From a virus (Duplodnaviria > Caudoviricetes): DNA of 26,437 nt. Numbering within the stretch: the stretch's first letter is position 1; the number at the start of each line of letters is the position of its first letter. Below the pieces are notes generated by a model. It ran no database searches. It saw only the letters and a program-made list of their open reading frames with translations, and was not told where the DNA came from. This document shows, piece by piece, positions 1-26,437 of this stretch. The stretch lies in the IMG/VR virus record IMGVR_UViG_3300038675_000440, positions 1 to 26,437 of that record. One strand, given 5' to 3'. The position numbers and the translations under genes are program-made.

Positions 1-18
1 CCATTATGTCGCCCACTT

Positions 19-174
19 TTATTTTTGTTTTTTTGCCTGGGTCAAAGGCGTATAGTGCTGGCATTTATCCCTTTCGTAAGGCGCTGCCTCTTTCATTTTT
101 AAATAATACTCGTCAAAATCGTTGCCAATCCATGCGTATAACAACTTTTCAAAAATGCGTTTTAGTAGTTTCAT
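19..174 (-). CDS. small hypothetical protein (~51 aa)
   Basis: ORF track 19..201; the ATG at 174 (MKLLKRIF) overlaps the stop of the upstream gene (ATGA), so it is the more likely start. Confidence 0.6.
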   Translation of the reverse strand: MKLLKRIFEKLLYAWIGNDFDEYYLKMKEAAPYERDKCQHYTPLTQAKKQK

Positions 175-1205
175 AATTTTTGTGTTTCCCCGTGCAACCA
201 AATTGCCAATTGTTTAAGCCTGCGCTCGGTTTCATTAACTAACTTTTGGGCTTCATTGCTTTTTACCGCTGGCAATTTAACAACCTCAATGTCGGCTGCT
301 AGTTGGTATAGCTTGTTTGCATCTGGTAATAACATTGCTTCGCGTTCCGCTTTTTCTTTTGCTTTTTGTTCTGCCTCCACCCTTGCTTTGGCATCAGCTT
401 CCTTTTTTGCTTGCGCTTCCTGCTGCTCGCGTAATTTTTGCTCGGCGGCCTCTTTTTCCTTGGCTAGCTTTAGGTTTTCTTGCCTAATGCGCTCCTGTTC
501 ATCATCATGCTTTTTTTTGTTTTTCTTACCACTGGCAAGCGCAACGCTGTAGGCTTCTGCCGTGGTTTCAAGTGTTAGCTCAAAATCAAAACTTATAAAA
601 TCTGTGTACGGCGCTAGTTCAACGCGGCGCTCGTTATATATTTTTTCTTTGCGCTGGTTTTCCAAACGCTCCGCCTCTGCTTTTTTTTCAGCCGCAATAC
701 GTGCCTCGTGGGCTTCTTTACTATTTTTTAACAAATTATCAAACGCAACGTCACTCATGCCTTTAAGTTCGTAAACACTAACGTCCTCAACATAAGGCGT
801 AAGGTCATTAAGCCGTTTTTGGTGCCTTTCAGCAAGCCGTTTTTCCTCAAGTAGCTCGGCATATTTTTCCTGTGCCTGTAAATGCTCCTCAACCGGCACA
901 ATTAGTGCTTTAATAATATTGGCCGCACCATCAATAGCGCGCCCCTCGCGTAGGCTTTGCTCTTTTAATTCTTTGCGGGTTTTTTCAATACTAACCCTAA
1001 TGTCTTTTAGCTTTAAACGCTCTGTGCGGGCTAACTGCATTGTGTCGGTGTCATCAGCGCTAGTAACTTTAATTTCGCGTGCAGCTGTAACAATCTGTTT
1101 TGCTTCCTGAAATGCCGGTGCAAAAGTTTCCATTAGGGTTTGTACTTTTGGTTTTGGCAAATTGCTTTGCTCAACAATTTGTACTAATTGGTTTTGGTCT
1201 GTCAT
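171..1205 (-). CDS. coiled-coil phage protein of the recombination module (DUF1351-like)
   Basis: 344 aa, E/K/A-rich helical; ARTERLKLKDIRVSIEKTRKELKE...IDG segment typical of proteins next to phage SSAP/exonuclease genes. Confidence 0.65.
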   Translation of the reverse strand: MTDQNQLVQIVEQSNLPKPKVQTLMETFAPAFQEAKQIVTAAREIKVTSADDTDTMQLARTERLKLKDIRVSIEKTRKELKEQSLREGRAIDGAANIIKALIVPVEEHLQAQEKYAELLEEKRLAERHQKRLNDLTPYVEDVSVYELKGMSDVAFDNLLKNSKEAHEARIAAEKKAEAERLENQRKEKIYNERRVELAPYTDFISFDFELTLETTAEAYSVALASGKKNKKKHDDEQERIRQENLKLAKEKEAAEQKLREQQEAQAKKEADAKARVEAEQKAKEKAEREAMLLPDANKLYQLAADIEVVKLPAVKSNEAQKLVNETERRLKQLAIWLHGETQKL

Positions 1206-1351
1206 TTTAATTTTCCCTTAATATTATTTAATAAATCAATTAAAAAGTTTTCATAACTCCCATGTATTCTACCTATTACAGTTCCAATAAATCCCCAAAT
1301 TAAATAACACAAAATTATAATTATGCCTTCAATGTAAGTTAATGTAATCAT
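1202..1351 (-). CDS. small single-TM membrane protein (49 aa), not in ORF track
   Basis: Hand translation MITLTYIEGIIIILCYLIWGFIGTVIGRIHGSYENFLIDLLNNIKGKLK; ATGA overlaps at both ends exactly fill the gap between neighbours. Confidence 0.7.
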   Translation of the reverse strand: MITLTYIEGIIIILCYLIWGFIGTVIGRIHGSYENFLIDLLNNIKGKLK

Positions 1352-1935
1352 TTTACAGCCTCCAAAATAGTTTTTATTTGTGCCACACCCTGCTGTGCCC
1401 CAGCTTTAATTTTTGCAATTTTAACCTCATCACGCATTACCCGCTCAATTAAAAGCGGCTTTGGGAAGTCTGGCGCATATAGTACGTAGTCAACCCACTC
1501 GCGCTCTGTTACCCACATTTGCATTTGCATTTACCAAACGTATTTAGTGTCTATTTTTTTGGTGTGCATGGCCTTTAAAAACACAATATCGCTTGGGCAT
1601 TTAAACTCAACCAAGCCGTCATCACCCACTAGGCCGTCAGGGCTAGCACCGGTGTATTGGTCAAGCTCAACAAACCCAACTTCCTTTACCACATTGCCGG
1701 TTTCAAGTTCATAGCTATTGCGTGCTAGCGGTTCTAATTCATTGCCGCGTTTAATGTGCTCGTTTTCAAACTGCTCTGGCAACTTGTGCGTTAGCAGCTC
1801 TGCAACTTTTTCGTATACCAGTGTTTCCAAACCTTTGCCATTACTTGCTATGGCCTGGGCACTACTTGCTGTTAATTTACCAAGGCGTAGCTTTAGCCAC
1901 TCGTCAGTACCTTGTTTTATGTTATGCAGCTTCAT
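1348..1935 (-). pseudogene. YqaJ/lambda-exonuclease family recombinase exonuclease interrupted by an in-frame TAA
   Basis: QGTDEWLKLRLGKLTAS, RGNELEP, GASPDGLV, VEFKCP motifs; ORFs 1531..1953 and 1348..1530 are in the same frame, separated by a TAA (1531-1533) where the W-Q-MQ.QM motif needs Gln. Confidence 0.85.
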
Positions 1936-2512
1936 TGGTTTCCTCCAGCTCATTTTTGCGCTTGGTGTAGTAGGCTACTAGCGGTTTTTGGTATTCGGCA
2001 CCAAGCTCCGTTTTAAGCTCAGCGCACACGGCCACTAATTCCTCGTGTGTTTTTGCCCCATCAATTTTGCCCTGGCTAATTGGGTCTAGCTCTGTGGTGT
2101 CAGCTGGTTCCTGTGCATCAACGCTGTCGCCCTCGCTAATTTCGTACGCCTCCATATAAACATAACGGCGCATGTAGGTGTGCTTACCACCCAAGTTTTG
2201 TATTGCCTGGCCACCCTGTATGCTAGCTTCTGCCGTTGGCGTTTTCCAAACCATACAATCATCGGGGTTGTCGCTATTCATTACTTTTAAAATAGCAACT
2301 TCCTGCTCACCCTTTTTGGGGTAAATGTTAAAAAACGTGGTAATGCCGTTTTCAAAATTAAGCCTATTAACCGCCGGCATAAAGTCGCCTAGCTGGTAAT
2401 ATTTGGCTTTGGTGTGTTTATTTTCGCCCGTTTTTTTAAGCTCAAGTGTGCCTAATTCGTTGCGCACCTTGCTCATGCGTTGGTGTATGTTAAGTGTTTT
2501 TTCTGCTGGCAT
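1922..2512 (-). CDS. erf: ERF-family single-strand annealing protein
   Basis: KKTGENKHTKAKYYQLGD and Q.LGG.HTYMRRY motifs; adjacent to the exonuclease. Confidence 0.85.
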   Translation of the reverse strand: MPAEKTLNIHQRMSKVRNELGTLELKKTGENKHTKAKYYQLGDFMPAVNRLNFENGITTFFNIYPKKGEQEVAILKVMNSDNPDDCMVWKTPTAEASIQGGQAIQNLGGKHTYMRRYVYMEAYEISEGDSVDAQEPADTTELDPISQGKIDGAKTHEELVAVCAELKTELGAEYQKPLVAYYTKRKNELEETNEAA

Positions 2513-2540
2513 GCTTTCCTTTTTTTATTATTACTTAGTA

Positions 2541-2569
2541 AGTGTATACCGTTTTTAAACGGTTAGCAA
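2541..2569 (-). promoter_or_regulatory. sigma70-type promoter TTGCTA-N17-TACACT with palindromic operator ACCGTTTTTAAACGGT (2548-2563) in the spacer
   Basis: Read directly; the same operator and geometry recur at 3196-3224. Confidence 0.75.
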
Positions 2570-2760
2570 TCCTCAATTACTATCTCGTTTATTATCTCAT
2601 TTGCGGCCACAACTACCTCGCTAAGCTGGGCAATGGTGCCAGTAAATAAAACCGTGCCGTCTTTTTCTTGTATTGTGCAATCCCTAATGGTGCCGTCAGG
2701 TGCGTAGTCAATACTTATGTAGTTGTTTTTTAATTTAAACTCTGCGCTAGTTTTTTGCAT
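2563..2760 (-). CDS. hypothetical protein (65 aa)
   Basis: ORF track; overlaps the upstream gene; AGG-type SD. Confidence 0.65.
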   Translation of the reverse strand: MQKTSAEFKLKNNYISIDYAPDGTIRDCTIQEKDGTVLFTGTIAQLSEVVVAANEIINEIVIEDC

Positions 2761-2980
2761 TGCGCCTTTCCGCTATATAGCTAGCTATGCTTTCAAAACC
2801 AAGTACGTCCAAGCATTCCATTGGGTCGCTTAATATTGCCTCAAACTCTGGTAATATGGTTGTTTCGTAGTGTGTTGGGTCTGGTGGTTTAAAGCCGTTG
2901 TTTTGCGTTTCAAAATATACAACGCCGGTATTTTCCCAATGGTCAATTACTTCATTTTGTAGGTTGGTTAAATCTAACAT
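2747..2980 (-). CDS. hypothetical protein (77 aa)
   Basis: ORF track; GGAGG SD 4 nt before ATG. Confidence 0.75.
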   Translation of the reverse strand: MLDLTNLQNEVIDHWENTGVVYFETQNNGFKPPDPTHYETTILPEFEAILSDPMECLDVLGFESIASYIAERRNAKN

Positions 2981-3189
2981 AGTGCCTCCGCTACAACTTT
3001 TGTATCTACCTTGTCAGCCTCAGCCCAGCCAACTATGCTGCCAAAATCGCCCTGGCCGTCAATATAGCCGTTAATAATTACCTTTACTGCATTAGCTGGC
3101 TCAATGCCGCGCTTGGTAAGGTCTTTAAATTGCATTTGTGCAAATAGGTCTGTTTCAAAATTGTTTATAGCTTTTTTTGTTGCTTGCAT
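2974..3189 (-). CDS. hypothetical protein (71 aa), probably leaderless
   Basis: ORF track; ATG lies 6 nt downstream of a TATACT -10 box. Confidence 0.7.
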   Translation of the reverse strand: MQATKKAINNFETDLFAQMQFKDLTKRGIEPANAVKVIINGYIDGQGDFGSIVGWAEADKVDTKVVAEALC

Positions 3190-3195
3190 AATACG

Positions 3196-3224
3196 AGTAT
3201 AAACCGTTTATAAACGGTATGCAA
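3196..3224 (-). promoter_or_regulatory. sigma70-type promoter TTGCAT-N17-TATACT with perfect 16-bp palindrome ACCGTTTATAAACGGT (3203-3218) in the spacer
   Basis: Read directly from the sequence. Confidence 0.8.
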
Positions 3225-3244
3225 GAGGAAGTTACCAGGGGTGG

Positions 3245-3463
3245 TTAAAAAAGGGTGTTTTGGTTTTGTGGTTTGTATATACGCTGGCCGCGTCTATTTT
3301 TGCTTTTAAGTTTGCCCGTTGTTTTTGGTATATCTAAGCCACTGATAAAGGGCAGGCACCGCCAGCCGTGTTTTTCACATAGCCCAAGCAGGTGTTTTGT
3401 GCCGTTTTTATATTTTTGGTAACAAAGCTCTAAACAAACTGAGTTACATTTATTACATTTCAT
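3245..3463 (-). CDS. small basic zinc-finger protein (72 aa)
   Basis: CNKC...KNGTKH...CEKH metal-binding pattern; K/R-rich tail. Confidence 0.7.
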   Translation of the reverse strand: MKCNKCNSVCLELCYQKYKNGTKHLLGLCEKHGWRCLPFISGLDIPKTTGKLKSKNRRGQRIYKPQNQNTLF

Positions 3464-3468
3464 AATTA

Positions 3469-3845
3469 GGTTATTCCGTCAACCAAAGCCTAAGCCTAGA
3501 AGCTACACTACTCTGAGCCTGGTAGTGATTTTTAAACGAGGCACAACAAAACACTCGGGTGTTAACTTGCGAGTTTGTAATCTTTGGTATTCCAGAATGT
3601 TAATGTGCTTATTACTAGTAATCGAGGTGGGGCTATTCCGTATAACCGTCGCCGTCGCCTTTTCGCTCCGCGCTTTCTTAACAGGTTCTTATATTGCGGT
3701 TGCCTGTGGGTATCGCGGTACCCTACTCTCCGCCCCAGGTATTAGCTGGGCGGGAGTGTCGTAGCCTAAGCCAAGACACCCTCGCTCAACGAACACCAAC
3801 AAGCGCGCCCCACAGCACAAACGCCATGAAGCTGCCGGCAACTAA
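3469..3845 (-). ncRNA. candidate structured non-coding RNA or cis-element
   Basis: Dense hairpins (3469-3484, 3506-3527, 3631-3647, 3708-3723, 3728-3755, 3756-3779), repeated motifs, no convincing ORF; no known family recognised. Confidence 0.45.
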
Positions 3846-3848
3846 TAT

Positions 3849-3896
3849 AAAAAAAACACTCCGTATGCCCTTGTGGGGAAACCGAGTGCTTTTTTT
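3849..3896 (-). terminator. intrinsic terminator/attenuator hairpin, possibly bidirectional
   Basis: Minus strand A7-GCACTC...GAGTGT-T run; the G.U pair favours the minus strand. Confidence 0.7.
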
Positions 3897-3929
3897 AACA
3901 CATGTATTTTGAAGTAGTAAGTCTATCAT

Positions 3930-3987
3930 AAAAAAAACCCTTTGGGGTAGTGCTGTGCTGTATGCCACAACAGCACCCCAAAAGGTT
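3930..3987 (-). terminator. intrinsic terminator/attenuator hairpin
   Basis: Minus strand AACCTTTTGGGGT-GCTGT...ACAGCAC-T-ACCCCAAAGGGTT followed by a T run. Confidence 0.8.
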
Positions 3988-4073
3988 CCGTGCATACAGT
4001 TTATCAAACCCCGCTAGTATTTACACTAGCAATTACAGTAAAGCAATTTTTAATAGTAATTGCAAGGAGCAGT

Positions 4074-4562
4074 TTAATGCAACTTGTCAGCCAACATCAT
4101 GTAGGCAAACAAAAAAGCGGCCTCGCCGCCTAGTAAATTGTATTGCTCTTTGCTTAGCGCTTGGCTTTGGGCAAATGTAAAACCATTACGGCTAATCATA
4201 AGCGGGTATTTTATGTCATTGCGCCACACTTTAAAAAAAGCTGCCTGCATCATATCAATGCCAAGCTCGTTGCATTCAGCATAGGTATTGGCAATATCGG
4301 CCTCAATGTCAGCCGGTGGCTGGTTGTCGGTAAAATCACAAATGCGCAGGTAAAGGTAACACTTGTCGCCCGCTTCGCTAGCAAAACTGTAGGGGTCATC
4401 GCCTAGCATGCACAGCTCTTTGGCTTCCTCGTATTCTGCGTGCTCTACCCAATACATTTGTGTTAACTTTGGCAAGTCATCGTCTTTAGTCCAGCTAGTA
4501 CGGAACTCGTTTTGTTCAACAACCTTTTGGCGTATGCCGGTGAGCAGCTCGGCAAGTGGCAT
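4074..4562 (-). CDS. MazG-like all-alpha NTP pyrophosphohydrolase
   Basis: EHAEYEE...EAGD..YL...LGIDM..A...K...N..KYP pattern of the MazG-like/DCTPP1 (RS21-C6) group. Confidence 0.65.
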   Translation of the reverse strand: MPLAELLTGIRQKVVEQNEFRTSWTKDDDLPKLTQMYWVEHAEYEEAKELCMLGDDPYSFASEAGDKCYLYLRICDFTDNQPPADIEADIANTYAECNELGIDMMQAAFFKVWRNDIKYPLMISRNGFTFAQSQALSKEQYNLLGGEAAFLFAYMMLADKLH

Positions 4563-4837
4563 TATTTAAGTTTTTCCAATGCCTTTAGGTTAAGTGGGCT
4601 ATCAATGCCGCTTTTGTAAATGTATTTTTCAACGCCGCGGGCAATGGCTGTGCGCAAGTTAATAATAGTGTCAGCCACTAAAACAGCTAGCGCAACATTC
4701 CACTCAATTAAAAACGTGCCCAACTCTTTGTTAATGCCGGCCACAACAATGCCCAACACAACAACAAGCGTTAAAATCTCAGCAATAATAAAGGTGCGCA
4801 ACCCCTCTTGTAATGCGCTTATAGCTTCTTTTTGCAT
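4562..4837 (-). CDS. holin-like membrane protein (2 TM)
   Basis: 91 aa, two hydrophobic segments, charged C-terminus, directly after the endolysin. Confidence 0.6.
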   Translation of the reverse strand: MQKEAISALQEGLRTFIIAEILTLVVVLGIVVAGINKELGTFLIEWNVALAVLVADTIINLRTAIARGVEKYIYKSGIDSPLNLKALEKLK

Positions 4838-4840
4838 GCG

Positions 4841-5794
4841 TTACTCCTTTACGCTATGGTTAAGTTTATACTTTTTACCGTCAGCCTCCCATTCAATGAC
4901 CAAGCCGTTAGCCTTTAGGTTATCGGCTGCTGGCAGTGTTGCCGGCGGAGTGTTAATAGGGGTGCTGTCATTATTTGATTGCTGCATAAGTCTTTTTAAC
5001 TCACTAACTAAACCCGTAACTCTATTTATTTCATTTGGCAGACTAAGCTCGCGACTGATATTTTGTATGGTAGCCAACTTTTCAGCTGTGCGTCCGTCAG
5101 AAACACGTTTTTCGCATTCTTGACTTAACTCTTTAAGCGCTGTGTCATGGGCTGTTTGGTCAACAAACTCACCGTTTTGTAGACGTACCAACACATCTAC
5201 GGCAACTTTCATGCTTTCAGCATTTTCTAAATCATAGCCTTTATACATATTTGGCATTGTGCCTCCGTCCTGCTGGTCGGCCAGCTGTGTAACCCATTGT
5301 ACTGCATATTGTTCAACACCTGCAAATGATAATGGCGGGTTGGTATCGCGTGGGTAGCGTGGGTCTAAAAAGCCCCAATTCCACTGCTTGGCGCGGTATT
5401 TATTACTACCACTTTCATTTAGAATAACAAAATTAAAATGCACGTGTTCACCAGTTACGTTCCCACTGCCACCCATTTCGCCCAAAACATAGCCGGCTTT
5501 AACCTGCTGGCCACTGGTTACACCAATATTGTCAAAGTGGCATAGGTAAACAGCACAGCCCTGGTTATAGTCCTCAATCACAACGTAGTCGCCATAGTTA
5601 ACGTCCTTGCCAACAAACGCGGTGCCAGCAATTGGGCTACGTGCTTTTTTAAGTTTATCCCCGTGGCCAAAGTCAACACCCTCATGGCCGTGTATTAAAT
5701 TAAATTGCGCGTAATAGCTTTTGCGTGCGCCGTAGTTTTGGGTAACGTAGTAACCATCAAGTAAAAAAGTGTCTAATAATTTAAAGGTTTTCAT
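4841..5794 (-). CDS. endolysin, peptidase M23 domain plus C-terminal helical domain
   Basis: HEGVDFG (HxxxD), YGDYVVI, YLCH, GEMGGSGNVTGEHVHF (HxH) motifs of M23. Confidence 0.9.
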   Translation of the reverse strand: MKTFKLLDTFLLDGYYVTQNYGARKSYYAQFNLIHGHEGVDFGHGDKLKKARSPIAGTAFVGKDVNYGDYVVIEDYNQGCAVYLCHFDNIGVTSGQQVKAGYVLGEMGGSGNVTGEHVHFNFVILNESGSNKYRAKQWNWGFLDPRYPRDTNPPLSFAGVEQYAVQWVTQLADQQDGGTMPNMYKGYDLENAESMKVAVDVLVRLQNGEFVDQTAHDTALKELSQECEKRVSDGRTAEKLATIQNISRELSLPNEINRVTGLVSELKRLMQQSNNDSTPINTPPATLPAADNLKANGLVIEWEADGKKYKLNHSVKE

Positions 5795-6081
5795 TTACGC
5801 AGGTTATTGTTTATAAAATATAAAATTAAAGCCCAGCCAATTGGTAAAAATGCAATGCGGTAGTCAAGCAGCGGGAAGCCAAAATTGCTTAGGTCAATGG
5901 CAATTTTAACAACTATAAACCAGCTAATTAAAACACCAAGCATGCCCAGGGTTATGGCGGTAACAAACGGTGCTGCGGTTGATTTTTGATTGCGTGCAAT
6001 GCGTAGCAATACATATAGCTGCCAGTTAACTAACAACAAGCCAACAATCGAGGGTAGGTAGAGCAGGATAATATTAAGCAC
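5791..6081 (-). CDS. membrane protein (3 TM) in the lysis cluster
   Basis: GTG start, 96 aa, three hydrophobic helices; coupled to neighbours. Confidence 0.75.
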   Translation of the reverse strand: MLNIILLYLPSIVGLLLVNWQLYVLLRIARNQKSTAAPFVTAITLGMLGVLISWFIVVKIAIDLSNFGFPLLDYRIAFLPIGWALILYFINNNLRK

Positions 6082-6238
6082 GTTTTGCCTTTCTTAATAC
6101 CAGTATGTCCTCAAGTGCCTCAAGCCTAATAATTAACCTGTCAGCCTTGCACAATGCCTGGTCATATTTGTCACTAGCAACCTGGTCGGTTTTTTTTTGC
6201 ATGTCTATATTGAGCAGTTGTCTGAGGATTTTAAGCAT
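6074..6238 (-). CDS. small helical protein (54 aa), not in ORF track
   Basis: Hand translation MLKILRQLLNIDMQKKTDQVASDKYDQALCKADRLIIRLEALEDILVLRKAKRA; 8-bp overlaps with both neighbours. Confidence 0.7.
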   Translation of the reverse strand: MLKILRQLLNIDMQKKTDQVASDKYDQALCKADRLIIRLEALEDILVLRKAKRA

Positions 6239-6434
6239 TTTTGCCCCCGTTCTGCTTTACAAGGTCTGTTAATTTTTCGGCTATTCTAAAAACCCGTTCG
6301 GCTAATTCTAGCTTTTCTTTATTAAGCTCGCCAACGCGCTGGTCTTTTTTATAGTACCCCACGCCGACAACAATTAGCAAAACGCCCAAAAGGCCTTGTT
6401 CAGCTATGGTTTGTAGCCATGTATCAATAGACAT
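6231..6434 (-). CDS. BhlA/UviB-like holin (single N-terminal TM plus coiled coil)
   Basis: IAEQGLLGVLLIVVGVGYYKK then amphipathic helix; heads the lysis cluster. Confidence 0.65.
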   Translation of the reverse strand: MSIDTWLQTIAEQGLLGVLLIVVGVGYYKKDQRVGELNKEKLELAERVFRIAEKLTDLVKQNGGKNA

Positions 6435-6440
6435 AGTTTA

Positions 6441-6449
6441 ACTATATCA
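6441..6449 (-). promoter_or_regulatory. extended -10 promoter TGATATAGT, leaderless start of the lysis cluster
   Basis: TGn-TATAGT 6 nt upstream of ATG 6434; identical 9-mer at 25771-25779. Confidence 0.6.
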
Positions 6450-6486
6450 TGTAAGAGCTGTGTTATAAAAGTGTGATAAACCCAAT

Positions 6487-6735
6487 TTACCCCTGTTTTT
6501 CACCGGTTGCTTGCAACTGTTGTGCTGGCTCATCGTCTTTAATAACAACCTGTATATCAAACTGTGGCTCATGTTTTTTTACTATTGCCACCGCTAACTC
6601 CAACTCTATTGGTAGTTTGTTGTAAACTGGGAAACTTAGGCTTGGGAGTAGTTCGGCGGAGTTCTTCTGTAGAAATTCGCTTAGGTCTGCGGCCACGGCC
6701 TCTTCCCTTTTTTGTTTCTTTGATTGTTCTGGCAT
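6487..6735 (-). CDS. hypothetical protein (82 aa)
   Basis: Strong AAGGAGG SD before ATG. Confidence 0.75.
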   Translation of the reverse strand: MPEQSKKQKREEAVAADLSEFLQKNSAELLPSLSFPVYNKLPIELELAVAIVKKHEPQFDIQVVIKDDEPAQQLQATGEKQG

Positions 6736-6810
6736 TAGCAGCCTCCTTTTTTGGTGCTTTTAATAAAGCATCTTTTTTACTTTTTAATAAATCAACGCTG
6801 GTATTTTGTT

Positions 6811-7782
6811 TTAATTTTGCCATAGTTTTTCGTTTGCTAAAAATTGCTGCCTTGTTTTTTTAGTAAAACGCAACTTAGCAAAACCCTTGCGCCTCCTAAA
6901 TACTAGCATACTTTCACCGTTATTAACGGTTTTAACCTCACCCTCAGTCACTTCCCAAAACATTGGGTCTATGCTTTTAAAATCTTTAACAATGTCAAAA
7001 AACCATACCTCTGGCGCCTCAACGCTATATAAAGCCATGTAGCCACTATTAGTCGGCACAATTGCTGTTTTTGTACTACCGTTAATTTGGAAGGTTGTGC
7101 AGTTAAAATGTATGTCGCCGCTACTGGTTTCAACTACAATGCCACCGCTATTTAGTGCCTGTATTAAAACCAATGGGGCATTAGCTGTACCAACAATAAA
7201 ATCCGTTTCCCCGCTGTTAATGCCAGCAACACCCCTAAAACTGCCACTCTCACTACTGCTGCCAAGTTCAAAAAAACCAAGGCCAGCGCCACCAATATAA
7301 CCGCCAACGTTTGGCTGTAGGGTAAAAGTTATATCACCCCCGTCAAATAAAAAAAAGTTTTCATCACTTAGAGAAACCATGTCGTCACCGCTGCTAGTAC
7401 GTATTCTGTCACCAGTAATTGTTATACCAGTAATACTACCCGCAGTAAGCGTACCAAAGTTGGCACTTATTGCGCTTAGCTCATCTACATCCAACTTATC
7501 GGCCGTAATAGTATCCGCACCTATGCGGTCAGCGCTAATAGTGCCAGCCGTTACTTTTACAGCACTTAGGCTATCAACTTTTGCATTAGTAACAGCGCCG
7601 GTAGCAATCTTACCGGTGGTTATTGCCCCATCCTCAATTTTTGCGGTAGTAATTATGGCCGTACCAATACGCGCCGTATCAATTGGTGCGCCCTGTACCA
7701 TGGCTTGTAACGTACTAACGCGTTGCTCAATTGTGGCAATTTGGTCAAAAAGCTGCTGGCTTGCTAGACTATTTAAACTCAT
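6811..7782 (-). CDS. tail fibre/receptor-binding protein, paralog 3
   Basis: IT.AKI-type repeats, variable beta-rich middle, conserved KTAIVPT..GY.ALY..EAPEVWF.D C-terminus; ATG 7782 overlaps the upstream stop. Confidence 0.8.
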   Translation of the reverse strand: MSLNSLASQQLFDQIATIEQRVSTLQAMVQGAPIDTARIGTAIITTAKIEDGAITTGKIATGAVTNAKVDSLSAVKVTAGTISADRIGADTITADKLDVDELSAISANFGTLTAGSITGITITGDRIRTSSGDDMVSLSDENFFLFDGGDITFTLQPNVGGYIGGAGLGFFELGSSSESGSFRGVAGINSGETDFIVGTANAPLVLIQALNSGGIVVETSSGDIHFNCTTFQINGSTKTAIVPTNSGYMALYSVEAPEVWFFDIVKDFKSIDPMFWEVTEGEVKTVNNGESMLVFRRRKGFAKLRFTKKTRQQFLANEKLWQN

Positions 7783-8744
7783 ACCGCCCCCCAAAACTTG
7801 TTGTTTTTATCAAACTGCACCGCTGTCTTTTTTTCAAACCTAGTATTTAAAAATCCCTTACGCTTGCGGAAAACTAATAATTCCCCCTGGTCTGTTGTCA
7901 GTGCGTTTATTTCACCCTCGGTTACCTCACTAAAAATTGGGTCAAACTTGTCTTTAATAAAATCAAAAAACCAAACCTCTGGTGCTTCTAAACAATATAA
8001 GGCGCGGTAGCCTTGTTTTGTTGGCACAATAGCTGTTTTAACACTGCCGTTTATTCTAACGTTGCCACTTGGCCAGATGTTAATTTGGTCATCAGCTGCA
8101 ACAAGTTGCATATCACCACCACTTTGGCCACTAATAAAATCAAAATCTATACTGCCCCCAACTTGGAAAGTTGTCTGTGTGCTACTAGCTTTAAAAAAAC
8201 TTGCCCAAAAAGTGCCAGTTGAAAACTTATACCAATGTGTGCCGATGTCATATATTTTTAAGCCATCTGGGTCAAAGCGGTATTTTTCAGTACCACCGCT
8301 GTTATAAAAGCGCATAGCATTTGGGCTAGCCGTCATTTCAATACGCTCACCACTGCTTGCCGTACGCACCGTACCACCAGTTATGGTAACACCGGTAATG
8401 CTACCGCCAGTAATAGTACCAACATCAGCACTAATTGCGCTTAATGTACTAATATTTAATTTATCGGCGGTAATTATGCCAGCACCAATACGCGCCGCAT
8501 TTAATGTGCCCGCAGTAAAGTCGCCCGCATCAATGCTAGTTATTTTTGCGTTTGTAATTGCAAGGTCAGCAAACTTTGCATTGGTAATACTAAGGTCGTC
8601 AATTTGTGCATCGGTAATACTTGCGTCCTTTATGCGTATTACACTAACGGGGTTGCCAGCTAAAAATAGCTCAACTTCCTCAAGCTGCTCTTGTATGCGG
8701 CCAAACCTACGCTCAATAGTAGCTTGTTCAATTACATTAAGCAT
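7779..8744 (-). CDS. tail fibre/receptor-binding protein, paralog 2
   Basis: Same architecture; true start MLNVIEQA at 8744 by homology to MSLNIIEQA of paralog 1. Confidence 0.8.
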   Translation of the reverse strand: MLNVIEQATIERRFGRIQEQLEEVELFLAGNPVSVIRIKDASITDAQIDDLSITNAKFADLAITNAKITSIDAGDFTAGTLNAARIGAGIITADKLNISTLSAISADVGTITGGSITGVTITGGTVRTASSGERIEMTASPNAMRFYNSGGTEKYRFDPDGLKIYDIGTHWYKFSTGTFWASFFKASSTQTTFQVGGSIDFDFISGQSGGDMQLVAADDQINIWPSGNVRINGSVKTAIVPTKQGYRALYCLEAPEVWFFDFIKDKFDPIFSEVTEGEINALTTDQGELLVFRKRKGFLNTRFEKKTAVQFDKNNKFWGAV

Positions 8745-9687
8745 ACAGCTTGCTATTCCTTTCAAACTCCACACTCGTTTTTTTTGTAAAACGTGTTTTG
8801 GCATAGCCCTTGCGTTTTGCAAACACTAGTTTTTTACCATTTATACATTTAAAAACGTGTTGCTTGCCCTCAGTTACTTCACTAAACATGGGGTCAGGCT
8901 TGCTTTTATAAAAATCCATAAACCAAACCCCTGGTGCTTCTGCACAATACAGCGCCCTGTAACCATTTTCGGTTAGCACAATTGCGGTTTTTGTACCAGT
9001 ATCAAGGCGTACCGTTGGTGCAATTAAGTTAATGGTGTCATCAGCAACAAAATAAATATCCCCACTGCCGTCGTGGTTTATGTAAAGTAAGCCATTATTA
9101 ACCGTCTGTATTAGGTTAAAAGAACTGCTGCTAGCATCCCATTGGGTCATTAAATTACTGCTGGCGTCATACAACCTAATTGCTGCTGTACCATAAAAAA
9201 CAACGTTGCCAGCACCCATGGCCACACGCTTGTTACCACTATCGTAAACATAAAATCGCTCTGGACTACCACTTATTTCAACGCGGCTACTAGAGTCAAC
9301 CGTGCGCACGGTGCCACCAGTAATTGTTACGCCGGTTACTGTGCCAGCATTAACGCTACCAATATCAGAAGTTATGGCACTTAATGTACTAACGTTTAAT
9401 TTTGTAGCGGTAATACTACTAGCCGCAATCCTGTCAGCGCTTAACGTACCGGTGGTTATTTTACTAGCGTCAAGGTCATTTATTTTCGCGTTTTCTATGG
9501 TTGCGTTAGCAATTTTTGCAGTAGTAACACTAAGGTCGGCTATTTTTGCACTGGTTATAGTAGCGTCCCCAATGCGTGCCGTGCTAATTGGCACACCAGA
9601 AAAAAAGGCCTCTGCGGCCTGTAGTCTTTCACGTAGGCCGCCAATGCGCCTATTTAACCTAGCCTGCTCAATTATATTTAAACTCAT
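8737..9687 (-). CDS. tail fibre/receptor-binding protein, paralog 1
   Basis: Same architecture; ATGA overlap with the hub gene. Confidence 0.8.
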   Translation of the reverse strand: MSLNIIEQARLNRRIGGLRERLQAAEAFFSGVPISTARIGDATITSAKIADLSVTTAKIANATIENAKINDLDASKITTGTLSADRIAASSITATKLNVSTLSAITSDIGSVNAGTVTGVTITGGTVRTVDSSSRVEISGSPERFYVYDSGNKRVAMGAGNVVFYGTAAIRLYDASSNLMTQWDASSSSFNLIQTVNNGLLYINHDGSGDIYFVADDTINLIAPTVRLDTGTKTAIVLTENGYRALYCAEAPGVWFMDFYKSKPDPMFSEVTEGKQHVFKCINGKKLVFAKRKGYAKTRFTKKTSVEFERNSKLYA

Positions 9688-11075
9688 ATTGTTATAAACT
9701 TGCCTAGTGTTAGCTCAAGCCTTTCAACATTTTTACTATCAAAACTAACGTTATACTCAAAAACCCTATACTGCTCATCAATGCTGTAGTAACCCCAACT
9801 GGCAATTAGCCTAATGCCGTCACCAATAGTAAAGCTGTCAATTGACGGCGTGTTGTTGCCAACCAGGTCAAAACTAACTTTTAACAATGCCAGGCCATAC
9901 TTGCGGATAGCAGCATCGCCCTTGTCTTGCAGGGTGCCCAAGTTGCTAGTGCTAATTTCAGTAAAGCGCCCCTCGTGTAGGCCGTAGGTTGTTTGTAGGC
10001 CAGCATCGTCACGCTCTACACGCTGTAAAGTTGTTTCGCCGGTAGCCTCACCCAAAACAATTGCGCGGTTAACGGGGTTAACAAAGTCCTCGGTTATGGT
10101 CATGTTTTTAATATTGTGGCCATACTCAAAAATTACGCTGTCGGTTTTGTCAGTGCCCATAATGTCATACACGTTAAAAACTTTAGCGTCAGTAATTTCA
10201 AAATCAAACCCGCTTACTACGTTAGCAAGGTTAATAATTGCCTCAGCTACATTTTGGTTGTTGTATGTGCGGTCGCGGTCTGTGGTGGTGGTTGTGCTGC
10301 CAATGGTAATGCCGGTGTCGTCATCGCTGTTTGTGTCAGTAATTAAAGTATTGGCAATAGCCCCAGCATCGGTGCTAGCAAACTCCTTTTCAGCTGCCGT
10401 AAAGCGGTGTATCAACTGCTCAAACCAGGTGTAGCAGTATATGGTTATCCAGTTATTTCCCTTGTCGGTTAATTTACCGGTGGCTAGTGCCTGGTTGCCA
10501 GCCCACACCAAAACATCTGCGCTATCTTTACGCCGGTATATTTCAATGGTGTTTTTACGCAGGTCAATTAGTGTGCTGGCCATAGGGTCATTTGCCCTAA
10601 TGTCAAAGTTTGCCTCACCGTAATTATTTAACCGCTTGCCGTGCTCAACCTTGCGGAAGCTTTGCACTTCGCCAACCAAGTCGCCGCTGCTGTCTTTAAC
10701 TAATATTTTGTACCCAAGCGGCCTGTCAATTGCGCCAAGGCCGGTTAATTTGCTAGCCCTATCACTATTTTCAAGGCCAAACCCAGTTAGTTTACTGCCA
10801 CGCTCACTTGGCGTGCCACTACCCAATAGTTTACTACCACGCTCACTTGCTACATCAATGGCGCCAGTTAATTTACTTGCACGCTCGTCTGGTGTGCCAG
10901 TACCAGTTAATTTACTAGCACGCTCATTACTTACATTTTCGGCACCAGTTAATTTACTAGCACGGTCATCTGGGGTAGTTGTACTAAAGTCAAAATCAGC
11001 ATTGGTGCCGGTAGGTGGGTTGTAGTCCAGTAGTTCAAAGTTGGCTGCTGTGCCGTCCGGAGGCGTGTAAGACAT
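9684..11075 (-). CDS. tail hub/minor tail protein (ReqiPepy6 Gp37-like) with N-terminal repeat extension
   Basis: Position after Dit and before the fibres; LVWAG, GFDFEI, VIFEYGHNI, NRAIVLG, F.IGD.I pattern of siphovirus hub proteins. Confidence 0.7.
   Translation of the reverse strand: MSYTPPDGTAANFELLDYNPPTGTNADFDFSTTTPDDRASKLTGAENVSNERASKLTGTGTPDERASKLTGAIDVASERGSKLLGSGTPSERGSKLTGFGLENSDRASKLTGLGAIDRPLGYKILVKDSSGDLVGEVQSFRKVEHGKRLNNYGEANFDIRANDPMASTLIDLRKNTIEIYRRKDSADVLVWAGNQALATGKLTDKGNNWITIYCYTWFEQLIHRFTAAEKEFASTDAGAIANTLITDTNSDDDTGITIGSTTTTTDRDRTYNNQNVAEAIINLANVVSGFDFEITDAKVFNVYDIMGTDKTDSVIFEYGHNIKNMTITEDFVNPVNRAIVLGEATGETTLQRVERDDAGLQTTYGLHEGRFTEISTSNLGTLQDKGDAAIRKYGLALLKVSFDLVGNNTPSIDSFTIGDGIRLIASWGYYSIDEQYRVFEYNVSFDSKNVERLELTLGKFITI
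10740..10970 (-). repeat. six coding tandem repeats [DE]R[AG]SKL[TL]G with alternating 14/13-aa period
   Basis: Visible in the protein and as repeated ccagttaatttact-like DNA. Confidence 0.9.
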
Positions 11076-12668
11076 TTAAACCTCCTCTGGTACCATAAAT
11101 GGCAAGCTCCTTGCATTATATTGGTCGGGGCTATCCTCATATTCAGCTGTAACGTGGTATGTAACTGTTACGTCAAGGCCAGTAAAGCTGTAGTCACCGT
11201 TAACGTCACTTGTGGTTGTATTAACAACGGCATCTGTGTCGCTATTTATTAAAGTAATAACTGCATTTTGTACAGGGCTACCGTTTAGAGTACAGGTGCC
11301 ACTAATTACTGCATCCAAAGTGTCAAACTCAACATCAGCACCGTAAGCCGTACCAGCCTCATTTATTGCATATGCCCGGTAATAATAATGTGTGTCTGGG
11401 TCTAGGCCAGTTATAGCTACACCAGTAAACGCACCCGTTCCACTGCCGCTTGCCTGTTTGTTACCAGCTATTGTTGGGTTGGGGCTTGTGCCCCAAACAA
11501 CACCGCGCTCACTAACTGTGCCACCACCGTCATCAGTTACATTACCACCGCCCTCGGCGCTAATACTTGTTATATTTGTAGCTGGGGTTTCGGTTGTAAC
11601 CGTAGCTAATGAGGCTGCAGAAATAGAATAAAAAGTTGCAGGTGAATTTTGATTATTATATTCTGTGACAATCCAGTCTAAAGAAATGTTTGACCCATTT
11701 GATAATAAATAAACTTCATCAATTGAACCTGCCCAGTTTTCGTTATCAGCACCAGCAGCATCTTCCCCAATTCCCCAATCAATTGCCCTGGTAGCAATAC
11801 TTGAATCACAAGAACCAGAAGCCTTTAACGAACCATCTAAATATATATATGCTGTACCAGAAATAACTACTACCCAAACACGATGCCAGGAATCATCATT
11901 TATAGTATTGGTCGTTTGAATATCTAAATCTGTAGTTCCCCATATTCTTAATCTGGCTTGATTCGTGTCTTTTTTATCAAAAATAATATCACCATCAAGT
12001 GGCGCACCAGCGCCAGCATATTTAGAAACGATACGCTTTAAGTTTGATGATTCTGATGTTTTTATCCAAGCAGCTATTGCAAAAGATGCTCCAGGTGAAT
12101 CAATAACCTGACCAATGTTTATTTTACTAGTGGCACCGTTATATCCTCCACCATTTCCTATTTTTCCATTAGCATCGCTATAGGTTATGTCTGTATCAGC
12201 CCCATCGTATGAACCTAATGAGTCAACAGCGCTTGATTCCTTATGATAAACTGCTGCAAAATCACTATTCCACGCTCCTGATATATTTTCTTGAGAAGTT
12301 GTTACACCACTGTCGTTATATCCAATATATATATTTGTATCGACATTATAGTTTAATGTCGGAATTTTTACGCTAACTATGATTTCTCCAGTAGTAGCGT
12401 TGTATTTAATTACTTCAAAATTAAGTGGGGTGGTTAAAGCTAAGTCAGAAAAAAAAGCAAAATCTGCTGGCACAGTAGTAGCACCATCAGCACCACCACT
12501 AGCATCGGTGTTTTGAATATCACCACCATTGGCTACAGTCCTAAAATCTGGGTCTGTCCCACTACCAGCATAGACTCCTTTAATTAAAACTGGAAAATCG
12601 GTAAAATTGGAAGAGCCACTAACCTTAGTATTATCTATAGTGATTGCTGCAACGTATTGATATGCCAT
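11076..12668 (-). CDS. virion adhesin-like protein: DUF2341-like, LamG/ConA-like, Fn3-like and C-terminal beta-sandwich domains
   Basis: TDFPVLI...VKIPTL..N.DT.IYIGY; GKIGNG, AAWIKT, INDDSWH, IYLDG, GSIDEV, WIVTEYNNQ; ERGVVWGTSPNPT, YYYRAYAINEAGTAYG; start set at MAYQY (12668). Confidence 0.75.
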   Translation of the reverse strand: MAYQYVAAITIDNTKVSGSSNFTDFPVLIKGVYAGSGTDPDFRTVANGGDIQNTDASGGADGATTVPADFAFFSDLALTTPLNFEVIKYNATTGEIIVSVKIPTLNYNVDTNIYIGYNDSGVTTSQENISGAWNSDFAAVYHKESSAVDSLGSYDGADTDITYSDANGKIGNGGGYNGATSKINIGQVIDSPGASFAIAAWIKTSESSNLKRIVSKYAGAGAPLDGDIIFDKKDTNQARLRIWGTTDLDIQTTNTINDDSWHRVWVVVISGTAYIYLDGSLKASGSCDSSIATRAIDWGIGEDAAGADNENWAGSIDEVYLLSNGSNISLDWIVTEYNNQNSPATFYSISAASLATVTTETPATNITSISAEGGGNVTDDGGGTVSERGVVWGTSPNPTIAGNKQASGSGTGAFTGVAITGLDPDTHYYYRAYAINEAGTAYGADVEFDTLDAVISGTCTLNGSPVQNAVITLINSDTDAVVNTTTSDVNGDYSFTGLDVTVTYHVTAEYEDSPDQYNARSLPFMVPEEV

Positions 12669-12669
12669 A

Positions 12670-13083
12670 TTATTTTGCCTTTTTACCAATTATAGACTGC
12701 TGTGCTGCTAAAACCCAGCAATTATTTGTATTTGCTGCGCTTACCCACAGTTGTAAAAACGCACTGCCATAGCCAGCCTCGATAACATAATACGTATCCA
12801 TAGCTGCACCAGGCTTTAAATCCTGGCCAACCACTTTACCGTAAGTATATTGTGTTGGTTTTGGGGCGTTTGCAAATGCACTAAACTTGGGGTTTTTGCC
12901 AGCGCTAGGTAAATTAAAAGTACGCTTACCGTCTGTTAAACACAAACTAGTAATGTGTAAATTGTTTTTATTAAGGTAGTCAAACAACTGTAGCCACGGC
13001 GACTTATCACCTGGTTTAGTTGTAAACTTATTTTCTGTAAGTGTTTCGCCGTTATTTAAACCGGCTTGCCAAAAGAGTCGCAT
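12670..13083 (-). CDS. hypothetical protein in the tail module (137 aa)
   Basis: GGAGG SD; in operon. Confidence 0.75.
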   Translation of the reverse strand: MRLFWQAGLNNGETLTENKFTTKPGDKSPWLQLFDYLNKNNLHITSLCLTDGKRTFNLPSAGKNPKFSAFANAPKPTQYTYGKVVGQDLKPGAAMDTYYVIEAGYGSAFLQLWVSAANTNNCWVLAAQQSIIGKKAK

Positions 13084-13093
13084 TGCGCCTCCC

Positions 13094-13687
13094 TTATTGT
13101 ATTACTGCTTCAAACCTTAGTGTGTCTAGTTTAACGCCCGTAGCTGTAGCGCCTTTGCTAAGCACAATGTAAAAATCATGGCTTGTACTTGGGGTGCTGC
13201 TGTCAGCCAATTCAAGCGGGCTCCCACTGCCCTCAGCCTCAGTAAAGTTAGCATCGCCAACCTCAGCTGCGCGTACATCAATGCCGGCCAGTGGGTCGGC
13301 CACTGATTGGTTTGGGTCATAGCTAAAGAAAACGGGGCTAACTACAGTAATGCTAGCAGCATCGGCAACGTTAATATTAAGCACCGCCTCGGCTTCCGTT
13401 ACTGTGTCAAGGTCTACGGTACTACCACCATTTACCTGTACTTGGCTATCGCCGCCGGTGCCACCGGTTTGGCTAATAAACTTGTTGTTATTGGGTACAT
13501 TACCGTCACTAAGGTCAGCGCCGCCGCTTGCCTCAATATGCGTGCTGTCGTTATATTCACCAACAAAAATGGGGTCACCAAATGCTGCGCCAGCAAATTG
13601 CAAAATGTCGTTATCTGGGTCGCCGCGTAGTTCAGTATCTTGCCCGTAGGGGTCATTGCTTTGTAGTAGCCATGTAAACGTTGCCAT
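13094..13687 (-). CDS. putative virion structural protein (197 aa, acidic, beta-rich)
   Basis: GGAGG SD; D/S/T/G-rich; follows Dit. Confidence 0.7.
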   Translation of the reverse strand: MATFTWLLQSNDPYGQDTELRGDPDNDILQFAGAAFGDPIFVGEYNDSTHIEASGGADLSDGNVPNNNKFISQTGGTGGDSQVQVNGGSTVDLDTVTEAEAVLNINVADAASITVVSPVFFSYDPNQSVADPLAGIDVRAAEVGDANFTEAEGSGSPLELADSSTPSTSHDFYIVLSKGATATGVKLDTLRFEAVIQ

Positions 13688-13708
13688 ATTACCTCCATAC
13701 TATCACAT

Positions 13709-14473
13709 TTATACGCCGTTGTATGCGTCACGCCACTGCACTTGCAGCTGGGTTGCGCCGGTGCTGCTGGTGGGTACATCAAACTCTATTTCGTTAACAC
13801 CAGGCACTAGGCTAAAAAACTCACCAGTAAAAATGTTCATTGCTGCACTGCCGTCCAAAGTAACTGTACGCGCCCCAACATCAACAATTACCTCTTGTGT
13901 GCCCGTTAAATTACCAATGTTAAATGTTTCGCCGGTAGTTAAATTGGTAACGCTAATGTCATCACCAGGCGCGGTTATTGTAAAAATAGGGCTGGTTTCC
14001 TCGTTGCCCTCGTTTTCAAAATCATCAGTTGCGTTAGCTGCAATGCTATTACTTTTAAGCGTTTGGCTATAAAACCGCCAATCAGGTGCTACCAACTCAA
14101 CCATGTATGTGTGTATCTGGTGTGTATATGGGTTTACCAACTTAACAATTTCAGCCTCAAACCTAATAAGCAGGTCATCATAGGTAGTACACTCAATTAG
14201 TTTTAGCTCGCTGGTTTGGCGCATAGCTGCCAACATAGTACGCCGCTGGCTAAAAACATCAGCTGCTACCAGGTCGCCAATAAATGACAAGCGCCTACGG
14301 CCAAACTTACTGGCCACAAAAACACTACTTTGCGCGCCGGCTACGTCCTCAACACTTACGTTTGTAGTGGGGTATTCCCACCCCTCAAACTGGCGCAAAA
14401 TTGTATCGTTACTATTATTATAAAAAGTAAAACTTTTGCTATTTGTAACGTCAGTAATTTTTATTTGTTTCAT
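13709..14473 (-). CDS. distal tail protein (Dit)
   Basis: Immediately after the tape measure; LVAPDWRFYS, NEGNEETSP, FFSLVPGVNEI, W..AY end. Confidence 0.85.
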   Translation of the reverse strand: MKQIKITDVTNSKSFTFYNNSNDTILRQFEGWEYPTTNVSVEDVAGAQSSVFVASKFGRRRLSFIGDLVAADVFSQRRTMLAAMRQTSELKLIECTTYDDLLIRFEAEIVKLVNPYTHQIHTYMVELVAPDWRFYSQTLKSNSIAANATDDFENEGNEETSPIFTITAPGDDISVTNLTTGETFNIGNLTGTQEVIVDVGARTVTLDGSAAMNIFTGEFFSLVPGVNEIEFDVPTSSTGATQLQVQWRDAYNGV

Positions 14474-16176
14474 GACGGGCTCCCAGGTACCAAATTAGTC
14501 CTAAAGGCAAACTCCCTGCCAAGTGCATTTACGTCTTGCATATCACCAACGCTGTCAATGGCAATGTTTACATTTTGTTGGAAACTTTCATGTGTGCCGC
14601 TAGCAATTTCGCCAACACCAGGTAATTGCGGCATGCTAATGTCGCCCAATTTGTCAAGCTGGTGCCTAATTACGTCCACGCCTTTGGTTATGTTGTCAAC
14701 TAAACTTGGGCTCTCCCTGTGGAACGGGCTAAGCCTGTCCATCTGGTCTTTAATTTTGCCGGCAATATCCTTTACACTTTGCCACGCATCAGTAAATGGT
14801 TGGGTAATGGCATTTTTTAAACCGCTTAGTGCATTGCTAACTGCTTGTGGGAAGCCTTTAAAAAAGTTAACCATGCTATTAAACTTTTCAATAGTACCGG
14901 CCACCCAGCCAATCAAAACCTTTAATACCTCAATTGCCACCCGCAGTGAAGCAATAACAATACCACCCACAATAGTGGCTAACACTTTAAGTATTGGTAT
15001 TAAAATTGGGCTAATAATATCCCACAGCGCTTTTAATTGTGGCAGTAGTTGCTCGCTAATTACTTTCCATAGGTCATTTAATGCCGGCATAACATGTTTG
15101 TTAAATGCCTCGGCAAACACATCCCAGGCCGCTTTAACTTTTTTGGTTGCTTCCTCCCAACCACCCATGGCCTCAACTAAAACTTTAATTAACAAACCTA
15201 TAGCAGCGCCGGCGGCAATAAATGGCAATAGCGGTACCATGGCCGCAATAAACGCACTGGCTAGCGCGTAAACTGCTGGCACTAAACCGCCAATTATAAT
15301 GCCGGCAATAATGGGGAAGTTTTCAGTAATAAAATTAACCAAGTTTTGTATATTTTCAGGTGTAGTAAGCTGGCCTAGCGCGTCAATAACGCCGCTTAAT
15401 GATTGTTTAACAGTGTCAAAAATGCCGCTTGTTTGTACAAATGTAGCCAAACCAATAGTAACTGTGTCAACTAAATTGCTCCACAGCTGGTTAAATGTAC
15501 CGGCCTGCGCAGTAAACCCAGCGCTAGTAATGCCGCCCTCCTCGCCGGCTTTCCTAAATGCCTCAAACAAGTCTTCTGCTGCCGTTTCGCTTTCCTGCAA
15601 CCCCTCAAGGGTCATGCCGTTAGCTTCAACAATGTCGTTAAACATCGGTATGGCACTTTGAAACTGCCTAATGTCCATTGCGGTAACTTTACCCGTACTG
15701 CTAATTTGCTGTAGGTTTAAAACAACGCGGTCAAGTTCCTCTTGGCCTTTACCACTGGTGGCAATTGCTTTACCCACATCAAGCAAGGTGTCAACCGCTT
15801 TGTCGCCGTCTTTGGTAACAGCCGTAAGCGCCTGGGCACCCTCAACCAAACCAGTCAGCTCAAATGGGGTAGCGGCAGCCTCTTTTTTAATACGCGCCAT
15901 TGTGGCATCGGCTTCCTCGGCACTACCAAGTAAAGCAACAAAACCTTGCCTGGCACTTTCAAGGTCGCCGGCAATTTTTACACCAAACCCAATTGCGGTG
16001 GTAGCAGCTGCGCCAATAGCTAGTAAGCCGGTAGCAAACATTTGGCTACCCTTTTCAGCGTTACGCATGGTATCGCCAAAACTGTTTACCTTGGCACTGG
16101 CACTGTCAATTTTCTGGCTAAACTTTTTGTCGTCTAGGTCAAGGTCATAGTGGATTGCGCCTACTTGTGTGCTCAT
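14470..16176 (-). CDS. tail tape measure protein
   Basis: 568 aa; VGAIHYDLDLD N-terminus, AAATPFELTGL, QAGTFNQLWSNL, hydrophobic and W-periodic segments. Confidence 0.92.
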   Translation of the reverse strand: MSTQVGAIHYDLDLDDKKFSQKIDSASAKVNSFGDTMRNAEKGSQMFATGLLAIGAAATTAIGFGVKIAGDLESARQGFVALLGSAEEADATMARIKKEAAATPFELTGLVEGAQALTAVTKDGDKAVDTLLDVGKAIATSGKGQEELDRVVLNLQQISSTGKVTAMDIRQFQSAIPMFNDIVEANGMTLEGLQESETAAEDLFEAFRKAGEEGGITSAGFTAQAGTFNQLWSNLVDTVTIGLATFVQTSGIFDTVKQSLSGVIDALGQLTTPENIQNLVNFITENFPIIAGIIIGGLVPAVYALASAFIAAMVPLLPFIAAGAAIGLLIKVLVEAMGGWEEATKKVKAAWDVFAEAFNKHVMPALNDLWKVISEQLLPQLKALWDIISPILIPILKVLATIVGGIVIASLRVAIEVLKVLIGWVAGTIEKFNSMVNFFKGFPQAVSNALSGLKNAITQPFTDAWQSVKDIAGKIKDQMDRLSPFHRESPSLVDNITKGVDVIRHQLDKLGDISMPQLPGVGEIASGTHESFQQNVNIAIDSVGDMQDVNALGREFAFRTNLVPGSPS

Positions 16177-16473
16177 TTTTTACCTTTAAATAGTTTGCGT
16201 AATTTCTCGCGGTCTTTGTTTATTTTCATTGTATCAGGTTTGCCAGTTGTTGTGTTATTTACCCGCAATAATAAATCGCGCCTGGCAGCATCTTTTAAGT
16301 ATGGGAAGCTGCTAACAGTTAACTGCCACTGCCGTGCCTCGTTTTGCAACTCAACGGCACGCTCTAAAAGCACAAAAAAACGGCTTGCGTACTCGTCTAA
16401 GACTGTAGCAGCCGTGTAACCTGGGTAAAATGACAAAAAGCGGGCTATTGCTTTGCTATAGGTGTTTTTTTTT
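16173..16473 (-). CDS. tail assembly chaperone C-terminal extension (gpT-like), reached by -1 frameshift
   Basis: The -1 frame is open from the A9 run (16465-16473) through NTYSKAIARFLSFYPGY... to 16173; no good start of its own. Confidence 0.8.
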
Positions 16474-16819
16474 CCGCAGTGGTGTCAGCTGCTTTAACAT
16501 CGCTAGGCGCGGTTTCCACAGCTGCACTTTGGGCAAACTTAATTAAAGCAACTAACTGTGGGTACGTAAAATCAATGGTTTTGTCTTTTTTAATAGCGGG
16601 GATAATTGGCTCTAAAACTTTTTTAATAGCCGGTAGTGCTTCGCTGCTTTGCACTTCGCCGGTTTGTATTTTGTCCCAAACTTGGGCAATTTCAACCAAC
16701 TGCAAAACTTTAGGCGGGTAACAGTCTAATATTTTACCGCCTATTTTAACTTTTTTAACCTGTGGGGCTAGTGCATCTAAATCTAAGTGTACATTACTCA
16801 TAGTTGTATAAAGGGACAC
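16445..16819 (-). CDS. tail assembly chaperone (gpG-like)
   Basis: Between major tail and tape measure genes; ends at slippery GAA AAA AAA ACA. Confidence 0.8.
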   Translation of the reverse strand: MSLYTTMSNVHLDLDALAPQVKKVKIGGKILDCYPPKVLQLVEIAQVWDKIQTGEVQSSEALPAIKKVLEPIIPAIKKDKTIDFTYPQLVALIKFAQSAAVETAPSDVKAADTTAEKKTPIAKQ

Positions 16820-16843
16820 TTGCGTGCCCCCCTAGTTTTCTAA

Positions 16844-17317
16844 TTAACTTGCGTAGCCAATGTTTTCAGCCTCAGCCGCATTTTCATCAACCATGGCGGT
16901 AAAGGTAACTTGGTAAACGCGCTCGTTTTCTACCTGGTAGGCAATTTCAACGGGACTGCTTGGCACTGCGTTGGTAAAGTACCAGTTCTCAGTGTCATCG
17001 TAAGGCTCAAGCGTTAAACTAACTCCTGGGATTTCACGGCCTGCTAAACCACCAAGTTGTAATTTTCCTGCGTCCTGGTTTGCACCAGCAACCGCATCTT
17101 GCAAATTAGCAAGGGTAGTTTCGCCCATAGTTACCTGCACAGTTACCATGTAACCCTTGAGGGCTGCTTTAACTGGCGTGGTGCCGTACTTACCACTTAG
17201 GTGCAAATGTACGTCTGGCTCAACGTTAACAACAACACCATCAGGTGTGGTGTGACCAATACTTTGGCTATTGATTTTTAGGTCGCCTGCACCTATGTGA
17301 AAATTACCAGCATCCAT
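16844..17317 (-). CDS. major tail (tube) protein
   Basis: HIGAGDL, IGHT..GV, ETTLANL, ERVYQVTF motifs; strong AAGGAGG SD. Confidence 0.85.
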   Translation of the reverse strand: MDAGNFHIGAGDLKINSQSIGHTTPDGVVVNVEPDVHLHLSGKYGTTPVKAALKGYMVTVQVTMGETTLANLQDAVAGANQDAGKLQLGGLAGREIPGVSLTLEPYDDTENWYFTNAVPSSPVEIAYQVENERVYQVTFTAMVDENAAEAENIGYAS

Positions 17318-17327
17318 GTTGCCTCCT

Positions 17328-17714
17328 TTAGCTTTGTGTTATTTCCCTGTATATAAAGCGTACAGTAATTTTTAATAATTTTCTACTTTCGCTATCCTCA
17401 CCCATGTCGTCAATTTGCCCCTGGGCATTACTCAAGTAAACGTGGTAGTCGCCCATGGTGTAATTTGCTTGCGGGTGTAGCAAATCTTGTATTGTGTTTA
17501 GCATATCATAAGCGTCGCTAGGCTGTCTATAGCGCGCCCAAAAGTCAACATATTGGTCAAAGACTGGTATAGCGGGGTTTGGGGCTGGGCTCGGGCTACC
17601 AATTACGGCCAAACAATCGGCCTCAGTTGCCGGCAAGTCACCAATAAATAAATCAACGCCGGTTGTGCCAATGTCGTTTTCGTCAAGTAGTGTTTGTATT
17701 GCTTCTAAAATCAT
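17328..17714 (-). CDS. tail terminator/completion protein
   Basis: GTTGVDLFIGDLP N-terminus and position before the major tail gene. Confidence 0.75.
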   Translation of the reverse strand: MILEAIQTLLDENDIGTTGVDLFIGDLPATEADCLAVIGSPSPAPNPAIPVFDQYVDFWARYRQPSDAYDMLNTIQDLLHPQANYTMGDYHVYLSNAQGQIDDMGEDSESRKLLKITVRFIYREITQS

Positions 17715-18067
17715 TGTGGGTTAGCCATGTATTTTTTTAAATAGGTGCCTTGTTTGCTTTTAACGCTGTCTGCTGGGTCACTAAGGTAGTGTGATTTTTT
17801 GCCTGGGTATGTGTACCTGCGCACCCTGCGTTTGTCATCGCCGCCCGCATGCTGGAACCTAGCATATTTTTTATTATAGACTATCCGGTACTTTAACTTT
17901 CCTTGCTTTTCCAAAATACCACTACTTTGCAGCTGGCCTTTATCAACTGGCACTTGCTGTTTACTCATACGCAAAATATCAACTGCCATGCCACTCAAAA
18001 CCATATCGGCTGCATTCTCAGCTTTAGCAAAAAACTTTTTAATATTGTTTTTAACTGTCACTGCCAT
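17711..18067 (-). CDS. HK97 gp10-like neck/tail completion protein
   Basis: VPVDKGQLQSS, YARFQH, HYLSDP motifs. Confidence 0.8.
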   Translation of the reverse strand: MAVTVKNNIKKFFAKAENAADMVLSGMAVDILRMSKQQVPVDKGQLQSSGILEKQGKLKYRIVYNKKYARFQHAGGDDKRRVRRYTYPGKKSHYLSDPADSVKSKQGTYLKKYMANPQ

Positions 18068-18389
18068 CGGTAATGTCCACGTATTTTTCTAATAAGCATT
18101 TCCTAAATTGTACGGTGTTGCCACTCATTTTACGTGCAAGCACTATTTCACTAACTACATAAACACGGTCATTAACTTTAACCACTGTTTGCTCGCTTAC
18201 GTCAGCATCACCAGCCACCCACAGCATAGCAATGGCGTTTATGTCATCGCGGTTACCTAAGCGGTCAAATTGGGTAATTTCCCTAAACCTACAGGGTATT
18301 GTGGTTGTACTAGCTAGTGTTTTTGCCCCGTATTTATCAAGGGTTACCCCTAAAATATCGCAGCTTTGTTTTAAAATATGGGTCAGCAT
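18051..18389 (-). CDS. head closure (stopper) protein
   Basis: DKYG, IPCRF motifs; TAATG overlap with the adaptor gene gives start 18389. Confidence 0.7.
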   Translation of the reverse strand: MLTHILKQSCDILGVTLDKYGAKTLASTTTIPCRFREITQFDRLGNRDDINAIAMLWVAGDADVSEQTVVKVNDRVYVVSEIVLARKMSGNTVQFRKCLLEKYVDITDGSDS

Positions 18390-18988
18390 TATACGTAAAC
18401 CTTGCGCCACTTATCCAAACTACTAAACAATAATTGCTGTTTGCTAGTAATATCGGCGCTGGTTAAAAGTTCGTAGCTATACCCCTCAATGCTTTCCTTT
18501 TTAAAACTGCCGTGGTCTTTGCTGCCCTCAAACGCTAGGCCTGCAAGGGTAGCGGCCACTAATTGCACCTCTGCTGGTAGTACGCCGGTATAAAAAATTG
18601 CGGTAACTTTTACATTGCCGTGGCCATGGGTAAAAACCCCAGCACGCCAATAAATACTATTTTTCCAACTTTTGTTAAGCGGGTAGGCCGTGTAGTAGTC
18701 GCTATCAAGGGTTTCAACCACAGTGCCGGTGCCGTCAACAATTTGTACGCTGGTTATGGTAGTAAAGTCATCAATAAATATTTCGCGGTGGCCATTGCCG
18801 TCATATAGCTTGCTAGTTGCTACAGCGTCCCCGCCGTCATCCCCAATGTCAAACCACAACCGGTCAGTATGCTCGTTAATTGCAGCGCTAACGCTTTCAA
18901 TTACTATGTCCAATATTTCGGCCTCATCAGCTGTTAAACTGCGTTGCAATACTTTTTCAATTTGGTCTTGGTCGGTATACATTGACAT
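18389..18988 (-). CDS. head-tail adaptor/connector protein
   Basis: First gene after capsid; LYDGNG, GNVKVTA, LPAEVQL, KESIEGYSYE motifs. Confidence 0.8.
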   Translation of the reverse strand: MSMYTDQDQIEKVLQRSLTADEAEILDIVIESVSAAINEHTDRLWFDIGDDGGDAVATSKLYDGNGHREIFIDDFTTITSVQIVDGTGTVVETLDSDYYTAYPLNKSWKNSIYWRAGVFTHGHGNVKVTAIFYTGVLPAEVQLVAATLAGLAFEGSKDHGSFKKESIEGYSYELLTSADITSKQQLLFSSLDKWRKVYV

Positions 18989-19009
18989 TTAAAGCTCCTT
19001 ACTAACAAT

Positions 19010-19018
19010 AGCATATCA
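19010..19018 (-). promoter_or_regulatory. possible extended -10 promoter TGATATGCT restarting transcription after the capsid terminator
   Basis: Resembles TGATATAGT at 6441 and 25771; upstream of AAGGAG SD. Confidence 0.45.
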
Positions 19019-19028
19019 TTTTTTATAC

Positions 19029-19060
19029 AAAAAAGCCCCCTGCCGTTAAGCAAGGGGCTT
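19029..19060 (-). terminator. intrinsic terminator after the capsid gene
   Basis: Minus strand AAGCCCCTTGC-TTAACG-GCAGGGGGCTT-TTTT. Confidence 0.9.
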
Positions 19061-19078
19061 CCAGTTTCAACTTACGGT

Positions 19079-21046
19079 TTATGAGCCGTTGGTTGTTACC
19101 AGCACACTGTAGGCGTTAGCGTGTTTGTGAACGGCGTTCATCCGTACACGGGCACGTACTGCCTGAATGTCCTGGGTAATTAGGTTAAGGTCGTCCCCGT
19201 CATCTGGGTCACCTACCACGCCAGCATCAAAAAACTTGAGCTGCATTGGTACCCTAATACCAAGGTCAGTGTTTTGCAGGTCACCAAACACTACAAACCC
19301 TGCGCCGGCCTCGTCTTCGCTGGTGTCTGGCAAGATTTCGGTTAAGCTGTAAGGCTTACCCCAAATTGTTGCCTCGGCACCACCGTCAACACCTGGTCGC
19401 CAAATGTAGCGGCCATCAAGGTCTTTCAAGCGTTGGATAACGCCCAAAATGCTTGGGTTGAGGTAGAACCTACCACGCTCACGGCTTGGCGTTGGCACAG
19501 CGTACATCATTTCGTTGAGGTCATCAGCGGTAATGTCTAGGAAGCTGTCGCCGCCAACTTCAATTTCCGCGGTACCACTGGTATTTAAAATACCTGTAGT
19601 AGCATCGGTAAAGACAAGTTGGTCTTCTTTTTTAGCGGCTGCGCGTGCAAACCTACCAGTCAGGTCGTTCCACAGGTCAATTGCGCTGTCTTCTAACAGT
19701 TCGTCAGTGACGGGCACAATTGCTGCAAACTTACGGAAGGTAAGTTCGTATGGCAGGTAACTAACGGCTTGGCTTGGTTTAACGATGCCTTCGGCAGTTT
19801 CCACAAACTCAACATCGCTAGTGCCACCTTTAATACCACGCATGGTTGGGCGGGTTGTTCTGCGCACACGTGCGTACCTTGCGGCCACACCGTACTCTTC
19901 TTCCAACCGGCTAACCTCAGCAATAAACTCCTCGGGCGGCAATATTTGGCTGTCGTCGCTGGTGTTCATGGCCGATTTTTCCATGTACTCGCTAAAGTCA
20001 CCGTTAACCAGGCCTTTGTAGTAAAGTTTTAGCTTTTCCTCTTTACTAAGGTCGCCGTTTGTGCTTTTACCAGCGCCAGTGTTAATGTCCTTGCGGGCAA
20101 CAACCTTAGTCATGCTTTTGGCAATAGCGTTAACGCTCTTGGTCAAACTTTTTACAGTTTTCTCAAGTTCGGCGGTGCTGTCGTCTGCATCATCTGCATC
20201 GTCAGCATCTTCCTCGTCAGCGTCTTTGGCTTCCAAGTGGCCGGCTTCAACACAAAGGGCAACTTGCCCCTCGGTCAACTCCGCTTGTTTTTCTACTAAA
20301 AAGGCTTTCTCTTCATCGGTTAAAGCCTCACCGCTGGCGATTTTAGCCAGAATTTCTTTGAGCTTGAGCATTTTAGCTCCTTTCTTAGGCTGTTCGCCTG
20401 TACTACTATTATCTGCTGGTAATAAGCCCTTTGCCTTAGCAAAACTTAATAACAGCGCTTCATCGTTTGCACCAATTAACACTGGTGAAAACTCAATCAT
20501 TTCAGCTTTTGTGTATTCGTTACCGTCTACGTCCTTGGGGATAAACCCAATACTAAACGCAAACTGGTACATTTTCCGGTACGCTTGGTCTAATATTTTG
20601 GGCAGCTGGTAGCCCTCAATATCAGTTGCAAACTCAAAGTCTGCAATTAGCTTACCGTCTTTTGTTTTGGTTAGTTTGTGCGTGCGGCCAACACTTACCG
20701 CGTCATATTGGTGAAACGGTGCCATGATTGGGTTTGTCATGTACTTTTTCAAGTCCATACCCTGCATGTTAATTTTTTCGCCGTGCCTATCTTCCGTTTC
20801 GCTGCTAATGACTGCGCGTAGTAAACCGTTGCTAAGTTCCTTAACTTTTTCAACGCTAAACTCCATGCGCACAACTTTACCAATGTTTTCTTTTAATGTG
20901 CCCTTTACGTCTTTTTTGGCAAACGCCGCAACGTGTACTTCGTTGCCGTCTTTGTCGTAGCCCTTTTCTTTCAAAAATGCTATTTCAGCGTCAGTTAAAC
21001 TTTCGCCTTTTTCGATTTTTGCCAAAATGTTTTTTAATTTAAGCAT
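19079..21046 (-). CDS. HK97-type prohead protease fused in frame to major capsid protein
   Basis: EDRHGEKI, FSIGF, EFSPVLIGAN protease motifs; K.AAIVPVTDELLEDS, LKDLDGRYIW, VVFGDL capsid motifs; start 21046 follows AAGGA SD; internal capsid start at 20371. Confidence 0.92.
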   Translation of the reverse strand: MLKLKNILAKIEKGESLTDAEIAFLKEKGYDKDGNEVHVAAFAKKDVKGTLKENIGKVVRMEFSVEKVKELSNGLLRAVISSETEDRHGEKINMQGMDLKKYMTNPIMAPFHQYDAVSVGRTHKLTKTKDGKLIADFEFATDIEGYQLPKILDQAYRKMYQFAFSIGFIPKDVDGNEYTKAEMIEFSPVLIGANDEALLLSFAKAKGLLPADNSSTGEQPKKGAKMLKLKEILAKIASGEALTDEEKAFLVEKQAELTEGQVALCVEAGHLEAKDADEEDADDADDADDSTAELEKTVKSLTKSVNAIAKSMTKVVARKDINTGAGKSTNGDLSKEEKLKLYYKGLVNGDFSEYMEKSAMNTSDDSQILPPEEFIAEVSRLEEEYGVAARYARVRRTTRPTMRGIKGGTSDVEFVETAEGIVKPSQAVSYLPYELTFRKFAAIVPVTDELLEDSAIDLWNDLTGRFARAAAKKEDQLVFTDATTGILNTSGTAEIEVGGDSFLDITADDLNEMMYAVPTPSRERGRFYLNPSILGVIQRLKDLDGRYIWRPGVDGGAEATIWGKPYSLTEILPDTSEDEAGAGFVVFGDLQNTDLGIRVPMQLKFFDAGVVGDPDDGDDLNLITQDIQAVRARVRMNAVHKHANAYSVLVTTNGS

Positions 21047-21059
21047 GTGTTCCTTATAC

Positions 21060-21114
21060 AAAAAACCCGCCCTACAGGTGTGGCCTCTTTGGGCTCTACT
21101 TGAGGTAGCGGGCT
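21060..21114 (-). terminator. large-loop terminator/attenuator in the capsid leader containing AGAG(G/C)CC motifs
   Basis: Minus strand AGCCCGCTAC...GTAGGGCGGGTT followed by a T6 run immediately before the SD. Confidence 0.7.
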
Positions 21115-21145
21115 CTAATGGCCTCTATTTATTCAATTAGTGTTA

Positions 21146-21175
21146 ATAATAGCCTGTTTTTAGTTACATTGTCAA
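21146..21175 (-). promoter_or_regulatory. sigma70-type promoter TTGACA-N18-TATTAT for the capsid leader
   Basis: Consensus -35 at 21170-21175, -10 at 21146-21151. Confidence 0.7.
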
Positions 21176-21324
21176 GTCGGGCTAAAAAACTCCATTATGC
21201 GCAATAACCGCTGTGTGACAATTTTAAACTTTTGTATGTTGCCACACTTACATTTAATTTCACCTTGCCCATAGCTAAGGCGCATTAACTTTGCGTTGCA
21301 TTTTTTACATTTAACCCATTGCAT
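21172..21324 (-). CDS. Mu Com-like zinc-finger protein (50 aa), not in ORF track
   Basis: Hand translation MQWVKCKKCNAKLMRLSYGQGEIKCKCGNIQKFKIVTQRLLRIMEFFSPT; CxxC-N.KL...EIKC.C matches the Com-family pattern; start overlaps the portal end. Confidence 0.8.
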   Translation of the reverse strand: MQWVKCKKCNAKLMRLSYGQGEIKCKCGNIQKFKIVTQRLLRIMEFFSPT

Positions 21325-23314
21325 TGTATGCCCTAAATTGTTGGATATTAACTGGTATGGTCGTACAGCGGCAGTTTGGGTGTAGTGGTGGGTGGTCTAC
21401 GGTTTCGTAGTTAGCTACATACTGGCCGCCGTCATCACCGTCTACGGTTTGCCCCTGGTATACAAATGGGGTATCAAGGCCAACAATCTTACCGTTTAAA
21501 CTTTGGCAAAACTCACACGCCCCTGGGTTGGTAAACCACTCGTGGCCGGTAACTGTTGGTATTTGCCGCATAGCCTCAACGCCAGCCTCGTTGCTAGCAA
21601 AAATTGTTTCAGTACGGGCAATACGCTCGCTGCGCATGGTGGTGGCTGTGTCGTAAATATCAGTAATGCGCTTGCGTAGCTTGGCCACACTTTCGCCGGC
21701 GCTAATGCCCTCGGCTATAGTAGCTTCAATAAAACTTTGTGTTTCCTTGTCAACCTCAGAGCTAAACCGGTCAATGCGGTCATTTATACGCCGCTGTAAG
21801 TCTGGTGTAATTTCCAACTCGCCCTGCACGTCCTCAAAATCAAACGTCTGTTTGGCCTGGTCAACCATTAACTCAACGGTAAGCGGGTACAAAACACGCT
21901 GCCAAACAAGGCTGCTTTCCACGCGGTCAAACAACCACTCGCTTAGCCCCTTTTTTGTTTGCTGTAAAATCTCTGCCTGCTGTTGTTTGAAAACTTTATT
22001 AACCGCTTTTTGGTATGGTTTTTCCCAAGCCTCTTGGCCACTAAATAGGTTTTTCCAAAATATTTCGGCGCGCTTTTGCCTAGTTACTTTTTTTTTTACA
22101 CCTTTGCCGGTGTCATCTTTGGGTGCTTGTTCTTTTTCCATGGGTAGCAAATTAAGTGGCTGGTAAATTACGTCACCGCCTGGCACAGGGTCAAGACCAC
22201 GCTCCTTGCGTATGTCGTTTGTGGTAAGCCATTTGTTATGGCCTTTTTCCCACTCGTCCAATTTATCCTCAATAGTTTCGGGGTTTGGGTCAATGTAATA
22301 CAGCCTAAACTTATTGCCATAGTTTGGCACAACTTCGCTGTAATTAACCTGGTCAATTAAACGCTCAACACCTGGCTTAATGTTATTTTCCATCCAAACC
22401 GCACGGGCTTCTTTTGCGTTGGCGCGGTTAACATCGTCAGTAATACCCATAATGGTTTTACTAACCCTGAACATAAACATAATGTCGTCACGCGTAATGT
22501 CTTTAATGTTTTTAAGCTCAACCCCGTCAAGGTCAATGCCAAGTTTTTGGAAGTCAATGCCATCAAAACCTTTAATGAGTAACGTTTTGCCAGCGTTTTT
22601 GGTACCGCTGTACTCTTGCCTAAACCGCTTTTTAAGTTGGTCAAATTGGCTATCGTCCATGTTGCCGCGCAGGTTAATAATGCCGCTTGGCCGGCCACTG
22701 TTATAAATGCTGTTTTTAGTCCAGTCACTACTAAACTCCTCGGTTTGTAAATACACCATGGCCGCCTCAACAATACCTAAGCCACGGTAGGGGTTCATTG
22801 GGTTTGGCAATTTGTGGTGGATAATTTCGTCCGGCTCAAAGGTTGTTTTGCTGCCATCGTCTTTGGTCATTTTGTAGGCTTTAATGCTACCCACCTTGTC
22901 TTTAGCAACTTCAACCTCCATTAAGTCCGGCCTAATTAAATAAAACTCTTTTACTTTTTTACCGCTTTTAACTTTGTACCAAAAACTTTCACCGGCCAAG
23001 TTCATATAAACGGCGTGCAACTCCCTAAACTGAAAACCGCTATGTATGCTGTTTGGGTGGTCTAAAACATCAATTAGCTCGTGGCTTTCCTGGTCTTGCC
23101 ACTGCTTACCCACTTTACGCTGCATTACCAAGTCAACTTTGGCAAAGTCTTGGGCATAGGCGCTAACAATACTATGCACGTACCGGTTAAAACGTTGTAG
23201 TTGTTGGCGCTTGCCCCAGCTGCCAGGTATTGCCCAACTTATTACCGACATGCCGCCGCCAAAAAAGCTCTTGGTTTTAGTAAATGCGTTTGTTAGGGAT
23301 TTAAAAATGTTCAT
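21311..23314 (-). CDS. HK97-type portal protein fused to a MuF/SPP1 gp7-like head morphogenesis domain
   Basis: IRPD, EIIHHKLPNPMNPYRGLG, NSGRPSGII, NAGK, LTTNDIR..RGLDPVPGGD (portal); RSERIARTET, C.FC..LNG, PPLHPNCRC (MuF). Confidence 0.92.
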   Translation of the reverse strand: MNIFKSLTNAFTKTKSFFGGGMSVISWAIPGSWGKRQQLQRFNRYVHSIVSAYAQDFAKVDLVMQRKVGKQWQDQESHELIDVLDHPNSIHSGFQFRELHAVYMNLAGESFWYKVKSGKKVKEFYLIRPDLMEVEVAKDKVGSIKAYKMTKDDGSKTTFEPDEIIHHKLPNPMNPYRGLGIVEAAMVYLQTEEFSSDWTKNSIYNSGRPSGIINLRGNMDDSQFDQLKKRFRQEYSGTKNAGKTLLIKGFDGIDFQKLGIDLDGVELKNIKDITRDDIMFMFRVSKTIMGITDDVNRANAKEARAVWMENNIKPGVERLIDQVNYSEVVPNYGNKFRLYYIDPNPETIEDKLDEWEKGHNKWLTTNDIRKERGLDPVPGGDVIYQPLNLLPMEKEQAPKDDTGKGVKKKVTRQKRAEIFWKNLFSGQEAWEKPYQKAVNKVFKQQQAEILQQTKKGLSEWLFDRVESSLVWQRVLYPLTVELMVDQAKQTFDFEDVQGELEITPDLQRRINDRIDRFSSEVDKETQSFIEATIAEGISAGESVAKLRKRITDIYDTATTMRSERIARTETIFASNEAGVEAMRQIPTVTGHEWFTNPGACEFCQSLNGKIVGLDTPFVYQGQTVDGDDGGQYVANYETVDHPPLHPNCRCTTIPVNIQQFRAYNAMG

Positions 23315-24831
23315 ATAAAAGCGTAGTCCTCGTCAGTCACTAATTTGCCTCTAATAAGTTCAAAGTACTCCCGCATCATTAGTGTATCAGAAAAGTCGGG
23401 CGAACGCCCGCCGAGTATGTTTTTTTGCTCCTCTTTACTGTTAATTTGTTTGCGCTCTACATCAGTGCTTGTTTTCTTACGCACACAGCGCAGGTCTTCT
23501 TTTATTAGCTTTACAATATCATAATTTTGCCCGCTTATGGTAACCTCACTGGCTTCGTTGCCGTCCACAATAAAGGTTTCATTAACTGCAACTTCCGCAC
23601 GGTTAACCCGCTCAGCAAACCGGTAGTAGCACTGCGTTTTTAAGTTTTTGTAGTTTTCTTTTATTTGTGTGTTGGGGTCTTCAATAACCCGCGCCCCACC
23701 ACTAAAACCAATGTAGCCGCCCTCATCAACAACGCCACCGCCAACGCCGTCTTGGTCAACCAATATTTGGCTCTTTGGCACTTTGTTGCGTGTGCGCTCG
23801 GCCTCAATTGCTTTAACTAATGTGCTGGTGCTGCTTTTGGTAAAAATAATTGTTTTAATAACACGCCAGCCAACCCAGGTTTTAATTACAGCTAAGTTGC
23901 TACCAAACCGTGCCGCGTCAACGGTAATGTAGCGGTCAGTGCTGTTTTCAACTGCGTTTGTAAATAAGTCATTAACCCGCAAAAAGTTAAACAGCGCCAT
24001 GCCGTCTTGCCTAATTTTCCAATTACCCTTTAAAAGCCTAAGTTGCTCCTCCTCTGGTAAGGCCAAAAGGTTGGCCAGGTAACCAGGGTCGTTTGCTAAC
24101 AGTTCTTTGTTTTCGTAAACGTCACCAGGTATAAAAGTAACACTTTTAACTAAATCCTCTGGTGCTTGTCCGTGTAGTGTGTCGTCATTGAAAACATGTG
24201 GGCAGCGGTCAATTACTTCCTGTACGCTATCGCCCCAAACAAAAACACCCTTGTCGGTAGTAAAGTAACGTATCTTGCCGGCACGCTCTGGTATTGGGTA
24301 GCCTGTGTCCTGGTTAATCCACCAACTTATAAAATCAGCCACCCAACTATCTGGGTCAGGGTTACACGTGGCACGTATGCACGGCTTAACACCAGCAACG
24401 GGGCTACGGTTCCGGCCTACTAAATATAAAAACTGCGTCTTGGTAAACTGCGTTAACTCGTCAAACCCTATGTATGGGTACTGGCCGCCCTGGTGGTCGT
24501 ACTTGTTTTTTTCGTACTCCATGTGGCTAAACCTAACACGGCTGCCCTCGTCAAAATCCCACTGCAATAAAAACTCGCGGGCATTGCCGCCTAACGGCTG
24601 GTATAGCTGTATGCTGGTATCCCACAAACTACCCTCGTTACGTATTTGTGGTGTAGTACGCCTAAAAATAACAGCGCCAAAACCTTTAATGTGAAAATAC
24701 CTAGCGGGGTCAAGTAGTAGTGCGTAGCTTTTACCGCCACCAGCTGCACCACCCCCAACAACAATGTCTGCTGGTGAGGATAAAAAAGCCTGCTGGAAGC
24801 CAGCTTGTGGCTTAATTATGCGGTCAGCCAT
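23311..24831 (-). CDS. terL: terminase large subunit
   Basis: KPQAGFQ, GGAAGGGKS Walker A, IGFDELTQF Walker B, ATCNP, VDAARFG and RSPDFSD nuclease motifs. Confidence 0.95.
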   Translation of the reverse strand: MADRIIKPQAGFQQAFLSSPADIVVGGGAAGGGKSYALLLDPARYFHIKGFGAVIFRRTTPQIRNEGSLWDTSIQLYQPLGGNAREFLLQWDFDEGSRVRFSHMEYEKNKYDHQGGQYPYIGFDELTQFTKTQFLYLVGRNRSPVAGVKPCIRATCNPDPDSWVADFISWWINQDTGYPIPERAGKIRYFTTDKGVFVWGDSVQEVIDRCPHVFNDDTLHGQAPEDLVKSVTFIPGDVYENKELLANDPGYLANLLALPEEEQLRLLKGNWKIRQDGMALFNFLRVNDLFTNAVENSTDRYITVDAARFGSNLAVIKTWVGWRVIKTIIFTKSSTSTLVKAIEAERTRNKVPKSQILVDQDGVGGGVVDEGGYIGFSGGARVIEDPNTQIKENYKNLKTQCYYRFAERVNRAEVAVNETFIVDGNEASEVTISGQNYDIVKLIKEDLRCVRKKTSTDVERKQINSKEEQKNILGGRSPDFSDTLMMREYFELIRGKLVTDEDYAFI

Positions 24832-25213
24832 TTGCGTTTTTCTCGCCTATTTCCAAATGTTTTTGGCAAAGCCATACGTTAGCCCTACGCTCGCCGCTTT
24901 CAAAATCGTACTCAACCCACACACCTTGCGCAACGGCTTCGTTTCTACAAATTGGTAATTCACATTGTTTGCCAGTAGCTTTGTTAACCACCTCGTTGCT
25001 TTCAACCATGGTGTTTTGCGCCATAAAATCCTGCATAGCTTTATTGCCCTGTATTTTTTCTTTAGCCACTGCAAACTCCTTTTCTGTCATTGGTTCTGGA
25101 AATTGGATAATAGCCAACACCTCGTTGGTCTTACCGTTAATTACTTCAACTGGCAAATCGCCTAATATTTGTGAGAGGTTTTTACGTAAATCGCGTACTG
25201 TAACTTTTTGCAT
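24824..25213 (-). CDS. Phd/YefM-like DNA-binding domain protein with C-terminal Zn-binding motif (129 aa)
   Basis: MQKVTVRDLRKNLSQIL...PVEVI resembles the Phd/YefM N-terminus; C-terminal CELPIC...WLCQKH; start set at 25213 from promoter geometry. Confidence 0.7.
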   Translation of the reverse strand: MQKVTVRDLRKNLSQILGDLPVEVINGKTNEVLAIIQFPEPMTEKEFAVAKEKIQGNKAMQDFMAQNTMVESNEVVNKATGKQCELPICRNEAVAQGVWVEYDFESGERRANVWLCQKHLEIGEKNANG

Positions 25214-25267
25214 TGTGTACACATTATAGCTTTGTTGTGTACACATTACAATAACTACGTGTACGCA
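25214..25267 (-). promoter_or_regulatory. promoter TTGTAA-N17-TATAAT with three GTGTAC operators at 22-bp spacing
   Basis: TGTGTACACA 25214-25223 and 25236-25245, CGTGTACGCA 25258-25267; -10 at 25223-25228, -35 at 25246-25251. Confidence 0.85.
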
Positions 25268-25726
25268 TTACTCTTTTTCGCGGCCATTGCTTGGTAATTG
25301 GATAACAACGCTTTCACGCATTGGCTTGTTGTCGCTGGTGTGGTCAACCTTGTCGCGCCAGTTAAAGCGGTTTTTCATATTAAATACCCAGACGGTGGTA
25401 TTCCCCTTGGTGTAGTCAATAACTGTTTCCTTGCCTGTTACTGGGTCTGTCTTTTTATCAACCAGGCCAAGTAACATATTACGGCCAACGCGCTCGTAAA
25501 ATATCTGGCACGCCTCAAAACCTTGCTTCTTGGCTGCAATCCACTCTGGGTGCTTGGGTGTACCGTCATCGTTTTTAGCATTCTCCCAAACGTAAAGAGT
25601 TGCCCTGGAAACGCCAATAGTAACGCCAAACGTTTCATAACTCAGCCCCTCGGCCATGTGATTAATCAACTGCTCGCAATATTCGGGCTTGTATTCTGTC
25701 GGTCTGCCGACTGGATTTTCGCTCAT
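25268..25726 (-). CDS. terS: terminase small subunit
   Basis: GRPTEYKPEYCE, HTH GVSRATLYVW, FNMKNRFNWRDK; upstream of terL. Confidence 0.88.
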   Translation of the reverse strand: MSENPVGRPTEYKPEYCEQLINHMAEGLSYETFGVTIGVSRATLYVWENAKNDDGTPKHPEWIAAKKQGFEACQIFYERVGRNMLLGLVDKKTDPVTGKETVIDYTKGNTTVWVFNMKNRFNWRDKVDHTSDNKPMRESVVIQLPSNGREKE

Positions 25727-25770
25727 ATTTTTCCCAGACTTCTTTTTGGTATCTAAAAATTACTAACTAA

Positions 25771-25797
25771 ACTATATCACAACCGTTTGCAAACGCC
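25771..25797 (-). promoter_or_regulatory. extended -10 TGATATAGT with adjacent palindrome CGTTTGCAAACG upstream of terS
   Basis: Same 9-mer as 6441-6449; palindrome resembles the ACCGTTT-N2-AAACGGT operator. Confidence 0.55.
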
Positions 25798-25800
25798 AAT

Positions 25801-25905
25801 TTAATCTAAAAAACTACCAGAGTTAAGCCTATCTGTCAAAAACAAGTAAATAACGCCAACCGCAATTAAAACTGTAACTTGTAGTAACAACTTTATATAT
25901 GACAT
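25801..25905 (-). CDS. small single-TM protein (34 aa), not in ORF track
   Basis: MSYIKLLLQVTVLIAVGVIYLFLTDRLNSGSFLD; TAATG overlap with the upstream gene. Confidence 0.55.
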   Translation of the reverse strand: MSYIKLLLQVTVLIAVGVIYLFLTDRLNSGSFLD

Positions 25906-26381
25906 TAGTACAAATCCTCGCTAAATAATGTACCTGGTAAATATCCACCCCCGTTCATGCTTGGTATGCGTGCCTTATCCTGTATCTGGCGTGCTTCCTC
26001 GCGGGTGCAATATACATTAAAGCTGTCAATAAAGCCTTGGGCTGCGGGGTCGGTATTTGGTTCCAGGCCAGCGTTTTTAATTGTTTTAATACAATCTGCA
26101 TGCCTGTGCCCCCTAAATATTTGTCCGTTATTTGCTACCACTGCCGCGCAAATAATTTGGTTTACTGGTATGTGTAAATTACGACTGGCTAACTCAAAGT
26201 CCTCTGGGTATTTATCGTTTAAATAAGTCAGGGTTGCTTTTACAACGTAAAAAATACCGCTTAATTCTTTTGATACTAGGTTGGCAACGTACTCTTTACC
26301 GTTTGTTGCTATGCCTAAAACTGCATCACCGATTAGGTTTTTCTCTTTACCGTCACTGTCTTGGATTTTAACTGTTGGCAT
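25905..26381 (-). CDS. conserved phage hypothetical protein (158 aa)
   Basis: GAGGA SD; C-terminal ICAA...GHRH...QGF...REEA...LFSEDLY pattern of an uncharacterised phage family. Confidence 0.75.
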   Translation of the reverse strand: MPTVKIQDSDGKEKNLIGDAVLGIATNGKEYVANLVSKELSGIFYVVKATLTYLNDKYPEDFELASRNLHIPVNQIICAAVVANNGQIFRGHRHADCIKTIKNAGLEPNTDPAAQGFIDSFNVYCTREEARQIQDKARIPSMNGGGYLPGTLFSEDLY

Positions 26382-26437
26382 TTTCCTCCTTATGTTAGCA
26401 AAACCCTGCCCGTGTGTGCCATTCGTTTTTATAGGTT

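Follow-up and report, generated by a model that had tools for sequence, protein, structure and literature searches.

A non-coding gap in the slot of an initiator gene as a candidate initiator-free, transcription-dependent replication origin in a tailed-phage fragment

Results

The 26.4-kb window, by which we mean the whole stretch of DNA analyzed here (26,437 nucleotides), is a fragment of a tailed-phage genome with an estimated completeness of 34%, and its minus strand carries all genes. The gene order runs from the terminase, portal, protease-capsid fusion, tail, and M23 endolysin genes to a gap, followed by the Erf and exonuclease genes. The gap in this incomplete window is accordingly bordered by lysis-side and recombination genes (Table 1). 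A sequence-only reading of the window had singled out this region as its largest gene-free stretch, and 3464-4073 is confirmed as the longest stretch without a real gene. Profile searches with initiator, helicase, primase, and polymerase families found no match among the 26 ORFs of the window; because the window is a fragment, an initiator could sit in the missing part. GC skew shows no switch at the gap, and the contigs of the likely source run that span the stretch carry no variants. The DNA probably derives from a bioreactor metagenome. The host is likely a Patescibacterium, because capsid relatives come from contigs assigned by binning to Saccharibacteria and to bacterium ADurb.Bin212, with one such protein named for Dojkabacteria; other related contigs are binned with different groups.

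Table 1. Features of the gap, its upstream leader, and its downstream border
Feature	Position	Strand	Basis
Two candidate extended -10 promoters, predicted first early promoter	3998..4031	-	Pattern match, inferred
CTGTATGC 8-mer, complement of hairpin 1 loop	3992..3999	-	Sequence and duplex energy
Hairpin 1 (3987-3936) and U8 tract	3930..3987	-	Pair probability 0.99
Leader ORF, 47 codons, ATG directly after U-tract	3786..3929	-	Predicted ORF
Hairpin 2 and U-tract, terminator-like on both strands, within leader ORF	3848..3897	-	
Putative origin body, the GC-richer non-coding gap (element of the sequence-only reading)	3464..3847	-	Role inferred from synteny
Folded core, two competing folds	3729..3797	-	One sequence, without null test
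First ACGGAATA hairpin	3631..3647	-	Duplication and pair probability
3' box TCGTTTA (3539-3533), then CACTAC/GTAGTG stem (3527-3506)	3506..3539	-	Common to relatives
Second GGCTTAGGCT copy and second ACGGAATA hairpin, 5 nt before ATG	3469..3496	-	
72-aa orphan ORF, Cys/His spacing of a zinc-binding domain	3245..3463	-	Sequence
Next early promoter candidate (TTGCAT, 17-nt palindromic spacer, TATACT), 3' border of unit	3196..3224	-	

The unit begins at about 4030 and consists, in order, of a predicted promoter, a hairpin whose loop is complementary to promoter-proximal sequence, a U-tract, and a start codon. The two promoter candidates match the extended -10 pattern (TG-C-TAGTGT at 4031-4023 and TG-A-TAAACT at 4006-3998), and a sigma-70 scan detected neither. 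The loop of hairpin 1, GCATACAG (3965-3958), is the exact complement of the 8-mer at 3999-3992, which also pairs with hairpin 2 via one G-U pair; the predicted duplexes have energies of -12.7 (hairpin 1) and -12.0 kcal/mol (hairpin 2). The location of hairpin 2 inside the leader ORF recurs in three relatives (G010, G029, and G032). Downstream of hairpin 1, the window aligns with G029 at a z of 8.2 against letter shuffles, a value inflated by T-runs. On the plus strand, from which an antisense copy-number RNA of the ColE1 kind would be transcribed, extended -10 matches occur at 3560 and 3598, a number expectable for so short a pattern.

The gap proper had been described as densely structured, which does not hold for the region as a whole. 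Its RNA fold is no better than that of shuffled sequences (z -0.76 on the minus strand and +0.34 on the plus strand), an outcome that the sequence-only reading had itself named as speaking against its claim, and the part at 3464-3640 gives a z of +0.83. Within the span originally highlighted (3469-3845), only about 3660-3840 is locally structured (z -2 to -3.2), with a higher signal on the minus strand near 3740-3840, and the strongest structures fall outside that span, at 3848-3897 (z to -5.9) and 3936-3987 (z to -4.6). The five stems and both duplications reported earlier exist at their coordinates, and GGCTTAGGCT (minus strand, 3772 and 3496) and ACGGAATA (3641 and 3479) have exactly two copies each in the window. 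Together, the listed stems and duplicated motifs barely exceed chance: local 5-bp stems number 7 versus 4.0 in shuffles (p 0.14), a count equalled in 12 of 68 window tiles, while the duplicated motifs are borderline (p 0.025-0.047 in one test and 0.042 in another) and 38 of the 68 tiles reach the same repeat score. In the predicted ensemble, the stems at 3708/3723, 3756/3779, and 3631/3647 hold (pair probability 0.71-0.90), the core of the 3728/3755 stem is half-formed (0.38-0.48), and those at 3506/3527, 3553/3574, and 3469/3484 are weak (at most 0.20). The two predicted folds that compete in the core are a rod (3797-3738; -41.3 kcal/mol) tipped by the first GGCTTAGGCT copy and an alternative built on the earlier reading's 3755/3729 stem (-37.8 kcal/mol, 3.5 above the rod).

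The sequence-only reading could not match the region to hallmarks of tRNA, tmRNA, RNase P, or group I/II introns. A covariance scan with Rfam 15, ribozymes and other families included, gave no score near the gathering threshold, and ARAGORN predicted 0 genes. With Rfam blank, likenesses to IscB/HEARO RNA, permuted tmRNA, RNase P, and CsrA sites, and to the pistol, hairpin, and HDV ribozymes, were dropped. A putative likeness to plasmid single-strand origins was set aside as well. A decayed or recoded CDS is unlikely because every minus-strand frame has many stops of all three kinds; the longest stop-free minus-strand frame in the gap is 61 codons. Homologs of the gap DNA were sought by blastn against 50,697 phage records, which returned one 38-nt chance match, and against plasmids, which returned none; blastn and nhmmer found none in 116 loci, and a DNA search of 32 records also found none. 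The pattern of duplicated motifs has 0 matches in the viral collection, and a likeness between the tandem motifs of the window and G004 was rejected as not significant (p 0.27).

The gap had also been said to escape an avoidance of GA/TC seen in coding DNA. On the coding strand, it contains 11 TC dinucleotides versus 21.0 expected (0.52), so the depletion is relaxed compared with late genes (0.17) and early genes (0.02). The escape is partial, and it is not specific because other intergenic DNA stands at 0.30 and a tail gene (11076-12689) at 0.56. The coding strand of the early genes at 171-3189 holds 2 TC dinucleotides versus 120.6 expected, and the opposite strand keeps TC at about 0.7. The loss is absent from all 20 related-phage stretches examined. 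The near-absence of TC points to a host attack on TC/UC that is specific to the strand or to RNA.

The 72-aa protein encoded downstream of the gap has no family match: searches returned only itself and one false match, with nothing significant in phages, no homolog in 32 records, and Atlas leads under the usable level, and its predicted structure is unusable (pLDDT 53). The sequence-only reading had considered a leader bound by this zinc-finger protein. As a general rule this is not supported, because the ORF is absent from all relatives, in which the ORF downstream of the gap varies among unrelated small proteins, a methylase, or none; between the gap and the next promoter, G005 carries the methylase and G032 no ORF. 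The zinc-finger ORF is thus not a fixed partner of the gap. Nor is a role of the gap as leader of the early genes supported. Promoter-like sites downstream of the 72-aa ORF, at 3224-3196 and 2569-2541, are predicted to serve these genes, and the gap therefore lies upstream of the early-gene units. The two sites share a palindromic 17-nt spacer, a possible operator, and the first directly precedes a leaderless ATG. Both candidates are carried by a second contig of run X1, and the pattern has 0 matches in the viral collection.

Relatives were gathered through capsid and Erf alignments that led to loci, and stretches were taken from 22 records. The late/early junction is readable in 8 of these (G004, G005, G007, G010, G011, G029, G031, and G032). 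Two contigs, L082 and G003, were excluded from the counts as too short or ending at the junction, the remaining records are fragments or too distant for the junction to be resolved, and the closest relatives (Erf, 72-79%; capsid, 78-83%) lie outside the junction set. An Erf profile found no match in 400 further genomes of the phylum of G029. A leader with its own 8- to 11-nt complement is present in the window and in 7 of the 8 relatives, that is, in all except G007, a count that comes from a wider search than the strict and relaxed detectors. The strict detector, run over all loci, made 7 detections, 6 of them in the late/early slot, and the relaxed detector selected 20 distinct sites of 537 hairpin-plus-U sites. 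In the window and in G004, G005, and G031, the complement either reaches the predicted -10 box or comes immediately after it. The cassette of G031 is oriented away from the early genes, and the record of G004 starts at the leader.

What lies behind the leader differs among these phages. G011 has an O/DnaD-like initiator (E 3.5e-10), whose gene starts at the same place as the 47-codon leader ORF of the window, and G031 has a 93-aa ORF plus an initiator (E 3.9e-13). G007, the relative with no such leader, carries a primase-like gene in the slot (E 4e-4). The other five (G004, G005, G010, G029, and G032) have a gap of 275 to 475 nt like that of the window, and the gaps contain short ORFs of 14 to 95 codons. 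In these five, 0 of 88 scanned ORFs match an initiator, helicase, primase, or polymerase family; the scanned set comprises the ORFs outside the virion and lysis blocks, of 142 listed (at least 95 aa), and profile searches can miss divergent initiators, as phrog_186 failed on that of G031. The exchange is seen at close range between G010 and G011, which are 72-87% identical across the leader and the genes downstream. From the start codon onward the two part, G010 continuing into a gap and G011 into an initiator gene, and their cassettes cannot be aligned. Of the 34 pairs of their hairpin, 4 show compensatory changes and 0 are broken.

Two distant phages also show a leader with hairpin, upstream complement, and U-tract (L032, minus strand, near 4355 of the reversed locus, and L036). 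The starts of the ORFs behind these two leaders resemble what we take to be replication initiators. In L082, a 626-nt gap (841-1466) separates a holin-like gene from Erf, with a fold z of -2.9 over 520 nt and no tRNA or Rfam match.

Within the gap, the 3' box and stem are the only part common to relatives. The TCGTTTA box lies 63 to 107 nt from the gap 3' end in 4 of the 6 gaps (window, G005, G010, and G032) and is absent from the gaps of G004 and G029 and from two initiator genes. Sharing of the box is by itself unremarkable, as some 7-mer was common to four gaps in 116 of 1,000 shuffle sets; an equally close position was reached in 0 of 1,000, with the caveat that inspection of the data preceded the choice of the box, of its 44-nt span, and of the gap borders. 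The box is followed in the window, G005, and G032 by a CTAC/GTAG-type stem of variable loop length, which is the 3506-3527 stem of the sequence-only reading. In G005, G010, and G032, what comes after the box is a double G-run, an arrangement with only one other occurrence in 3.16 Mb; the window lacks it and has only G3-G4 runs. When the window gap was aligned with each of the five other gaps, p values were at least 0.07, and its alignment against the G005/G032 box gave p 0.75 or 0.076 according to the gap penalties used. The gap of G032 folds at a z of -3.06. The box pattern occurs in 8 stretches of the viral collection: G005 and G032 (by construction), 5 intragenic ones, and 1 intergenic one, L284. 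In this unrelated phage, box, stem, and G-run lie between convergent genes (2501-2528, minus strand), and the alignment with G005 gives p 0.007 for a locus selected by the same pattern.

Discussion

We propose that 3464-3847 is the body of an initiator-free, transcription-dependent replication origin like the c2 type of Lactococcus, a function to which we assign a probability of roughly 55%. The reading as an origin rests on the fact that the gap fills the slot of the initiator gene of relatives, behind the same kind of leader hairpin. Directly observed are the position of the gap, a leader built alike across relatives, the exchange of initiator genes for gaps, and the 3' box in 4 of 6 gaps. 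Of the structured replication origin suggested earlier, synteny thus supports the origin, and the dense structure was not borne out; the interest of the element is its position rather than its folding.

Under the proposed mechanism, the leader would gate whichever element starts replication, and where no initiator lies downstream, the transcript, or the DNA opened by it, would be the likely agent. A transcript from a promoter near 4006-4031 would open the origin. Most transcripts would end at one of the two hairpins, whose loops, by pairing with the promoter-proximal 8-mer, might set the amount of read-through. Read-through RNA would then fold in 3800-3700 and stay hybridized to the template near the TCGTTTA box, where host Pol I, PriA, and an RNase H could convert the hybrid into a replication fork; the 72-aa protein would be an accessory at most. 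ColE1-type replication requires host Pol I and PriA. Matches to Pol I and PriA were found in 3 of 3 Patescibacteria-type assemblies with related phage contigs (PriA above the cutoff in 2 of them), none of which is the proven host of the window. As a speculative and rather improbable generalization, exchangeable, mutually unalignable RNA-primed origins may replace the initiator gene behind one leader in Patescibacteria phages, with the small hairpin RNA of the leader controlling them through base pairing to the -10/+1 DNA that is single-stranded while its own promoter is open (RNA-on-promoter feedback).

The nearest known counterparts are the Ceduovirus origins (c2, bIL67, and 923 types). The accessible part of PMC7150918 describes them as non-coding regions at the late/early junction, between the first two early promoters, as falling into three types without mutual similarity, and as supporting plasmid replication without phage proteins, with the transcript of the first promoter implicated in origin function. 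The window gap is likewise non-coding and situated between late and early genes. Promoter-like motifs lie at 4031/4006 and 3224 and may be the first two early promoters. Whereas an origin of the Ceduovirus type would have no ORF of at least 100 bp between the promoters, the stretch here holds 47- and 72-codon ORFs, lies among co-directional genes, begins with a self-complementary hairpin leader, is exchanged for true initiator genes in relatives, and has no blastn match to a known origin type (PMC7150918). It is therefore not a member of the Ceduovirus type, given the ORFs inside and the lack of sequence match.

Other systems share individual traits with the gap. Prophages of cluster A mycobacteriophages have a RepA protein in some cases and a transcribed non-coding origin of 400 to 500 bp in others, according to the accessible text of PMC7157519, and the alternation of gap and initiator gene among our relatives is similar. 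Those RNA origins maintain the prophage, lie next to parABS, and have transcription running opposite to that of parA, whereas the window, itself incomplete, has no parA and no adjacent parABS (PMC7157519). In ColE1 RNA II and mitochondrial CSB II, as covered in the available part of PMC6317783, a promoter-driven transcript has a G-rich stretch upstream of the origin; the double G-run of three relatives and the presence of a host-type Pol I are reminiscent of this, but the window has only its G3-G4 runs and no Rfam match (PMC6317783). The leader recalls P4 CI/seqA and Gifsy-1 IsrK-orf45, in which a promoter, a small hairpin RNA with terminator, an ORF of about 45 codons, and an upstream complement occur together and, in P4, the CI/seqA leader gates the replication genes (PMC4825925, available sections). 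The window has a promoter-like site, hairpin with terminator, short ORF, and upstream complement; unlike P4, it has no downstream seqC-like target, the second copy being one of the loop rather than of the target, the Rfam models of these RNAs do not match its leader, and an overlap of the complement with the -10 to +1 region is seen in several window-related phages (PMC4825925). Finally, ARRPOF, GEBRO, and PAGEV are covarying plasmid families of 223- to 349-nt structured motifs tied to replication regions and possibly acting as ssDNA (accessible part of PMC5737381), and no such Rfam family matched the gap.

A free-standing structured ncRNA with a non-replication role (regulation or counter-defense), made from the first early promoter, seems unlikely to us. 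The local structure at 3660-3840, with its higher minus-strand signal near 3740-3840, the two competing folds, the partial escape from TC loss, and the fold of the G032 gap are all in its favor, but the region as a whole is no better folded than shuffles, lacks a closing terminator and an Rfam match, and the alternation of gaps with initiator genes would go unexplained. We consider it quite unlikely that the gap is a DNA-level origin with the duplicated motifs as binding sites for the 72-aa protein, or for a host protein, acting as initiator. The two motifs (p about 0.04) and the ORFs of 55 to 95 aa after the gap in the window, G004, G010, and G029 would suit such an origin; yet the small ORFs compared are unrelated, G032 has none, and the other five gaps show no enrichment of direct repeats (combined p 0.16).

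Equally, there is a low probability that the gap is a decayed initiator gene or neutral spacer, with replication proceeding by recombination through the adjacent Erf and exonuclease genes or from elsewhere. The weak structure, the weak repeats, and the mutually unalignable gaps would fit, but a gap of 275 to 475 nt with intact leader is kept in six phages, a positioned box is common to four gaps and absent from two initiator genes, and the 61-codon limit on stop-free minus-strand frames argues against decay. It is very improbable that the gap is a 5' leader of the 72-aa gene in which the second ACGGAATA hairpin serves that protein as a translational operator. The end of this hairpin is 5 nt from the ATG, and another copy of it lies upstream, but its pair probability is at most 0.20, the 36 matches to the hairpin-plus-ATG pattern in the viral collection have a zinc-finger ORF behind none (the five inspected fully all lie inside other genes), and the gap is present in relatives without the zinc-finger gene.

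A literature search from whose scope most subscription papers were absent found no description of an origin of the kind proposed here, and the supplements of PMC10690425 and PMC5737381 may hold such gaps or leaders; in the accessible main text of PMC10690425, the terms "Patescibacteria" and "CPR" do not occur. How replication starts in the many small phages that lack a replication gene is mostly unexplained. The swap of initiator gene and non-coding cassette, visible behind one common leader, names a short fragment that can be tested, and a protein-free origin of Patescibacteria phages could serve as a replicon for bacteria that are hard to manipulate.

Several further features of the window and its relatives were observed. 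Upstream of the Erf gene of L086 (about 4400-7000) lies a large tRNA-like array, judged by eye. A reversed cluster of G004 (L242, 18589-19967, and L243) has matches to tRNA-ribosyltransferase, GTP cyclohydrolase, a QueE-like protein, and glycosyltransferase and resembles deazaguanine DNA-modification loci. In the window, the exonuclease gene (1348-1953) is interrupted by a TAA at 1533-1531, and relatives match both halves back to back; the TAA is either a real break or an assembly error. The region at 6811-9687 encodes three tandem tail paralogs that have N- and C-terminal blocks in common.

Follow-up and report, generated by a model that had tools for sequence, protein, structure and literature searches.

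In phage lambda, a DNA site is where the late regulator Q joins RNA polymerase, and its effect reaches far along the genome. A different kind of control is exerted by the Com protein of phage Mu, which activates the translation of mom. According to the accessible text of PMC6483171, SELEX, EMSA and SHAPE established that a Com protein recognizes CC(N)2-3GAG when a C-G pair closes the hairpin loop, the bipartite consensus being GAG-NN-CC-N2-3-GAG-NN-CC. Com-like genes of the family PF10122, often unannotated, also precede Pseudomonas llpA bacteriocin and tailocin lysis genes; the accessible part of the 2018 review that describes them considers their general role unexplored and names no RNA site or mechanism (PMC6240691). 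Com, zinc and phage are absent from the accessible part of a 2025 review of RNA-binding antiterminators (PMC12591593). Searches of the open literature gave no description of Com sites in terminators; subscription papers and the supplements of RNA-motif surveys lie outside that scope and may hold the motif.

Here, we analyzed a window, i.e., the whole stretch of 26,437 nucleotides of phage DNA, in which a small gene of this type stands upstream of a structured leader and a capsid gene. The features discussed below are the following, all of them on the minus strand.

21311..23314, minus strand: portal gene fused to a MuF/minor-head domain (PF04860, E 1.8e-49; PF04233, E 4.1e-14)
21172..21324, minus strand: com-like gene for a predicted four-cysteine zinc ribbon of 50 aa (ORF list, profile matches, relatives, structure model)
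21146..21175, minus strand: predicted sigma-70-type promoter, TTGACA-18-TATTAT (11/12 consensus matches)
21110..21126, minus strand: predicted hairpin 1, formed by motifs 1 and 2, 3 bp, loop C-AUUA-GA, complementary variable bases G/C
21082..21097, minus strand: predicted hairpin 2, formed by motifs 3 and 4, 3 bp, loop C-AAA-GA, complementary variable bases C/G
21060..21116, minus strand: predicted intrinsic terminator with base AGAGCCCGC / GCGGGUUUU, long structured loop and U6 tail at 21065-21060 (-21.3 kcal/mol, z -2.34)
21051..21055, minus strand: Shine-Dalgarno-like AAGGA, outside the large hairpin
19079..21046, minus strand: fused prohead protease and HK97-type major capsid gene, the proposed controlled gene (PF05065, phrog_10, phrog_80)
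19029..19062, minus strand: strong predicted terminator 3' of the capsid gene (-22.9 kcal/mol, z -4.6)

Like lambda Q late antitermination, this layout has a terminator that would gate late genes downstream of a constitutive-type promoter; unlike Q, Com would act through RNA and at a single terminator nearby. A close likeness is to Mu Com/mom (PF10122 Zn_ribbon_Com; PHROG 13819 and 6417), with which the window shares a small four-cysteine zinc ribbon encoded upstream of its target and predicted target hairpins with a loop of the CC-Nn-GAG kind closed by C-G (PMC6483171). In contrast to Mu, the target in the window overlaps a predicted terminator and not a translation-inhibition structure, the start site is not hidden, there are two predicted hairpins with 3-bp (N1) stems and one N4 loop, and the gene proposed to be controlled is a protease-capsid gene with its own predicted promoter among HK97-like head genes. 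Family and loop shape are thus common with Mu com-mom, but two of its defining features, the hidden start site and the mom gene, are absent. No mom homolog was found among the window genes examined, and the downstream protease-capsid gene agrees with the earlier statement that the proposed control is unrelated to mom.

Two bacterial systems resemble the predicted RNA arrangement. In ANTAR regulation (EutV), two small hairpins with conserved loops exclude an intrinsic terminator, as they would here, and the switch is a phosphorylation signal, whereas here Com's own appearance would be the signal (accessible text of PMC3369931). The protein fold and the loop sequence of the window are unrelated to those of EutV, and in many of the phage elements there is one hairpin instead of two. 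In Bacillus subtilis, HutP is alike in that the regulator gene lies directly upstream of the terminator and two clusters of short purine motifs occupy the terminator region; HutP itself, however, is a histidine-activated hexamer on NAG triplets, as opposed to a zinc ribbon of 50 aa and its predicted hairpin loops (accessible text of PMC12591593).

The com-like gene and its neighbours

The 50-aa reading frame that the first-pass annotation of this DNA had pointed out is present, carries the pattern CxxC...CxC and starts within the last 14 nt of the portal-MuF gene (ORF list). Its protein gave a weak match to PHROG gpCom (E 0.017) and no match to Pfam PF10122 at E<=1, so that it stays below the gathering cut-off. 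A profile built from six sequences drew 57 proteins, and among 52 aligned relatives (alignment A3), 35 matched PF10122 and 45 matched phrog_6417, in both cases at E<=0.001, with C6, C9, C25, and C27 conserved across the alignment. One relative is a full-length homolog with 74% identity to the window's protein (P0012), and another, with 48% identity over 42 aa, scored above the Pfam cut-off (P0011, 27.3 bits). An Atlas search with the window's protein returned at rank 4, with a score of 0.93, a cluster that is 73% PF10122. The structure model consists of four strands forming a beta-ribbon and a C-terminal helix (pLDDT 84.9). Searches of the PDB by sequence and by fold gave weak zinc-ribbon matches only, none at E<=0.001, and Pfam and NCBIfam searches gave no ANTAR, CAT, or HutP domain. 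Like members of the Com family (PF10122), which are about 50-60 aa long, the protein has an N-terminal four-cysteine finger, zinc binding itself being a prediction. Kinship to the family is drawn from the close relatives, because these match PF10122. Judged by its sequence, the protein is therefore a divergent Com-like zinc ribbon and not a cut-off member of PF10122, so that the Com identity claimed earlier holds through the relatives and not through a direct HMM search with the protein itself.

The capsid gene matched PF05065 (E 4.2e-39), phrog_10 (E 7.6e-43), and the protease family phrog_80 (E 6e-6). Its ATG, at 21046, follows the U6 tail and AAGGA. Since a predicted terminator follows the capsid gene, the leader would govern this gene as a unit of its own. 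The tail TTTTTTGTATAA is common to this terminator and to the one predicted in the capsid leader.

The capsid leader and a possible antitermination switch

The predicted promoter overlapping the com stop was recovered just as first described, the com TGA sitting within TTGACA (21175-21170). It scored best among eight promoter-like sites in 19000-26437, a count not above that of shuffles (mean 10.7). Likewise, all four AGAG(G/C)CC motifs were found on the minus strand, at 21120-26, 21110-16, 21091-97, and 21082-88. The window holds eight copies of AGAG(G/C)CC, including these four in the capsid leader. The core GAGNCC has 18 copies on the coding strand, and a cluster of four GAGNCC in 60 nt arose in none of 1000 dinucleotide shuffles, in which both strands were searched. 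No second motif-pair element exists elsewhere in the window, and Rfam gave no match in the window, nor over the element in 40 loci.

These four motifs are better read as two predicted 3-bp hairpins with a CC-N3/4-GAG loop, a shape like that bound by Com in SELEX. What the first-pass annotation had described as a Com-type RNA site is retained as a candidate site of that shape, but the unit is a hairpin for each motif pair and not the GA..CC repeat. Hairpin 2 is an exact CC-N3-GAG and forms in the minimum-energy fold, inside the terminator loop. On its 5' side, the terminator base is built from the 3' strand of hairpin 1. In comparison with the SELEX consensus, which has an N2-3 loop and N2 stems, hairpin 1 has an N4 loop and both hairpins have N1 stems.

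A hairpin followed by U6 and AAGGA is present, as had been noted from the sequence, although the stem drawn at that time requires a 2-nt bulge and lies 1.1 kcal/mol above the best fold; the two have their base in common. The stability of the whole leader is ordinary against shuffles (z 0.07), and it is the hairpin part alone that reaches the z value given above. As a terminator it is atypical, with a long loop and four of nine basal pairs using the U-tract, and a consensus terminator scan did not call the long-loop hairpin, listing instead a weak local one at 21079-21065. Folded from the predicted start to the U-tract, the OFF state has -21.4 kcal/mol. With hairpin 1 held the value is -15.6, and motif 3 then pairs with the bases before the U-tract in a back-up stem; with both hairpins held and the footprint covered it is -11.7, with a residual local hairpin of -5.7. 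In constrained folds of the window and of two related loci, G001 and G061, the predicted binding site and the terminator were mutually exclusive. The earlier idea of a Com-type site overlapping a terminator ahead of protease-capsid is borne out as a predicted overlap.

We consider it probable that this leader is subject to Com-dependent antitermination, in which predicted binding of Com to the two hairpins would block the terminator and turn on protease-capsid. The host-type promoter would fire into the leader of ~93 nt, and without Com the base AGAGCCCGC/GCGGGUUUU would close and transcription would stop at U6. Com, which would be made from the terminase-portal transcript, would capture nascent hairpin 1 ~40 nt before the 3' arm exists. 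Capture before folding is suggested because of an energy gap of ~6-10 kcal/mol and the 40 nt that separate hairpin 1 from the 3' arm; the energy gap also speaks against the melting of a finished terminator, as initially proposed, and in favor of blocking. If hairpin 1 alone were held, motif 3 could take the place of motif 2 and re-form a stem next to the U-tract, and therefore both hairpins would need to be occupied. According to the folds, this double occupancy would make the switch steeper and delayed. Com would act in trans, and the outcome would be a timer for high-copy virion proteins.

Related phages

The first-pass annotation had suggested that conserved motifs and covarying stems be sought in related phages, and two relatives indeed keep the predicted promoter, both hairpins and the terminator ahead of the capsid gene. 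The portal of G001 is 45% identical to that of the window. In this phage a Com-like gene overlaps the portal end and is followed by ~6 kb of other genes, TG-TATAAT, two hairpins, and protease-capsid. The variable pairs of its hairpins are G/C and U/A, in the nested layout of the window, but only four U follow the stem (UUUUG), and a purine run lies within the stem, 15 nt before the ATG. In G061 (identities of 55% for portal, 50% for com, and 48% for capsid) the order is portal, one gene, com, promoter (TTGACA), two hairpins, terminator, tail-tube gene, and capsid gene, i.e., the tail-tube gene has moved ahead of capsid. Its hairpins are A/U and A/U, and a compact terminator begins within the fourth motif. 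Promoter-like words are found at the equivalent place in both phages. Across six four-motif leaders (the window, L041, L043, L044, L045, and L048), the variable bases were complementary in 12 of 12 pairs, one of them G-U. The element thus moves with high-copy virion genes and com moves with the portal, which argues for Com action in trans.

Ribosome-coupled attenuation by com translation was rejected as a candidate, because the com stop lies 46 nt before motif 1 in the window and 6 kb away in G001.

These folds also bear on the possibility that Com lowers expression, either by stabilizing the terminator via hairpin 2 or through a two-phased response, and thereby limits capsid. In the window and in G001, the terminator fold accommodates hairpin 2 and includes it, as such repression would have it. 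We nevertheless regard it as very unlikely, given that hairpin 1 excludes the terminator base, that the terminator of G061 is lost when the hairpins are held (-25.1 to -8.1), and that most elements among the matches listed in the scan below have one hairpin, with one strand serving as a terminator arm.

Searches with the portal yielded two viral and three metagenome loci that represent one near-identical phage type (L001/L002 read), and no close relative in genomes. No close relative was found in viral contigs via capsid or com. Among cultured phages, the best Com-like match, Anaerostipes phage AC844P2, was without a GAGNCC pair.

Scan of viral contigs

Viral contigs were scanned with a pattern in which two motifs and the U-tract were fixed and the variable bases were free. 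This gave at least 120 loci, out of about 121 estimated, and 94 of them were distinct among the matches listed; when the first motif was scrambled as a control, 52 loci were obtained, of which 43 were distinct and 37 remained after removal of six containing the real motif. Watson-Crick complementarity of the variable bases was observed in 52 of the 94 listed matches (permutation mean 22.7, maximum 39 in 20,000) and in 7 of 37 controls. A hairpin preceding the U-tract had motif 2 at its base in 76/94 of the matches listed against 19/37 controls. The hairpins before the U-tract, which was required by the pattern, had a median of -22.8 kcal/mol among the matches listed versus -13.4 in controls. 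Most of the listed elements consist of a single hairpin with its 3' strand as a terminator arm. N4 loops were present in 19 of the 52 paired natural elements listed, and the GAG-GC-CC form, which fits the SELEX N2 consensus, in 16 of the 76 terminator-linked ones. The Watson-Crick partners come in four pair types, and U-G pairs added 5 more among these 76 listed elements.

Such pairing matters for the view that the Com-like protein regulates by binding DNA, with the motifs serving as operator repeats behind the promoter. The source of one relative, P0032, names it 'Com family DNA-binding transcriptional regulator', and the repeats lie directly downstream of the predicted start site. Variable-base pairing, however, includes U-G and extends into the 3' arm of the terminator, motif orientation and position at the terminator base are fixed, and published Com binds RNA, so we give a DNA operator only a slight chance.

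A small CxxC..CxxC ORF ended within 140 nt upstream of 28 of 73 elements among the matches listed, compared with 1 of 37 controls (P 2e-5). Because the scan matches are related to an unknown degree, the P values overstate independence, and the statistics of the scan are indicative. Whole records were also searched for Com, using 50 records chosen from the three-way-paired elements (50/51, matches listed). PF10122 was found in 19 of these 50 listed records versus 0 of 24 tandem-repeat records, and Com profile matches in 20 of the 50 versus 1 of 37 controls; the sole control record with a Com match, L186, bears a real-type element. Among listed records at least 90% complete, a Com match was obtained in only 3/12 (PF10122) or 2/12 (profile), which means that excessive divergence hides many partners or that a partner is lacking for some elements.

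The linkage to zinc-ribbon genes weighs against a hairpin that is a fixed leaky attenuator accompanied by incidental motifs or an incidental small ORF. Although the ORF of the window is without a direct Pfam match and GAGNCC recurs on the coding strand as counted above, the clustering of four copies in 60 nt, which shuffles did not reproduce, together with covariation and conservation in relatives, leaves a leaky attenuator barely credible.

Of the 76 elements among the matches listed, 65 are followed by an ORF. Of these listed ORFs, 24 were head or packaging genes (14 protease, capsid or scaffold, 6 terminase, and 4 portal), and the remainder were 2 connector, 3 HNH, 3 lysis, 1 membrane, 6 of unknown families, and 26 unmatched. 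Named genes downstream of the listed elements are therefore almost all virion or lysis genes. Promoter-like sites upstream of elements were weakly enriched (12/75 of the matches listed; shuffle mean 6.8, maximum 13).

An SD-like word stood 3' of the hairpin, and not within it, in 55 of the 76 listed elements. This is relevant to the proposal that Com binds the same hairpins but governs capsid translation or mRNA stability, in the manner of Mu Com with mom, the U-tract hairpin being an inefficient terminator. Translation activation is the only Com activity shown in the accessible text of PMC6483171, the loop of the window hairpin is long and its stem includes G-U pairs, and G001 combines a weak U-tract with its purine run in the stem. 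On the other hand, the SD and ATG of the window lie outside the large hairpin and are weakly paired in the folds, the SD-like word follows the U-tract in most of the listed elements, and the hairpins before the U-tract are strong in comparison with controls. Translational control consequently appears quite improbable to us, and antitermination remains our preferred reading.

Added to antitermination, a strict assembly checkpoint would have com translationally coupled to portal, allowing capsid synthesis only once portal has been made and scaling it to the amount of portal. The overlap of com with the portal end in the window and in G001, and its position one gene behind portal in G061, would suit such a checkpoint. 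As a general idea, the portal-first order advanced in the first-pass annotation did not stand, however: among the matches listed, 22 loci with an element-linked zinc-ribbon gene were examined and 17 had an upstream ORF, which was portal-like in 2, terminase in 2, and unmatched in 10, and the elements themselves precede terminase and portal genes (6 and 4 of those counted above). A plain delay arising from last place in an earlier operon also explains the layout. The position of com behind portal fits the gene order of the window's phage group and not the Com-element family, and we regard the checkpoint as unlikely.

With regard to antitermination beyond this locus, sequence comparison suggests that late-gene timing by a Com-type element likely recurs in many other phages. 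We advance more tentatively, at somewhat less than an even chance, the broader idea that Com zinc ribbons are widespread antiterminators or late switches of which mom is a special case, and that the window holds a two-site AND gate in which terminated leaders soak up Com. Judging from the folds, terminated leader RNAs would still display hairpin 2, would titrate Com, and would set a threshold for capsid. The matter bears on how virion genes are delayed in tailed phages without Q, a sigma factor, or their own polymerase, especially in uncultured groups. If true, no smaller late switch would be known than this 50-aa protein with its 15-nt hairpin, synthetic biology would gain a compact protein-RNA part, and the zinc ribbon would join the RNA-binding antiterminators. 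A function would also be provided for a gene family that is often unannotated (accessible text of PMC6240691).

Strict four-motif patterns returned tandem or coding repeats in 32/35, 2/6 viral, and 13/13 genome matches; such repeats were either excluded or served as controls. Several of the records at least 90% complete have divergent zinc ribbons beside the element.

Dinucleotide composition of the window

The TC dinucleotide was extremely depleted on the coding (minus) strand of the window (positions 1-26437), with an observed/expected ratio of 0.17, while the ratio for GA was 0.68 and the tetranucleotide GATC had zero occurrences on the same strand. No TC depletion was found in two related phages, G001 and G061, which displayed ratios of 1.04 and 0.94 and contained 21 and 55 GATC sites, respectively. 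The depletion in the window and its absence from these two relatives suggest that a host system whose recognition sites contain TC/GA has recently exerted strong selection. The four AGAG(G/C)CC motifs of the capsid leader (21082-21126, minus strand) were retained despite this putative selection.

Leaders at other loci

Among the loci carrying the element (a pair of GAGNCC motifs predicted to form a small Com-type hairpin at the base of a predicted terminator, before the U-tract), five (L069, L112, L119, L162, and L163) made up a subfamily of the form AGAGACCC-N2-GAGGCCC, with a long conserved terminator stem and the usual variable bases unpaired. At L168, positions 228-264 matched the abiF RNA family (Rfam RF03085) with 44.9 bits, above the cut-off; this match is flanked on one side by the zinc-ribbon gene and on the other by the element.

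An unannotated ORF was also identified in a cultured phage:

L234 (OP172636.1, Anaerostipes phage AC844P2), 3003-3190: Com-like ORF

The GAGNCC pair was not found in the leader following this ORF. The leader does contain the word CC-N3-GAG, along with a segment that is complementary to the next large gene's ribosome site. This ORF and its leader may represent a translational, Mu-like version, and the phage is possibly a convenient test system.

The capsid gene and other genes of the window

Both predicted terminators around the capsid gene (19029-19062 and 21060-21054, minus strand) have their final 12 nt, TTTTTTGTATAA, in common. The second is followed by a promoter-like TG-N-TATTGT, from which the neck-tail genes could be transcribed. 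The protease-capsid protein (19079-21046, minus strand) starts with the segment MLKLKNILAKI, of which a near-exact second copy, MLKLKEILAKI, lies at approximately residue 225, the protease/capsid junction; this repeat may reflect an internal start or the duplication of a scaffold helix.

Elsewhere in the window we observed:

6811-9687, minus strand: three adjacent, mutually similar tail proteins (327, 347, and 316 aa)
1531-1953, minus strand: putative recombination-nuclease-like ORF, ending at 1531

The tail proteins share repeated 'ITxAKI' stretches and a common C-terminal domain, and are apparently a tandem triplication. Directly after the nuclease-like ORF, another ORF begins at 1530 and seems to continue the first in a different frame.
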